From Candidatus Kaiserbacteria bacterium (GTDB lineage: Bacteria; Patescibacteriota; Minisyncoccia; Phycocordibacterales; UBA2100), in assembly GCA_016214605.1 (NCBI GenBank), contig JACROD010000014.1, positions 41,074 to 105,073 on the forward strand: 64,000 nt of DNA, given 5' to 3'. Shown here one piece after another: positions 1 to 64,000 of the stretch (its first letter is position 1; the number at the start of each line of letters is the position of its first letter). The translations under genes and the position numbers were made by a program. Below the pieces are notes generated by a model. That model did not search any database, was not told where the DNA came from, and saw only the letters and a program-made list of their open reading frames with translations.

Positions 1-732
1 CTCGTACAACGTCTCACCAAATACACCAAGGGCACTTGGTCGGGATTCATGAATCGTCCGACCAATGTCGACATGAACAAAAAACTCGTCGTCTTCTCGG
101 TCCGAGACATGGAAGACGACCTTAAGCCTGCCGCCATGTACATCATCACCCACCACATCTGGAACACAGTGCGCAAAGAACTCCGTAAGCGCCTTCTCGT
201 GATCGACGAAGCGTGGTGGATGATGCGTTCCGAAGACACCGCGTCGTTCCTCTTCTCGATCGCCAAGCGCGGGCGCAAATACTACCTCGGTATCTCGACC
301 ATCACCCAGGACGTCTCCGACTTCTTGAACTCTCCCTACGGCATCCCGATGATCACTAACTCGTCGATCCAGCTCTTGTTGCGCCAATCGCCGACATCGG
401 TCGATCTCGTGCAAAGCACATTCAAACTTTCTGACGAAGAGAAATATCTCTTACTCGAATCGGACGTAGGGGAAGGGATCTTCTTCGCAGGGCTCAAGCA
501 TGTGGCACTCAAGGTGATCGCCTCATATACCGAGGACCAAATCATCACCTCAGATCCTTCTCAGATCCTTGCCATCAAAAAAGCAAAGCAGCAGCTTGCC
601 GCCGTGAACGAGGGTGGCCCAGAAGCCGAAGTGGCCGCTGCTAATGTGGTCGCAGAGCACGCCACTCCGGGCGCTGACACCGCAGGGGTCGGCGCAAGCA
701 CGATCAACAGTGGTGCCTTGAGAGAGGTATGA
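1..732 (+). CDS. VirB4/TraC-like ATPase, C-terminal part (5' end outside window)
   Basis: Walker B LLVIDEAW, KRGRKY and ITQDVSDF motifs of VirB4-family ATPases conserved in CPR. Confidence 0.85.
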   Translation, partial: LVQRLTKYTKGTWSGFMNRPTNVDMNKKLVVFSVRDMEDDLKPAAMYIITHHIWNTVRKELRKRLLVIDEAWWMMRSEDTASFLFSIAKRGRKYYLGISTITQDVSDFLNSPYGIPMITNSSIQLLLRQSPTSVDLVQSTFKLSDEEKYLLLESDVGEGIFFAGLKHVALKVIASYTEDQIITSDPSQILAIKKAKQQLAAVNEGGPEAEVAAANVVAEHATPGADTAGVGASTINSGALREV

Positions 733-1079
733 CGAAAAGACGGATCAGTACATTGAGCGGTTTTCTGCTCTTTGCGTCCGCTCTCATTGTGGATGGGGTT
801 CAGGCATTGGTCGACCTCCTCGTCCTCATTCCCGGGATAGGTATCGTACTGGCTTTTGCTCTCGGCGTGGTCGTCGACGTATCTGCCTGTTTTCTCTTTG
901 GCTTCTGGTTCTCTCATTTGGGACTGCCCTTGCTGACGCGTTACCCACTTGGATTTCTCGGAACACTCGTCATTGAAAATATCCCCGGATTGAATTCACT
1001 CCCCACATGGACTCTTTTTGTGGCCAAGATCATTGCACAAGAGCGTATACGAGAGGGGACGTCTTCAGACGAGGTATAA
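729..1079 (+). CDS. Small membrane protein
   Basis: Hydrophobic helices, IENIPGLNSLPTWT motif; overlaps the ATPase stop (ATGA). Confidence 0.7.
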   Translation: MTKRRISTLSGFLLFASALIVDGVQALVDLLVLIPGIGIVLAFALGVVVDVSACFLFGFWFSHLGLPLLTRYPLGFLGTLVIENIPGLNSLPTWTLFVAKIIAQERIREGTSSDEV

Positions 1080-1087
1080 TACTGTGT

Positions 1088-2143
1088 ATGGCAATAGTGC
1101 AAAAACATTTTCTTTTCACATTGTTTTTGTTGGCACTTCTACTCACCGCGCCCATGGCGTATGCGCAGTCCGGAGCCATCTTCGTTAGTCCCAACCCTGA
1201 GGCAGTGGCGACCATTATCATGATTCCAAAAAATCCATCGCCCGGAGACACCGTGCACCTTACCGTGACCGGCGGATCACTACTCGACCTCCAAAACAGC
1301 ACTATTACTTGGTTTCAAAATGGCAAGCTTATTTCTAAAGGAGTCGGGTATGCGAGTCTCGACATTACCACTGGCACTCTTGGATCAGAGGATGACGTGA
1401 ATGTACAAGTTGACTCTCCGGACGGCGCGACGGCCGCGAGCTCGATCTCGATCATCCCGACACACGTCGACCTGCTCCTCGATTCCGATTCGTATATTCC
1501 GCCCTTCTACCGGGGCAGAGCACTGCCCTCCGCCGGTACTCACATGCAAGCGCAAGCGTTGGTATATTTCAAACGGAGCGACGGATCATTCATACCACCA
1601 AATTCGATCATATATACGTGGAAGGTGAATGGGCAGGTCATCGGAAATGTCTCAGGGAAAGGGAGGCAAACGGCAGTTCTTCCTGCACCGGTATTATTCG
1701 GGACCAGCAACGTCTCTATCGAGGCCGTATCGACCGATAATCTTTTTACTGGATCGGCATCTACCAATATCTCGTCTGTCGAACCTATTCTCATGCTTTA
1801 CGAAGACCATCCACTTTTCGGCATACTCTTTCATCGTGCCATGGGGCAAACGACCACTATTCCAGATTCTGAAATGACGTTTGCCGCAGTGCCTTATTTT
1901 ACTCAAGTGAAAAATCCCAACGACCCACAACTGCGCTATCATTGGATGGTAAACGGAAACCTTATCGTTGCCGACACTAACCATCCGAGTGAGATCGTTA
2001 TCAACGCCGACAAATCCAATGGGGAAGCCGCTATCACGCTTGCACTCAACCATGCGAGTAATTTTTTAATGAACGCAAAAGGAAGTTGGGACGTTATATT
2101 CAAGGTATTTGATCAAACAAACGCTTTTTTCTCTAATTTTTAA
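1088..2143 (+). CDS. Secreted Ig/PKD-like beta-sandwich protein
   Basis: Signal peptide, repeated Y-x-W-x-x-NG motifs; TATAAT 7 nt before ATG 1088. Confidence 0.7.
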   Translation: MAIVQKHFLFTLFLLALLLTAPMAYAQSGAIFVSPNPEAVATIIMIPKNPSPGDTVHLTVTGGSLLDLQNSTITWFQNGKLISKGVGYASLDITTGTLGSEDDVNVQVDSPDGATAASSISIIPTHVDLLLDSDSYIPPFYRGRALPSAGTHMQAQALVYFKRSDGSFIPPNSIIYTWKVNGQVIGNVSGKGRQTAVLPAPVLFGTSNVSIEAVSTDNLFTGSASTNISSVEPILMLYEDHPLFGILFHRAMGQTTTIPDSEMTFAAVPYFTQVKNPNDPQLRYHWMVNGNLIVADTNHPSEIVINADKSNGEAAITLALNHASNFLMNAKGSWDVIFKVFDQTNAFFSNF

Positions 2144-2149
2144 TCTCTT

Positions 2150-3397
2150 ATGCATGCCACACGACTTTTCCTACTCTATCTACTCGCTGTCGTTATCGTC
2201 ATAATCCTTGGCGGATTCGTTGGGTGGTACTTCTTTTTGCATATACCACAAACGAAAGAGGCTGTAGTCGACGCGGCACGAGGACTTAATTCTTCGATAA
2301 ACCCTTTCACGGGCGGAAGTACGCAGGACAATATTCGCGTAGAGGTCGCCGGCAACTCCACCAGCACGGCCGAAGTGCCGACATCTGCGCTATGGCAAGT
2401 AGATAAGACGCCCGTCGCTGGCATGAATTTTGTTAAACATGCGACTTCCACTTCTCTAGATTATATACAGCGCGCAAACGGATACGTCTTTCGGGCCGAT
2501 CCGAAAACAAAGACGGTCGTTCGCCTAACGGAAACCCTGACACCAAAGATTTATGAGGCCTTCGTGAGTTCCGACGGTGCCGTGATCGCCCGCTCTCTCG
2601 ATGATTCCGGGTCGATCACCACATTTATGGCGACCGTGGGAGCCACCACATCAAAAACAAGTACTTCTACCGAACAAAACACATTGAGAGGCTCTTATGT
2701 CGCCAAAAATATCTCTTCTGTGGTCCCAAGCCCTACGACACACTCCATCTTTTATACCATTCCCAATGACATTGGAGGGGTCGATGGATACACCGCCCTC
2801 TGGGACGGATCGAAACCAAAAAAGATCTTCATTTCGATCATTTCTCACTGGACACCTCTATGGCTTTCGGACGGACGCCTTATTATCACAGAAAACCCTG
2901 CCGATGATATGCCGGGCTATGCCTATAGTGTGAGTAACGATGGCACTATGACACTATTGGTCGGCAACGTCCCAGGACTCACATTCCTGCCACTCTCATC
3001 CTCAAAAGCGGTCATTTACGGAGCATCTGCAAACGGCGTACTTTCACTTTTTGCCCAAGGGGCTGCCAGCACTACCCCAAACACCCTCAATATTCAAACG
3101 GTCGCCGATAAATGCGTGTGGCTGGGAGGTAAAAGTCTCATCGCTTACTGCGCTGTTCCGACGACTCCTCCTACAGGAAAATTCCTTGATCAGTGGTACC
3201 GCGGAGTTATTCACACTTCTGATTCATGGTGGAAAGTAGACGTCCAAAACAGTGTTGCCCTAGAAATATATTCACCGAAGACGACGAATAACGTCGACCT
3301 CGACGTCGAACGCCCCACCATTGATCCGAGTGGAAATTATATTGCCTTTATCAACGCGTCCGACAAATCGCTTTGGATGCTTAATATACCCCAATAA
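2150..3397 (+). CDS. Membrane-anchored hypothetical protein (beta-propeller-like)
   Basis: Single N-terminal TM helix, beta-rich body, CPR-typical DKCVW...YCAVP. Confidence 0.7.
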   Translation: MHATRLFLLYLLAVVIVIILGGFVGWYFFLHIPQTKEAVVDAARGLNSSINPFTGGSTQDNIRVEVAGNSTSTAEVPTSALWQVDKTPVAGMNFVKHATSTSLDYIQRANGYVFRADPKTKTVVRLTETLTPKIYEAFVSSDGAVIARSLDDSGSITTFMATVGATTSKTSTSTEQNTLRGSYVAKNISSVVPSPTTHSIFYTIPNDIGGVDGYTALWDGSKPKKIFISIISHWTPLWLSDGRLIITENPADDMPGYAYSVSNDGTMTLLVGNVPGLTFLPLSSSKAVIYGASANGVLSLFAQGAASTTPNTLNIQTVADKCVWLGGKSLIAYCAVPTTPPTGKFLDQWYRGVIHTSDSWWKVDVQNSVALEIYSPKTTNNVDLDVERPTIDPSGNYIAFINASDKSLWMLNIPQ

Positions 3398-3400
3398 TCT

Positions 3401-3841
3401 ATGCGTTCAGTAATAAAAATAAAGTACTGTCTTCGTATTGGATTGTTCTTACTCAGTATTTTTGGGTTGTTTATTTTGACCGCCACACTGACCTTCGCAC
3501 AACAAACAACGGCCGGCACGTCAAACTTCGTACCCCTTGTCGATCTTCCATCGCAGTCGTCAAAGTTTGCTGGCTTTTATTCTGCGCAGAACCTCAGCGC
3601 ATTTCTCAACCGACTGTTCTTTTTTGCAATCTCGCTCGGTGGCATACTTGCGGTCGGACGACTGGTCTATGCAGGATGGCTTTACACGATGGGCGACATG
3701 GGGGGAAACATCAAAAAAGCGAAGGAGATCATCGGTAATGTTGTGATCGGCCTCCTTCTTCTTCTTTCAATCTGGCTGATCTTGAACCAAATAAATCCAG
3801 AGATCCTAAATCTGAGTATTTTACGTAATCTCGGCGGATGA
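3401..3841 (+). CDS. CPR pilin (TrbC/VirB2-like)
   Basis: Signal peptide then hydrophobic hairpin ...YAGWLY...KKAKEII.NVVIGLLLLL.IWLILNQINP. Confidence 0.75.
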   Translation: MRSVIKIKYCLRIGLFLLSIFGLFILTATLTFAQQTTAGTSNFVPLVDLPSQSSKFAGFYSAQNLSAFLNRLFFFAISLGGILAVGRLVYAGWLYTMGDMGGNIKKAKEIIGNVVIGLLLLLSIWLILNQINPEILNLSILRNLGG

Positions 3842-3945
3842 GCTGGTACCGCCACCGGCGGCGGCGCATCAGGCAGCTTTTAGTAGATATTTGGAGCAGG
3901 CTGGGCCAGCATCCGGACCATAAGATTGATCGTTGTAATATTGTC

Positions 3946-4416
3946 TTATGCGGCGTATTTGATCACAACCCGTCTATTGCGCCCCTCACCTTGTGACTCG
4001 GTCTTTATGTTCGAGGCTTCGGCGAGTGTTGTGTGTACGATAAGGCGCTCATAGGCGCTCATAGGGGACAACTCGACATCATACTGGAACGAACGGGCCC
4101 GCTCGGCCATTATCAAAGCCTTCGACTGAAGGTCTTTGATCTGTTTGGTCCGGTGGTCATTGACATCAACCAGGAATAGGGGCTCGTTGCGCGTGGCGCC
4201 CTCCTGTGAACCAGCTTGTTTTTCGGCAATCTTTTTTACCAAAGAGTCGATCGCGTGGATCGTCTCGCTGTGAAATCCTATGAGAGATGCGCCGGAATCT
4301 TTCGTCACAATCGAATAGATCGTCTGTCCAGCAAGTTCGGTTTCAGTGACATCACGGTAATCAATACCGGCGGCATTAAGCAGATTCTTGACGATATCAA
4401 CGACATTGAGACTCAT
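3946..4416 (-). CDS. jag: Jag/KhpB R3H-domain RNA-binding protein
   Basis: LSPMSAYERLIVH...TESQGEGRNRRVVI R3H motif; position after yidC. Confidence 0.9.
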   Translation of the reverse strand: MSLNVVDIVKNLLNAAGIDYRDVTETELAGQTIYSIVTKDSGASLIGFHSETIHAIDSLVKKIAEKQAGSQEGATRNEPLFLVDVNDHRTKQIKDLQSKALIMAERARSFQYDVELSPMSAYERLIVHTTLAEASNIKTESQGEGRNRRVVIKYAA

Positions 4417-5150
4417 TGAGCCTTTTTATCATAAAAACGTCTCCCAGCCAAGTATTCTTGCGCGATCATAAAAAGATTACTCGTCACATAGTAGAGCGGA
4501 GCGGCGGCGGCGACCACATAGACCACAAAACCAATAACAAGAGGGAGCATGTAGCGCACCTGGAGGTCGAAGCTTTTAGCCATATCGTTTGAAAGAGACT
4601 CTTCTACAGCTGTTTTACCTGCCCGCGGCCCCATAGAGAGGCGAGAATATATCATTTGGGTCGCTACCGTGAGTATGGCAAGCACTATATTGTGTTTTGC
4701 GCCCACATCTATGACGCCCAAGAACATCATATTGACTGTTTCCGGACGCGGCACAAAACTATACAAAACGGCCTCATTGAGGTGCGGGAGCCCACCCATG
4801 GCAAATATCCAGTAGAGGGCGATCAAAATGGGTAACTGGACCAACATAAGCCCAAGGCCGGCAAAAGGGTGTATATCGTGCTCTTTATAGAAGGCAAAAA
4901 CAGCTTGGGTCTGTTCTGGGGAATTCTTTTTATATTTTTTCTTCAGCTCTTCCACTGCAGGAACGGCTTTTTTCATTGCGATCTGGGATTGGATAGCGCG
5001 TTTTGAAAGAGGGTAAACGACCAATCGTACCAAAATCGTCAATAAGACGATCGCGATACCTACATCATGGCTGGGGATATGGTCGACCAAAAAAATAAGC
5101 CCGTTGTAGAGAGGGTTATAGACCACTGCATGGAAGGTGCTCGATATCAT
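4413..5150 (-). CDS. yidC: Membrane protein insertase YidC
   Basis: GIAIVLLTILVRLVVYPL, LVQLPILIALY; synteny. Confidence 0.93.
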   Translation of the reverse strand: MISSTFHAVVYNPLYNGLIFLVDHIPSHDVGIAIVLLTILVRLVVYPLSKRAIQSQIAMKKAVPAVEELKKKYKKNSPEQTQAVFAFYKEHDIHPFAGLGLMLVQLPILIALYWIFAMGGLPHLNEAVLYSFVPRPETVNMMFLGVIDVGAKHNIVLAILTVATQMIYSRLSMGPRAGKTAVEESLSNDMAKSFDLQVRYMLPLVIGFVVYVVAAAAPLYYVTSNLFMIAQEYLAGRRFYDKKAQ

Positions 5151-5186
5151 AAGGGAATTGTAGCCTGGAAAGGTGTTTATCAAAAG

Positions 5187-5528
5187 TTATTTTAAAATAC
5201 CATTTACCTTGAGTACCTGGGCCACATCTTCTGATAATTGCTCAAAAGTGGCTTTAGTACTCGATGAATTGGTATAAAAAGCCAGCGCCAGTGGTTGTTT
5301 GACCTGCGGCATGAGACCCTGCAAGACCGCTCGAAAACGACGCTTGATGAGATTGCGATCCACAGCCTTACGAGAGACTTTTTTGGAGACGATGCAGGCG
5401 GCTTTCGGGGGAGTGTCCACCGGAAGAGGAAAGATCGAAAGAGTAAAAAACACTCCGCGTACACGGCGTGTTTTTTGGCTTGAAAACAGCTTAAAATCGG
5501 CACGTGTGAGCCGAAATTTGGTAGGCAT
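5187..5528 (-). CDS. rnpA: Ribonuclease P protein component
   Basis: VSKKVSRKAVDRNLIKRR motif; start MPTKFRL. Confidence 0.93.
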   Translation of the reverse strand: MPTKFRLTRADFKLFSSQKTRRVRGVFFTLSIFPLPVDTPPKAACIVSKKVSRKAVDRNLIKRRFRAVLQGLMPQVKQPLALAFYTNSSSTKATFEQLSEDVAQVLKVNGILK

Positions 5529-5538
5529 TGGATGGCCG

Positions 5539-5673
5539 TTAGACAGTAAGTGCAGCGCGCCCCTTGCGGCGACGGCGAATAAGGACACGGGCGCCGGTCT
5601 TGGTAGCACTACGGACGAGAAATCCGTGTGTTTTGGCTCTTTTGCGCTTTTTTGGCTGGTATGTTCGCTTCAT
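5539..5673 (-). CDS. rpmH: 50S ribosomal protein L34 (missing from ORF track)
   Basis: Hand translation [44 protein letters not shown]. Confidence 0.97.
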
Positions 5674-5708
5674 CGCGCCACTATAACCTTTCCACACCAA
5701 AACTCAAG

Positions 5709-5825
5709 GGCCACCAAATGAATTCGTTATTTTTTGTTCGAGGACCGAACCCGCAGGCTCGCGGAGCGGCCGTGAGGGCGCTCCGCGTTCCGCAGAACAA
5801 AAAATAACGAATTCATTTGGTGGCC
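5709..5825. repeat. Long inverted repeat / MITE-like element
   Basis: Perfect 31-bp arms 5709-5739 and 5795-5825, internal GC hairpin. Confidence 0.85.
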
Positions 5826-5831
5826 TAACCA

Positions 5832-5900
5832 CTATCCACACCTTATCCACACCTTGTGAACATGTGGAGAAGAATACGTCTATCTTCTACTGTGTGAATA
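5832..5900. promoter_or_regulatory. DnaA-box cluster upstream of dnaA (oriC part 1)
   Basis: CTATCCACA 5832-5840, TTATCCACA 5843-5851, further degenerate boxes. Confidence 0.75.
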
Positions 5901-5935
5901 CGAGCGTATAATGAAGCCGTTAGTCGCGTGCACCT

Positions 5936-7288
5936 ATGATGGCAAACAGAGAACTCTGGCAGAACGCACTCGTACAGATCGAGCTTGGCACCTCTGAGAC
6001 GAGTTTCCGCACTTGGTTCCGCAACACCGACATCGCAAACAGGGAGGGGGGTGTCGTGCATGTGGCCGTCCCTTCCAAGATCGTCAAAGAGTGGTTGATG
6101 GACAAACACAACAAACTCATCCTCAAAGCGCTTCGCGGCCTTGATCCGACCATTCGGACGGTTGAATACACCATCCACAAATCCATCGCCCCCGTTGCCG
6201 ACCGAAAGGCTCCCCGTCCACAAGTCTCCGACAACGCCTCTCTGGACCTCAACAGCCTCTACATCGATAAACGAGACAATCTCAACCCACGGTACACCTT
6301 TGAGACCTTCGTTGTGGGACCCTTTAATCAACTCGCTCACGCAGCAGCCAAAGCTGTCCTTGACCGGCCCGGCCTTAGCTATAATCCGCTTTTTATTTAC
6401 GGATCGACCGGCCACGGAAAGACCCATTTGATCCAAGCGGTGGGTAATTATTTCAAAAAAGCCCACGCCAACAAAAAAGTCCTTTATGTGACTTCTGAGC
6501 GCTTTGCTATCGACTACATAAATGCGGTGCGTTCCGGCCACGCGAACAATTTTAAAGACCAATATCGGCAATACGATGTATTGATTATGGATGACGTCCA
6601 ATTCATTGCGAACACAGAAAAGACCCAAGAGGAACTTTTTCACCTTTTTAATGCGCTTCGCGACAACAATAAACAGATCGTCTTCTCGTCAGATAGGCAC
6701 CCCTCCTTACTTAACGGTTTTGAAGATCGTCTCAAGGGGCGTTTTGCCGGCGGTATGATCGCCGAGATCCCTGAACCGGACATAGAATCCCGTACTGCGA
6801 TCATTCGAGCAAAGATAGAACAGCATGGATTTTCGATCCCTGAGGATATTATTACCTACATAGCGGAAAATGTTCGCGGCAACATCAGAGAGTTGGAAGG
6901 TGTTCTTAATATGATCGTTTGTCGATCCCAACTGAAAGGAAAAGTGATCTCTCACGCGGATGTGCGCGCCCTCATTAAACACAACACGAAACCATCGAAG
7001 GGTGTTTCTGTGGAGGAAGTTGTTCGGCGTATCGCGCACTATTATGATATTGCCGAGAAAAGCATCTATGAAAAGACACGAAAAAAGGAGGTGGTGCGGC
7101 CCCGACAGGTGATTATGTATATTTTGCGTGAAGAATTTAACATCTCATACCCTTCGATAGGGGAGAAACTCGGGGGACGGGATCATACAACCGTGATTCA
7201 TTCGTGTGAGAAGATAAAAGAAGAGATGAAGACTAATAACTCCCTTGAGGCCGAAGTGGAGCATGTTCGATCCCTTATTCAGGTATAA
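5936..7288 (+). CDS. dnaA: Chromosomal replication initiator DnaA
   Basis: YNPLFIYGSTGHGKTHL, DDVQF, GGRDHTTVIH. Confidence 0.99.
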   Translation: MMANRELWQNALVQIELGTSETSFRTWFRNTDIANREGGVVHVAVPSKIVKEWLMDKHNKLILKALRGLDPTIRTVEYTIHKSIAPVADRKAPRPQVSDNASLDLNSLYIDKRDNLNPRYTFETFVVGPFNQLAHAAAKAVLDRPGLSYNPLFIYGSTGHGKTHLIQAVGNYFKKAHANKKVLYVTSERFAIDYINAVRSGHANNFKDQYRQYDVLIMDDVQFIANTEKTQEELFHLFNALRDNNKQIVFSSDRHPSLLNGFEDRLKGRFAGGMIAEIPEPDIESRTAIIRAKIEQHGFSIPEDIITYIAENVRGNIRELEGVLNMIVCRSQLKGKVISHADVRALIKHNTKPSKGVSVEEVVRRIAHYYDIAEKSIYEKTRKKEVVRPRQVIMYILREEFNISYPSIGEKLGGRDHTTVIHSCEKIKEEMKTNNSLEAEVEHVRSLIQV

Positions 7289-7525
7289 ATTGTGGATAAT
7301 CATGTGTATATGTGTATGAATAGTACGTTGAAAAGAGGTGCGGAGAGTAGAGGATATAGACAAGTGCTTACCCATACACTTCTTATACCCACATTAAATC
7401 ACCATTACGCACAAAGTTTTCAACAATCGGACATATGGAATAAATCCTTTCTTTTCAACAAAAAATTCAGTTTTCCCCATTATCCACACCACTAATAGAG
7501 TTAGTAAGTTTTTAAAAATTTTTCT
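7289..7525. promoter_or_regulatory. AT-rich dnaA-dnaN intergenic origin region (oriC part 2)
   Basis: TGTGGATAA 7291-7299, TTATCCACA 7480-7488, two TTTTCAACA, AT-rich. Confidence 0.8.
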
Positions 7526-8629
7526 ATGAAGATCAGTACAAGAAAAGAATCGATTGTGCAGGCAGTACTTCTCTCTGAGAGAGTCACGGGGAAGAAGGAG
7601 TCTCTCCCTATTCTCTCCTGTATTCTGATCGATGCTCAAGAGAATGTGGTGGTGCGTGCGACCAATCTGGAGAGTGGTGTGGATGTGCGTGTACCGGCGG
7701 AGATCGAGGAGAAGGGCAGGGTGGCTGTCATGGCCTCAGTGCTCTCACAAACACTACGTTCTATAAATAGTGATACCGTTACTCTTAAGACCAATGACGA
7801 CGGTAATCTTGTTATTGAATCTCGCGGCACCAAGACGGTTATAAAAGCGATCCCTCATGATGAATTTCCGACACTTTCTCGCGATACTGGTGAAAAGAAA
7901 GGTGTAACGGTACTTCGTGACCGTTTTTTACGCGGTCTTCAGGCTGTTATCTATGCGGCCTCACCTTCCATGATCCGTCCGGAATTGGGGAGTGTGTATG
8001 TGTCTATAAAACAAGGAGTTATTGTGTGCGCAGCCACAGATTCATTTCGTTTGGCGGAAAAAACCATCCCTGGTGGGTCTAGGGAGGAGGTAGGGGACAT
8101 ACTAATACCACTCAAGCATGCACTCGAGCTCGTGCATATACTTGAGCGCCTCAATACAGAAAATATCGAGGTGCTCGTCGAAGAGACGGACCTCGATGTC
8201 CGGTCTGATAGTACACGATTTATTTCTCGTGTGGTTGATGGGACATTTCCCAACTACAAAGAGATTATTCCCAAAAAATTCACCACAGAAGCAACACTCC
8301 TCAAGAGTGACCTGTCGGAAATGCTCCGAAAGGCGCGTATATTTTCAGGCAACGACCAACATGTGGGACTCCATGTATATCCGGGGCGTAAGATATTTTC
8401 CGCCACAGCGCGCAGTAATGATGTGGGGGAAATGTCCGATTCTATAGATGCCGCTATCCAGGGAGAAGATATAGATATTAATTTTCACATCGGGTATCTC
8501 GGAGAGTGTCTCTCTTCAATCGAGTCGGACAGTATCACGCTTGGGTTTGGTGGTATCGGTAGGCCGATGGTGGTGCGCGGCGTGTCGGATGCCACATTCA
8601 CGTATTTGGTAATGCCGCTTAATCGCTAA
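7526..8629 (+). CDS. dnaN: DNA polymerase III beta clamp
   Basis: ATDSFRLAE, GTFPNYKEIIP, YLVMPL; follows dnaA. Confidence 0.98.
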   Translation: MKISTRKESIVQAVLLSERVTGKKESLPILSCILIDAQENVVVRATNLESGVDVRVPAEIEEKGRVAVMASVLSQTLRSINSDTVTLKTNDDGNLVIESRGTKTVIKAIPHDEFPTLSRDTGEKKGVTVLRDRFLRGLQAVIYAASPSMIRPELGSVYVSIKQGVIVCAATDSFRLAEKTIPGGSREEVGDILIPLKHALELVHILERLNTENIEVLVEETDLDVRSDSTRFISRVVDGTFPNYKEIIPKKFTTEATLLKSDLSEMLRKARIFSGNDQHVGLHVYPGRKIFSATARSNDVGEMSDSIDAAIQGEDIDINFHIGYLGECLSSIESDSITLGFGGIGRPMVVRGVSDATFTYLVMPLNR

Positions 8630-8640
8630 TCTCTCCTGGT

Positions 8641-10860
8641 CTAGAACTGTGGAATGATTGTGTGTGATGAATCGGTATTTCCCGGAAGGGTGTTTATAGG
8701 GAATGTGGCAGTGGATGTGGCGTCTGTGGTGGAGGTACTTATAGTACCTCTGACCCAGAGTTGTACTGCATAATCCCAATAAGGAAACTGAGAATCACTG
8801 TAAGGATTTCCGGTTTGTGTATTGTGTGGGTTGTCTTTTTGTACCCAATATAAAATATCATGTACTCCTCGCGAGGGGTCGGTGTTCCAATTACCGCGCA
8901 AAACAGGCGGTAGGGAATCTTCGTCTGGATCGGGGGCCGGTGGGGTAAAACGATCACTCGGATACTTTTCGGCAGCATACACCATCACATCATGCCATGG
9001 TGGCGCTACGATGAATGCCGCTATCTTTTTTACCATAGGACTATTATCGTTGTTGCCGGCCCATGCGCCGATCGCAATAGACGGTGTGTAGCCGATGACC
9101 CAAGCGTCGCGAGAGTCGTTGGTTGTTCCCGTCTTATCGGCTACGTCCATACGATGGAAATTCAACGGACTATCAACGCCGAATTCGGGGGTGCGCGCCA
9201 CATTATCGGAAAGGACATCATTGATCTGTCGTGCGACCTGTGGATCAAGAACACGTGTCGAGTTGGCTGTGTATTTTTCGAGCACATGTCCGCGATTGTC
9301 CCGTACCTCAAGGATGCCTGTAGGTGGATTCTTCACCCCATCGTTGGCGAATACACCATATGCACTCGTCATATCAAGCAAGGTCACTTCGCCGCCGCCG
9401 AGCACCAAAGTGAGTCCGTATTGATTTGGGTCGCCAAGAGTCGTGATGCCGAGAGCTTCGGCGGTATCGATCGCGTTTTGTATCCCGACAAGATAAAGGG
9501 TTTTGATCGCGGGGATGTTTTGCGATTGGGCGAGTGCGTTACGTAGACTCATGGGCCCCTTGAAATTTCCATCGTAGTTTTGTGGCGAATAACAAGGTGG
9601 TTCACCGTTAGTCACATCTTCAACTTTACACGCGGTCGAGAATTGTGTTTGCAGGTCGAATACGACAGTGTTTGGGGTGTATCCTTTTGCGAAGGCTGCC
9701 GCGTACACAAATGGTTTAAACGATGACCCTGGTTGGCGATGGGCAACAGTAATATTTACTTGGCCGTCGATGTTGTCATTGAAGTACTCTTTGGAGCCGA
9801 CCATAGTGAGGATCTGTCCGGTCTTCGGATCGATCGCCACAAGGCCCATATTTGAGGCGTTGAAGTTGTTTTGCATGGCAGGTGCATATGATCGTATGAC
9901 CGATTCGGCCTTTTGTTGCAAATCATAATCAAGAGTGGTGATCACACGGAGTCCGTCGTTGTTTACCGCATCGACACCGTATTTTTTCTCAAGATACTCT
10001 CTCACAAAGAATACAAAATGCGGCGCTTTGATTCCGGCTTCTTTTTCACTCGTGAATTCGACCTTTTCACCTTTGGCGGCCCGGTATTCTTCTTCGGTTA
10101 TATAGCCTAAAACCTTCATTCTTTGGAGTACAAGATTTTTACGTATGTCGAGTGCGGCGCGGTTGTTGCCGTATGGTGAATAATAAGTGGGTGCCTGCGG
10201 GATCGCGGCTATATATGCTGCCTGTGCAAGATCGACATCTTTTGCGTCGAGACCGAAGAAGTATTGGGTCGCCTCCTGTACTCCATAGATTGTGCCGCCG
10301 TACGGGGATTCGTTGAGGTAGGCGCTGAGGATCTGTTCTTTTGAGTATGTGCGCGTGAGGCGTAGTGCAAGAATGATCTCTTGAAGTTTGCGAAGAATGG
10401 TTTTATTTTGGGACAAAAGGGCATTCTTGACGACCTGTTGAGTGATCGTCGAGCCGCCCTGCTCGTATGATCCACTGAACAAGTCCACCAGCATGGCGCG
10501 CGCAAACGAGAGGGGACGAAATCCGGCGTTGGTGTAAAAAGAGGAATCTTCGATCGACACAGTCGCTTTTTGAATATAAGGAGAAATATCTTCTATAGGG
10601 ACCGAGGTGCGGCGAACCGACCCGTGTACATCGTAGAGCACGATATTACCGGTACGATCGTATATTTTTGTCGATTCGGAGACCTGTCGCGCCTCGAAGT
10701 TGTCTATAGAGGGGATCGGCATGATAGCAGCCCACACAAGCATGACGCCGAAGAAAAAGAGAAATAACGCGAAACTTCCTATGATCGCGAGCTTGAGCCA
10801 CTGAAAAGCGTTATTTTGGGCCATTTTTTTAGCTGGTACAAATCGTCGTAATCTGTGCAT
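8641..10860 (-). CDS. Class A penicillin-binding protein (PBP1A family)
   Basis: Transglycosylase ED..F and GGSTITQQVVKN; transpeptidase QPGSSFKPF, SQN, KTGT. Confidence 0.95.
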   Translation of the reverse strand: MHRLRRFVPAKKMAQNNAFQWLKLAIIGSFALFLFFFGVMLVWAAIMPIPSIDNFEARQVSESTKIYDRTGNIVLYDVHGSVRRTSVPIEDISPYIQKATVSIEDSSFYTNAGFRPLSFARAMLVDLFSGSYEQGGSTITQQVVKNALLSQNKTILRKLQEIILALRLTRTYSKEQILSAYLNESPYGGTIYGVQEATQYFFGLDAKDVDLAQAAYIAAIPQAPTYYSPYGNNRAALDIRKNLVLQRMKVLGYITEEEYRAAKGEKVEFTSEKEAGIKAPHFVFFVREYLEKKYGVDAVNNDGLRVITTLDYDLQQKAESVIRSYAPAMQNNFNASNMGLVAIDPKTGQILTMVGSKEYFNDNIDGQVNITVAHRQPGSSFKPFVYAAAFAKGYTPNTVVFDLQTQFSTACKVEDVTNGEPPCYSPQNYDGNFKGPMSLRNALAQSQNIPAIKTLYLVGIQNAIDTAEALGITTLGDPNQYGLTLVLGGGEVTLLDMTSAYGVFANDGVKNPPTGILEVRDNRGHVLEKYTANSTRVLDPQVARQINDVLSDNVARTPEFGVDSPLNFHRMDVADKTGTTNDSRDAWVIGYTPSIAIGAWAGNNDNSPMVKKIAAFIVAPPWHDVMVYAAEKYPSDRFTPPAPDPDEDSLPPVLRGNWNTDPSRGVHDILYWVQKDNPHNTQTGNPYSDSQFPYWDYAVQLWVRGTISTSTTDATSTATFPINTLPGNTDSSHTIIPQF

Positions 10861-10917
10861 AACGTGTGGATATTGTACCGCTGATTTGGTGTTTTGGGCA
10901 ATGGGGCTTGTGAGTAT

Positions 10918-11116
10918 GATCGGAAGTCTGCGGAGAATTTTGTTGCTGCGGAACTCGCTCTGGTGAGCTCAAACAGGTCGGTCACTCCTGTGCCCGACAC
11001 GGTAGTGAATGATTTGTATCTAATGTAGCATTACTTAACTCTAGTAAGAGTTGGACAAATTTGACTTGTCTTTATCACCAGTCCTCGCTGCCAAAATTCT
11101 CCGCGGACTTCCGATC
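10918..11116. repeat. ~200-bp element with 25-bp terminal inverted repeats
   Basis: Arms 10918-10942 and 11092-11116 (1 mismatch), internal hairpins. Confidence 0.75.
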
Positions 11117-11592
11117 TACGTTGTTCGTGAGTGAGCTAAATGAGTCACTCCGACGGCGATCGCATCGTATTCATCATCATGTTTGATTTCTTTGTCTATT
11201 TTGAGCAATATTTTAAGCATTCGTGCCACTGTCGTTTTGTCGGCGCCCCCATATCCTGTTGATGCGTTCTTGATCTGTCCAGGGGTGTATTCAAAGACGG
11301 GGATATTGGCGAGTGCTGCAGTATTGAGTAGGGCACCGCGCACCTCAGCGACCTTCATGGCGGTCTTTTGGTTGTTTGTGAAGTAGAGTCGCTCCATCGC
11401 CACGTGGTCAGGGGTGTGCTCGCGCATGAGTCGCGCGCATCCGTCGGCGACTGCCGCGAGTCGGTCGGTAAACTCATCTTTGGGGGAGGTCTCGATACAG
11501 TCGGAATAGAGATATATCTCGCGACCATCCACCTTTTCCACAATAGCCACCCCGCAGCGGCCGTAGCCAGGATCAATTCCAAGGACTTTCAT
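11116..11592 (-). CDS. ruvC: Holliday junction resolvase RuvC
   Basis: VLGIDPG, EYTPGQIK, DDEYDAIAV. Confidence 0.96.
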   Translation of the reverse strand: MKVLGIDPGYGRCGVAIVEKVDGREIYLYSDCIETSPKDEFTDRLAAVADGCARLMREHTPDHVAMERLYFTNNQKTAMKVAEVRGALLNTAALANIPVFEYTPGQIKNASTGYGGADKTTVARMLKILLKIDKEIKHDDEYDAIAVGVTHLAHSRTT

Positions 11593-11661
11593 AGGGGAAT
11601 TGTAGCAGGGTATGGAATGTTAGGTCTCGCGGACGCAAACACCTTGTGATAATGTCAATTA

Positions 11662-13119
11662 ATGTTTGATCCAGTAAAATTACTCCAATTTGTTCTAGGT
11701 CTTCCAAAAGAGACTGAATATCTCGAATTTAAAGAGAATAATCTGAGTGAAAAGACATTGGGTGAACTGATTTCTGCGATATCGAACGCGGCGTGTTTGT
11801 GTGATGTTGAATATGGATATGTTGTGTACGGAATAGAAGATTCCACTCATACAGTAGTTGGTACAAAACTCAAACCAAGATCAATAAAGATAGGGGGTGA
11901 GGATATGGAGCTTTGGCTACAAAAAATGCTCGACCCGTCCATTAACTTTGAAATATTTGAACTTGATTTCAATGGGATGCCTGTGGTTATTTTTAAAATA
12001 CCAGCGGCAACAGAGCGGCCGTTACGATTTCAGAGCCAATCCTATATTCGAATAGGTAGTAATATGCGTAACCTAAAAGAATTTCCTGAAAAAGAAGCAA
12101 TTATTTGGAATAAAGCAAGAAATCGTTTTTTTGAAAAACTTGAAGCCATCCCAAATCTCTCGGAGGATGAGGTTTTAAAATTACTCGATTACCCAAGTTA
12201 TTTCAGACTTACAGACCAGTCATTACCAGGAAACCCAAGTGGGATATTAGATTTTCTAATTAAAGAAGGTTTTGTTAAGCAAGAAGACGGAACTGGATAT
12301 GCGGTTACAAATCTGGGGGCAATTTTATTTGCAAATGACCTGAGTCAATTTCCATCACTAAAAAGAAAGGCCGCTAGAGTTGTTGTTTATGAGGGGATGG
12401 ATAGGACGAAAACAGTAAAAGATCGTGAAGGTAAGCGTGGGTACGCGGTAGGGTTTGAAAATCTTATTGAGTTTATTAATGACCAACTTCCTTCTAATGA
12501 GGAGATTGAAAAAGCACTGCGTGTCCAAAGAAAGATGTATCCAGAAATAGCAATTCGCGAGCTCGTCGCGAACGCACTTATTCATCAGGATCTTACTGAG
12601 CGTGGTACAGGACCATCCTTCGAAATATTTAGTGATCGAATTGAAATTAGTAATCCCGGTAGGCCGCTCATTGAGGTGGATAGGTTCCTTGACCATAAGC
12701 CACAATCTCGTAATGAACAACTTGCAGCCTTTCTGCGGCGGATAGGTGTTTGCGAAGAGCGTGGGAGTGGGATTGATAAGGTCTTTAAATCTATCGAAGT
12801 GTTTCAGTTACCCGCACCTAAATTTGATGTCAATGATAAATACCTAAATGTGATACTTTTCGCTCCTCAAGATGTTAGAGAAATGAGCAAGGAAGATAGA
12901 ATTCGAGCATGTTTTCAGCATGCATGTCTTCGCCATGTCTCAAATGAAACCATGACAAATGCTTCATTAAGAGAAAGATTCAAACTCTCGGATAGTAAAA
13001 CTGATAGTGTCTTTGCATCCAATATTATATCTGAAGCGATTAAAGCTGGAAAAATTAAGTTATTAGGGGATGATCCAAACGCTAGAAAATCTGCAAAATA
13101 TGGCCCACCCTGGGCTTAA
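11662..13119 (+). CDS. Schlafen/AlbA_2 + HATPase_c_4 (RecG C-terminal-like) + wHTH protein
   Basis: ETEYLEFKE, ISAISNA, YPEIAIRELVANALIHQD, CEERGSGIDK; visibly AT-rich. Confidence 0.85.
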   Translation: MFDPVKLLQFVLGLPKETEYLEFKENNLSEKTLGELISAISNAACLCDVEYGYVVYGIEDSTHTVVGTKLKPRSIKIGGEDMELWLQKMLDPSINFEIFELDFNGMPVVIFKIPAATERPLRFQSQSYIRIGSNMRNLKEFPEKEAIIWNKARNRFFEKLEAIPNLSEDEVLKLLDYPSYFRLTDQSLPGNPSGILDFLIKEGFVKQEDGTGYAVTNLGAILFANDLSQFPSLKRKAARVVVYEGMDRTKTVKDREGKRGYAVGFENLIEFINDQLPSNEEIEKALRVQRKMYPEIAIRELVANALIHQDLTERGTGPSFEIFSDRIEISNPGRPLIEVDRFLDHKPQSRNEQLAAFLRRIGVCEERGSGIDKVFKSIEVFQLPAPKFDVNDKYLNVILFAPQDVREMSKEDRIRACFQHACLRHVSNETMTNASLRERFKLSDSKTDSVFASNIISEAIKAGKIKLLGDDPNARKSAKYGPPWA

Positions 13120-13211
13120 TTTAAGTAATCTCTAAGGTAGAGTACTGGGCATTTTCCTTATTTATAGCCATATTTTATTTAATCTTAAAGTAGAGTGGTA
13201 TATCGGCGACA

Positions 13212-13751
13212 ATGTTCACTATGATCGAATACACCCATAAAATAAGCACTCGTGCGCGGGGGATGCGGATCTCTGTGGGGGTGGATGGGGGAGTAGTGGT
13301 CACTACGCCGCGGTTTGTGACCGTCGGCATGATCGATCGTTTTGTGACCAAACACACCGACTGGATATCGCGGCATGTGGCGCGGGCGCGGTTGCGCACG
13401 GTGATGCGGATACCACACAAGGATGTGGTAGTGATCAAGAAGCAGGCGCTCGAGCTCGCAGAAAGCCGCTGTGCGCATTTTGCAAGGCATTACGGCCTGG
13501 CATACAAAAGGATATCGATTCGTGCGCAGAAGTCACGGTGGGGGAGTTGTTCGGCGGCGGGGAACCTCAGCTTCAACTACAAGATCGCGATCATCCCGCG
13601 ACATTTGGCCGACTATGTCGTGGTGCATGAGATCTGCCACCTCGCGCACATGAACCATTCAAAAAAATTCTGGGATCTGGTCGCACAGACGATGCCGGAT
13701 CACCGCGAACTCCGCAAAGAGCTGCGCCGGATGCATGTGGTGGTCGACTGA
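13212..13751 (+). CDS. YgjP/DUF45 (M48-like) zinc metallohydrolase
   Basis: SRWGSCS, YVVVHEICHL, NHSKKFW. Confidence 0.9.
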   Translation: MFTMIEYTHKISTRARGMRISVGVDGGVVVTTPRFVTVGMIDRFVTKHTDWISRHVARARLRTVMRIPHKDVVVIKKQALELAESRCAHFARHYGLAYKRISIRAQKSRWGSCSAAGNLSFNYKIAIIPRHLADYVVVHEICHLAHMNHSKKFWDLVAQTMPDHRELRKELRRMHVVVD

Positions 13752-13754
13752 TTG

Positions 13755-14288
13755 TTACTCCGCATTGGTGTACACTTCCTCGACATCATCATGATTGTCG
13801 AGCTCGTCCATTATTTTCATGAGCGCTTCGTTGTCGGTCTCAGAGAGGGGGACGGTGGTCTGTGCGTCATAAGTGCCGTCGGGTAGGCGCGCGAATGCCC
13901 ACGCGGCAGATCCCAGGCCAGCGAGTGCGAGGCCATTTTTTGTCAGAATATGCTTTACATCCTGTGCAGTGCGATTTCTATTATCAGTGAGTGCGCTGAT
14001 GATGATCGCGGCACCTCCCGGACCATAGGATTCGTAGACGACGGATTCCAAGGTGCCTGAGTCGGTCGATACGCCCTTGGCGACGGCGGCCATGATCTTG
14101 TCCTTAGGCATGTTGATCTGACGCGCCTTCTCGATGACACTGCGGAGACCTACCGCATTTACGTCACCCTTGGCGGCCTTGGATTCGACGATGATGCGGC
14201 GCGCGAGCTTGCCAAAAGCATTACTCTTGGCGGCATCCGCCGCACCCTTCTGCCTTTTTATCTGCGACCATTTGTTGTGCCCGGACAT
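13755..14288 (-). CDS. yebC: YebC/PmpR family protein (short form)
   Basis: MSGHNKWSQIK, YESYGPGG, TDNRNRT, DDVEEVYTN. Confidence 0.95.
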   Translation of the reverse strand: MSGHNKWSQIKRQKGAADAAKSNAFGKLARRIIVESKAAKGDVNAVGLRSVIEKARQINMPKDKIMAAVAKGVSTDSGTLESVVYESYGPGGAAIIISALTDNRNRTAQDVKHILTKNGLALAGLGSAAWAFARLPDGTYDAQTTVPLSETDNEALMKIMDELDNHDDVEEVYTNAE

Positions 14289-14386
14289 AGGGATAGTAGT
14301 TAGCCACTAGGGTATAGGGATTAGTTGAGAAATGCAACTGTAAAAATTACACCACGTCTCAAAAATCCAAAACAATGCTTTTGATT

Positions 14387-15400
14387 TTAGATTAACGTTT
14401 TTTGCGAGCGTGGTGGCTCCACTCCGATATGCTCATAGCCCTTAGGGGTGACGATGCGGCCGCGCGGCGTTCTTTCTAAAAGTCCGGCTTGGATGAGGTA
14501 GGGTTCGTTGACCTCTTCGATCGTGGCCTCCTCCTCGGAGAGCGCGGCCGCTATGGTCTTGAGCCCGACCGGACCGCCGTTAAACTTCTCGGCGATCGTA
14601 CTGAGGATATCGCGGTCGGTTTGATTGAGTCCGATCTCGTCGATCTCAAGGAGCGCGAGCGCCTTTTTGATCGTCTTGATGTTGAGTGGCTCGCCCGAGA
14701 CCTCGGCAAAATCGCGTGCGCGCTTGAGGAGATAATTCGCCGTGCGCGGCGTCGCACGGCTGCGGCGCGCGATTTCCATTGAAGATTCTTCATCCACGGC
14801 GATATCAAGGATCTTTGCACTGCGGCGCAGTATCTCGGCGATCTCTTTGTCGCTGTAGTAGGCGAGGCGAAATGTCCCGCCGGAGAATCGACTGCGCAGT
14901 GGTGCGGAGAGGAGTGAGATGCGCGTGGTCGCTGCAATGAGGGTAAATGGTGGCAGCTCAAGCTGTACAGTGCGTGCGGCCGGCCCCTTACCGATCACAA
15001 TGTCGAGTACCCCGGCCTCCATGGCGGGATAGAGGACCTCCTCGATCATGCGATTGAGGCGGTGGATCTCATCGATAAAGAGTACGTCGCCGGGTGAAAG
15101 ATTGGTGAGGATCGATGCGAGGTCGCCGACACGCTCGATCGCGGGACCTGATGTGGAGCGGAGGGACGCACCGACTTCTTTGGATATGAGGTGGGCGAGC
15201 GTGGTCTTGCCGAGGCCCGGCGGACCATAGAGGAGGATATGCTCAGACTGTTGGGAGCGGCCTTTGGCGGCTTGCAGGAGGATGCGGAGGTTCTCTTTGA
15301 TGGTGGTTTGGCCGACGTACTCACCCCAGATCGAGGGCCGTAATGCTTGATCTAATGACCGTGGACTCTTGGAGGGTGGGGTATGGGGGGAGGGAACCAT
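14387..15400 (-). CDS. ruvB: Holliday junction helicase RuvB
   Basis: LRP...YVGQ, GPPGLGKTT, FIDEIHRL, RTPRGR. Confidence 0.98.
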   Translation of the reverse strand: MVPSPHTPPSKSPRSLDQALRPSIWGEYVGQTTIKENLRILLQAAKGRSQQSEHILLYGPPGLGKTTLAHLISKEVGASLRSTSGPAIERVGDLASILTNLSPGDVLFIDEIHRLNRMIEEVLYPAMEAGVLDIVIGKGPAARTVQLELPPFTLIAATTRISLLSAPLRSRFSGGTFRLAYYSDKEIAEILRRSAKILDIAVDEESSMEIARRSRATPRTANYLLKRARDFAEVSGEPLNIKTIKKALALLEIDEIGLNQTDRDILSTIAEKFNGGPVGLKTIAAALSEEEATIEEVNEPYLIQAGLLERTPRGRIVTPKGYEHIGVEPPRSQKTLI

Positions 15401-15485
15401 AAGAGAGAAAAAGGAGAAAAGCTATTGACTTTTCTATTTGGTATGATAAACTACTGCCTAGCTCACTAAAAACACAAAAAACGAA

Positions 15486-15633
15486 AAAACAGGTGTGCGA
15501 TTCTCTCAACGATCGTGTCATCACCCAGGACGGCGGCAGTATGCCGCCCCGCGGAATTTTACTTCCCCTATCCTGAGGTCATGGCGCAGCTTTTCATGCA
15601 AAAGTGTCGTTGAGAGAATCGCGCACCTGTTTT
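15486..15633 (+). repeat. 148-bp structured element closed by 27-bp inverted repeats; candidate ncRNA
   Basis: Arms 15486-15512 and 15607-15633 (1 mismatch); upstream TTGACT-N16-TAAACT promoter-like sequence. Confidence 0.65.
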
Positions 15634-15708
15634 AAAAAACAACTATCCACAAGATATCACCCAAGTGTGTGCGCTCAAAGTGATATTTATGGTGTGATGG
15701 AGGAAGGG

Positions 15709-15864
15709 ATGTTCTATATCTCGCTAGGGACAGCATTGTTGGGTGCCTATCTCGCAGGGATTTCTTACAGACAGAAAAAAGTGAATCCTTGGGTAGTGGG
15801 CATTGGACCCGTTTTGGTGTTTATCGGTAGTTTTGGAGCTAGTTTTTTTCGATACTCCTTCTAA
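15709..15864 (+). CDS. Small two-TM protein
   Basis: GGAGG before ATG, two hydrophobic segments, GAGGACCC-GTGT-GGGTCCTC-T tract terminator after. Confidence 0.55.
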   Translation: MFYISLGTALLGAYLAGISYRQKKVNPWVVGIGPVLVFIGSFGASFFRYSF

Positions 15865-16031
15865 ATTGCAAGAGGACCCGTGTGGGTCCTCTTTTTTATT
15901 TCGCTTCTACCCAAAGCGTATCATCACTGAGATCCACCATCCTATCTCAAACAAGTTTGCTGTTGATAGTGAGAGACGGGTCGGCTGCGCACATGATACA
16001 CTAGGACGACCTATCAATAGGAATCATATAT

Positions 16032-19000
16032 ATGCATACATATCTACGTGCCGGATTTTTTTTATCGATCCACACCCGGTTACTGCAAATAACCCTTTTA
16101 CTTCTCATATTTGCGGGCATGATACCGCAGCTCGCCTCGGCCGCTACGTTGCAGCCCGGTGTGGATTGTGCGACTGGCGCCGCTGCGCCCCAAGCGGAAT
16201 ACTCGCTCAATGTGTCAGCCTTGCCTCTCGGTGCGTATGCGGCAAATACGCTCTCGCCCGACTTCACCAATGCCGCCGGGTCGGTGCTCGCAAACTCCTT
16301 TTGGACAGCCTCATCGACCAAATATGCCGTGTCCGCCAATACGGCGCAGTCCATTCTCGCCTCGAAGTATTGCTCGCGCGATATGGAGGTCGAGACGTGG
16401 ATGCGCAAGGGATATGTGTTCCTGCGATTAACTCCCGAAGGAAAGGCAATCTACTTTAATATCGACTATGATAATAGTTATTTGGCGGTCGGTATTGCGA
16501 CGAGTACCAACGAAACTGCATACTACCCTGGTGCTACGCGCACGCTCTATTTAAACAGCAATCTCGTCGGCACGATTCCGGGTTTTAGTAAGACCGGCAC
16601 CGACAACCAACGCCTCACTTTCGGTGTCGAAGGGTTCGAAATCTATGCCAAGTTCAATGGGGTGGAATTCATGCGCATCAAGGATTTCCATCATATGGCA
16701 GCGGGACGCGTAGCCCTCAAGGCGCCAGCCAACTACGGGCTCCGCTCGACGACCGTGCGCAACTTTGCCGATAAGGCGATCTTGAGCGATCTTACGGCTG
16801 GCGTGTACGATCCGCGCGACTTCGGCTTCCGCTCCATTCAAACGACCGGTTCTATCAGTGCAGGCAGCAATACGCTCACACTCGCAGGCCCGACATCTTT
16901 TGCCGTCGGCGATTTTGTGATCGTCGAGATTGGCAAGGAGCCGGGTGCGGGCATGCGCGGCACCAAAGGAGTAGGCGGCACCTGGCCGGCAAAATCGTAC
17001 CCCAACCTCACCGCCATGCAGGCAGATACATCGCAGATCGACGGCCTGTATGCTTGGCGTGAAGATACCGGAGACGTCTATCGTTTTGCATCCGCAAACT
17101 CCTCGTGGGGAAGTGCGTATACGTGGTATACGGCGGGGACACCCGCATGGGGGCAAGACTATTATTCAAAAAAGTACTATCCCGCCAAAGCGGTACCGCG
17201 TGCACTACAGGCGCGTATCACGGCGGTGAGCAACAGCGGCGCTACACTCACTCTCGACAAGCCGGCTGTCGTGTCCGTCACGAGCGCGAGCGCATATCTT
17301 GATGTCGCCCCAATTCTTAATTTCCTGGTCGGTAGGGATATTTGGTACAAGTTTGGGGGAGTGGCCGGCGACTTGCGGTCCTTTACACCCCTCAATATGA
17401 AAGTGCCTATTCCCGCAGGATCCTATGCGGTTGGCGGAAGTATTCTCACGGGTAACGAACGTACGAACAACGTGCTTTATGGCCAAGGATCAACCACCTC
17501 CACGTTATTCAGCCCCAAGGGCGTGTCCTCCGCATCAATCTGGTTCAATGGTTCAAACAATATGCTGCGCGACCTACGTCTCGTCGGCAACTTCGGTGAC
17601 AATGGTTTTGGTCTTAATTGGGCGACAAGCATCATTCCATTTGGCTACGGCCCGTCCGGGCTCGAGGTGACGTATACAAGCACCGGTGCTGTCACAGAAA
17701 CGGTGATCACGCAGGGCTTTGGCTTTCCTATTGGCATCATGATGTCCGGGGGTAATCTCACAGTGCAGGATATCAAGGTAGACAATGTGTGGTGGGCGGC
17801 GGTAGGCGCCAACTACTGCAATACCTGCTGGGCGTATCGTGTCGACAGTACGGTAAAAGACCCGTTCCAGACCTACATTCAATGGCAATTCGAGTGGGGT
17901 GATTCGACTGGTGGTGGATGCGTCGATTGTACGGTCACGAGCCCTCAATGGATCATCCCCGGCTTTGCGATGGCAAAAAGCACTAATGTGCAGTTCATCA
18001 GGCCAAAAGGCATCAACGCTGTCTTTGACGCGAACTCTGTGGGCAACTTCCTCTTTCAAGATCCTGAGACGACCATCAAATCCATGAGTCAATTTTCCAC
18101 CAGTTCTTTCTCGGCTATGGGGTGGATCATGAACATCAACACGAATCTCGATAACGCGCTTCCGGTACAAGATCGCGACAAGCGTAGCGGTCCGGGCGGC
18201 AAGATCATCAATCCACGCTTCATTGTGCAGGGTCCGATCAATAGCAGCAACAACGGTCTCGGCGCGATCGTGATTAATAACTGGAATCCTAATGTAACAA
18301 TTGAGGGTGGCTACATCGAAGGCCCAAACTGGCAGTCGCCGAGCACTATCAATACGCCGGTGGGGGTCAATTCGCAAGGCACCAGCACGGTGATCAATGG
18401 TCTTCGTGTGGTAGGTACAGTGAACCCGGCGCTCGGTCCAAAAGGAAATGTGGCTTTGGGTAAGAACGGTATCATCCGAAACTGCATCGTCGACCTCATC
18501 TTCCTGAGTGGTACTGCCAGGAAAGAAAATTGCAAAACGAATGCCGAATACGGTGCGCTCGGTATTTCCACCGGCGCTGCGCTCTGGCCGCCGCGCACGA
18601 GCATTATCCTCCAGGGATCAATCACAAGTTCGGGCAGTACGTCGACCGTGCGAGGATTCGCGTATGGTACAACCACAAAATACATGGCGACGACCACAGA
18701 ATCGGGACTGTTCGGACCGGGATCGTTTAGCGTCACTGTGCCGAATATCGTATGTGCAACCACCTATCACGCTGCGGCCTATGCGCAAAACGCAGTCGGC
18801 ATGAATTATGGCAATGACATTACGTTCGCGAGTGATCCATGCACTCCTTCGGCAGCCGCCACGTCAAGCGGCCAGGTCCTCGGTGTCTCGATAACAGACA
18901 CATCACTGGTCGATACTTCTTGCAAGATTGATCGAATGCTTTCCCGGGGAACTCACGGACCGGCAGTGACATGCCTCCAAAAGACGCTTGTCGCGCAAAA

Positions 19001-19181
19001 ACTCCTCCTTGAGGATTCGGTGACGGGTTATTTTGGTCCCGGTACCGAGGAAGCGGTACGTCAGTTCCAAGCGTCGCGAGGAGTTGTCTCAAACGGTACA
19101 TCGGAAACCACCGGCTATGGGCGTGTGGGGCAACGTACACGCGCGCTTCTGGTGAGTCTGGGACAGATGCAGGTCCAATAG
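16032..19181 (+). CDS. Large secreted pectin-lyase-like beta-helix protein with C-terminal peptidoglycan-binding domain
   Basis: Signal peptide; YDPRDFG; IPAGSY...LYGQG...TLF beta-helix entry; C-terminal TGYFGPGTEEAVRQFQ (PG_binding_1). Confidence 0.7.
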   Translation: MHTYLRAGFFLSIHTRLLQITLLLLIFAGMIPQLASAATLQPGVDCATGAAAPQAEYSLNVSALPLGAYAANTLSPDFTNAAGSVLANSFWTASSTKYAVSANTAQSILASKYCSRDMEVETWMRKGYVFLRLTPEGKAIYFNIDYDNSYLAVGIATSTNETAYYPGATRTLYLNSNLVGTIPGFSKTGTDNQRLTFGVEGFEIYAKFNGVEFMRIKDFHHMAAGRVALKAPANYGLRSTTVRNFADKAILSDLTAGVYDPRDFGFRSIQTTGSISAGSNTLTLAGPTSFAVGDFVIVEIGKEPGAGMRGTKGVGGTWPAKSYPNLTAMQADTSQIDGLYAWREDTGDVYRFASANSSWGSAYTWYTAGTPAWGQDYYSKKYYPAKAVPRALQARITAVSNSGATLTLDKPAVVSVTSASAYLDVAPILNFLVGRDIWYKFGGVAGDLRSFTPLNMKVPIPAGSYAVGGSILTGNERTNNVLYGQGSTTSTLFSPKGVSSASIWFNGSNNMLRDLRLVGNFGDNGFGLNWATSIIPFGYGPSGLEVTYTSTGAVTETVITQGFGFPIGIMMSGGNLTVQDIKVDNVWWAAVGANYCNTCWAYRVDSTVKDPFQTYIQWQFEWGDSTGGGCVDCTVTSPQWIIPGFAMAKSTNVQFIRPKGINAVFDANSVGNFLFQDPETTIKSMSQFSTSSFSAMGWIMNINTNLDNALPVQDRDKRSGPGGKIINPRFIVQGPINSSNNGLGAIVINNWNPNVTIEGGYIEGPNWQSPSTINTPVGVNSQGTSTVINGLRVVGTVNPALGPKGNVALGKNGIIRNCIVDLIFLSGTARKENCKTNAEYGALGISTGAALWPPRTSIILQGSITSSGSTSTVRGFAYGTTTKYMATTTESGLFGPGSFSVTVPNIVCATTYHAAAYAQNAVGMNYGNDITFASDPCTPSAAATSSGQVLGVSITDTSLVDTSCKIDRMLSRGTHGPAVTCLQKTLVAQKLLLEDSVTGYFGPGTEEAVRQFQASRGVVSNGTSETTGYGRVGQRTRALLVSLGQMQVQ

Positions 19182-19200
19182 TGAAGTATCTTACCGACGC

Positions 19201-19231
19201 AAACTGGCGCCTCTACAGGGCGCCAGTTTTT
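19201..19231. terminator. Bidirectional intrinsic terminator
   Basis: AAACTGGCGCC-loop-GGCGCCAGTTTTT between convergent genes. Confidence 0.75.
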
Positions 19232-19236
19232 GCGCA

Positions 19237-20922
19237 TTATATAAACAGCGTGTCGTCATTGAGATCGACCATACGCCCGAGCTCGTCGAGCGAAGTAATC
19301 CCTTGCAATACTTTTACGATGCCGTCTTGCGCCATGCGGCGGATTTGTTGATGCTTGGCGGCGGCCCAGATGTCGCGATCAGAAGCGCCAGAGCGCACGG
19401 TCTCCTCGATCTGTTTGTCCATCAAGATCACCTCGACGACCGAGATGCGGCCCTTGTAGCCCAAGCCGCCACATTTTTCACAGCCTTTCGGGATCCACAT
19501 ATGTGTTTTGTTTTCAGGAAGTTCGTCCGCATGGGGGATATTGCTCAAAATCTTGTCGACGAGCTCTTTATTGGCACCCTCGATCGGCACTTCCTCATGA
19601 CAATATTTGCACAGGCGGCGCACGAGGCGCTGTGCCATCGCCACGGTGAGTGCGGCGCCGAGGATGTCGGGCGATACCCCCATGTCCATGAGGCGGGGGA
19701 AGGTGCCCGCAGCGTCGTTGGTGTGGAGTGTGGAGAAGACAAGGTGGCCGGTGAGTGAGGCATTGACTGCGGTCGACGCCACTTCGGCGTCACGGATCTC
19801 GCCGACCATGATGATGTCGGGGTCTTGGCGGAGGGTCGAGCGCAGACCCTGTGCAAAACTATAATCCTTGGACACTTGCGTCTGCACGATGCCGTTGAGG
19901 TGGTATTCGATCGGGTCTTCAATCGTGACGATCTTGATGCCAGCCTCATTAACCTTACTCAAAAATGCGTAGAGCGTCGTCGTCTTACCAGAGCCGGTTG
20001 GTCCGGTGTTGAGGATCATACCGTTGGGCTTCGCGATCTCATGATCGAAGATAGCCATGAGGTATTTGTCGAAGCCCAGCGCCTCAAGCGGCAGACCGAT
20101 CGTCGTCGGGTCCAAGATACGCATGACGATGGTCTCGGCATAGGCGCCGGGCAGTACCGAGAGGCGGATCTCGATCTCTTTTTCGTTGACCACGATCGAG
20201 AAGCGGCCGTCTTGCGCGGCATTTTTGATGTTGAGCTTGAGTCCCGAGAGGAGCTTGAGGCGGCTCGACACTAGTGCGTAGGTCGCGAAGTCGAACCGAG
20301 CCACGTCCATCAAGACGCCGTCGAGTCGGTAGCGCATGCGCACGTCGTCTTCTTGTGGCTCAAGGTGTACGTCGGACCCGCCGAGTGAGAGTGCGCCGGA
20401 CATAATGATCTCGAGGATGCGCGAGATGCGATGTGTGTCTTTGCTGTCGGAGCTCGTCTTGATCTCTACGCGCACGTCCTCCATTGTCTTGAGTTTTTGG
20501 AGCATTTGCTGGATGGTCTCGGTGGAGAGGGTAAGGACGCCGGCCTCGGTCTCGGTCGCGTAGGAGATGTCGTGATAGCGATCCCATGCGTGCTCAAGCG
20601 ACGCACGCGAAGCGATCAGACGCCGCACCGTGTAGCCGAGGCGCTCGACCTCGGCTATTTGCTGCAGCGAGTCGGTGCGCTCCGGGGCGCGCATGGCGAC
20701 GAAGATGTTTTTGTTGTTCTTTTGGAACGCCGCTATTTCGAGCTCCCGTGCGCGCGCTTCGGGGATGAGACGCAGAGCATCGGCGTTGATCGATTTGTTG
20801 GTGAGGTCGACATACTCGATGCCGTACTTGCCCGCGAGTATTTCGGCGAGCTGTTCTTCTTCGCGGCGGCGAAGCTCATCAAGGCGCTCCTCCTGTTTTT
20901 TTTCGTTAAACTCGGTGACCAT
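19237..20922 (-). CDS. pilB: Type IV pilus assembly ATPase PilB/GspE
   Basis: TGPTGSGKTTTLY, TIEDPIEY, LRQDPD, STLHTN, CxxC pairs. Confidence 0.93.
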   Translation of the reverse strand: MVTEFNEKKQEERLDELRRREEEQLAEILAGKYGIEYVDLTNKSINADALRLIPEARARELEIAAFQKNNKNIFVAMRAPERTDSLQQIAEVERLGYTVRRLIASRASLEHAWDRYHDISYATETEAGVLTLSTETIQQMLQKLKTMEDVRVEIKTSSDSKDTHRISRILEIIMSGALSLGGSDVHLEPQEDDVRMRYRLDGVLMDVARFDFATYALVSSRLKLLSGLKLNIKNAAQDGRFSIVVNEKEIEIRLSVLPGAYAETIVMRILDPTTIGLPLEALGFDKYLMAIFDHEIAKPNGMILNTGPTGSGKTTTLYAFLSKVNEAGIKIVTIEDPIEYHLNGIVQTQVSKDYSFAQGLRSTLRQDPDIIMVGEIRDAEVASTAVNASLTGHLVFSTLHTNDAAGTFPRLMDMGVSPDILGAALTVAMAQRLVRRLCKYCHEEVPIEGANKELVDKILSNIPHADELPENKTHMWIPKGCEKCGGLGYKGRISVVEVILMDKQIEETVRSGASDRDIWAAAKHQQIRRMAQDGIVKVLQGITSLDELGRMVDLNDDTLFI

Positions 20923-21009
20923 GGGTCCTATTGTAACCCATTTCATTCCCCAGTGTGCTATTCTGGATAGGTAATCGGATATTTTTATAATTTGTAAACA
21001 TCATTACCT

Positions 21010-21501
21010 ATGGAGGGCCCACATTTTTTTGGCAAAGGGAAGGGAAGGGTCGCTGACAATATTGCCAAAATAGTGGCGGCGGGAATAACGTTTGGCGCTG
21101 GTGGGGCGGAGGCAAAAAACATACAGCAGTATGCGAGCACCCCATCAACTTTTGAAGAAAACCTTATACGATCTACACAGGAGGAGATGAAACAAAATGA
21201 AGCCGCCGAAATAGAAGCGGTCAAGCTTCTCACTCGGATCTCTCAGAGGGAGGCCTTTGAAAGGGATTCAAATGGGGTTCCGTTACGACAAGGCGAACAT
21301 AATAAACAAGTATATGCTCGGATCAATGGCCAGATCAGAGTATACATTGAAAAATACCCGGCTTACTTGAACCCAACCCCCGCACAAAAACTATTGAATA
21401 CTATCTCTAATATAGATGGGTGGGTGGATGACGATGTACACGCTCACACGATCAATTTTATCAAGTTTATGGTCGTGGCGCATCCTTCTGTGGTCAAATG
21501 A
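21010..21501 (+). CDS. Hypothetical protein
   Basis: 163-aa ORF overlapping the tsaE start (ATGA). Confidence 0.55.
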   Translation: MEGPHFFGKGKGRVADNIAKIVAAGITFGAGGAEAKNIQQYASTPSTFEENLIRSTQEEMKQNEAAEIEAVKLLTRISQREAFERDSNGVPLRQGEHNKQVYARINGQIRVYIEKYPAYLNPTPAQKLLNTISNIDGWVDDDVHAHTINFIKFMVVAHPSVVK

Positions 21502-22004
21502 AAACAAAGATCGCGGGTACGGATGCGATGGAGACCTTTGCGCGCGAATTCATCTCGCAGCTTTCTCCTGTTGCCGGCGGAGCGACGATCATCGCGCTCT
21601 CAGGCGACCTCGGTGCGGGCAAGACTACGCTCGCGCAGGGGATCGCGCGGGCGCTGGGGGTGGAGGAGGCGGTTACGAGTCCTACCTTTGTGCTGGAAAA
21701 GGTGTATGAGCTAGGTAATCCTAGTGCGGAGGCGGGAGCACTTTTTTCCGCTTCCGCCTATCGTTCGGGTCGGGAAAAAGTGCTCCCGCCTCCGCGCCCC
21801 TGGACACACCTCATCCACATCGATGCATACCGACTCGTAAGCGAACACGAGCTCGAAGTGCTCGGCTGGCACGAAATGGCGCAGAATCCCGGCAATCTGA
21901 TCGTGATCGAATGGCCAGAGATGGTCGCGGAACTTATTCCTGTGGATGCAATACGCATTACTTTCTCTGGTTCTGGAGAGGTGCGAGACATTTCCATCAA
22001 TTGA
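21498..22004 (+). CDS. tsaE: tRNA threonylcarbamoyladenosine biosynthesis ATPase TsaE with in-frame insertion
   Basis: LSGDLGAGKTT, VTSPTF, HIDAYRL, VIEW. Confidence 0.95.
   Translation: MKTKIAGTDAMETFAREFISQLSPVAGGATIIALSGDLGAGKTTLAQGIARALGVEEAVTSPTFVLEKVYELGNPSAEAGALFSASAYRSGREKVLPPPRPWTHLIHIDAYRLVSEHELEVLGWHEMAQNPGNLIVIEWPEMVAELIPVDAIRITFSGSGEVRDISIN
21726..21795. repeat. 70-bp palindrome inside tsaE
   Basis: 25-bp arms 21726-21750 and 21771-21795 with one G-T pair. Confidence 0.9.
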
Positions 22005-22056
22005 CCTCTGTGTATGGTGTAGTTTCGTGATGAAAGACAAAAGCGGGAGATAGACC

Positions 22057-22635
22057 ATGTCCAGCACTATAACGTTTCCCGGAAAAAATCCCTTGGAGCA
22101 TGCGGGCGATGTAGACGTTCAGCCATATCCGGGGAAGTTTAGCGCATCAAATACATTTGCAATCGGTTCGATCATCGGGGGGATTCCGGTGGGTAATGTG
22201 AGTAGTGAATTTATGGCGCTGTTTTGTACTATTCCATTTGGAAAGCCGACGAAAAAACCGCTAGATTTTCCGGCGGCATCCATACCATATTGGAATCTCA
22301 CGCGCGCGACGCACGATTCCGACATCTTCCATATATGGATGGGTGGGAAAAATAGAGTGCATCACCTGGTGCGCGTCTTCCAAATCATGAGTCTGGGTAA
22401 AAAAGGTCCCTCGCTCATGAATGGACTTGCTAATATTGCGTTTGCCCCTCCGGTTTTCAGCGTAGAGCCGCGCACGATCTATTGGAGTGTATCCATGGGC
22501 ACATGGCATTTAGAAGCAATCCCTGGATCAGCCAGTAATCTGAGAACTACCAGACTACGATGTCGTCTACCGACCGGAGTACGTATATTTGGCGGTATTT
22601 GTGAAGAGACAGAACACGAACCATTAGCCTTCTGA
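22057..22635 (+). CDS. Hypothetical protein resembling CPR DGR-target (CLec-like) proteins
   Basis: GGGAG RBS; NGLANIAF...IYWSV..GTWHLEA...GVRIFG pattern. Confidence 0.5.
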   Translation: MSSTITFPGKNPLEHAGDVDVQPYPGKFSASNTFAIGSIIGGIPVGNVSSEFMALFCTIPFGKPTKKPLDFPAASIPYWNLTRATHDSDIFHIWMGGKNRVHHLVRVFQIMSLGKKGPSLMNGLANIAFAPPVFSVEPRTIYWSVSMGTWHLEAIPGSASNLRTTRLRCRLPTGVRIFGGICEETEHEPLAF

Positions 22636-22688
22636 TCCCCATGCGGGACCAGAAGGCTTTTTGTTTATTGTAGGAGTATACTGCACAC

Positions 22689-25121
22689 ATGACCAAGAAG
22701 GATAAAAAAGAGGGGGGAGAGCCGCGGCACCGTCTCGTACTCCTCGACACGCACGCGATCATTCATCGGGCGTATCATGCGATACCTGATCTCACGACCT
22801 CCAAGGGCGAGCCGTCGGGCGCGCTTTATGGGCTCGTCTCGATGCTTTTGCGGACAGTCAATGATCTCAAGCCGGATTACATCGTCGCGACGCGCGATCT
22901 GCCGGGCCCGACTCATCGGCACGAAAAGTTTGAAGCCTACAAAGGTACTCGCGCCAAGACCGAAGACGCACTGATCGCGCAGCTCGAGCGTGCGCCGATC
23001 GTGTTTGAGGCTTTTGGTATCCCTATGTATTCCGCCCCAGGTTATGAGGCAGATGATTGTATCGGCACTATAGTAGAGGACCTCAAGGCACATAATCATG
23101 TCGACACGATCATTGCATCGGGTGATATGGATACACTCCAGCTCGTCTCGCCGACGGTCGGCGTGTATACGATGCGCAAAGGGATCACTGATATCAAATT
23201 CTACGACAAAGATGAGGTGAAGGAGCGATATGGATTTGGGCCCGAGCATGTGGTGGATTACAAAGCATTGCGTGGCGACCCATCAGACAATATCCCCGGC
23301 GTCCCCGGTATCGGCGAGAAGACAGCGACCGATCTCATCAAGGCATTCGGCTCGCTCGAAGATATCTACAAAGCGATCGACAAGGACCCTGATCTACTCA
23401 TCAAAAAGGGTATCAAGCCGCGCATCGTACAGATGCTGATCGACGGCAAGGAAAGTGCGTACTTCTCCAAGGACCTGTCGACGATCCATACCGATGCACC
23501 AATCTCGTTCACACTGCCCGAGAAAAAGTGGGAGCTTGCGGATCATCTCGCGGGGATCGAGCGATTATGCGATGAACTCGAGTTTCGTTCGCTCAAGGAT
23601 CGTGTTCGTAAATTACTCAATGCCGACCACGCAGCTGAGGCGGGTGAAGCGGAGGCCGCAGCTCTACCGGATGTCGACAAGACCGCGCTTGCCGAAGTAT
23701 CGGTCGCGCTCTGGGTCTTGAATTCCGACATCGCGAACCCTTCGCTTGCAGACATTTTTGAATTCACGGGCGTGAATGATTTTGATGCGGCGCGCGAAAA
23801 AATATTTGCACTGCTCAAGGAGACTCCGGTGCTCGAAAAGGTATACAGCGAGATCGAAAAGCCGCTCATACCGATCGTGGAGCGGATGCATGTTGACGGG
23901 GTGATGATAGATGTGAAGTATCTCAAATCGCTCGCAAAGGAATACACGACCGGCCTCAAGGAGATCGAGAAGCGTATCTATGCGCACGCGGGACACGAAT
24001 TCAATATCAATTCACCCAAGCAACTCGGCGCCGTGCTCTATGACGAGCTCAATATTGGTGAAGGAGGCAAACAAAAGAAGACCGCAGGAGGTGCGCGCAC
24101 GACGCGCGAAGACGAGCTGGTGAAGCTCTCCGACCAGCATCCGATCATCGCTGATATCTTGGCACACCGCGAGCTCCAAAAACTCCTCTCTACCTATATA
24201 GACAAGATCCCCGACCTCGTCGAAAAGGATGGCCGTTTGCATGCCGAATTCTTGCAGGCGGGATCGGCGACCGGTCGTATGGCGAGCCAAAACCCCAATG
24301 TGCAAAATATCCCCATCAAGACCGAATACGGCCGCCGTATTCGCAGTGCCTTTGTCGCCGCGCCGGGATATGTACTCGCGGCGATCGACTACTCGCAGAT
24401 CGAATTGCGCATCGCGGCAGGGCTCTCGGGCGACGAAAAGCTTCTCAGGGTATTTAAAGAGGGGGGAGATATCCACACTGAGGTCGCGTCTTTTGTGTTT
24501 GGGGTGGAGAAAGATAAGGTAGATCGCGAAATGCGCCGCCGTGCCAAAGTGATCAACTTTGGCATTCTCTATGGTATGGGGGTCAATGCCTTGCGTGCGA
24601 ACCTGGGGCCTTCTGTGACGCGCGCAGAGGCGGCCGAGTACCTCGAAGATTATTTTAAGACCTTTTCCGGCGTCACCGCCTGGATCGAAAAGACCAAGGC
24701 ATTCGTCCACAAACACGGCTATGTCGAGACGCTCTACGGGCGCCGCCGCTATTTTCCCGGCATCAAATCAACCCTGCCCGGCATCGTCGCACAGGCCGAG
24801 CGTGCGGCGGTCAATGCACCGATGCAGGGGTCGCAAGCGGACATCATCAAGCTCGCTATGATTGAAGCCGACGCTATGATAGAGCGCGAGGGCTTGCGTG
24901 ACCGCGTGAAGTTATTGCTCCAGGTACACGACGAACTCATGTACGAAGTGGCCGAGAAAGATGTCGAGACCCTCGTCCCGCGCCTGCGCCAGGTAATGGA
25001 ATCGATCGTAGAGGGCGACATGCTTGCAGGTGTGCCGATCACCGCCGAGGCATCGATAGGGAAGAATTGGGGTGACATGCGAAAACTTGGAGCATCGCAA
25101 GGCCGGAACGCGGCGGCGTGA
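22689..25121 (+). CDS. polA: DNA polymerase I (5'-3' exonuclease + polymerase, proofreading domain reduced)
   Basis: GYEADD, LRGDPSDNIPGV, DYSQIELR, KVINFGILYG, LQVHDEL. Confidence 0.98.
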   Translation: MTKKDKKEGGEPRHRLVLLDTHAIIHRAYHAIPDLTTSKGEPSGALYGLVSMLLRTVNDLKPDYIVATRDLPGPTHRHEKFEAYKGTRAKTEDALIAQLERAPIVFEAFGIPMYSAPGYEADDCIGTIVEDLKAHNHVDTIIASGDMDTLQLVSPTVGVYTMRKGITDIKFYDKDEVKERYGFGPEHVVDYKALRGDPSDNIPGVPGIGEKTATDLIKAFGSLEDIYKAIDKDPDLLIKKGIKPRIVQMLIDGKESAYFSKDLSTIHTDAPISFTLPEKKWELADHLAGIERLCDELEFRSLKDRVRKLLNADHAAEAGEAEAAALPDVDKTALAEVSVALWVLNSDIANPSLADIFEFTGVNDFDAAREKIFALLKETPVLEKVYSEIEKPLIPIVERMHVDGVMIDVKYLKSLAKEYTTGLKEIEKRIYAHAGHEFNINSPKQLGAVLYDELNIGEGGKQKKTAGGARTTREDELVKLSDQHPIIADILAHRELQKLLSTYIDKIPDLVEKDGRLHAEFLQAGSATGRMASQNPNVQNIPIKTEYGRRIRSAFVAAPGYVLAAIDYSQIELRIAAGLSGDEKLLRVFKEGGDIHTEVASFVFGVEKDKVDREMRRRAKVINFGILYGMGVNALRANLGPSVTRAEAAEYLEDYFKTFSGVTAWIEKTKAFVHKHGYVETLYGRRRYFPGIKSTLPGIVAQAERAAVNAPMQGSQADIIKLAMIEADAMIEREGLRDRVKLLLQVHDELMYEVAEKDVETLVPRLRQVMESIVEGDMLAGVPITAEASIGKNWGDMRKLGASQGRNAAA

Positions 25122-25123
25122 GT

Positions 25124-25210
25124 GGGCGTAGGTTTTTTTATAAGCAAAGCGAATTAGAAAACCAAGTGCAAAGCTTCGCGCAATTTTTCAGCAGAAAAAT
25201 ATGCGTGACA
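25124..25210 (+). repeat. Dispersed repeat, inverted copy of part of the tRNA-Lys trailer
   Basis: 25124-25180 is the near-exact reverse complement of 29890-29946. Confidence 0.85.
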
Positions 25211-25244
25211 GATGAGGAAGGTGGGGAGGTAGCGGCACGCCGCC

Positions 25245-26738
25245 GTGATACTATATTTTCTAATGATTGAGATTATTGCGATAGTGATTGCGTATCCATC
25301 AGCCTTGTACACACTTCGATATGTACGGCGGTTTTATACGAATGGCCTAGGGGCTTTTCTCGGAGGCGCAGCTATTTTCTTAATCATCGAGACATCGTTC
25401 ACTTTTGTTCTTGGTTTTTTGTTGCCATTGATATTCAGTTCTCTGTTATCCGGACAGGAAAGTGATGTAATCGGTATCCTTACGGAAGTTTTTCTGCGAA
25501 TATTTGGGACTGCCATAATGACAGTGCCTACCATTCTTGCATTAGCGGTTGGTTATAAACATATGCAGGGTTGGGCAATATCGACCGTTGATGTTTCATC
25601 CGTACGGACACCACTAGACTCAACTCACCGTGTTAGCAATACAATATCGTTACCGATAATAAGTGGAATTATCTTGGTGTTTCTCACCATCTTACCGTGG
25701 TGGACGACTATAACCTTCACCACTGCTCCGTTATTGGCCTCGAGATTTCATCAGCCGCAATGGTGCCTATGGATGCCGGAAGTCGCTTTTGATTCGGGGC
25801 GGTGGCAAAATCTCGCACCCGGGGTAGCCTGTCTCAAGAGGGCTCAAACAGATGAAGAATACTACGCACGTTGCGATTTGATGCCGGAAGCTGTTCGCGA
25901 ACCCATCGCCAATATCGATGATGCAAACAGTCCCTACCAAGATTGCATAATGCACAATGTCCAAGTAACCACACGAAACGCGACATCTTCGATGTTGGGA
26001 GCCGTGTCGAGTGCCGCTGATACATGCGGCCAAATCAAAGACTTGGAACGTAGAGCCACTTGCCTCCTTCCGTACACAAATACTTCCGCCCAGGGCGTCA
26101 TGTGTGCTGCTGTTTTTAATTCACTCGATCAAGGTTTTTTTGATGGTATTGACGCGGTAATAATCGGCCGATGTCTCGACAAACAAACAGTGAACGAGAA
26201 AATGTTTGAAGGTCGTCCGATATGGTTCAACTTCCACGTGGCTTCGGGATACAAACTTGGTAATCACGTTTCCGTCAAGCGAGATGATATATTGCAATGG
26301 CTAAAGTCAATCAATGTAAATCCCAATGCACGAACAGCAACATCGGCGCGCGGTTCGGCAGACAAGAGTGTGGCAGGGCAAACATTTCTTCTGTATTTGC
26401 TTGATGCGGGTTTACAGAGTCAGATATGGCTTTTCGTAACTGCGGATGACATCAAAGCACTTATTTCTTTTGGTGTTGATCCTCGTATCAAAGATATATC
26501 CGGTTGGTCCGCGATGGATTATGCGATCAAGTGGGGCAATATTGATGCGGTAGAGGTACTCTTGCCGTACTTCAAGGGATATGCCCCAAGACAAGAAGCA
26601 GCAGATTTTTTTCTCAAAGAGATTTGTGATTATCAAGCTGACACCGGAAAATGTTTTTCGATTTGGGATACTGAACAAGCGGCTGCCGAACGTGCTCGTG
26701 TTGGTTTTCAAAAACTAGGATTTATCCAATTCAAATAA
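25245..26738 (+). CDS. Multi-TM protein with Cys-rich region and C-terminal ankyrin-like repeat
   Basis: About four TM segments; GVDPRIKDISGWSAMDYAIKWGNIDAVEVLL. Confidence 0.65.
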   Translation: MILYFLMIEIIAIVIAYPSALYTLRYVRRFYTNGLGAFLGGAAIFLIIETSFTFVLGFLLPLIFSSLLSGQESDVIGILTEVFLRIFGTAIMTVPTILALAVGYKHMQGWAISTVDVSSVRTPLDSTHRVSNTISLPIISGIILVFLTILPWWTTITFTTAPLLASRFHQPQWCLWMPEVAFDSGRWQNLAPGVACLKRAQTDEEYYARCDLMPEAVREPIANIDDANSPYQDCIMHNVQVTTRNATSSMLGAVSSAADTCGQIKDLERRATCLLPYTNTSAQGVMCAAVFNSLDQGFFDGIDAVIIGRCLDKQTVNEKMFEGRPIWFNFHVASGYKLGNHVSVKRDDILQWLKSINVNPNARTATSARGSADKSVAGQTFLLYLLDAGLQSQIWLFVTADDIKALISFGVDPRIKDISGWSAMDYAIKWGNIDAVEVLLPYFKGYAPRQEAADFFLKEICDYQADTGKCFSIWDTEQAAAERARVGFQKLGFIQFK

Positions 26739-26775
26739 TGGATTGATCCTAGTCAGGGGTCTATAATGTCCGCAC

Positions 26776-27414
26776 ATGAAGACTTTTGCTTTTATTGATG
26801 CGTCCAATCTCTTTTATGGCGGCAGAAAATCGCTCGGGTGGAGTATTGATTATGAAAAATTACTCGCATACCTGAAGAAAAAATATGAGGTAGAAACTAT
26901 CTATTTTTTCGGCGGCGTAGAGATACATCGGTTTCCATTCGATTACCTTGCGCACGAGACGGTACCTGTACGACAGCTCGAGGAGTATTTGGCAGGGTTG
27001 ATCAAGGAAAAAGGCGATTACATGAGCGATGCGCAGATTATACTTCTGGAGCGGCATTTGCGGCGTGTTCGCTTTTACCGCAAACTCGAACAATTCGGCT
27101 ACATGCTCGTATTGAAACCGGTCAAAACCTACGATGAGGAGGGTAATCCGCGCCGCAAGGCCAACTGCGATGTGGACATGGCATACTGCCTTATGAGGGA
27201 ACTGAACAATTTCAATCGCGCGTTGGTGCTTTCCGGCGACGGCGATTTCTTGCCGGTGTTGAAATTTTTGCGAGCGAACGAGAAAGAGGTGCTGGTGATG
27301 GCGCGCGGGCACCGGACGGCAAAGGAAATCAAAAGATTTGCCGGGGATAGATTCATGGACTTCACACGCTTGCAACATAAACTGCAGCGCGATGAAGAAG
27401 AGGAACTATATTAA
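26776..27414 (+). CDS. NYN domain (LabA/DUF88, PIN-like) protein
   Basis: FIDASNL, KANCDVDM, LSGDGDF. Confidence 0.9.
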   Translation: MKTFAFIDASNLFYGGRKSLGWSIDYEKLLAYLKKKYEVETIYFFGGVEIHRFPFDYLAHETVPVRQLEEYLAGLIKEKGDYMSDAQIILLERHLRRVRFYRKLEQFGYMLVLKPVKTYDEEGNPRRKANCDVDMAYCLMRELNNFNRALVLSGDGDFLPVLKFLRANEKEVLVMARGHRTAKEIKRFAGDRFMDFTRLQHKLQRDEEEELY

Positions 27415-27506
27415 ATTACAGCGGGCGGCACCTGCGAAAGATGCCGCCCAAGTCTGGTACGGTCATAGTAGACGATTAACAAAAAAAGTCAAGCACCATT
27501 ATACAC

Positions 27507-28157
27507 ATGCTCTATCTCTACACAGGTACCGACAGGATGAAGGCGCGTGCGGCGCTGGGTGCTGGGCGCGCCAAGCTCGCCCCTGGCGTGCCGGTTATCC
27601 ACATCACCGATATTCACACCACAGAGGACCTGGATGCCGCGCTTGCCGGGGGAGGGATGTTTGCAGGTGTGCGTGCAGTGGTGCTCGACGAGCTCTTTGA
27701 TCGCGAAGAAATGCGCGAGCGGATAGTAGGGCAGCTCGAGCGTATCGCATCGGCGAGTGATCACTTTTTTATATATGTGGAAAAGCTCGATGCGGCTACG
27801 CGCCGACAGATCGAAAAGCATACGACCAAGTCAGAGCAGTTCGATCTGCCAAAAAAGGCCGATAGATCAAGCTCAATATTTAACCTCGGTAATGCATTGC
27901 GCGCCCGCAACAAAAAAGATCTCTGGGTGAGCTATCAGCGCGAGCTCGCGAATGACGCGGCTCCTGAGGCGATCCATGGCGTGCTCTTTTGGGCGGCAAA
28001 GCAGATGCTCATGTCGGCACGATCTGAAGCGGAGGCAGTGCGCGGCAAGAAACTCATCGCTACACTCGCGGCACTGCCGCACGAGGCGCGACGGCAGGGA
28101 GTGGACCTGGAATATGCACTGGAGCGATTTGTGCTCTCCGGTGACGTGGTATCATGA
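27507..28157 (+). CDS. holA: DNA polymerase III delta subunit-like (short CPR form)
   Basis: MLYLYTGTD, GMF, IFNLGNAL, EAIHGVLFW, LERFVL. Confidence 0.75.
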   Translation: MLYLYTGTDRMKARAALGAGRAKLAPGVPVIHITDIHTTEDLDAALAGGGMFAGVRAVVLDELFDREEMRERIVGQLERIASASDHFFIYVEKLDAATRRQIEKHTTKSEQFDLPKKADRSSSIFNLGNALRARNKKDLWVSYQRELANDAAPEAIHGVLFWAAKQMLMSARSEAEAVRGKKLIATLAALPHEARRQGVDLEYALERFVLSGDVVS

Positions 28158-29698
28158 GAGGCATGAGACAAACGCAAGATAGCGTTTTCGCGTCCGCATC
28201 AACTGTCGGTATTTTTGTGCTCGTTTTTATTTTTGGGTTTCTTTTGTTGTCTAACCAAGCCTATGCGGCAAACAAGGAAGGTAATCAGCAATGTATGGGG
28301 GAGTGGGATGAGATGTGTATGTGTGGCACAAAAATGGATCCCATGACTGGTTCGTGTGTGCCTAGTGGCAACAAAAAAATGTGCCCCTGCAAAGACACAA
28401 CGAGCGGACAAACGACGAGTGGCGTATGTGTGCAACAAGGAAAATGCGAAGCCAAATCATCCGGCGGTCAGGGCGTCGACAGTATGCTCAGTCAGCTCGG
28501 GCAGATGCTCGGCAAGGCAATGGAAGCCCTCAAGGGAGGTGGTGGAGGGGGAGGAGGTGGCGGACAGCCGCCGCAAATGCCGCAGAGCGGAAGTGGTGGT
28601 GGCACGGGGACCGGTTCTCAGGCGTGTACTTCGTACTACCAAGTATCTACCCCCTCAAGCGACCCGTGTGCTTATTATGTCCCCAACATCGCCAACGACC
28701 TAAACAACACGGCCAGCGATCTTTCAGGCGCACTCAATGGCAACGGCACACTCCCACCCCCCGCTACTACCAATGGTGGTAATACAAACAACACTACAGG
28801 CGGGAGTACCTCAGGAGGAGGCACTACAAACAACACATCCACCGAGGACGCCGCTTCGCAAGCTGTCGTTGCACAGAAGGCGAACTCTATCCTTGGTTTC
28901 ATACTGAATCCGGCAAGTGTGTTTTTGGGCAGTACGACGCAACAGCAGACTGTAGTGAATGCGGATGGAACCGTGTCTACCAACACATCGTATTCGTTCT
29001 TCGGTCAGGGTGTTTCGCCGTCGGCCATCCCTGGATTAGGAGATTTTGCCTCTTTTGCGAACATTGCCAATATTATTTCCGGCGAAAACCAAGGAGGTCT
29101 GCAACTCGGCAATAACGGCGTGACCATCACGTCATCGAGTCGAGATGCGAATTCCAATACTGCCGTATCAGGTTTCTATGGTGCCGATACGATAGGTGGA
29201 GTAGGTGTGCAGGGTCTCGCCGCGTGGCTGTGCCGTACTCGGCCATGGGCAAGCAGTATTTTCTCAAAGATTGTATCGGTGTCCTATTTCGATAATCTTT
29301 GTACAAAAAATGGCTATCAAGTAGGTGGTGCGGCTCCGGTGCGGACGACTGCGCCGGTACTAACACAGACTGTTGTCCCTGCGAAAAAAAATACACCCGC
29401 GACAACGACTCAGAGTAATCCATCTACGAATCCGGCGGCGACTACTGTGCCACCGCATGTGCAGGTCTGGGCCGTTCCTGCGATCGTTTCGATCGGTTCG
29501 CGCACCTCGGTCTTTTGGAGTGCGCGTGGGGTGGAGAGCTGCATTGTGACAAGTCCTGACGGCAGCTTCCACCAATCATCGCTTTCGGGAGGGGCGTCGA
29601 CGGTGCCGCTCACCTCTGCGACGACCTACTCTATATCATGTCTCACCGCAGGCGGAACACCGGCCACCGACTACTTCACAGTCAAGATGGCGATATAG
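28154..29698 (+). CDS. Secreted Cys-rich, Gly/Thr-rich surface protein
   Basis: Signal peptide, N-terminal Cys cluster, poly-Gly, C-terminal Ig-like domain. Confidence 0.7.
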   Translation: MRGMRQTQDSVFASASTVGIFVLVFIFGFLLLSNQAYAANKEGNQQCMGEWDEMCMCGTKMDPMTGSCVPSGNKKMCPCKDTTSGQTTSGVCVQQGKCEAKSSGGQGVDSMLSQLGQMLGKAMEALKGGGGGGGGGGQPPQMPQSGSGGGTGTGSQACTSYYQVSTPSSDPCAYYVPNIANDLNNTASDLSGALNGNGTLPPPATTNGGNTNNTTGGSTSGGGTTNNTSTEDAASQAVVAQKANSILGFILNPASVFLGSTTQQQTVVNADGTVSTNTSYSFFGQGVSPSAIPGLGDFASFANIANIISGENQGGLQLGNNGVTITSSSRDANSNTAVSGFYGADTIGGVGVQGLAAWLCRTRPWASSIFSKIVSVSYFDNLCTKNGYQVGGAAPVRTTAPVLTQTVVPAKKNTPATTTQSNPSTNPAATTVPPHVQVWAVPAIVSIGSRTSVFWSARGVESCIVTSPDGSFHQSSLSGGASTVPLTSATTYSISCLTAGGTPATDYFTVKMAI

Positions 29699-29717
29699 TG
29701 GGTAAACTGGTTGCTCT

Positions 29718-30032
29718 TGTGGTCAGGGATAATTCGATCGCCGTCGCGATCGAATTTCCCCGACCCGGCCTCGCGGCTCGGCCTACTGGCCTCGCATCGC
29801 TCCGGCTCGCACTCGTAGACAAAAACAGCCCGCAAGTAGGTGTTTCCTTGTGGTCACAGATAATTCGTTTGCCGTCGCAAACGAATTTCCGCGAAGCTTT
29901 GCACTTGGTTTTCTAATTCGCTTCGCTCATAACAAAACCTACGCCCGCCTCGCGGTCTCGCCTACTGGCTCGACAACGCTCTGTCTCGCACATGTACACA
30001 AAAACAGTGCGCAGGCACTGTTTTTGGTCATG
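29718..30032 (-). repeat. Two tandem units of a structured tRNA-trailer repeat
   Basis: GTGGTCA..GATAA-hairpin(CGTC loop)...CCTCGCGG..CG.CCTACTGGC...AAAAACAG repeated twice. Confidence 0.8.
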
Positions 30033-30105
30033 TGCGCCCAGTTGGATTCGAACCAACGACCCACTCCTTAAAAGGGAGATGCTCTACCAACTGAGCTATG
30101 GGCGC
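30033..30105 (-). tRNA. tRNA-Lys(UUU)
   Basis: Cloverleaf, loop CTTTTAA, GGTTCGAATCC. Confidence 0.96.
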
Positions 30106-30168
30106 AATAGAGGACTGATACCCAACTATCTAGTTGGATTACACAGAATATAACAGTACAATACGAAA

Positions 30169-30696
30169 ATGTCACTCGATGATATGGAATGGCGCAAAAA
30201 GAATGAAGGGTTGAGTGGTTTCGAGCCGATCAATAGAATAGTGGCCGATGAAAAGAGGCGTCGCCTTTTTGAGCGTTTTTTAAACCTCAACAGCAAAGAC
30301 GATGGAATCGTCCAAAGCATCTACGGGCGGTATCAAGATAAAATACCGTTCACCGAAATACAAAATGCGTTCCTCAAAGATAAATATCCGGAGTTCCAGG
30401 AGCGCATGGACCTGATGAGAGAGGCAGAAAGGGAGCTGACCGAAGAAAATGTGAGAGATATGGGGGATATGATGCAGCATAATCTCTTCGGGGCGACACC
30501 AGAGCAGTTACAGGATTATCTAGAACATATGGCGATCGTGCGTCCTGATGCGCTACGTAAAGTGCTTGAGATCAAGCAGCAGATCAAAGAAGAAAACAAA
30601 GGGATCGTGCCGGTCGTAGGTGAGATCGCGATGGGTCTTGTGGCAGACCAGGCCAGTCTTTGGAAGGGTAGCGGGTGGGCGCACCTCAGAGCGTAA
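30169..30696 (+). CDS. Hypothetical helical protein
   Basis: TACAAT 6 nt before ATG; charged helical sequence. Confidence 0.6.
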   Translation: MSLDDMEWRKKNEGLSGFEPINRIVADEKRRRLFERFLNLNSKDDGIVQSIYGRYQDKIPFTEIQNAFLKDKYPEFQERMDLMREAERELTEENVRDMGDMMQHNLFGATPEQLQDYLEHMAIVRPDALRKVLEIKQQIKEENKGIVPVVGEIAMGLVADQASLWKGSGWAHLRA

Positions 30697-31063
30697 AAAG
30701 CCGAAGGAGAAAAAAGAACCGTCCAGTTTTGATCTTGGCGGCCGGCACACCGAGTATACCGACGTCGAGGCGGAACGATACAAAGACCCAAGAGATTTTT
30801 ACGATGAGGTCGAACGCCAACTTGAGAAATATAACGATAAAACGGAAGCATGGAGACTGATTGAAAATTTCCTTCCGCTGCATATCGAGCGTCAACGAGA
30901 CCGTGGACCAGCGCGTGCGCGGCTCCACGATCTCATCATCAAACAAGAAAACAAGGAAGAGGCGCTCAAGTTTTTGAAAGAAAAACTTGGTCTATCGGAT
31001 TCCACCGAAGAGGCGGACGCAGAGACAGGACAAAAAGAGAATGAAGATGAGGCCGCAGAGTAA
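30620..31063 (+). CDS. Hypothetical acidic protein (start uncertain)
   Basis: Protein-like composition in the 3' two-thirds; overlaps the previous ORF. Confidence 0.45.
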   Translation: MRSRWVLWQTRPVFGRVAGGRTSERKKPKEKKEPSSFDLGGRHTEYTDVEAERYKDPRDFYDEVERQLEKYNDKTEAWRLIENFLPLHIERQRDRGPARARLHDLIIKQENKEEALKFLKEKLGLSDSTEEADAETGQKENEDEAAE

Positions 31064-31076
31064 AACAAAGGAGATC

Positions 31077-31490
31077 TTAGAGCGGCAGATCGAAAGCGAA
31101 GGTACCTGCACCGGAGATAATGAGTGATATGCAGATGACGAAGAGGAGTGTATAGGTGCCGCGCGAGAGGGGAATGATGGCAGTATAGCGATGGATTCCG
31201 ACGTAATGCTTCACAGCAAGCAGGGCACCGAAGATCGCGGCGACTTGGGTATAGAGCCCGACCGCAAGCAGGGCACCGATGAGTCCGGTAGCGAAGACGG
31301 AGATCCATACGAGCCACAGGGGCATGCGACCGATCATGGGAACATCACGTAATTCAGCGATCTTATGTCGATCGCGGGCGATAGAGTTGGCCATGTAGAG
31401 GAATGCGTAGCCAGCCGCTACACGTATGAGCGCGGTTGCAAACGGCGAGAGATATAAAAGGCCGGGGAATACGGAAAATACTTGGAACAT
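31077..31490 (-). CDS. DoxX-like membrane protein
   Basis: LLAVGLYTQVAA, ISGAGTFAFDLPL. Confidence 0.8.
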   Translation of the reverse strand: MFQVFSVFPGLLYLSPFATALIRVAAGYAFLYMANSIARDRHKIAELRDVPMIGRMPLWLVWISVFATGLIGALLAVGLYTQVAAIFGALLAVKHYVGIHRYTAIIPLSRGTYTLLFVICISLIISGAGTFAFDLPL

Positions 31491-31528
31491 GATGGTTAGT
31501 ATAGCACCTTTTATGGTAGTGTTTGTCC

Positions 31529-31996
31529 ATGCAGACGGCGCTTTTGCTCCACAATATCCGCAGTGCCCACAATGTGGGTTCGATATTTCGTACAGCCGAT
31601 GCGGCGGGAGTATCGAGGATATATCTCAGCGGTTACACGCCGACGCCGGTAGACCGCTTCGGGCGCGCACAAAAAGAGATCGTAAAGACTGCGCTCGGTG
31701 CCGAGAAGGATGTCTCGTGGGAATATGCGGCGACCCCCGCGCCTTTTATAAGGCGTATGAAGAAGGAGGGGTGGCGGATCGTGGGGGTGGAGCAAGATGC
31801 GCGGGCGACCGATTATCGCGCACTCACGCTCGATCGTCCGACACTCTTCATTCTCGGCAACGAGGTGCGCGGCATCTCGCCCTCACTGCGCGGCCAGTGC
31901 GATGTTCTCACTGAAATACCGATGCATGGAAAAAAAGAATCTCTCAACGTCGCCGTAGCGGCGGGCATCGTGCTGTTTGCATCGGCGGGTTTTTAG
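31529..31996 (+). CDS. TrmH/SpoU family RNA methyltransferase
   Basis: NIRSAHNVGSIFRTADAAG, GNEVRG, IPMHG..ESLNVAVA. Confidence 0.93.
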   Translation: MQTALLLHNIRSAHNVGSIFRTADAAGVSRIYLSGYTPTPVDRFGRAQKEIVKTALGAEKDVSWEYAATPAPFIRRMKKEGWRIVGVEQDARATDYRALTLDRPTLFILGNEVRGISPSLRGQCDVLTEIPMHGKKESLNVAVAAGIVLFASAGF

Positions 31997-32970
31997 TATG
32001 TCACCGCATCCACGGTGCGGCCTTTGGCGTCGAGAAGTCGGATGATGTCGTGTCGATCATCCCAGATGCTACGCTGAGCATTGATAAAGAGACGCCACGA
32101 ATTATGCAGAAAAGATGATTCGTTTTGATGGAGATGCACGCAGCCGTTGTAGGAGAACGTATTGGTCACATACGAGCGGCATGCGGGGGAAAGAGAGGTG
32201 GGCAGATCTTGAGGAAACTCGCATGAAGAAAGGTTGCGCACATAGTCGAGACAACTTGATCCGTAGGTGCGAAGGTTTTCTGGGGTCTCGGGAAACACTT
32301 TTGATGGGTCCGGACACACGGAAAAATCTAGGCTCGGATAAAATGCCTGCAGCTTGCCGAGGTAGCCGCTGCATATATTTTCATGGAATGACACGCCGAC
32401 TGGCGAGACGCCGGAAGTGATAATAGCAGTCGCTCCTGGTTCGAGGGTGACCGACCCAGTGCTATTGACCGCTCCTCCGATAAAGGCCGAAGCGGCTGGT
32501 GGCAGGTAGTAGCGTTCTCCTGAGACGGCGCTCTGCACTGACCATCCGGTGATGTCCACTGCACCTTCGTTGTCGCGAGATGCGGTGACGGCCACGTATT
32601 CTTTCGAAGGGTTGTTTTCTGTGGCACGACCTTCTTGAAGCGTTACTTGTGAGCGGTACGGCGACGGCATGCCGAAGTTTCGTGCTTGGTCGATCTGCTC
32701 TTGCGAGTATCCGGTGCCTCCCACCCCGCCGGAATTGTCGCTCGTGTATTGTGAAATATCTGCAGCTCCAGGAATGGAGACAGAGTCTTGCCATGGCAGC
32801 TTGATGCTGAAGAGTTTGGGTATGAGCGAGCCGTTGAGAAGGGAGGAGATGATGTCCGGTTGAGATTTTGCTGCACTGATAACCTTGGCCGGCCCGCCGC
32901 TGATCACCCAAAAGATGATCATGAGGAAGATGGCGGTGGCTACGAGGGCCGCGATGATCTTTCCAATCAT
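31993..32970 (-). CDS. CPR membrane-anchored protein with lamin-tail-like domain
   Basis: TM helix, EYV...VDITGWSV, ENICSGYL, IRLLDAKGRTVD. Confidence 0.7.
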   Translation of the reverse strand: MIGKIIAALVATAIFLMIIFWVISGGPAKVISAAKSQPDIISSLLNGSLIPKLFSIKLPWQDSVSIPGAADISQYTSDNSGGVGGTGYSQEQIDQARNFGMPSPYRSQVTLQEGRATENNPSKEYVAVTASRDNEGAVDITGWSVQSAVSGERYYLPPAASAFIGGAVNSTGSVTLEPGATAIITSGVSPVGVSFHENICSGYLGKLQAFYPSLDFSVCPDPSKVFPETPENLRTYGSSCLDYVRNLSSCEFPQDLPTSLSPACRSYVTNTFSYNGCVHLHQNESSFLHNSWRLFINAQRSIWDDRHDIIRLLDAKGRTVDAVTY

Positions 32971-32978
32971 GAATCGTA

Positions 32979-34268
32979 TTATACCTTGTCGGTGGAAGAT
33001 GGCGACCTTTTTGCAAGGATCTTTTGTAGTTCTTCGCGCGCTACCGCCGCGTCGCTCCAGGGAATCTTAGAACCTTGCGGGCCGCAGATGCATGGGTCGG
33101 TTCCTTTGCCGGAAATAAGCACCGCGTCCCCTGTGCGGGCGAGTCGCAGCGCTGCTGCGATCGCCTCGCGTCGGTCCATAATAATCTCTGGCGTGCGTTT
33201 CATGCCGCGCGCGAGCTCATCGACGATCGATCGCGGATCCTCATCATACGGGTCTTCGTTGGTGAGGATCACTTGGTCGCATCGCTCGTCGGCGATTCTT
33301 CCCATGACAGGGCGTTTCCATAGGTCGCGGCCGCCGCCCGTCGACCCCAAGACGCAGATTTTTCGGTCAGGACCATATGCATCATAGAGGGCGGTGAGCG
33401 AATCCGGTGTGTGAGCATAGTCGACGACAACTATAAAATCTTGCCCTTCGTCGATTCGTTCGGCACGGCCGGGGATGGTGTGTAGGTTGTCGAGGGCGCG
33501 TGCGATCACAAGTGGTTTGACGCCCATTGCCTGTGCGAGTGTTGCAGCGGCGAGCGCATTTTTCAGAGAAAAGTCGCCGGGCAAGTGTATGTGGATGCCC
33601 ACATCAAAGAATCGGAACGATCCGCCGTTCTCGTCCGATGAGTGTACAGGGGTGGCAGAGAGCGAGAAGGGGAGGCGTGTCTCGACGGAGAGCATGAGGT
33701 AGCGAGACCCCTGTGCATCGTCGCTGTTGGCGACGACGATGCGCGGACGCTTGCTTGAGCGTGCGAGTTGGCGGCCGATCTCGAATTTTGCATCTGCGTA
33801 CGCATCGAATGATCCATGCGATTCGATGTGCTCGGGAGCGAGGTTGGTGAAAATGAGACCGTCGATTTCGATCGCGCGATGGCGGTATTGCCGCGCGCCT
33901 TCGGATGTCATTTCGATAATAGCAGCGGTGCATCCGCGCTGGACCGCATGCGCGAGAAACCGTTGGATGAAGAATCTTCCCGGCATGGACATGCGCATGA
34001 GGTTGGGCTTCGACGTGTCCGCGATCTTGATGCGTATCGAATTGAGTACGGCGGTCGTGTACCCGGCTTCTTCCAGGATGGCGTTGAGCATTTCGGTCGT
34101 ACTCGACTTGCCTTTGGTGCCGGTCACGGCGAATACGAGCAGTTTGCGCGAAGGATATCCGTATATAAAAGCGCCGATAGAGGGGGTCACAAAATGATAC
34201 ACGCGCTGCAATGGATCGAGTATGGAGGGCGGAATGATATTCACGATGGCGTGTTTAAGACGGTACAT
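32979..34268 (-). CDS. murE: UDP-N-acetylmuramyl-tripeptide synthetase (MurE family)
   Basis: VTGTKGKSST, EMTS, VDYAHTPDSL, TNEDPYDE, GKG. Confidence 0.92.
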   Translation of the reverse strand: MYRLKHAIVNIIPPSILDPLQRVYHFVTPSIGAFIYGYPSRKLLVFAVTGTKGKSSTTEMLNAILEEAGYTTAVLNSIRIKIADTSKPNLMRMSMPGRFFIQRFLAHAVQRGCTAAIIEMTSEGARQYRHRAIEIDGLIFTNLAPEHIESHGSFDAYADAKFEIGRQLARSSKRPRIVVANSDDAQGSRYLMLSVETRLPFSLSATPVHSSDENGGSFRFFDVGIHIHLPGDFSLKNALAAATLAQAMGVKPLVIARALDNLHTIPGRAERIDEGQDFIVVVDYAHTPDSLTALYDAYGPDRKICVLGSTGGGRDLWKRPVMGRIADERCDQVILTNEDPYDEDPRSIVDELARGMKRTPEIIMDRREAIAAALRLARTGDAVLISGKGTDPCICGPQGSKIPWSDAAVAREELQKILAKRSPSSTDKV

Positions 34269-34275
34269 ATGGTAT

Positions 34276-34848
34276 TTATCGAGTACCCAAAAGTTTGAGC
34301 GCTTCGCGCAGGCGTTCGTTGCTGTTGGCGATATCGGCGGGGACTTTGCGCAGCGCTTCGCGCGCCTCTTGTGCGGAATATCCGAGCGCGCGCAGGGCAT
34401 CCAATGTATCGATGTCTCCCGAAAGTGCCTCCCCTGATCCGTCGATTCCGAGCCCGACCTTGTCGCGCAGTTCGAGCACGATCTTCTCGGCGGTCTTTTT
34501 GCCGATACCGGAGACCGAGGTGAGGTACCCGGCGTTGCCGCCTGAGATCGCGCTACGCAGCGTTTCGACTGATGCGATGTCGAGAATACTCAGGGCAGAC
34601 CGAGGGCCGATACCCGATACGGAGAGAAGGAGATTGAAAAAACGAAGCTCCTCTTCAAGGATGAAACCATACAGATCGAGGATATCTTCGCGCACCGCAA
34701 GGTGGGTCCAAAATGCGATCGAAGTGTCTGTCTTGAGGCTGGCGAGGGCTTCCTTGGTGGCAAAAACCTTATATCCGACCCCGCCCGCAAGAAGGATGCA
34801 GTAAGTGGGGCGTATGGCCCGAACGGTGCCCTCAATGTAGCCAATCAT
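34276..34848 (-). CDS. ruvA: Holliday junction DNA-binding protein RuvA
   Basis: GGVGY, HLAVRED..DLYGF, VSGIGPRSAL, GIGKKTAEKIVLELRDK. Confidence 0.97.
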   Translation of the reverse strand: MIGYIEGTVRAIRPTYCILLAGGVGYKVFATKEALASLKTDTSIAFWTHLAVREDILDLYGFILEEELRFFNLLLSVSGIGPRSALSILDIASVETLRSAISGGNAGYLTSVSGIGKKTAEKIVLELRDKVGLGIDGSGEALSGDIDTLDALRALGYSAQEAREALRKVPADIANSNERLREALKLLGTR

Positions 34849-34999
34849 GAATACATCATACATCAATACGAGTGATTTTCTCGCCAGCACGTCATACATG
34901 CATCCTATGCTATAGCATCGGATGCATGTATATGTACTTCCTTTTGGTTTGTTTTGTGTCACTTGCAAAATACTTCGAAAGCCTGTACTATCCCACCCA

Positions 35000-35266
35000 A
35001 TGGCATACACAAAGAACGCCAAGAAAGCAAATCGCGTCAACAAGCGCCGACACGTCTTCAACACGCGCCACAAAAAGGCCGTAAAGGATGCGGTCAAGGA
35101 GACCGCTAAGCTCATGGTGGGCAAGAAGCCTGCTGATGCGGCGAAGTCGCTCCCAGGCCTCTACAAGGCGATTGATAAGGCGGCCAAACACGGCACCATC
35201 AAGAAAAATACGGCTGCGCGCATGAAGTCGCGTATCACCAAGCGACTTGTGGCAGCGACGAAATAA
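35000..35266 (+). CDS. rpsT: 30S ribosomal protein S20
   Basis: IDKAAKHGTIKKNTAARMKSR. Confidence 0.96.
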   Translation: MAYTKNAKKANRVNKRRHVFNTRHKKAVKDAVKETAKLMVGKKPADAAKSLPGLYKAIDKAAKHGTIKKNTAARMKSRITKRLVAATK

Positions 35267-35387
35267 CCTTTTATCTAACAAAGAAAAGCCTCCCTTTCGG
35301 GAGTTTTTTTCTTTGTAATCAGTAGGCGTATTTCCATGGGGTCGCGCGTACTCGCGCGACATCGCTCCGGCCGGTATATGTCTTTCA

Positions 35388-35524
35388 TGTGGTCACGGAT
35401 AAATGAGTCGTCGTCACGACTCATTTTCCGCGACCCCGGCTCGCGGCTCGGCCTGCCGGCCTCGCAGCGCTGCGCCCGGCACATGCACCGAAAAACAGCA
35501 CGCAGGTGCTGTTTTTCTGTCATG
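35388..35524 (-). repeat. Third unit of the tRNA-trailer repeat
   Basis: Same architecture as 29718-30032, directly 3' of tRNA-Arg(GCG). Confidence 0.8.
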
Positions 35525-35596
35525 TGCCCCCGGCAGGAATCGAACCTGCATTACGAGCTCCGCAAGCTCGCGTTCTATCCATTAAACTACGGGAGC
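35525..35596 (-). tRNA. tRNA-Arg(GCG)
   Basis: Anticodon arm CGAGC-TTGCGGA-GCTCG; GGTTCGATTCC. Confidence 0.93.
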
Positions 35597-35717
35597 AATA
35601 CCCGACCATCCTTTAGAGGAAGGGATAGGGGACAATGTAGCACAGAATGATCGCTTTTCCACACTTTGTTCTAAAATAGCATTGCGCTGTGTGCGTGCAG
35701 GGCACATCATAAAGGGC

Positions 35718-37859
35718 ATGTCCTACCTCTTTGGGTCCGGTTCACGTCGCGGTCTTTCTACACAGACGGGATCGACCATTCTCGCAGCACTTCTCTTGGT
35801 CGCTGTCGCAGGTATCTTTTCTATGGTGCTCCACTACGGCAGTTCTCTCAATGATCGTTTAGCATACCAAACCCAAGGACTGACCGCGGCAGCGGACTAC
35901 TCTTCGCCGATTGCCCCTGCTCCCGCGCCGCTCAACCTCAGTTCATCCCAAGCCTCCGATCAGCCTACCAAGACGGAGACGACCCCGCCAAAAAAATGCA
36001 AAGATAACAAAGTAGATAGTGGCCAAATTAAAGGAGGATCAACCGGCGCCAATAGGGGGGCGATCCAATTTACCGCAGAGTGTCTCCCCGGATGTAAATA
36101 TAAAGTTTCTGTCAGTGGCGACTCATCTTCCGCTGAGGGCGAGTACCAAGCCACAAATCCAGAAGACGTTTCGGACTCGTCCAAACCTTGTACAGTGTGC
36201 GACTCAAACGGGTGTTACAGCCAAAAGATCGGCGCCGACGGCAAACCAGTCCCCGGAAGCACCATGCAGTGCGATTCAAGCGGCAATAACTGCAAACCGG
36301 TCGATCAGTCGACAGTGGGCAAATCGACAGCGACGGATCCTGCCGCTGCGCAACAGGCTTTGCAGGCTGCCGCGAAAGAGGTCGCAGCTCAAGCAAGTCT
36401 CGGTACGACAGCAGGTACTGCACAGGCGCAGGCAACAGCAGACGATTTCCTCACTAAGAATCCGGGGTTGGCAAAGGATTTTGGTGCCGCACTGGAACAA
36501 CAGAAAGCAAATATCCCAATCAACAGCGAAGAATCTGCATATCCCACGATCGATAACATACAACAAAAGATCGCGAGCCTTGCCGGGCCAGATGCGGGCG
36601 GAAGTACGCCAGCACCGAGCGGAGATTTTAAGGGTCAGCTCGTACCCATTGGCGCTGCTGCGGATGTTTGCCAAGGCGATACGAACTGCCTTTCAATGTT
36701 TACGCCCCAAGCAGCTCCTGGTGGTACACCGGCTCCGGCTCCGGGTACAACTCCTGCTCCAGGAGGTAATCAGCCACCCTGTCCATATGGCTACTGGATA
36801 GCGAGTACTGACCCCATCGACGTTAGGTGTAATACACAACCGAACACGAGTTTTGGCGACGGGCCCGGCGGTGGTGGTATGACCAGTGGCGTTATGTCAT
36901 TCTTGGGCGGTATGATGCGTGGTATGGGCTACGGAGGGATGGGTGGATACGGAGGTTATGGTGGCTATGGTGGAATGGGTGGGTATGGTGCCGGAGGATA
37001 CGGCGTCCCGCCGGGCAATACGATCCCGCAGGGAGCCGGGGCATGCAATACCCAATACATGTGCCAAGGTCAAACGCTCTTGTATCGCAACAATCAATGC
37101 GTCGATCAACCGATGCAGCAGTGCCCCTACGGATGCAATGGTAATCAATGCGCCCAACAAAACGGCCAACAACAGCAGCAGGGACAGTACGGGTATGGCA
37201 CCAACAACCAGCCGTGTATGCAGCCGCCGATGCGGCCGGATGCATCTACCTGCACTACTGGCACATGGAAAGCCACCTCTGCCACCAACAACGGCTGTAC
37301 TACGGGCTGGCAGTGTGTAGCAGACGGTGGTAGTACCAACACTGCCTCGCCGATTGCATCACTCTCATGCCAATCACAGGTTGCTGATGTGGGCTCTACC
37401 TTTGCGATCTCATACAGTTGCCAGCGTGCGGTCACTTCGCTCGGCGGAGGTTTCGATACGCAAGGACAGCTCACTGGTGGTGCTACGGTCACTATCGGGG
37501 ATCCTCCGGCCGGTACCAATACCGCCACCTATACGCTCGGTTGTCGCAATAGCGCGGGGCTCACCGTCGGCGCGCAATGCAGTGTGCAGATCAATAAGCC
37601 CTTGATCGCTCTTACAGTTAATCCTTCTTCGGTAGCGGTTGGCGCCACATCAACCGTTGGTTGGGTCACGAGTGGCATGCAGTCATGTGTTGTCTCGAGT
37701 CCCGATAACGCCATCTTCACTGCCCAAAATGCAAGCAGCACCAACGTCAACGGTGTGGCGGTGACCCCACACTTGACCGCAACGACCCATATTCAGCTCA
37801 ATTGTAGGACCTTTGGAGGCGGAATTCGTGCGACATCGACGACGATCTCGGTGCAATAA
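35718..37859 (+). CDS. Membrane-anchored Cys-rich low-complexity surface protein
   Basis: TM helix, many Cys, GGY/GGM repeats, Q/N-rich tract, C-terminal Ig-like domains. Confidence 0.7.
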   Translation: MSYLFGSGSRRGLSTQTGSTILAALLLVAVAGIFSMVLHYGSSLNDRLAYQTQGLTAAADYSSPIAPAPAPLNLSSSQASDQPTKTETTPPKKCKDNKVDSGQIKGGSTGANRGAIQFTAECLPGCKYKVSVSGDSSSAEGEYQATNPEDVSDSSKPCTVCDSNGCYSQKIGADGKPVPGSTMQCDSSGNNCKPVDQSTVGKSTATDPAAAQQALQAAAKEVAAQASLGTTAGTAQAQATADDFLTKNPGLAKDFGAALEQQKANIPINSEESAYPTIDNIQQKIASLAGPDAGGSTPAPSGDFKGQLVPIGAAADVCQGDTNCLSMFTPQAAPGGTPAPAPGTTPAPGGNQPPCPYGYWIASTDPIDVRCNTQPNTSFGDGPGGGGMTSGVMSFLGGMMRGMGYGGMGGYGGYGGYGGMGGYGAGGYGVPPGNTIPQGAGACNTQYMCQGQTLLYRNNQCVDQPMQQCPYGCNGNQCAQQNGQQQQQGQYGYGTNNQPCMQPPMRPDASTCTTGTWKATSATNNGCTTGWQCVADGGSTNTASPIASLSCQSQVADVGSTFAISYSCQRAVTSLGGGFDTQGQLTGGATVTIGDPPAGTNTATYTLGCRNSAGLTVGAQCSVQINKPLIALTVNPSSVAVGATSTVGWVTSGMQSCVVSSPDNAIFTAQNASSTNVNGVAVTPHLTATTHIQLNCRTFGGGIRATSTTISVQ

Positions 37860-37945
37860 ATAATAGTTGTTAGCCAATAGGGATTAGCCACTAGAGCAAC
37901 ACCTGTTTTCCCTAATGGCTACACCCTAGTCGCTACTAGCTATTT

Positions 37946-38416
37946 TCAGAATCCGATGAATTCGAGGATGCGGTGTGACCACGGCTCAAGCATATGTTTT
38001 TCGGTCGTACGTTCTTGTAGATATGCACGCACAAGCGCGGGATCGATGTGCTCGATCGGGATGATGAGATTAGGTGCAAACCACTTTGTCGTATCGACGA
38101 GCAGTATTGGTCGTCCGCTTGTCTCATCTTCCACCCAGAAGGAGAGTATCTCGTTGTATCGATGGAATATGTGTCCGGTGCGAATGCCGCGATCCGATAT
38201 CTCAAAAGAGACACTTTGCGGAGGAATGCGGGAGAGGAGCAGTGTCGTGAGTGTCGCCAAGATCATGATGATAGCGAAAAGTATATTATGCAAAAGCACG
38301 CTGATCACCACGACCGAGAGGGTGACGATGCCGAGCGCCCAATACCAATCGGCGGCGCGCTCGATGTGTTCGTGTTCGTATGCGGTCCAGCGAAGTACGA
38401 CAGATGTGTCGGTCAT
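37946..38416 (-). CDS. Conserved CPR two-TM protein
   Basis: W.AYEHEH.ER..DWYW, two TM helices, SFWVE. Confidence 0.75.
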   Translation of the reverse strand: MTDTSVVLRWTAYEHEHIERAADWYWALGIVTLSVVVISVLLHNILFAIIMILATLTTLLLSRIPPQSVSFEISDRGIRTGHIFHRYNEILSFWVEDETSGRPILLVDTTKWFAPNLIIPIEHIDPALVRAYLQERTTEKHMLEPWSHRILEFIGF

Positions 38417-38481
38417 AAGTACATATATTGTAACATCGTAATTGCGAGTCTACGCAATAAACCGTGTGGTATAGTGGATGA

Positions 38482-38967
38482 ATGGGTGAGCGATATAAAA
38501 GAACGCCAAACACAAGCTGTCTCGTGTGTCAGGCGCCGATTTATCGGCGCCCCATTGAGCTTCGCAGAAAACAGAGAGTATTTTGCGGTTCGCGCTGCTA
38601 CGGACTTGCCTCAAGGAAGGAGACGCCGTGTGTTGTTTGTGGTGTTTTGATCCTCGCTCATAAGCGCGCCAAGACTTGCAGTAGAGTCTGCGCCAATACT
38701 CATAGGGCAGGTATTAAATATAAACTAAGTTTACCGAGAAAAGATAAAGTAAAAGACCAGAGAGCCTTGAAATTACGACTCATGGATCAGCGCGGGACAA
38801 AATGTGAGCGATGTGGTTACTCAAAGAAAGAGATCCTGCACGTGCATCATCGAGACCGAAACAGAAACAACAATGACCTGAGCAATCTTGCACTTATCTG
38901 CCCAAACTGCCATTATGAAGAGCATTATTTAGAAAATAGCTGGCTTAGTGGTAAGGTGGGGTTCTAG
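38482..38967 (+). CDS. HNH endonuclease with N-terminal zinc-finger repeats
   Basis: CERCG...LHVHHRDRNRNNNDLSNLALICPNCH; CxxC / FCxxxC repeats. Confidence 0.92.
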   Translation: MGERYKRTPNTSCLVCQAPIYRRPIELRRKQRVFCGSRCYGLASRKETPCVVCGVLILAHKRAKTCSRVCANTHRAGIKYKLSLPRKDKVKDQRALKLRLMDQRGTKCERCGYSKKEILHVHHRDRNRNNNDLSNLALICPNCHYEEHYLENSWLSGKVGF

Positions 38968-38969
38968 AA

Positions 38970-39054
38970 GGAGGGGTCGGATAGTGGTTCATTCCAGCGC
39001 ACTTGAAATGCGCCATACCGCAAGGTATCGTGGGTTCGAATCCCACCCCCTCCG
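38970..39054 (+). tRNA. tRNA-Ser(UGA)
   Basis: GCGCA-CTTGAAA-TGCGC, long variable arm, GGTTCGAATCC. Confidence 0.95.
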
Positions 39055-39073
39055 CAGAAAGGATTAGGAAGGT

Positions 39074-39553
39074 CTATTTTACTCGCGTGAGCCAAGTCCC
39101 GCAGATCAAAAGCAGTGTGGTGCAGAGGGCCGACAGTGCGCAGTACAGACAGATCGCGCCGATCAAGAATGCTTGGATCGACATAAACATGACCGACATG
39201 AGAAAGCCGACCAGTGTGAGCGCAAAGAGTGCGAGGATTTGTGTGCGCGAGACCGCGGCTTCAGTGTAGAGGTAGAGTGCGAAGAACATCACGACGAGAT
39301 AATACAGGACGCCAAAAAAAGCGAGCGGTATCGGCCCCACCATCGCATAGGGAGACGTGAGCACTGCTTCACAGCCATGGGTGATCGAGCAGGGGAGCGG
39401 GAGCTTGAAGTAGTGATCGGCGAGAAGGTACGCAGAATCGACGAAGCCGACGAAGCTCACGCCGGTGATCGCCGTGAGCAGCCTCAGGAGCGTTTTATTG
39501 CGCGCTGGTGCTTGAGGCGAGAGCGGCGTCGATGAGGGATTTGAATTCGTCAT
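39074..39553 (-). CDS. Vitamin K epoxide reductase (VKOR) family protein
   Basis: C....GCEAVLTSPY, CLYC. Confidence 0.92.
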   Translation of the reverse strand: MTNSNPSSTPLSPQAPARNKTLLRLLTAITGVSFVGFVDSAYLLADHYFKLPLPCSITHGCEAVLTSPYAMVGPIPLAFFGVLYYLVVMFFALYLYTEAAVSRTQILALFALTLVGFLMSVMFMSIQAFLIGAICLYCALSALCTTLLLICGTWLTRVK

Positions 39554-40184
39554 ATCCTTTGGGGTTTTGGATCTGTGTGAGGTTGATAAAGAATGTCGGC
39601 GTGTGATCGACCTGTGCGGCGTTGGCCCCGGTCACGTCTTTTTGGATCTTGGCCTTTACAGTGTCCGACTTGAGGTCCGCATCGAATTTCTTTACATCCA
39701 AGCCGAGCGATGCTGCGTATTTGTCGAAGTACTCGGCGACCACCGAGCCGGTGGATACCTCGCTCCATTCGGCTTGTTTCTGGTACAAGAGATCGTGCAT
39801 CTCCCAATACTTGCTCTGCATCCCGGCAGCTTCTGCGGCCATAGATGCGGTCTCGGCATTTTTGTGTACTTGATAGAGGGGAAAGTTGCGGAAAACGAAC
39901 TGTACCCTACCGGCGTATTCGCTTTCGAGTCTCTCGACGATTGGCTCATACGCGCCGCATGCGGGGCACTGGAAGTCGCCGTACTCGATCACTGAGACGG
40001 TGGCTCCGAGGGGGCCTTTGGTATGATCGTCGGCGGTGATCGCAGAGGTCTGCGTGCCGGTAAATGGCCTGGCTTGCTGGGCGCTTTTGCCCGATGAGGC
40101 GACGCCTGCAAAGATCATAAGGGCGACAATAATAACCACAAAACCCGCACCGATAAATAATTCCTTGCGTCGAGAAGTGTCCAT
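39495..40184 (-). CDS. DsbA-family thioredoxin
   Basis: EYGDFQCPAC, FRNFPL, TPTFFIN. Confidence 0.93.
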   Translation of the reverse strand: MDTSRRKELFIGAGFVVIIVALMIFAGVASSGKSAQQARPFTGTQTSAITADDHTKGPLGATVSVIEYGDFQCPACGAYEPIVERLESEYAGRVQFVFRNFPLYQVHKNAETASMAAEAAGMQSKYWEMHDLLYQKQAEWSEVSTGSVVAEYFDKYAASLGLDVKKFDADLKSDTVKAKIQKDVTGANAAQVDHTPTFFINLTQIQNPKGYDEFKSLIDAALASSTSAQ

Positions 40185-40293
40185 GGGGACCATCATACTG
40201 CCGACAGTAGGGATTTGACAAATATTTTGCTTGTGATATTACTTCGATAGTCACGCGGTTTGACAGAAACAGATCTCGATATATTATGGTGTT

Positions 40294-40518
40294 ATGAATA
40301 CGGTCACCCTACCGAAATATGAATATGAGACGCTTGCGTTTCAGGCAAAGGCATATCGCGCCATCGCGAGTGTCATAGCGGGGGCACAGGCGGAGCGGCC
40401 TATTGCGGAAGTGGTGGCGCGCTTCGCCAAGACAAAGAAATACTCAAAAGCCTTCTTGGCTGATCTGGAGGATGGGCTCGCTGATTTGCGAAAATCAAAA
40501 GCATGGAAATCAAAATAG
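40294..40518 (+). CDS. Putative antitoxin
   Basis: 74 aa, VTLPKYEYE, overlaps the downstream RelE-like gene. Confidence 0.6.
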   Translation: MNTVTLPKYEYETLAFQAKAYRAIASVIAGAQAERPIAEVVARFAKTKKYSKAFLADLEDGLADLRKSKAWKSK

Positions 40519-40748
40519 TCACGCCGAAAGTGTCGGCTTATATCCGCACTCACGAACTCGGAGACAAATGGGAAAAAGCGCGCGTCCTCTTTGAGGGGGA
40601 TATCCGTCATCCGTCTTTGCATACGGAGCTCATGGAGCCGAAAGACGAGATGATCTATTCATTTCGTGTAGACAAAAAGTACCGGGCGCTTTTTGTGATA
40701 AAAGATACCATTGCGCTTGTTTTCAGGATCACCAATCATTACCGGTAA
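40503..40748 (+). CDS. RelE/ParE-superfamily toxin
   Basis: HPSLHTE..EP....YSFRVDKKYRALF...ITNHY. Confidence 0.75.
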   Translation: MEIKIVTPKVSAYIRTHELGDKWEKARVLFEGDIRHPSLHTELMEPKDEMIYSFRVDKKYRALFVIKDTIALVFRITNHYR

Positions 40749-40768
40749 ATGTATCTCTGAGTTAGGGT

Positions 40769-41350
40769 ATGTCAGATTTATCGGAAAAAACAGATGAAGA
40801 GATCGCTTTGCGCGTGCAGGCGGGGGAAGAGGACGTTTATGGCGACCTCATCAGCCGCTATGAGGCCAAGCTCATGCGCTATGCGCGCAAATTCCTTTCC
40901 GACAAGGAGGATGCGACCGATATTGTACAGGATATTTTCATTAAGGCGTACGAAAATATCCAAAGCTTCGATGCGACGCGGCGGTTTTCCCCGTGGATCT
41001 ATCGCATCGCACACAACGAATTCGTGAACGCCCTGAAAAAGAAAGCGACGCGCCGCATCGTCTTTACGATCGACATGGACACGCTCTTTCCGCACCTTGC
41101 CTCGACCGAGACGGCCGACAGTGCGGCCCTGGAGCGGGACATGCGCGAGACTCTGGAAAAACACCTCAAACAGGTCTCAGTGAAATATAGGGAGCCGCTG
41201 GTCTTGTATTACCTAGAGAGCTTGGATTATAAGGAAATATCCGAGATCCTCCAGATCCCTGTCTCGACCGTCGGCGTGCGTCTGGCTCGCGGGCGGGCAA
41301 GTCTGCAAAAGATCGCGGCAGCACAGCCGGACAAACCACTCTATGAATAA
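40769..41350 (+). CDS. ECF RNA polymerase sigma factor
   Basis: DIVQDIFIKAY, FSPWIYRIAHN, YKEISEILQIPVSTVGVRLARG. Confidence 0.93.
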   Translation: MSDLSEKTDEEIALRVQAGEEDVYGDLISRYEAKLMRYARKFLSDKEDATDIVQDIFIKAYENIQSFDATRRFSPWIYRIAHNEFVNALKKKATRRIVFTIDMDTLFPHLASTETADSAALERDMRETLEKHLKQVSVKYREPLVLYYLESLDYKEISEILQIPVSTVGVRLARGRASLQKIAAAQPDKPLYE

Positions 41351-42305
41351 TACCCACACGCCACACACCCCAGATCCGGTACGCGATCGTGTCATGAGTA
41401 CGATCAAAATGGGCGAAGCCCGAATGAGGCCGCGCTGGCATTTTGTCCTGATATCGTCGATTTTTGCCGTTGTGGCATTTATACTCGTTCTCCTTCTTGT
41501 ATTTGCCATAAGTCTGTCGATATTTCTTCTGCGCGAAAGCGGGGTATGGTTTGCGACGAGTTTTGGCGTGCGTGGATGGTTTGCTCTGGTGAGCTCGATC
41601 CCTATATTCTATATCGTATTTGTCCTCTTTTTCATAGTGCTCCTCGAACTCGTGATACGCAGATACCCCCTGGTATATCGTTGGCCGCTCGCGGGATCGT
41701 TTCTTTTCGTTGCGGGTTTCATCGTACTCGGCGGCGCACTGCTCGCGCAAACCCCCTTACATCAGAGTCTTGCTTCGTATGCGCGGACGCATACATTGCC
41801 AGCTCCGCTTGATCTTCCGTATGGCCCGTCGGCACGCATCGCACTTCCTGCCTCTCTGTACGAGGGAGTCGTCGTCTCGAATAAAGATGGTGTGCTGGTG
41901 ATAGAACGCCAAGATGATGGCTTGACTAACAGCAGTGCGGCCGATCGTGCGACAGGCACCGCGATGGTCGCGACCTCGACACGGAAGTCTGCGGCGGATA
42001 ATTATGTAGATAAAGGTACGTCAGATACTGGTACGACGGTTCGCGCGGCACTTGACACCGTGATCCCTCAAAAGAAAGAAAGTGACACCGATCAAATGGA
42101 TAAGAAGCAGGGCGAAGATAAGCGGGAAGACGCACACGGAGAAGATCAGGGTCGCGGCAAGAAGCAGACGAGGGTCGTGGTTGATCCGCGAACGCGTTTG
42201 CCACAAGGAAAAAGCTTTAAAATCGGAACGAGGATTTTGGTCGAGGGGGATCGGGTTGGCACGGATACTGTAAAAGCTTTCGGTGTGCGCGACATCGATG
42301 ACTGA
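41343..42305 (+). CDS. Multi-TM protein, putative anti-sigma factor
   Basis: Overlaps the ECF gene; MRPRWHF, three TM helices, C-terminal OB-like domain. Confidence 0.6.
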   Translation: MNNTHTPHTPDPVRDRVMSTIKMGEARMRPRWHFVLISSIFAVVAFILVLLLVFAISLSIFLLRESGVWFATSFGVRGWFALVSSIPIFYIVFVLFFIVLLELVIRRYPLVYRWPLAGSFLFVAGFIVLGGALLAQTPLHQSLASYARTHTLPAPLDLPYGPSARIALPASLYEGVVVSNKDGVLVIERQDDGLTNSSAADRATGTAMVATSTRKSAADNYVDKGTSDTGTTVRAALDTVIPQKKESDTDQMDKKQGEDKREDAHGEDQGRGKKQTRVVVDPRTRLPQGKSFKIGTRILVEGDRVGTDTVKAFGVRDIDD

Positions 42306-42365
42306 TCCGGAATGCCTGCGTACAGGTGCAAGTGAAATATATCCGAGCGAGAAGTGTATAATAGT

Positions 42366-42408
42366 ATGACAAACTCGCTTCCGACCCCGAAGCGAGTTTG
42401 TCATTTTT
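42366..42408 (+). terminator. Hairpin / intrinsic terminator
   Basis: Perfect 16-bp stem ATGACAAACTCGCTTC / GAAGCGAGTTTGTCAT followed by a T run. Confidence 0.65.
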
Positions 42409-42425
42409 AGTTTATACTTTCTCTC

Positions 42426-42839
42426 ATGAAGTATCTCGGGATTGATTATGGCGCGCGCAATATCGGTATTGCCATTTCCGACGCGGAGGGAATGCTCGCA
42501 TTTCCGCACCGCATCGTCCCCAACGATAAGAAGGCGCTCGCATACATCGTCGACCTCATAACAAAAGAGCAGATCGGGCGGATCATTATGGGTAACACGC
42601 GCGCCGACAATGGCGCCACTAATACGGTAACACCCGAGGCGGAACGGTTTGCGGATACGCTCTCGCGCAAGACCGACCTGCCGGTCGATCTTGCATCGGA
42701 AAGCTGGAGCTCGTACGAAGCAGCGCGTTATGCGCCGGGGGATACTCATGATGACTCTGTAGCAGCAGCGGTCATTCTGCAGCGGTTTATCGATATGAAT
42801 GCGCAAGATACCGAAATATCTCTGGATGAGTTAGAATAA
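42426..42839 (+). CDS. ruvX: Pre-16S rRNA nuclease YqgF/RuvX
   Basis: YLGIDYG...IGIAISD, ESWSS, DSVAAAVILQ. Confidence 0.92.
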   Translation: MKYLGIDYGARNIGIAISDAEGMLAFPHRIVPNDKKALAYIVDLITKEQIGRIIMGNTRADNGATNTVTPEAERFADTLSRKTDLPVDLASESWSSYEAARYAPGDTHDDSVAAAVILQRFIDMNAQDTEISLDELE

Positions 42840-42844
42840 CGGCC

Positions 42845-43216
42845 ATGGAAGACATTACCTCGTCACAAGAACATAATCATGCGACTAACGCGATGATCTC
42901 ATACGAAGATTTTGCGAAACTCGATATCAGGATCGGTACGATCAAGGCTGTCGAGCGCGTGCCCGACACCGACAAACTGCTCAAGTGCACGATCGATTTT
43001 GGCGAGCTGGGGGAGCGGACGATCGTCTCGGGTATTGCAGAGTGGAAGACGCCTGAAGATATGGTCGGAAAACAGTGTCCGTATATCGTGAATCTCGCCC
43101 CGCGCATACTGCGCGGAGTAGAGAGTAGCGGCATGCTGCTCGCTCTTTCCGATGACGCGGGAATCGCTTTCTTGCATCCAGAGCGAGAGGTTTCTCCGGG
43201 GACACCGTTGAGCTGA
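42845..43216 (+). CDS. tRNA-binding OB-fold protein (MetG C-terminal/CsaA-like)
   Basis: DFAKLDIRIG, RTIVSGIA, NLAPR..RGVESSGMLL. Confidence 0.9.
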   Translation: MEDITSSQEHNHATNAMISYEDFAKLDIRIGTIKAVERVPDTDKLLKCTIDFGELGERTIVSGIAEWKTPEDMVGKQCPYIVNLAPRILRGVESSGMLLALSDDAGIAFLHPEREVSPGTPLS

Positions 43217-43271
43217 TATATACACATAAAGGGGCCCGTCCGCATCTTCTTACGGGGTATACTGATAGAGT

Positions 43272-44399
43272 ATGAAGCTCTCCGATACGGCGGTGCCGCC
43301 AAAAAAGAAACATCCATTCGCTTCGATGATCGAGCGCGCCTTTCCACCGCCGGCCTCGCTTGACATGCAAGCGGTCGGGGTCGATATCTCGGACGCATCT
43401 ATACGTTGGGTTGTCCTTGAAGGAGAGCGTAGACATGCACGCGTAAGGCATTTTGGCGAACTTCCTCTCGATCCCGGGATCGTCGAGCAGGGGATGGTGC
43501 GCGATGTGCCTGCTTTGGCAAAGATCTTGCGAGAAATAAAAGGCCGACTCGGAGGTGTCGCGGCCGCGCATGCGGCACTTCCCGAGGAGAATGCCTATGT
43601 CTTTAGTATGCATGTGCCCGAAAAGCAGTCACGCGAAGAGGTGTTGCGGATGATCGAGTTTGAGTTTGCCGATCGTGTGCCAATCCTGCCCGCGTCCGCC
43701 GTTTATGATTTTGATGTGGTTACGGAACATGATGGTGACGAAGGGAGCGAGATTGCGATCTCGGTCTTTCCAAAAGAGGCTGCTGAAAAGTACGTTGCGG
43801 CCTTTTCCCAAGCGGGATTCGTGCTGCTTTCTCTTGAAGTCGAGGCGTGTTCGATCGCACGAGTGATCACGACGGATACTAAAGACGATTTCGTGACGTT
43901 GCTCGTGGACTTTGGGCGTACACGTACGGGTTTTGCGGTATTAAAACATGGGGTTCCCATATTTACGTCTACGGTAGAGATCGGAGGAGAAGGGGCGACT
44001 CAGGCGCTTGCAAAAGAACTCGGACTTTCTGCACAAGAGTTGGAGAAGTTTAAAGACGAAGAGGGTTTGCGCGCTAAGCCCGGTAGTCTCGGTCTTCAGG
44101 CCCTCTCGGGGACAGCCTCTGCTTTTGCCGATGAGGTCGCAAGACACTATCATTATTGGGATACTCGCCGCGACAAACAGACCGACCGCGCTACTCACGT
44201 GAGCCGTGTCGTCTTGGTGGGTGGCGGCGCCAATCTAAAAGGTCTCACTGACTACATTGCACGTCGTGTCCATGCGCGGACCGACCGCGGTGAGATATGG
44301 GGTAATGTGTGTCAATTCGAAGAATACATCCCGCCGATCGACTATCGCACCGCCCTGCAGTATGCGACTGCCGTCGGGCTTGCTCTTCGCGCCATTTGA
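43272..44399 (+). CDS. pilM: Type IV pilus assembly protein PilM
   Basis: GVDISDASIR, VDFGRTRT, LVGGGANLKGL, YATAVGLALR. Confidence 0.9.
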   Translation: MKLSDTAVPPKKKHPFASMIERAFPPPASLDMQAVGVDISDASIRWVVLEGERRHARVRHFGELPLDPGIVEQGMVRDVPALAKILREIKGRLGGVAAAHAALPEENAYVFSMHVPEKQSREEVLRMIEFEFADRVPILPASAVYDFDVVTEHDGDEGSEIAISVFPKEAAEKYVAAFSQAGFVLLSLEVEACSIARVITTDTKDDFVTLLVDFGRTRTGFAVLKHGVPIFTSTVEIGGEGATQALAKELGLSAQELEKFKDEEGLRAKPGSLGLQALSGTASAFADEVARHYHYWDTRRDKQTDRATHVSRVVLVGGGANLKGLTDYIARRVHARTDRGEIWGNVCQFEEYIPPIDYRTALQYATAVGLALRAI

Positions 44400-44404
44400 T
44401 TATT

Positions 44405-44929
44405 ATGTCTAATCTTCTTCCAATACCAGCAATGCGAGAAATCGCACGCGCGCGCCGAGCGCATTTTCTGCTCGCGGCGTCGTTGTTCCTTTTAGGGGCG
44501 GGTATCGTGGCCGGGGTCATGCTCTTGCCGAGTTATTTGATCGTAGATAGATATCAATCTTCTCTTGAGGAAAGGATTGCGATATTGAGTGCGCCTGCAG
44601 CCGACAGTGCCGACAAAGAACTCATCAAACATATTCAGGAGCGGGTCGATCAGCTCAGGCCATTGATCGCTGCCACCTCCTCTCCGAGCGAGGCGATTGC
44701 GGCGGCACTCGCGTTGCGCCCCGCGGGGATCTCCATCGATCATATTAATTACACCATTGGCAAGACTGGCACTCTGCTGCTTTCGGGTTCTTCAGGTGCG
44801 GGAGATCAGGTAAGTCTGTATCAGCACGCCCTTGCCTCAAGCGACGACTTCGCGGGTGTATCGGTACCGGTGGGAGCACTCGCAGGAGTGGGTGACGGGC
44901 GTTTCAATATCACGATCGTCACAAAATAA
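44405..44929 (+). CDS. PilN-like protein
   Basis: N-terminal NLLP motif + TM helix, follows pilM. Confidence 0.75.
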   Translation: MSNLLPIPAMREIARARRAHFLLAASLFLLGAGIVAGVMLLPSYLIVDRYQSSLEERIAILSAPAADSADKELIKHIQERVDQLRPLIAATSSPSEAIAAALALRPAGISIDHINYTIGKTGTLLLSGSSGAGDQVSLYQHALASSDDFAGVSVPVGALAGVGDGRFNITIVTK

Positions 44930-44930
44930 T

Positions 44931-45488
44931 ATGAGCAAATCTACTTCGACATATGTTGCTTATGGAGCGTTTGTGGCGACGGTGTGCGTGTGGGCCGGAG
45001 TAGGATTCTTTGTGAATCATATCCAAGACAAGCGCATCGCCTATACTGCTCGAATGGCGGAAGCCGCACAGCAAGCCAATGTCGCGGCCGACGCGGCAAA
45101 GCTACGCATCCTTGCGAATAATAATAGCGAGCGCGCCGCGAAGCTCGATACGATCATGTCGTCCGACGTCCCGATGATCGTCGAAATGATCAAGTCAGTC
45201 GGTACGGTGGCTGGAGTGCCGGTGAAGATCAGTGGTGCCTTGCCGACCTCGGTACCCAAAAATCAAAAAGGCGTACAAGCGGTCGCTTTCATACTTGAAA
45301 GCACTGGCAGCTTCAGTGCGATGATGCGCGTGCTCGCTCTCTTTGAATCGCTCCCCCTCCCGTCGTCGATAGAGATCGTTGATTTGTCGCGGGAGGGTCA
45401 GGGGGCTGGGGTATCCTCGCACGTGTCTCAGTCGTGGCATTTAAACCTCAAGCTACGTGTCATCACGACCGCGACCGTGTCATCATAA
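44931..45488 (+). CDS. PilO-like protein
   Basis: TM + coiled coil, GSFSAMMRVLALFESLP. Confidence 0.7.
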   Translation: MSKSTSTYVAYGAFVATVCVWAGVGFFVNHIQDKRIAYTARMAEAAQQANVAADAAKLRILANNNSERAAKLDTIMSSDVPMIVEMIKSVGTVAGVPVKISGALPTSVPKNQKGVQAVAFILESTGSFSAMMRVLALFESLPLPSSIEIVDLSREGQGAGVSSHVSQSWHLNLKLRVITTATVSS

Positions 45489-45496
45489 TACCTACT

Positions 45497-45820
45497 ATGA
45501 ACATCTTTCATCACATCAAACATCTACGCACCTATTCTTCCGAGCCGGAATATGCCCGCACGCTTTTTGTCTGGTACTGGCAGGTGCTCGTAGTGAGCAT
45601 GTTTGGCTTAGTGGTGTGTGTGTTTGTTTATGGGGGATGGCAGCTTTTTACCGTTATGAACGATGCCTCATCCGAACAGTCGAATACAACGATCGGCACA
45701 AAAAGCACTCCCATAAACTCTCTGCAGGTAGACATGGTCCTTCAGGGATTTGCAGAGCGACAGGCTCAGTTTGAAACCTACAAAGCGACCACGACCCGCA
45801 TCATCGACCCGAGTCTATAA
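45497..45820 (+). CDS. Small membrane protein closing the pilMNO operon
   Basis: One TM helix, C-terminal DPS. Confidence 0.6.
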   Translation: MNIFHHIKHLRTYSSEPEYARTLFVWYWQVLVVSMFGLVVCVFVYGGWQLFTVMNDASSEQSNTTIGTKSTPINSLQVDMVLQGFAERQAQFETYKATTTRIIDPSL

Positions 45821-45869
45821 GGTAAGGTCGCGTTGACCGCAGCCCTCGGTGCGCATACGATAGGCAGAC

Positions 45870-45941
45870 GCCCTTGTAGTTCAATGGATAGAACACCGGA
45901 CTTCTAAGCCGGCTATGGAGGTTCGATTCCTCCCGAGGGCA
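45870..45941 (+). tRNA. tRNA-Arg(UCU)
   Basis: Loop CTTCTAA, GGTTCGATTCC; A31-G39 mismatch in anticodon stem. Confidence 0.9.
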
Positions 45942-46086
45942 CTACTTCGCTCCGAAGCTTCGCAACGGAGCTTCGAAGTGCACGGCACTACAAATACCCA
46001 TATTACGTTGTTACCCTACAAGCGAAGTAGCCCTTCGTAGCTCAGTAGAGCGAAGGAGGGCATATTTGTGGCACGTACAACCGTGT

Positions 46087-46116
46087 TTGACAAATAGGTA
46101 TCAAGTATGCTACACT
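46087..46116 (+). promoter_or_regulatory. sigma70-type promoter upstream of the DGR target
   Basis: TTGACA 46087-46092, TGc-TACACT 46108-46116. Confidence 0.65.
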
Positions 46117-46333
46117 ATCCAGTAGTTAGAACCTTGAAACAGAGCCAAGAAAAAGGCCGAACTACATAGGTGTAACCTATGTAGTGAATGTGCCACAGCA
46201 GAAAGCGACTCTCAAGGAGCTACGGCTCCGAGGTGCCGAATTCAGCAGAATTCGGCCAAAACATGGGTACTTTTCTGCTGTGGCAAGCCTTGGATGGTCC
46301 AAGGAACCGGCAGTACAACAAAAGGAGCTGACC

Positions 46334-46906
46334 ATGTCACAGGACATGCTCGGTGGCTCAGGTGAAGACCTCGGCCTCATTATCGACTTCACGCAGAAGT
46401 TGCGTCATGGGGGGAGTGATTTTCGCGAAGCGGCGAAAAAGTTTCTCCGCAAGACACTTGTTACTTTGACGCTCGGCGACGGGCAAACAAAGACGCAGTT
46501 GCTTGCCGCCTACAACTGGGTCAGTGATGTCGCCCGCGCGTTTGTCATGTCGGAGCAGTTCCGCATGGCCTTTGTGCGCGAAGACGCCGACCTCGAGTTC
46601 GTCGAAGGCAGTGATTTCGATCACGATCCGTCCTCGGAAGAAGTACTCACCGAGCTCAAAAGGCGCGGCCTCGAAGAGCCGACCGAGGAAGATGCTCTGC
46701 GTTACGGTGCCACTTGCCCCGAAGGCAAGGACAAGCGCGCAGTGGTCTTCTTGCACAAGGCGAATCTATGGCGTGACCCGGGCGGCCACCTGGGCGTGTT
46801 GGTCTTCGACTGGGGTGGTTCGAAGCGCTACCTGGGCTGCTACCGGTTCGACGACCCGTGGTATCGGCAGCGCTCTCGGTTCGCCGGGCGCCGTCCCCGC
46901 AAGTAG
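46334..46906 (+). CDS. DGR target protein (190 aa, C-terminal variable region, probable CLec-like fold)
   Basis: AAGGAG RBS before ATG 46334; the last ~45 codons are the VR; no signal peptide. Confidence 0.9.
   Translation: MSQDMLGGSGEDLGLIIDFTQKLRHGGSDFREAAKKFLRKTLVTLTLGDGQTKTQLLAAYNWVSDVARAFVMSEQFRMAFVREDADLEFVEGSDFDHDPSSEEVLTELKRRGLEEPTEEDALRYGATCPEGKDKRAVVFLHKANLWRDPGGHLGVLVFDWGGSKRYLGCYRFDDPWYRQRSRFAGRRPRK
46769..46902 (+). repeat. DGR variable region (VR)
   Basis: 134 bp, colinear with TR, 16 mismatches. Confidence 0.96.
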
Positions 46907-46954
46907 CGCTTGGCCCTCGCACCTGTGCACTTGCACTCGGGCTTTTGCTCTTTG

Positions 46955-46980
46955 TCCTCGCGTCAGAAATGATGCGAGGG
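46955..46980 (+). promoter_or_regulatory. Hairpin downstream of VR (DGR target-recognition hairpin and/or terminator)
   Basis: CCTCGCGTCA-GAAA-TGATGCGAGG then CTTTTGTTT. Confidence 0.65.
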
Positions 46981-47243
46981 CTTTTGTTTGGTATAGTGAG
47001 AACGGTAGTAGGCGAATCTGCCGCAGATCACGGTTTGTGGCGGCTGAATCCAGTATCCTTCAGTCCGGAGCCGCAGAGATTACGGTCGATGCGGGAGCGA
47101 CTGTCGATATTCAAAAAACGAAGATACTTGGCGTGCGATGTCAGGGCATTACGATGCCGAATACGATACAGCCCGGAGAGTATTCGATGGGTGGTGGTAT
47201 CCGAGAATATCGGATGACAGGCATGGACGCCATTGCACGCAAA

Positions 47244-47377
47244 TGGCGTGACCCGAACGGCAACCTGAACGTGTTGGTCTTCGACTGGGATGGTTCGAAG
47301 CGCAACCTGAACTACAACCGGTTCGACAACCCGTGGAATCGGCAGAACTATCGGTTCGCCGGGCGCCGTCCCCGCAA
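47244..47377 (+). repeat. DGR template region (TR)
   Basis: Nine AAC/AAT codons in the target frame; every VR difference is at a TR adenine. Confidence 0.96.
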
Positions 47378-47407
47378 CTCTCTTCATTTCCCGACATATT
47401 CTCAAAC

Positions 47408-47805
47408 TCAAGAATGTGTCGGGTTTTGTTTTGTCAGTTGCCCCTGCCAGCCTCCGAGCATTTTGCCGATTTCGTCGCATTGCAGAGAAAGCGCGGCATA
47501 TTTTTTGTTGTCGAGAGACTTGCTTTCCCAGAGGATGAGGAGCAGGAGCTTTATGGTATCGAATTTGCGTATTGCGGTGCGCAGGTACGGCAATTTCTCT
47601 TGTTTGGCCAAGAATGCGGCAGCCGAAACCATCTCCATCACTTCGACGAACAGCATATCTACTTTTGATCCGACAGTGTACTGATGCAGTTTGGGCAAGG
47701 TAGAATGATACTCATGCCACAACAAATAAGCCTGTTTGATCCGCTCCAGAAGGGGCAAGAGTCGTGCGGGGGGGGGGGTACGCCTCTAGGATTGTTTTCA
47801 CTCAT
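47408..47805 (-). CDS. avd: Avd-like four-helix-bundle accessory protein; continuous ORF only from TTG 47758, ATG 47805 is out of frame across the C11 tract
   Basis: LPKLHQYTVGSKVD, EIGKMLGGW motifs; located between TR and RT. Confidence 0.88.
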
Positions 47806-48837
47806 ACCTACGAGGATATCATCTCTGTAGAAAATCTCCTTGCCGCGTGGCAAGAGTTCGTCCGCGGCAAGCGCCAGAAGCGAGATGTGCAGGATTTCCA
47901 ACATCGCCTGATGGACAACATCCTCGCGCTCCATCGCGATTTGAAAAACAAAACGTACCGTCATGGCGCATACGAAGCCTTCAAGATCAATGACCCGAAG
48001 CCGCGCGACATACACAAGGCGACCGTGCGCGATCGGCTCCTGCACCATGCGCTCTATCGCCAGCTCTACCCCTTTTTCGACCGCACCTTTATCGCGGATT
48101 CGTATTCATGCAGAAAAGGTAAGGGGACGCACAAGGCGATGGATCGGTTTCGGTCATTTGCATACCAAGCGAGCAAGAATCATACGCGTACTGTCTGGGT
48201 GCTCAAATGCGACATCAGGAAGTTCTTCGCATCAATAGATCAAGCAATACTACTCAACATCGTCGAGAAATACATTCCCGACAAAGACATCAACTGGCTC
48301 ATCAGTGAGATCGTCGTGAGTTTCCAGACCCACACAACTATGCCTATAGGACGATCTGTGTGTATGGGGAGAAAAGGCCTGCCTGACCAGCAGGCAGGTT
48401 TGCCGCTCGGCAATCTCACCTCGCAACTGCTCGTGAACATCTATATGAACGAATTCGACCAGTTCGTGAAGCACAAGCTCAAAGTGAAACATTACGTGCG
48501 CTATGCCGATGATTTTGTGGTCCTTTCGCATGATCGCGCAGAGCTCGATCGGCTCCTTTCCAAGATCGAATCTTTTTTGCAAGATAAACTCAAATTACAA
48601 TTACATCCCGACAAGGTTTCGATCTCAACATTCGCCTCAGGAGTGGACTTCCTTGGATGGGTGCATTTTCCCGATCATCGCGTATTGCGGACGAGTACGA
48701 AACGACGGATGATGCGAGGTATTGTCGGACTGGAAAAAGATGATATGCGCGTACGGTCGTACCTCGGACTGCTTTTGCACGGAAATGCAGGAAGGCTTGC
48801 AGTATGTGTTGATTCTCTATGCACACCGCTTGCATAG
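47714..48837 (+). CDS. DGR reverse transcriptase; continuous ORF only from GTG 47764, ATG 47714 is out of frame across the G11 tract
   Basis: KPRDI, RDRLLHHA, DSYSCRKGKGTH, LKCDIRKFF, GLPLGNLTSQ, RYADD, GVDFLGW. Confidence 0.95.
47768..47778. repeat. G11 homopolymer, candidate phase-variation tract
   Basis: Longest homopolymer noticed in the window; lies within both RT and avd 5' regions. Confidence 0.85.
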
Positions 48838-48867
48838 AGTGCGGGGAAACAATGCTATGCTTTCGTT

Positions 48868-49020
48868 ATGAAATTCATGCAATCCGGTATTTTGCCACTC
48901 ATCGGCGCGATGATCGTTTTTGGCGTATCGCTCTGGGATTCCGCAATGACACTCGAAGCCGCGCTCGGTGTCCTGATCTTCCTATCGCTTTATCTGTTCC
49001 TTTTCAACAAGACCGGATAG
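48868..49020 (+). CDS. Small two-TM protein (missing from ORF track)
   Basis: MKFMQSGILPLIGAMIVFGVSLWDSAMTLEAALGVLIFLSLYLFLFNKTG; TGc-TATGCT 6 nt before ATG. Confidence 0.55.
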   Translation: MKFMQSGILPLIGAMIVFGVSLWDSAMTLEAALGVLIFLSLYLFLFNKTG

Positions 49021-49216
49021 AGTTTTTTACTATTCCCCAAAACGGTGGGATCTGTGTGCATCCGGAAGAGGTCGCGCAACCAAAAAGCCTCTGGCGATAC
49101 GCAAAACCAATTGTCCACAAATTCTTGCGATTTTCATCTTAGAAGTGTATTATGATCGTGTGTCCGTGGGCGCAAGCCTATTTCGGATAAGGAATTCCAA
49201 AGCCGAGGCGGACACA

Positions 49217-49663
49217 TCAGGTACCCTCTACATCTGTTGTTGTAGGGGGTTTTTGATTTTCGCCCAATTTCATCACGCTCCAAAACTGGATTTGACCCTT
49301 GCCTACGCGTCGCAGGACAATGCGCAGTTTGGTGTTTTGTTTCCCGACAACGGCAACCAGAGTCCAATATTCAATCTCTGCGAATACCTTTTTCCTGCTA
49401 CCTCCTATGGGGGAATAACGGCGTTCATAATTGTCTACCTTTTTAGCGTTGTAGATCACGGGGCGTATCAAGGGCACAAGGCCAAGTTTATACATCGCCT
49501 CTTTTGGATTTCTTGGGGTATTGTCTACCTTGAAACGTAGGTGGTTAAATCCTGCCATTGTGAAAATCACATATTCCCTCAGTGCGGGGCAATACATGGG
49601 AGTAAAGGTCTTAAACATGGCCTTACGTTCAAGAAGAAGTATTACGAATGGACTTGCCGACAT
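49217..49663 (-). CDS. CPR hypothetical protein, possibly BECR/RelE-like nuclease fold
   Basis: YCPAL..YVIF...GFNHL, IVLRRVGKG..QFWSVM. Confidence 0.6.
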   Translation of the reverse strand: MSASPFVILLLERKAMFKTFTPMYCPALREYVIFTMAGFNHLRFKVDNTPRNPKEAMYKLGLVPLIRPVIYNAKKVDNYERRYSPIGGSRKKVFAEIEYWTLVAVVGKQNTKLRIVLRRVGKGQIQFWSVMKLGENQKPPTTTDVEGT

Positions 49664-49765
49664 TCACCGATGTTATCACATGCCAAGTGCTGTTCATAAA
49701 TCATGAGCGGTACGATTACTATTGCTATACTGATACTTGTTATTTTACTCGCCAACGATCTTACT

Positions 49766-52700
49766 ATGAATCATTTCCGTATTGTGCGCTCCGCGGGGGC
49801 TTTTGTGACTGCTATTACTTTTATCTTCGCGCCAATTTCTCCCGCCCTCGCGCTTGGTGAACTGCCGACCGATGTCACGCCACCGATTATCTCTCTGGGT
49901 ACGGTCACTTCGATCGCCACGTCGTCTGCGACTATCACCTGGACGACGAACACGAATGCGGATACGCAAGTCCATTATGGGACGACATCGAGCTACGGTT
50001 CGAGCTCGTCGCTCGATTCGACCCTCGGCCTGACGCACTCGGTGACGCTTGCAAGCCTCTTGCCCAACATGACCTATCACTATCAGATAGCATCGCGCGA
50101 CGCATCTGGAAATCTGACTACTTCTTCCGATGCGACATTCACTACGAACTCATTGCCGGTCGTGGTCATTTCCGACACCACGCCGCCGTTGGTTTCAAAT
50201 ATCGTTGCTGCGACCGTTTCCTCCGTCGCCGAATCAATCGTGTGGACGACCAACGAATTCGCCACCTCGACTATCCGTTGGAGTACTGACACAAGCTACT
50301 CTTCGACGTTTCTCGTATCCGAAACGGCAGGCCCCACTCATGCCGGTGCCTTGGTCGGACTTTCGCCTTCGACCACATACCATTACTGCATCGACGCGAC
50401 CGACCTCGCGGGCAATACCACAAGCTCGTGCGGGCATACGTTTACTACCGCCGAGGCACCTCTCATTCCCGACACGATCGCGCCGGCCATTGTGGATGTC
50501 GCTTCTATGTCGCTTGAGCCGCATACTGCTACCGTGACGTGGACGACGGATGAGCTTGCGGTCTCGACGCTCGAATATGGCACGACGATGAGTTACGGCA
50601 CTTTGGCTACGCTTTCGGCAAGCGCGCTCCTTTCGCACGCGGCCGAGCTCACCGGCCTTACAGCAAACACCACGTATCACTATTGTCTCCACGCGACGGA
50701 TCTCGCGGGGAATATCACGAATTCTTGCGGCCACTCGTTTACCACGGCCGTTGTGGAGGTGATGCTCGACACGAACCCGCCGACCGTCTCGTCAGTTACT
50801 GTCGCGCCTATCACCACGACTTCGGCAACAATAGGGTGGACGACGGACGAGATCTCGGGTGGCTATGTGGAGTACGGCACGACCATCGGCTATGGCTCGG
50901 AGACCGTATTCGATACCAACCTCGCACTTACGCATGAAGCGACTCTTGCAGGACTAACACCCGACACCATCTATCACTACCGTGTCCACTCGCGCGACGA
51001 GGCGGGCAATACCGTGATAACTCCCGATGAGACATTTACGACCCCGCAAAGCGCCTCCGTTACCGCGGGGCAGGCCGCTTCGATACCGATTATCTCGACG
51101 CCTTCCGATACGACCCCGCCTTCGATACGCGAAGTGACTACGAGCTCCATCGGTTCGACCATTACGACGATAAACTGGACGACCAACGAGCTTGCCGTCT
51201 CGACCTTTGACTATGGCACGACACAAAGCCTCGGCTCCCACGCCGAGCTGTCCGGCAGTGGCTTGCTCACGCACGATGCGACCCTCGTGGGGCTTTCTCC
51301 GAGTACGACATACTACTATTGCATCCACGCGACCGATCTTGCGGGCAACGTCGCTGATTCCTGTGGCCATTCATTTGTCACCGGCGCACCTCCGCTCGTC
51401 CCCGACACGACCGCTCCGTCGGCTACCTCCGTCGTCGTTTCGTCGATTATCGCTGACTCCGCGTCGATTCATTGGACGAGCAGCGAGACGGCGGATTCGC
51501 AAGTGCAATACGGCACGACGATCAATTATGGAATGGAGACCCCCATAGAAGCGGAATCAAATTTTTCCGGTACTGCCTCACTGGCTAACCTTGCACTCAA
51601 TACGACGTATCATTTCCGCATCCGCTCATATGATTCGTCGGGGAATGTCGGGCTTTCGAGCGATTATACATTCACGACCGCCGCATCGTCGGGTTCATCT
51701 GGCACGTCCGCAAATGCGGCCCCCATTATCTCAGGGGTTGGCGCGGGTACGATCGGGGAAACGAGCGCGACGATCAATTGGACGACCGATGTGCCAGCCG
51801 ATTCGCTGCTCGAATATGGCAATAGCGAAAACCTCGGTTCCGGTGCGTCGTCCGCCACACTGACGACTTCGCATGCCATAACGCTCACGGGACTTTCGTC
51901 CGACACCAACTATCAATTCCGCGTCATTTCAAAACCGGCCGGCGGCGCTGCATTCCAGACGACCTCGCCAATGCATGAATTCACAACGCTTGCCGTACCC
52001 ATCATCGTCGATCCGGCAGCCAATATCACGTCTGTCTTGGCTCGAGTGGTCGGAAGCGACGCATCCGTATCATTCACTACTGATGAAATGACGACGGGAC
52101 AAATCGAATACGGACTGGATACTTCGTATGGTTCTGCCGTTGCTTGGAGCGAAGGGCGGGAAGCGGGCACGCTCTCGATCCCAGGATTGCAACCGGGGAC
52201 GTACCACTTCCGCGTGAAAGCGATCGATGTGGGCGACAACATTACGTATTCGGAAGACCACACGTTCATGATTGCCGGAAGCTCTTTCGCGACTTCCACA
52301 CAAGCGCAAACTCAAACTTCAGATGGCAGTTCTTCAAGTGTTGCGGCGCCCGCCTCCGCTGTGTCAAGTGCGGCTCTGGCGGGCAATGGCGGAGGCGGCA
52401 GTTTCGCACTCGCCGTCTCGACGCCGGTACCCAACGTCGTCACGGCGGAAGGTGTCGACTCGCAGATCGTGTTCGCGTGGAGGAATCCGGAGACTTCTAA
52501 TTTTGCCGGTACGGTCGTGCTTCGCAAAGCAGGCGGCTACCCAAGCGGTCCACATGACGGGACTGTGATCTACAATGGCTCGGCACAAACATTCACTGAT
52601 ACGTCTCTTACGAACGGGACGACCTACTATTACTCCCTGTATTCATACAATTCAACGAATCAGTATTCCAATCCGATACACGTATCGACTGCGCCGAAAG

Positions 52701-53245
52701 CGGGAGTGACTGAAGTGAAGATTGATAGAAACGTCGTCCTGGAAAACGCGCTTCCGGCGGAACACTTCATGGAGAATTTGAAACTCGGCGACCAGAATCT
52801 CGAAGTGGAACACTTGCAGCAAGTCTTGAACACTGTGAGTCTGCACCAGAGTCGCCTCACAACCGGTTATTTCGGTCCGCTCACACAGGCGGCACTCAAG
52901 AAATTCCAAGCCACGTATAATCTGCCCCAGACGGGAGTGACGGATCCGGCCACGCGTACAGTATTGGATTCGATCTCTCAAGGATGGATGGTTGAAGGCG
53001 CACCCACCGACATAGCGCTCTTGCAAAAAGATCTCAAGCGGGGCGATAGCGGCGATGATGTCGGCAATCTGCAGGAATTTCTGGCCTTCGAAGGAAGTTA
53101 TGACGAGGCGATCATCTCAAGTTATTTTGGCCTGCTTACTCATGGTGGCGTCAAAGACTTCCAGACAAGGTATGGCGTGACCCCCGTTTCCGGTATCGTC
53201 GGACCCAAGACGCGACACACGATACAGACAGTACTGGGACTCTAA
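49766..53245 (+). CDS. Large secreted fibronectin-III repeat protein with two C-terminal peptidoglycan-binding domains
   Basis: About 7 repeats of ATITWTT...YGTT..YG...H...L..L...TTYHY; TGYFGPLTQAALKKFQ; SYFGLLTHGGVKDFQ. Confidence 0.88.
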   Translation: MNHFRIVRSAGAFVTAITFIFAPISPALALGELPTDVTPPIISLGTVTSIATSSATITWTTNTNADTQVHYGTTSSYGSSSSLDSTLGLTHSVTLASLLPNMTYHYQIASRDASGNLTTSSDATFTTNSLPVVVISDTTPPLVSNIVAATVSSVAESIVWTTNEFATSTIRWSTDTSYSSTFLVSETAGPTHAGALVGLSPSTTYHYCIDATDLAGNTTSSCGHTFTTAEAPLIPDTIAPAIVDVASMSLEPHTATVTWTTDELAVSTLEYGTTMSYGTLATLSASALLSHAAELTGLTANTTYHYCLHATDLAGNITNSCGHSFTTAVVEVMLDTNPPTVSSVTVAPITTTSATIGWTTDEISGGYVEYGTTIGYGSETVFDTNLALTHEATLAGLTPDTIYHYRVHSRDEAGNTVITPDETFTTPQSASVTAGQAASIPIISTPSDTTPPSIREVTTSSIGSTITTINWTTNELAVSTFDYGTTQSLGSHAELSGSGLLTHDATLVGLSPSTTYYYCIHATDLAGNVADSCGHSFVTGAPPLVPDTTAPSATSVVVSSIIADSASIHWTSSETADSQVQYGTTINYGMETPIEAESNFSGTASLANLALNTTYHFRIRSYDSSGNVGLSSDYTFTTAASSGSSGTSANAAPIISGVGAGTIGETSATINWTTDVPADSLLEYGNSENLGSGASSATLTTSHAITLTGLSSDTNYQFRVISKPAGGAAFQTTSPMHEFTTLAVPIIVDPAANITSVLARVVGSDASVSFTTDEMTTGQIEYGLDTSYGSAVAWSEGREAGTLSIPGLQPGTYHFRVKAIDVGDNITYSEDHTFMIAGSSFATSTQAQTQTSDGSSSSVAAPASAVSSAALAGNGGGGSFALAVSTPVPNVVTAEGVDSQIVFAWRNPETSNFAGTVVLRKAGGYPSGPHDGTVIYNGSAQTFTDTSLTNGTTYYYSLYSYNSTNQYSNPIHVSTAPKAGVTEVKIDRNVVLENALPAEHFMENLKLGDQNLEVEHLQQVLNTVSLHQSRLTTGYFGPLTQAALKKFQATYNLPQTGVTDPATRTVLDSISQGWMVEGAPTDIALLQKDLKRGDSGDDVGNLQEFLAFEGSYDEAIISSYFGLLTHGGVKDFQTRYGVTPVSGIVGPKTRHTIQTVLGL

Positions 53246-53298
53246 GGCTTTGATTCGCACCAACCTAACGAAATAAATGGTGGATCGTTGGGAGAATG

Positions 53299-53372
53299 TG
53301 CGCGGTGAGGGATTTGAACCCCCGACCATCGACGTGTAAAGTCGCCGCTCTACCGGCCTGAGCTAACCGCGC
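53299..53372 (-). tRNA. tRNA-Val(UAC)
   Basis: CGAC-TTTACAC-GTCG, GGTTCAAATCC. Confidence 0.94.
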
Positions 53373-53467
53373 GTCACTGCACTTTACCGCAGATCAAGGG
53401 AGATAACAAACAGCACCTGTGAATAATATCTCTTGCACATACCAGTCATGGGTTCTAAAATAGTTCA

Positions 53468-54172
53468 ATGCGCAAGCTTGAAAAGATTGAGGCGAGGAGA
53501 CTAAGAAAACAAGGAAAATCAATAAAAGAGATCGAACGACTTATTGGGGTCAGACGATCGAGTGTCAGTGTGTGGGTGAGGGACATCTCTCTCACTGCAG
53601 CACAAAAAAAGAGACTCGCGGGGCGCGGACACTCACTTGAGGTCTCTGAAAAGAGACGGCAAAGTCGTTTGTCGAATGAAACTAAAGTGCGGATGGAGTT
53701 TTTGCATGAGGGGCTCCGAGATATTGAAGTAATGCGAGAGATCGACCTTTTCGCGCTTGGTATGGGGCTCTATTGGGGCGAAGGATCAAAAACGAATCGA
53801 GGGGCCATCGAACTATCAAACACTGACCCACGAATCATTCAGATATATGTGATGTTTCTCACCAAAGTGTGCGGATTTTCAATGGAAAAGCTCCATGCGC
53901 ATATTGGACTGCACTCGCATCTCTCAATTACGAAAGCTGAACACTATTGGTCACGAATATCCGGTATCCCCCTCAGTCAATTTCAAAAGACCTCAATCCA
54001 ACACAGTATCAGTGGCAGGGGCGAAAGAGACCATCTTCCATTCGGGACATTTTCTGTCGGAGTTTACGATACGGCGGCAAGGCTTCGACTGGAGGGGTGG
54101 ACGCAAGGTATCTATAAAAAACTTTTTCCAAGCCAGAGCGCCCTCCATGACCTAACCAAATTGCGCGTATAA
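53468..54172 (+). CDS. CPR HTH + LAGLIDADG-like protein
   Basis: LRKQGKSIKEI...V.RSSVSVW; GLYWGEGSK, SNTDP, YWS.I.GIP..QF. Confidence 0.75.
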   Translation: MRKLEKIEARRLRKQGKSIKEIERLIGVRRSSVSVWVRDISLTAAQKKRLAGRGHSLEVSEKRRQSRLSNETKVRMEFLHEGLRDIEVMREIDLFALGMGLYWGEGSKTNRGAIELSNTDPRIIQIYVMFLTKVCGFSMEKLHAHIGLHSHLSITKAEHYWSRISGIPLSQFQKTSIQHSISGRGERDHLPFGTFSVGVYDTAARLRLEGWTQGIYKKLFPSQSALHDLTKLRV

Positions 54173-54219
54173 GGATATTTGTCTTTTGAAAGGCTTAATG
54201 CTATAGTGTCCGTCACTGT

Positions 54220-54678
54220 ATGGAAAACGTGATCAAGGTATCAGGAGTCGACATGGAGGCGCGCAAGGCGCTTGGTATTCGCGCAGGCGATACCGTCCGT
54301 GTATGGCAAAAGATCGAGGAAAAGGGCAAAATCCGCCTCCAGGCTTTTGAGGGCCTTGTCCTTGCGGTCAAGCATGGTTCTGAGGCTGGCGGCACCTTTA
54401 CGGTGCGTCGCGTGGCTTCCGGCGTCGGCGTCGAGAAGATCTTCCCGCTTTATTCTCCTATGATCGACAAGATCCAGATCATCAAGCGTGCGACCGTCCG
54501 TAGCTCCAAGCTCTACTACATCCGTGAAAAGGTTTCGCGCGAAGCCCGCCGTCTCTTGCGTCGTACGCGCATGATGGGACAGACCACATCCGACCTTGAA
54601 AAAGGGGAGGAGGTCCCTGTTGATGAATCCACCACCGAAGTCGAAGCAGGGTCGGTGGCCGAAGTCGCTGCTGAGTAA
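54220..54678 (+). CDS. rplS: 50S ribosomal protein L19
   Basis: GDTVRV, RLQAFEG, TFTVRR..SGVGVEKIFPLYSP, KLYYIR. Confidence 0.97.
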   Translation: MENVIKVSGVDMEARKALGIRAGDTVRVWQKIEEKGKIRLQAFEGLVLAVKHGSEAGGTFTVRRVASGVGVEKIFPLYSPMIDKIQIIKRATVRSSKLYYIREKVSREARRLLRRTRMMGQTTSDLEKGEEVPVDESTTEVEAGSVAEVAAE

Positions 54679-54694
54679 GCAGAATAAAAATGGT

Positions 54695-55327
54695 TTAGGT
54701 TTTAGGTTTGTCAAGATCGTTAAGATCAAAACCAAGCGTGGGGAAAATAAGATTTCTTAGATGGATTCCTCCGACAAGAAACACTGTATCTAGATCAGCG
54801 CCAGCTTTAAACGCCCCTCTCTTTAATTCCTCCATTACCTCGGGGCAATGTGTAGGTATTTCCGCTACGGTATCCAAGACGGCTTTCTCGGCATCGTAAG
54901 GATTTGCAACGCCCTTTTTTCGAACAACTTCAAGTAACGTTTCCTTTTTGCTTTCAACAATCTCTTTAATGCCGCTGATATCAAGAATAGTCCTGCCACG
55001 ATCATTTAGTTGGCGCGGAGAGTGTGAGGGAGCAAACTTGTCCTTCCACAGAGTCTCTACGCGGTCTTCGACAACCATAAACCGTTCTCGAACATCTTTC
55101 AGGTCGGGGCTGATATTTTCGGTCAGCACCCTACTCACATTTTTTAAAGAATTTCTCAGTGTGCCCCAGGCGATGCCTGCACCGATTAGAATGACGGCAA
55201 GACCAAATAGGGCTTGCACGGTATCAATCTGGATTGTTGGCGGAATACCTTGTTGGGGCGTAGGAGCTAGTTGTACGGCGGAGGTTGTTTGTAAGATTTC
55301 CTGAGAATTTGTGAGTGAAGTAGCCAT
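54695..55327 (-). CDS. Hypothetical one-TM protein
   Basis: TM + coiled coil, HSPRQLNDRG motif; AT-richer. Confidence 0.65.
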   Translation of the reverse strand: MATSLTNSQEILQTTSAVQLAPTPQQGIPPTIQIDTVQALFGLAVILIGAGIAWGTLRNSLKNVSRVLTENISPDLKDVRERFMVVEDRVETLWKDKFAPSHSPRQLNDRGRTILDISGIKEIVESKKETLLEVVRKKGVANPYDAEKAVLDTVAEIPTHCPEVMEELKRGAFKAGADLDTVFLVGGIHLRNLIFPTLGFDLNDLDKPKT

Positions 55328-55480
55328 ACGAGTATGTTTACATTTTATAACGGGATGGTCGTGAAGTATATGCGAAGATACTTACAACCGCAATCTGTAA
55401 AAGATTGAAAATAGAGGAATCCTTGCGTATACTAGGCGAACGTCTTTAGTATAGGTTTTTAGGACTATTGACAATAAACT

Positions 55481-55562
55481 GCCCGGGTGCTGAAATTGGT
55501 ATACAGGCATGCTTGAGGTGCATGTGTCGCAAGACGTGGAGGTTCAAGTCCTCTCCCGGGCA
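55481..55562 (+). tRNA. tRNA-Leu(GAG)
   Basis: CATGC-TTGAGGT-GCATG, long variable arm, GGTTCAAGTCC. Confidence 0.95.
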
Positions 55563-55681
55563 CAAAACAAAAATCGTCGGATGCATCGCGTCCGGCGGTT
55601 TTTGTCTTTGTAGCCAATAGTGCGCTGGTGGGTAAGTGCCCTTGAAGAGAAAAATTATTGGTATTCTGGAATGAATACCCT

Positions 55682-57169
55682 ATGGATTTTATACCCACCG
55701 CATGGCTGGAGCGTCTGTCTGTTCGGGGCAAGCTCTCGATCATTATTGGCCTCATCGTGTTCTTGTTGTTGTTCGGTTTTGCCGAGTTCACTTTCGGCAT
55801 GAAGGTCATGTCCGGTATTCGCGCCTATGTAGGCGGCGAAGGGTTGTGGTCAAAGGCACAAAAAGCGGCGGTCAACGATCTCACCCGATACTCCGAATCG
55901 TTCGATGAGGCGGATTACCAGTCCTTCCTGGTGCTGTTGCACGTGCCCTTGGGAGATAAGCAAGCGCGTCTCGAATTGGATAAAGATCGCTGCGATATTA
56001 ATGTCGTGCACGAAGGGTTTTTGGCGGGCGGCAACAACAAGGAGGATCTGGATGATATGGTCTTTTTGTACCGACGATTTCGTTTCGTGAGCTATATGGA
56101 CAGTGCGATCCGTACGTGGACAGAGGGGGATGCGGAGATCGAGAGACTCCTCACGGTCGCGGCTCGAATGCATGCCGTCGTCTCGGCCTCCCATGGCCCC
56201 TTAGACCAGATCGCGCTCCAGCCGCAGATCGTGCCGCTCATGGAGCAAATACATACGATTGACCAAAAACTGACGGTCCTCGAAAATCGTTTTTCGGCGA
56301 CTTTGGGAGAAGGGTCGCGGTTCATACGGGATCTTTTGTTTTGGGTCACACTAGTGGGCACTTTGGTGTTCGGTACGCTTGCTCTCCTCATCGTGCTCTT
56401 CATCAGAAAGATGATCATCCAAGTGGATGCCGCAAAAAGCGAGTTTGTGTCACTGGCGTCGCATCAACTTCGGACTCCGGCTACCAACATGAAATGGTTT
56501 TTGGAGATGATCATCGGAGGAGATGCCGGACCACTCAATGCGAAGCAAAAAGAATATTTTGAGGAAGTTTCAGAAAACAACCAAAGGATGATCAGTCTGG
56601 TGAATATGCTCCTCAATATCGCGCGTATTGAGCTCGGTACCTTTAAACAATCGACGGAACAGATCCAGATCACCGAACTGATCAAGGAAGCGCTCAAAGA
56701 ATATCGTACGTTGATAGGGTTCAAGAGTCTCACTATACATGAAGTGTATGCTCCGGATCTCCCCGTGTCGCAGATCGATCCGAGACTCTGGTCGGTCGTC
56801 TTGCAAAATGTCATTTCAAACGCCGTCAAATATACCCCGTCGGGCGGTACGGTCACGATCGGTGTTTCGTTCAAAGAGAAGAACGAGACCTTTGGCGGGC
56901 GGATCATGCGCGACGATAGCATCATCGTCGTCATAACCGACACGGGCTACGGCATTCCGAAGGACCAACAGGACAAAGTCTTCACTCGGTTGTTTCGTGG
57001 AGACAACGTGAAGGAGAAGGACACGGACGGTACCGGGCTCGGGCTTTATCTCGTCAAACTGATCTTGGACCATCTGCGGGGCGATGTGTGGTTTGAATCG
57101 GAGGAAAATCACGGGTCGACATTTTACCTTGTGGTTCCTGTCAGTGGATCGATACGAAAAAAGAAATGA
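55682..57169 (+). CDS. Sensor histidine kinase
   Basis: EGLWSKAQK sensor, ASHQLRTP, NAVKYT, DTGYGI, GTGLGL. Confidence 0.95.
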   Translation: MDFIPTAWLERLSVRGKLSIIIGLIVFLLLFGFAEFTFGMKVMSGIRAYVGGEGLWSKAQKAAVNDLTRYSESFDEADYQSFLVLLHVPLGDKQARLELDKDRCDINVVHEGFLAGGNNKEDLDDMVFLYRRFRFVSYMDSAIRTWTEGDAEIERLLTVAARMHAVVSASHGPLDQIALQPQIVPLMEQIHTIDQKLTVLENRFSATLGEGSRFIRDLLFWVTLVGTLVFGTLALLIVLFIRKMIIQVDAAKSEFVSLASHQLRTPATNMKWFLEMIIGGDAGPLNAKQKEYFEEVSENNQRMISLVNMLLNIARIELGTFKQSTEQIQITELIKEALKEYRTLIGFKSLTIHEVYAPDLPVSQIDPRLWSVVLQNVISNAVKYTPSGGTVTIGVSFKEKNETFGGRIMRDDSIIVVITDTGYGIPKDQQDKVFTRLFRGDNVKEKDTDGTGLGLYLVKLILDHLRGDVWFESEENHGSTFYLVVPVSGSIRKKK

Positions 57170-57239
57170 TAGTTGGCTCCCGGGTTTAGTGCGTGGTACG
57201 GATATAGACGATTTTATTTTTAGTGCTACATTTGAACGT

Positions 57240-57656
57240 ATGGAAAACACCAAAAAGCCAAAGATTCTTATCATTGAGGTTATTGAGGATGAGACATCAC
57301 AGCGCAAGGCGCTTGCGGAAAAATTCACTCGCGAGGGATACCATGTACTGGAAGCCAAAGATGGAGAGGAGGGGCTGAAGATCGCCCTTGCCGAACATCC
57401 GGACATCATCCTCCTCGATCTCATGATGACGCAGATGGATGGTATGACGATGCTTAAAAAATTACGGCAGCAAAACTCTTGGGGCGAGTCCGTGCCGGTC
57501 ATTTTACTCACCAACTTGAGTGCCGACAACGACAAACTGATCCAAGGTGTAGCCGACACTTCGCCGGCCTATTACCTCATGAAGGCCGACTGGACGATCA
57601 ACGATGTAGTGGAGAAGGTGCGAGAGCGTTTGTCTCGGGAGGTACCGACCGCGTAG
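57240..57656 (+). CDS. Single-domain response regulator
   Basis: IEDE, PDIILLDLMM..MDG, VILLTN. Confidence 0.93.
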   Translation: MENTKKPKILIIEVIEDETSQRKALAEKFTREGYHVLEAKDGEEGLKIALAEHPDIILLDLMMTQMDGMTMLKKLRQQNSWGESVPVILLTNLSADNDKLIQGVADTSPAYYLMKADWTINDVVEKVRERLSREVPTA

Positions 57657-57713
57657 TACGGGGTAGGCTAGATGCAGGGCGCCGTATGGTGATTTGCTAC
57701 ACTATAAAAACAT

Positions 57714-58271
57714 ATGTCTTTTTTCACCGGCAAAGGAGATGGGGGGACGACGAAGCTTTTTGACTCGCCACAAGGGGTGAGAGTCTCCAAATCCTCACCG
57801 ATCTTCGAGTGTTTGGGTCAGCTCGACGAGCTCAATAGTATTACCGGGTGGTGTAAGGTCGCTTGTCCCGACGATCTCTCGATCGACGGACGCTTGGGCA
57901 AAGATATTCTTCGCGAAGTACAGAACCATCTTTTTACCATTCAGGCTGAGGTCGCTGGTGCGCCCAAGAGCGTGCCGCCCGAGAGTGTCGAAGAGGTGAG
58001 TGCACTCATCAAAAGCATCGAATCACAATTACCCGAGGTGAAGAGTTTTCTCGTGCCGGGTGGGACGGAATTCTCCGCGCGCCTCGATATCGCCCGGGCG
58101 ATATCGAGGCGCGCGGAGCGCCGACTCGTAATGCTTCACGAGTCGGGGGAGCGCGCCGTATCCGAGTCGAGCCGCGCGTATGCCAACAGACTCTCGTCAC
58201 TTTTTTATGCGTTCACACGATTTACAAATCATCATTTCAGCGTGATAGAATATCCGCCGGAGTATAAGTGA
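57714..58271 (+). CDS. PduO-type cob(I)alamin adenosyltransferase
   Basis: TGKGDGGTT, GQLDELNS, RAISRRAERR, NRLSS. Confidence 0.9.
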   Translation: MSFFTGKGDGGTTKLFDSPQGVRVSKSSPIFECLGQLDELNSITGWCKVACPDDLSIDGRLGKDILREVQNHLFTIQAEVAGAPKSVPPESVEEVSALIKSIESQLPEVKSFLVPGGTEFSARLDIARAISRRAERRLVMLHESGERAVSESSRAYANRLSSLFYAFTRFTNHHFSVIEYPPEYK

Positions 58272-58327
58272 CGAGCAAGAAGCAGAGATAGTAGTACAAT
58301 GGATACAAGGCACTTTTGCCGCGTTCT

Positions 58328-59431
58328 ATGGCATCGCGTTATTTTCCAAAAAGTATGCAAGAGCTCATGCTGTGGTATGAGCGGTATGTCTCGCCGGTCG
58401 CGCTCGTAACCGGCTTTTTGGCCGACAACTACATTTTACTCAAACGAGTCGACCTCTTGCAGACAAACCTCCTCCTTATTTTCTATCTTGTCGTGGCTGC
58501 ACTCGGCATCATCGTGATCCATTTCGTCGAATCAGGTCGCATGCGCGATCGTCGTGTCGTCAAGGCGCTCCCGCTCGTCCTTATCGCGATGCAGTTTGCG
58601 TTCGGCGGTCTCTTCAGCGGATACCTCTCGCTCTATGGACGCAGCGCGGCACTCCCCTTGAACTGGATATTCGTATTCATTCTCGCTGCGCTCGTGCTCG
58701 GTAATGAGCGTTTCATGCGGCTGTACTCCCGGTTTCTTTTCCAGATCGGCCTCTACTTCACGGTCTTATTCTCGTTCCTTATTTTCTTTTTACCCATTGT
58801 GACGCATCGTATCGGGCCGTTGATGTTCATGCTCAGTGGAGCCTTGAGCCTGTTCATGATCTCACTCTTTTTATGGATCCTCCGCCGTTTCGTGCCGGAA
58901 GTCGTGGATACAAACCTCCGTCGCACGACCGCGATCATTGTGGTGATTTATAGTCTGTTCAACATCCTATATTTCTTGAATCTGATCCCACCCTTGCCGC
59001 TTGCACTCAAAGACGCCGGCGTGTATCACGGCGTGGTGCGAACGCAGGCCGGCCAATACGAGTTGTCCGGGGAGCCGGTGCGATGGTATGAGCCATTCTT
59101 GCGCTACAATACGATCTACCATGCCGCTTCTGGAGAAGGGGTTTACGTGTTCAGTTCGATCTTTGCTCCCGCAGGGCTTTCGACGGTCATTCTGCATGAA
59201 TGGCAAAAGTATGATGACATATCGCAGCAGTGGATCTCGGCAGGTACGGTGCGTTTTCCTATCGTTGGTGGACGCGATGGCGGGTATCGCGGATATTCAT
59301 TCAAGTCGTCGCTGCTCCCCGGTAAATGGCGAGTGAATGTGATTACCGAATATGGCCAGTTGATTGGCAGGATCGCCTTTGAAATTGTGCCTACGACGGA
59401 CCCGGTCTCACTGGTCTCTGTGGCAAAGTGA
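58328..59431 (+). CDS. DUF2914-like multi-TM protein
   Basis: IPPLPLAL, SIFAP, GGRDGGYRGYS, GKWRV. Confidence 0.8.
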   Translation: MASRYFPKSMQELMLWYERYVSPVALVTGFLADNYILLKRVDLLQTNLLLIFYLVVAALGIIVIHFVESGRMRDRRVVKALPLVLIAMQFAFGGLFSGYLSLYGRSAALPLNWIFVFILAALVLGNERFMRLYSRFLFQIGLYFTVLFSFLIFFLPIVTHRIGPLMFMLSGALSLFMISLFLWILRRFVPEVVDTNLRRTTAIIVVIYSLFNILYFLNLIPPLPLALKDAGVYHGVVRTQAGQYELSGEPVRWYEPFLRYNTIYHAASGEGVYVFSSIFAPAGLSTVILHEWQKYDDISQQWISAGTVRFPIVGGRDGGYRGYSFKSSLLPGKWRVNVITEYGQLIGRIAFEIVPTTDPVSLVSVAK

Positions 59432-59550
59432 TTATCGGCGGATCTCATAAACACTCGCATTAAAGCCGTTTATTTGCTATAAAGACGAGTGACCTCATAA
59501 GTAAGTAGGTGATCCGGGGCCCTGTAGGGCTGCCGCAGAGGTATGAGAAT

Positions 59551-59624
59551 GGTGGTCGTAGCTCAATCGGTAGAGCTCCGGTTTGTGGTACCGGCGGTTG
59601 TGGGTTCGAGTCCCATCGACCACC
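59551..59624 (+). tRNA. tRNA-His(GUG)
   Basis: G-1:C73 pair, loop TTGTGGT, GGTTCGAGTCC. Confidence 0.95.
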
Positions 59625-59686
59625 CCGATGTGTTTTTGATCGAGATAGTGAGACGAGCAGTGTGGTGTCACTTGCGATGCTTTGAA

Positions 59687-60424
59687 CTAGGTACGAATGT
59701 CCGTGTTTTTGTAGTTAACCGGTTTGCCCTTATAGGTGGCGGAGAGAAAATTGACCATATAACGCCATGCGGTCCACACGATACCTTCCTCGCGTAGTCG
59801 GCGTCCACTTGTGTACATGGGGAGTCCAAATGTCCATTTTACGATGCCAACTTTGCTCATGCGGCGCGCGGTATCGGTGTCTTCGCCGAAGAATGCGATC
59901 GAGGTATCGAATCCACCGATCCGCTCAAGGGCCTCGCTGCGCAACACGAAATTGCCGCCTTGAAGCATTGCGCCCGTGTGTAATATGTATTGGTTGAGAA
60001 GATGCAAGAGATAACCCGAAACATAAAATATATGCACGAGTGCGCGTATGAAGATCGGCAAGTCTCGGTAGATATACGGACCGCTTACCGCGACGATCCG
60101 TTCGTCGCTTGCGAATAATGCAAATACGGTATCAATCCAGCCGGGCGGGAGAGAAGTATCCGCATCAATGTTGGCGATAAAGTCGCCGTTTGATGACACA
60201 AATCCTGCTTGCCGCGCAAAGGTCAGACCTTTGCGCGGCTCGTCGACCACGCGCACGCCGGGGTATCTCAGTGCGATGTCGCGCGTGCGATCAGTCGACG
60301 CATTGTTGACCACGATCACCTCGGCATCCTTTTCGGATCGTTTGATCTCCCTCAGTACAGATGCAAGGCATGCGCCGAGAAGTGCTTCTTCATTGTATGC
60401 CGGTATGACAAAACTGATCTTCAC
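59687..60424 (-). CDS. Glycosyltransferase family 2
   Basis: ISFVIPAYNEE, NNASTDRT, DAD, GEDTD, TSGRR. Confidence 0.92.
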   Translation of the reverse strand: MKISFVIPAYNEEALLGACLASVLREIKRSEKDAEVIVVNNASTDRTRDIALRYPGVRVVDEPRKGLTFARQAGFVSSNGDFIANIDADTSLPPGWIDTVFALFASDERIVAVSGPYIYRDLPIFIRALVHIFYVSGYLLHLLNQYILHTGAMLQGGNFVLRSEALERIGGFDTSIAFFGEDTDTARRMSKVGIVKWTFGLPMYTSGRRLREEGIVWTAWRYMVNFLSATYKGKPVNYKNTDIRT

Positions 60425-60465
60425 TTGGTCAGTATACGGCCAAAAGGTTCTGCTACAATGATGAC

Positions 60466-60930
60466 ATGCATATATTTGCCTATATCGCGGCATTGCTATG
60501 GGTAGGTTTCTGTTTTGCCAAGGTCGAGATCGCGATCGAGGGTGGGCACGGGTGGGCGGAAAATCTTCCGACTTGGCGGTTGCCGGCCAAGAATTGGGCG
60601 TCGCTGCTTTTCTTCAGCGGCAGGCCGATGACGGGATATCACGTATGGATGGAAGTGTTTATTCTTTCGATCATGCACCTGACCTACCTCTTTGAGGTGC
60701 CGACATGGGGCATCGAGCTCCAAATACTCGCATTCTTTTGTTTTTTCTCGGTGCTCGAAGACTTCTTGTGGTTTGTGCTCAATCCGGCATTCGGATTGAG
60801 CAATTTTAGACCGGAAAAGATCTGGTGGCATCGCGAGCATTGGTGGGGAATCATGCCGCGGGATTACTACATCTTGACGACGATCGGTCTGATACTCTTC
60901 GCCTTGTCATATCACCCGCTCGCATTATAA
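60466..60930 (+). CDS. Hypothetical membrane protein
   Basis: EIAIEG..GWA..LPTW, LEDFLWFVLNP. Confidence 0.7.
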   Translation: MHIFAYIAALLWVGFCFAKVEIAIEGGHGWAENLPTWRLPAKNWASLLFFSGRPMTGYHVWMEVFILSIMHLTYLFEVPTWGIELQILAFFCFFSVLEDFLWFVLNPAFGLSNFRPEKIWWHREHWWGIMPRDYYILTTIGLILFALSYHPLAL

Positions 60931-60942
60931 AAAAGCACACGG

Positions 60943-61662
60943 CTATCGCACCGGGGTCCAGTCGTCGGCGAGGGGTTTGCGCAGGAAGGCGAGAGCGATG
61001 ACGTTGGTCGCCCAAATCCACCAGAGCTTGCGCCAGCCTATCGCGTGGGCGCGTCGTGCGCTGTGGTAGATCATGAGGTGCGGATCAAAATGCGTCTTGC
61101 CGATTCGCGAGAGACGAAGGAAAAAATCACCGTCCTCGCGCGTGATGAGGTCCTCACGCAAGCCGTTGACCCGATCAAAGGCGCTTCGACGGACGATCAT
61201 GATCTTGCCGCTCGCTTCGCCTTTATGCAGGAGGTTGTTTCGGATACGGAGAATGAAATTGAGTATTCCGAAGGAAGTACGGTCGCCCCAGGTCTCTATG
61301 GTCGGGTCGGCGCGCTGTGGTCCGGTGAGCGCCACAAGACGCGGTTCGTGTGCGAACCGCGCAAGTGCGTGTTCGAAAAAAGCGTTGGGGTGGGGGATAG
61401 CGACGGTTGCGTCGATAAAGACGAGAATGTCTCCCTGGGAGACGCGCGCGCCCGCATTGCGGGCGCGCGCCGGTGACTGCCTCGCATCGTTATCCGCAGT
61501 AATAGTGATATTGGCACACGTACGCGCTACCTCGACCGTTCGGTCGAGACTACGGTCGTCCGACACGATCACTTCGTGCGGTAAGCGCAGGCCGCGAAAT
61601 TGACATACGGTCGCCTCGATCGCGTGTTCTTCTTCGCGTGTGGGAATGATGATCGTGATCAT
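60943..61662 (-). CDS. Glycosyltransferase family 2 (divergent DxD)
   Basis: IIIPT.EEE, VSDD.S.DRT, ARNAGA, FIDAT, ED, SARR. Confidence 0.88.
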   Translation of the reverse strand: MITIIIPTREEEHAIEATVCQFRGLRLPHEVIVSDDRSLDRTVEVARTCANITITADNDARQSPARARNAGARVSQGDILVFIDATVAIPHPNAFFEHALARFAHEPRLVALTGPQRADPTIETWGDRTSFGILNFILRIRNNLLHKGEASGKIMIVRRSAFDRVNGLREDLITREDGDFFLRLSRIGKTHFDPHLMIYHSARRAHAIGWRKLWWIWATNVIALAFLRKPLADDWTPVR

Positions 61663-61666
61663 AGAA

Positions 61667-62263
61667 TCACCAGTCGGATTCAGCGAGTCGTTGTGTCAGT
61701 AAGCGGAGTCCGAAGATGGACAGGATAAGTATGGCGATCACTGATGCCAGCTGCAGTTTGGGCGGGATGAGCTCGAGGACATTGCCGAAATAGAACCCGA
61801 TCCCGCACAAAAGGAACACCCACACGATACCACCGAAAAAGTTGATCGCCGCATATCGCGCGACCGGCACCCGCAGCATGCCGGCCGTCATGAGCGTGCC
61901 GACCGCGAGTCCAAGCCCCATGGTGAGTTTGGATATCACGAGTATCCAGGTGTGGTAGGTATGGAAACGTCGTTCGATCTTGGGCAATATCTCGGGTGAG
62001 ACGCCTACGAGCCAGCCCCAACGTACCATCATCGGTCGTGCGCCGAAGTAGCCGATGTAATACCATGTCATATCGGCAAAAAAGTCGGCGGAGAGAAGGA
62101 CGAAGTATGTGGGCCAAAAGTCGAGCTGATGCAGCTGGACGAGTACGCCGCCGGTCAGCATGACGATCGTCCCCTCGAAGTAACACCCCAACCAAAGCAG
62201 AACGTATTTGGAAGCGTCGATGAACGCGAGCACCTGCATCGCGATTTGAGAAACGGTATCCAT
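61667..62263 (-). CDS. DedA family membrane protein
   Basis: FEG..VML.GG, D..WYYIG, AGMLR. Confidence 0.88.
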   Translation of the reverse strand: MDTVSQIAMQVLAFIDASKYVLLWLGCYFEGTIVMLTGGVLVQLHQLDFWPTYFVLLSADFFADMTWYYIGYFGARPMMVRWGWLVGVSPEILPKIERRFHTYHTWILVISKLTMGLGLAVGTLMTAGMLRVPVARYAAINFFGGIVWVFLLCGIGFYFGNVLELIPPKLQLASVIAILILSIFGLRLLTQRLAESDW

Positions 62264-62299
62264 CCTTCATAGTATACTGATAGATACCGATTACGCACC

Positions 62300-62998
62300 A
62301 TGAAGGCATACGACCAAACCATAGTTTCTTTGTCGTTTCCGCGGTGGCATACGATCATACGCCGCTATCGTACGTCTTTGGATCAAAAGGGATGTGCCAA
62401 GTCAATGATGGGTTCGATCGCTGCGTTTATCGCAAGTGTCGCGATAATGGAAGTGGCGGTCGATTTTGCTACCGACCACGCGAGCAACGGAGTGTCTGAT
62501 ATCATCCTGTCCAACACCCCCATATTCGATGTCGGATACATCTACGTCTATGGATTCTGCTTCTTCCTGGCGTGTATTGCATTCATTTGTTTGACAAACC
62601 CGAAGCGCTTACCGTTCCTCCTATACTCAAGCGCACTTTTTATGGCTGTACGGGGAGTGTTTGTAATGATGACGCATCTCGGTCCTTTTACGCCGTATTT
62701 ACCGATCGATTTTGGGACGACCATCACGAGTATCTTTTATGGCAACGACTATTTCTTCTCAGGCCATACCGGAGCACCATTCTTGATAGCACTTATTTAC
62801 TGGAAGGAGAAGGCGGCGCGTTGGATCTTTCTTGCCTGGTCGGTGTTCTTCGGGGTGGTCGTACTGCTCGGACATTTACACTATACGATTGACGTGGCCT
62901 CGGCCTACTTCATCGCTTATGGTGTCTACCATATCGCATTGCACTGGTTTCCTCGCGAAAAAGCCTTTTTCGATATGTCGCACGCAGATGTACTATGA
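62300..62998 (+). CDS. PAP2-superfamily membrane protein
   Basis: DYFFSGHT, HLHYTIDV (true start may be downstream). Confidence 0.85.
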   Translation: MKAYDQTIVSLSFPRWHTIIRRYRTSLDQKGCAKSMMGSIAAFIASVAIMEVAVDFATDHASNGVSDIILSNTPIFDVGYIYVYGFCFFLACIAFICLTNPKRLPFLLYSSALFMAVRGVFVMMTHLGPFTPYLPIDFGTTITSIFYGNDYFFSGHTGAPFLIALIYWKEKAARWIFLAWSVFFGVVVLLGHLHYTIDVASAYFIAYGVYHIALHWFPREKAFFDMSHADVL

Positions 62999-63510
62999 AT
63001 AGAATGATCAAACAAGAGATCAAAAAGACCGACGCACTTATCGAGCGAGACCTACATCTCGCGTTCATGATCGGTATTTTACTCAAGGGTCTCAATGCGG
63101 CCGTAGAGGTCTTACTCGGTCTTTTGCTTCTCTACACACATGTCGTGACCAATGTCATTCTCTCGCTCATGGATAAGGCGCTGGTAGAAGACCCGGACAA
63201 TTTCTTCGCTACACATCTCTACCAATACGCCGATCCGTCGCCGCAGGCGCAGTTCTATGGCGGCCTCTACCTCTTGAGTCACGGAGTCGTCAAAGTCTTG
63301 CTTGTCGGCGGCCTCTTGCGAAAGAAAATATGGGCGTATCCCGCGTCGATTGCAGTGCTCGCACTGTTCATGGTGTATCAATTGATTCGTTTCATCGAGA
63401 CACATTCGATCGCGATGCTTCTCCTCACACTGTTCGATGGTGCGCTCGTGTACCTTATTTGGCATGAGTATCGACGTGTCCGCGATAAGCACATCCGCAC
63501 CAAGGCCTGA
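62995..63510 (+). CDS. DUF2127 membrane protein
   Basis: LKG....E...G, YLLSHGVVK, WAYP, EYR. Confidence 0.8.
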   Translation: MNRMIKQEIKKTDALIERDLHLAFMIGILLKGLNAAVEVLLGLLLLYTHVVTNVILSLMDKALVEDPDNFFATHLYQYADPSPQAQFYGGLYLLSHGVVKVLLVGGLLRKKIWAYPASIAVLALFMVYQLIRFIETHSIAMLLLTLFDGALVYLIWHEYRRVRDKHIRTKA

Positions 63511-63536
63511 GCGCGTACCATGATATAATTCATCAT

Positions 63537-63743
63537 ATGGAGGACCAAGGATTCAATCGCCGGATGGACGAAATGGAGAAGAAGCTTGACGCGGTCTACG
63601 AATCTTCCGAAAAAATGCGCAAGTTTTTCCTCTGGACGGTGATCGCGGGAGTCGTGGCTTTCGTCTTGCCGCTCATCGGAATCTTCTTTGCGATCCCGTC
63701 GTTCATTTCCACTTACAGCAACATCTCAAATATCGGTATGTAG
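63537..63743 (+). CDS. Small conserved CPR membrane protein
   Basis: KLDAVYES.EKMRKFFLW...LP; TATAAT 7 nt before ATG. Confidence 0.7.
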   Translation: MEDQGFNRRMDEMEKKLDAVYESSEKMRKFFLWTVIAGVVAFVLPLIGIFFAIPSFISTYSNISNIGM

Positions 63744-63788
63744 GACACACAGTTGCTTATCATTTTATAAACCATAATTTTCTATCAT

Positions 63789-64000
63789 ATGGACACAGAA
63801 AAAAAGGAAATACACATCATGCCGCCGGAGCTGATCGTGAAGGCCGTCGCACTCGCGCTCGGCATGCTCGCGTTGTTCCTTCTCGTAGTTACAGTGAGCG
63901 AATTACGCAGCTTCAAGTACATTGGTGCGGGTATTAGCCCGACCAACACCATTGTCGTTTCCGGACAAGGCGAGGTCTTTGCGGTTCCGGATACCGGCGA
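63789..64000 (+). CDS. SIMPL (DUF541) domain protein, 5' part
   Basis: TM helix then NTIVVSGQGEVFAVPD. Confidence 0.8.
   Translation, partial: MDTEKKEIHIMPPELIVKAVALALGMLALFLLVVTVSELRSFKYIGAGISPTNTIVVSGQGEVFAVPDTG

Follow-up and report, generated by a model that had tools for sequence, protein, structure and literature searches.

Organization of the DGR and of its avd-RT junction

The window, which is the whole 64,000-nt stretch of DNA analysed here, was confirmed to carry a genuine Patescibacterial DGR. Directly upstream of the DGR target gene lies a tRNA-Arg(TCT) gene (45870-45942), the only Rfam match near the element. The target gene itself (46184..46906, plus strand) is a 240-aa open reading frame of uncertain start and without Pfam match, with the variable repeat VR (46768..46902, plus strand) at its 3' end, terminating at the stop of the gene. 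A terminator-like hairpin with a T-run (46954..46981, plus strand) lies 3' of the target, and the template repeat TR (47243..47377, plus strand) comes next. When TR and VR were aligned over 135 nt, all 16 mismatches fell at TR adenines, of which TR has 30. Beyond TR, the body of avd (47408..47767, minus strand; Pfam bAvd match of 5e-10, which sits at the curated cut-off) and the body of the RT gene (47779..48837, plus strand; Pfam RVT_1 match of 5e-26, YADD motif) are both intact. The order TR-(avd reverse)-RT is that of architecture B3 in the sections of Wu et al. (PMC5758913) covered here, and CPR DGRs, as presented in the covered parts of PMC5758913 and PMC8144416, share with this element the Target-VR arrangement, the TR, the reverse avd, the RT and adenine-specific TR/VR differences. 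A second terminator-like hairpin (47390..47423, plus strand), found by the same scan, lies after TR and overlaps the avd stop, so that RT would need its own promoter inside avd if the hairpin acts as a terminator; TR RNA and RT would then also be carried by distinct transcripts.

The avd and RT bodies diverge from a run of 11 Gs (47768-47778; C11 on the avd strand) that leaves both genes out of frame as assembled. The run lies between two outer start codons, one for each gene. On the plus strand, ATG 47714 opens a 5' RT segment (47714..47767) that is in exact antisense codon register with avd, while on the minus strand ATG 47805, the antisense of an RT His codon, opens a 5' avd segment (47779..47805). 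Each ATG has a candidate -10 box 7 nt away from it: TAGAAT (47701..47706, plus strand), located inside avd, for RT, and an extended TGA-TATCCT (47813..47821, minus strand), located inside RT, for avd. All these elements had been listed in the original prediction, together with the spacing of the two boxes, and all were found in the sequence. The prediction had also proposed that a single change in tract length would open RT and avd together, and scripted versions of the locus with runs of 6 to 16 Gs agreed: both genes were open at 6, 9, 12 and 15 and both were shut at any other length. At G12, the products are an RT of 374 aa and an Avd of 132 aa, while the outer ATGs yield just 38 aa and 48 aa at G11.

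Such runs are rare in this genome, since only five G/C runs of at least 10 were found in its 1.09 Mb, and three of these are in its three avd-RT loci. A Logan contig from sequencing run X1 covers 47484-47991 without a gap or a differing letter and again displays G11, an agreement that is not independent because X1 may be the source sample.

The two candidate promoters and the leaderless starts were predicted from motifs. The prediction had described a -10 box 7 nt upstream of the ATG as a leaderless layout used by many genes; a peak of TAnnnT at 6-8 nt before ATGs does exist, but its genome-wide mode is 6 nt and not 7 (62, 29 and 29 of 533 long open reading frames at 6, 7 and 8 nt before the first ATG, compared to 4-26 at other gaps). 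This peak suggests that leaderless or near-leaderless genes are frequent in this genome, and we found no paper describing such a genome-wide TAnnnT layout in our literature search. These 120 matches at gaps 6-8 among the 533 open reading frames compare with 63 Shine-Dalgarno-like words. A sigma-70 two-box scan of the window recovered neither candidate promoter (four sites compared to 2.4 expected) and gave no support for a -35 box.

Comparative evidence on the junction repeat and on the gene starts

Comparisons were made over three sets of loci. Set A was picked by RT protein similarity alone and consists of 110 loci, one of them the window locus, plus two paralogues from the window genome; once three loci without avd in the contig and seven duplicates were dropped, 102 loci were left, and the frame was scored in the 98 that have a repeat. 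Set B corresponds to 120 metagenome loci picked by a pattern, a G run plus a CAT...GATAT motif, so that the tract, the avd ATG and the avd -10 box are fixed by construction in this set; 102 loci were left after dropping 11 without avd and seven duplicates. Sets A and B together thus provide 200 frame-scored loci (98 and 102). Set C is made of 40 extra hand-picked loci, mostly with RTs of 43-55% identity, of which 39 were scored. The relatives are mostly labelled as Patescibacteria groups, and raw counts overstate independence because the loci are related.

The original prediction had proposed looking for a conserved tract in relatives, and a repeat was indeed present at the avd-RT junction of 98 of the 102 set-A loci. 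In 88 of them it is a G run of 6-14, and in the other ten it is a repeat of another type: GT in four loci, 4-base units in four and 7-base units in two. Repeat units of 1, 2, 4 and 7 bases were thus seen in set A, and none of 3 or 6. Since these different repeats encode unrelated residues, what is conserved is the instability and not the peptide. Four of the 102 junctions are without repeat, one of them being a spurious call. Among the more distant RTs of set C, no junction tract was found in 20 of 39 loci, so the tract is not needed by all such DGRs.

A few loci depart from the simple junction run. Locus L249 has a G11 run next to a C15 run at its junction. The third DGR of the window genome, on contig C18, has no junction tract; there, a G10 run (77948-77957) inside RT, in the loop before its GxPxG motif, frameshifts RT, and at the matching RT position locus L268 is also frameshifted and carries a (GA)8 repeat. 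As these two were the only cases among C18 and the 20 distant tract-less loci, a repeat inside RT was rejected as a general substitute for the junction tract.

Several lines of evidence support that synonymous RT positions are constrained so as to preserve the avd ATG and its -10 box, and that the outer avd ATG is the real start. In set A, the RT His codon opposite this ATG is CAT in 81 of 82 loci, compared to 43-55% in six other conserved His columns, and GAT is used in 60 of 62 loci for the Asp codon from which the minus-strand -10 box takes its first T, compared to 36-72% in eight other columns. A TAnnnT box was found 7 nt upstream of the avd ATG in 89 of the 102 set-A loci. Moreover, when read in the RT register, the minus strand has no stop between the avd ATG and the tract in 84 of 98 set-A loci (20 and 46 in the other registers), and RT codons that would make a stop in avd are nearly absent between ATG and tract in the CAT loci of sets A and B (1 of 119 Leu codons and 0 of 120 Ser codons, compared to 19% in the RT body). 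Framing of avd by the repeat is, on this comparative basis, probably the constant core of the system across relatives.

The situation of RT is more diverse. A start of its own (ATG, GTG or TTG) was found after the tract in 111 of the 200 loci (74/98 in set A and 37/102 in set B), and the other 89 (24 in set A and 65 in set B) are frameshift-gated. In these loci without an own start, an open upstream ATG in the avd antisense register is available in 80 of 89 cases (16/24 and 64/65), compared to 5 and 8 (set A) and 1 and 14 (set B) for the other two registers, and compared to only 20 of 111 own-start loci (11/74 and 9/37). TAnnnT 6-8 nt before such an in-register ATG follows the same division, being found in 67 of the 89 loci that lack an own start (12 in set A and 55 in set B) and in two of the 111 that have one (0 and 2). 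The upstream ATG falls at different avd His codons, at about -26 to -30 and at -52 to -58 from the tract. Near the tract, avd Leu codons that would make a stop in RT amount to 4 of 195 in loci without an own start and 58 of 204 in loci with one, compared to 21-22% in the avd body.

In a FastTree RT tree of 148 rows, from which 52 were dropped for short RT coverage, own-start and overlap layouts are scattered among each other and have changed at least 19 times. Over 10 supported independent pairs, the upstream ATG followed the loss of an own start 7.4 times and opposed it 0.4 times (means; median p 0.016). The association extends to set C and its RTs of mostly 43-55% identity: an in-register ATG is present in 17 of the 18 tract loci that lack an own start; a -10 box before this ATG was found in only one of these 18 distant loci and was rejected as a general feature. 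Natural in-frame alleles with both full open reading frames also exist (L016, 375 and 135 aa; L010, 366 and 132 aa), and a locus from a genome of the window's genus, L272, has a G9 junction with ATGs that are 87 nt apart and in register. An in-register upstream ATG is missing from eight of the 24 set-A loci in which RT has no start of its own. A sub-lineage made of L050, L053, L058 and L079 is characterized by a short tract-to-RT distance, with neither an in-frame start after the tract nor an in-register upstream ATG.

Altogether, the proposed conservation of the outer ATGs was borne out, both being real starts by comparative evidence. The dual frameshift that had been predicted holds at the window locus and in 89 of 200 relatives, but in the other 111, including the paralogous DGR on contig C12, the tract frameshifts avd only. 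Likewise, the rule that a tract length of 3n means ON is valid at the window locus but only locally, because in-frame lengths fall in all three classes modulo three elsewhere (8, 5 and 4 among metagenome loci).

A third arrangement was detected among the loci with an own start. In 39 of these 111, a TAnnnT box precedes the RT start by 6-8 nt (by exactly 7 nt in 38), and in 34 of these the box begins where the tract has its last G. A hexamer starting with TTG is present 15-19 nt upstream in 20 of 33 loci of this spacer type, compared to 2 of 89 of the overlap type, and the Gln codon behind this TTG is CAA in 23 of 23 cases (44 of 77 in the body). The tract could thus tune RT transcription while framing avd in 33 relatives. 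The spacer is 17 nt in the two loci with avd in frame, and 15, 16, 18 or 19 nt in the others. Because this tie between frame and spacer modulo three results from geometry, and because most spacer loci belong to one avd subfamily, we consider the spacer wiring as a lead only. The C12 paralogue, whose RT is 77% identical to that of the window and whose avd is of a different subfamily, has a G10 run (52262-52271) that fills a candidate RT promoter spacer of 18; its avd is out of frame and its RT has an ATG of its own. Comparison of this paralogue with the window locus suggests that RT was exchanged between cassette types.

Tract register and its possible explanations

Only 40 of the 200 frame-scored loci are in frame, while 92 (+1) and 68 are out of frame in the two other registers. 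The genes are nevertheless intact in the off loci (RT body 114/118 and avd body 125/126), as they do in the on loci (31/32 and 31/33). The fraction of TR adenines changed in VR is also the same in both, 0.57 in 105 off loci and 0.56 in 27 on loci (p 0.96), VR divergence being a record of past activity only. Among pairs of loci with at least 97% identity, tract length differs in 6 of 16, although such differences among metagenome contigs could be homopolymer consensus errors and the members of a pair may come from related samples. Two on/off pairs stand out: L207 and L226, which are one G and one substitution apart over 652 nt, and L127 and L150, which are one G apart at more than 99% identity. 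The near-identical pairs mostly end short of VR. A further candidate, L116/L209, was rejected as a simple slippage pair since a 19-nt deletion separates its members. Where the tract has been eroded or deleted, the locus is mostly in frame (L029, L098, L251 and L232), with L012 as an exception.

Considering these observations, we think it likely that the tract is a heritable contingency switch, operated by DNA slippage, that controls DGR hypermutation and is off in most cells. Replication slippage would add or remove repeat units. avd would be transcribed leftward from the -10 box inside RT and translated from the ATG beyond the tract, so that the tract sets its frame. At the window locus, RT has no start after the tract and would start at the ATG inside avd; since the two frames are in exact antisense register, the one length in three that opens avd opens RT as well. 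In other lineages, the same repeat would frame avd alone, or would frame avd and space the RT promoter. Since mutagenic retrohoming needs both Avd and RT, as established for the DGR of the Bordetella phage, cells with an in-frame tract would mutagenise VR while the others would hold their current variant, and the window allele would represent the off state of an element that has been active. Both the slippage within populations and the gating of VR mutagenesis are steps that we infer. The junctions share several traits of contingency loci: the repeat unit is not a multiple of three and lies in a 5' coding region, on and off alleles occur among close relatives (with sequencing error as a possible contribution), and the rest of the gene is intact in the off alleles.

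The main rival is a throttle based on recoding, in which an off-frame tract is the normal condition and slippage during transcription or ribosomal frameshifting provides a low and constant supply of Avd and RT, whereas the DNA length drifts with little effect. That 80% of the loci are out of frame, with the in-frame class (40/200) below one third, would fit such a mechanism, and so would the predominance of +1 among the off registers (92 compared to 68); off loci that are intact and whose VRs are as diversified as those of on loci fit constant leaky expression as well as they fit switching. Programmed recoding, however, normally fixes one register and one slippery motif, whereas all three registers (40/92/68) as well as five kinds of repeat unit, among them units of 2, 4 and 7 bases, occur here, and the process would have to act on poly-C in one mRNA and on poly-G in the other. 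We therefore regard recoding as an unlikely substitute for the switch, with which it can nonetheless coexist.

A second alternative is that the genes start after the tract, at GTG 47764 for RT and TTG 47758 for avd or at other weak starts, which would turn the run into a spacer or cis-element that affects the level of expression and not the frame. Both open reading frames do exist as written, with GTG 47764 in frame with RT at G11 and the bAvd match wholly inside the TTG-started frame, and RT starts after the tract in 111 of 200 loci, with the tract as a candidate promoter spacer in 33. TTG is also enriched at the fallback Leu codon (53% and 77% of Leu, compared to 16-20% in the avd body). The share of TTA at this codon, however, is 27% in loci without RT overlap and 0% in loci with it, which indicates a constraint from the plus strand rather than a start. 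Both of these starts turned out to be poorly conserved: of 175 loci, only 92 have TTG at this Leu codon and 68 lack any ATG, GTG or TTG between tract and motif, and an NTG in the RT frame within 15 nt before the tract was found in only 13 of the 89 loci without an own start. Inner starts would also leave unaccounted for the near-invariant CAT (81/82), the fixed -10 positions and the avoidance of antisense stops on both sides, which makes this explanation improbable.

Long G runs are error-prone in sequencing, and true alleles might all be in frame if homopolymer errors had created the off states and the length variation. A Logan contig from run X2 does end inside the tract, at 47777, which is too weak to count. 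An artefact would require 160 of 200 loci to be wrong, including 8 of the 10 loci with 2-, 4- or 7-base repeats, which are out of frame too; the separately assembled X1 contig has G11 as well, and errors do not account for a repeat that is kept at the junction. We thus give this explanation very little credence. Least probable of all is a one-way inactivation, in which the need for a Pro/Gly linker preserves the run as a weak spot for mutation and off alleles belong to dead elements that are being lost: DGRs do have a patchy distribution among relatives (128 of the 301 genomes in the class), and a mutator becomes a burden after a good variant has been fixed, but off loci display no surplus of further lesions, and a constraint on the peptide would neither keep a pure homopolymer nor permit swaps to repeats encoding unrelated residues.

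Returning to the slippage switch, a broader proposal, which we favour with some reserve, is that many Patescibacterial DGRs are phase-variable mutators, with one repeat wired in at least three convergent layouts and with RT and Avd on together in a minority of cells. The repeat would frame avd only, would frame avd and RT in antisense, or would frame avd while spacing the RT promoter (17 nt when avd is in frame). The avd/RT overlap would have been acquired or given up repeatedly, with a minimum of 19 changes on the RT tree, so as to keep both genes under one stochastic switch. In the sections of Roux et al. (PMC8144416) covered here, DGR clades 2 and 3 are significantly less active than the average and clade 2 contains Patescibacteria only. 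The proposal would explain the low activity measured for clade 2.

Relation to known DGRs and contingency loci

The DGR type and the mechanism of phase variation by simple sequence repeats are both known. Avd and RT are both required in the DGR of Bordetella phage BPP-1 (PMC5758913; bioRxiv 10.1101/2023.10.23.563531, in the parts covered). That DGR (mtd-avd-TR-brt) resembles the window element in this dependence on Avd and RT, but its avd is co-oriented and located upstream of TR, and no repeat switch is described for it in those parts. A homopolymer or phase variation is not mentioned in the main text and supplement of PMC5758913 as covered here, nor is a homopolymer in the corresponding main text of PMC8144416, and the covered parts of both papers do not describe overlapping avd/RT 5' ends or a frame-setting repeat. 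The tract is likewise not described in the covered parts of PMC8867640 and of bioRxiv 10.1101/2023.10.23.563531. Within these parts and in the papers listed by our literature search, we found neither a DGR controlled by a simple sequence repeat nor a single tract that frames two antisense genes.

Contingency loci also occur in Neisseria and in the Haemophilus lic genes. Promoter-spacer phase variation is exemplified by the poly-G of Neisseria porA and the poly-C of Bordetella fim. Long repeats slip, and poly-G/C contingency loci are documented for example in Campylobacter jejuni (PMC4965091, in the part covered). With classical contingency loci, the window element shares a repeat unit that is not of three bases near a 5' coding end, lengths of 7-14 and a host without detectable MutS/MutL: MutS_I and MutL domains were not found in the window genome, which is 96.8% complete and in which 11 of 14 controls gave a match. 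It differs in that the switch of a classical locus acts on a single gene of one strand, encoding a surface protein or a methyltransferase, whereas one tract here frames two overlapping antisense genes, and in that the gated product would be a mutator of another gene, which amounts to variation of the rate of variation. A layout comparable to porA and fim is seen in 33 related loci, where a TAnnnT box located 7 nt ahead of RT's own start marks the end of the G run; unlike in porA and fim, this run also belongs to the avd frame of the opposite strand, and this spacer mode concerns relatives and the C12 paralogue and not the window element.

If true, a repeat switch would answer how cells limit DGR mutagenesis, which otherwise destroys a good variant: short bursts of search would take place in few cells and would be followed by lock-in. 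This matters for Patescibacterial lineages, which are among the richest in DGRs. The state of the switch would be readable from sequence, and VR diversity in existing metagenomes should be predictable from the tract register of the reads. Gene callers would then assign wrong starts to avd and RT in most such genomes, which would result in wrong proteins when CPR Avd or RT are expressed or when "active" DGRs are counted. A single repeat framing two antisense genes would also be an unusual genetic design.

Two further long runs were observed in the window genome. On contig C20, a G13 run (112553-112565, minus strand) lies near the 5' end of an open frame of about 1,500 codons, and a hydrophobic, signal-like segment with an ATG is found upstream of it in another frame; this arrangement resembles the off state of a classical contingency locus for a large surface protein. 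On contig C5, a G17 run (10182-10198, minus strand) is located at the extreme 3' end of an open frame of more than 850 codons, where it alters only the last residues.
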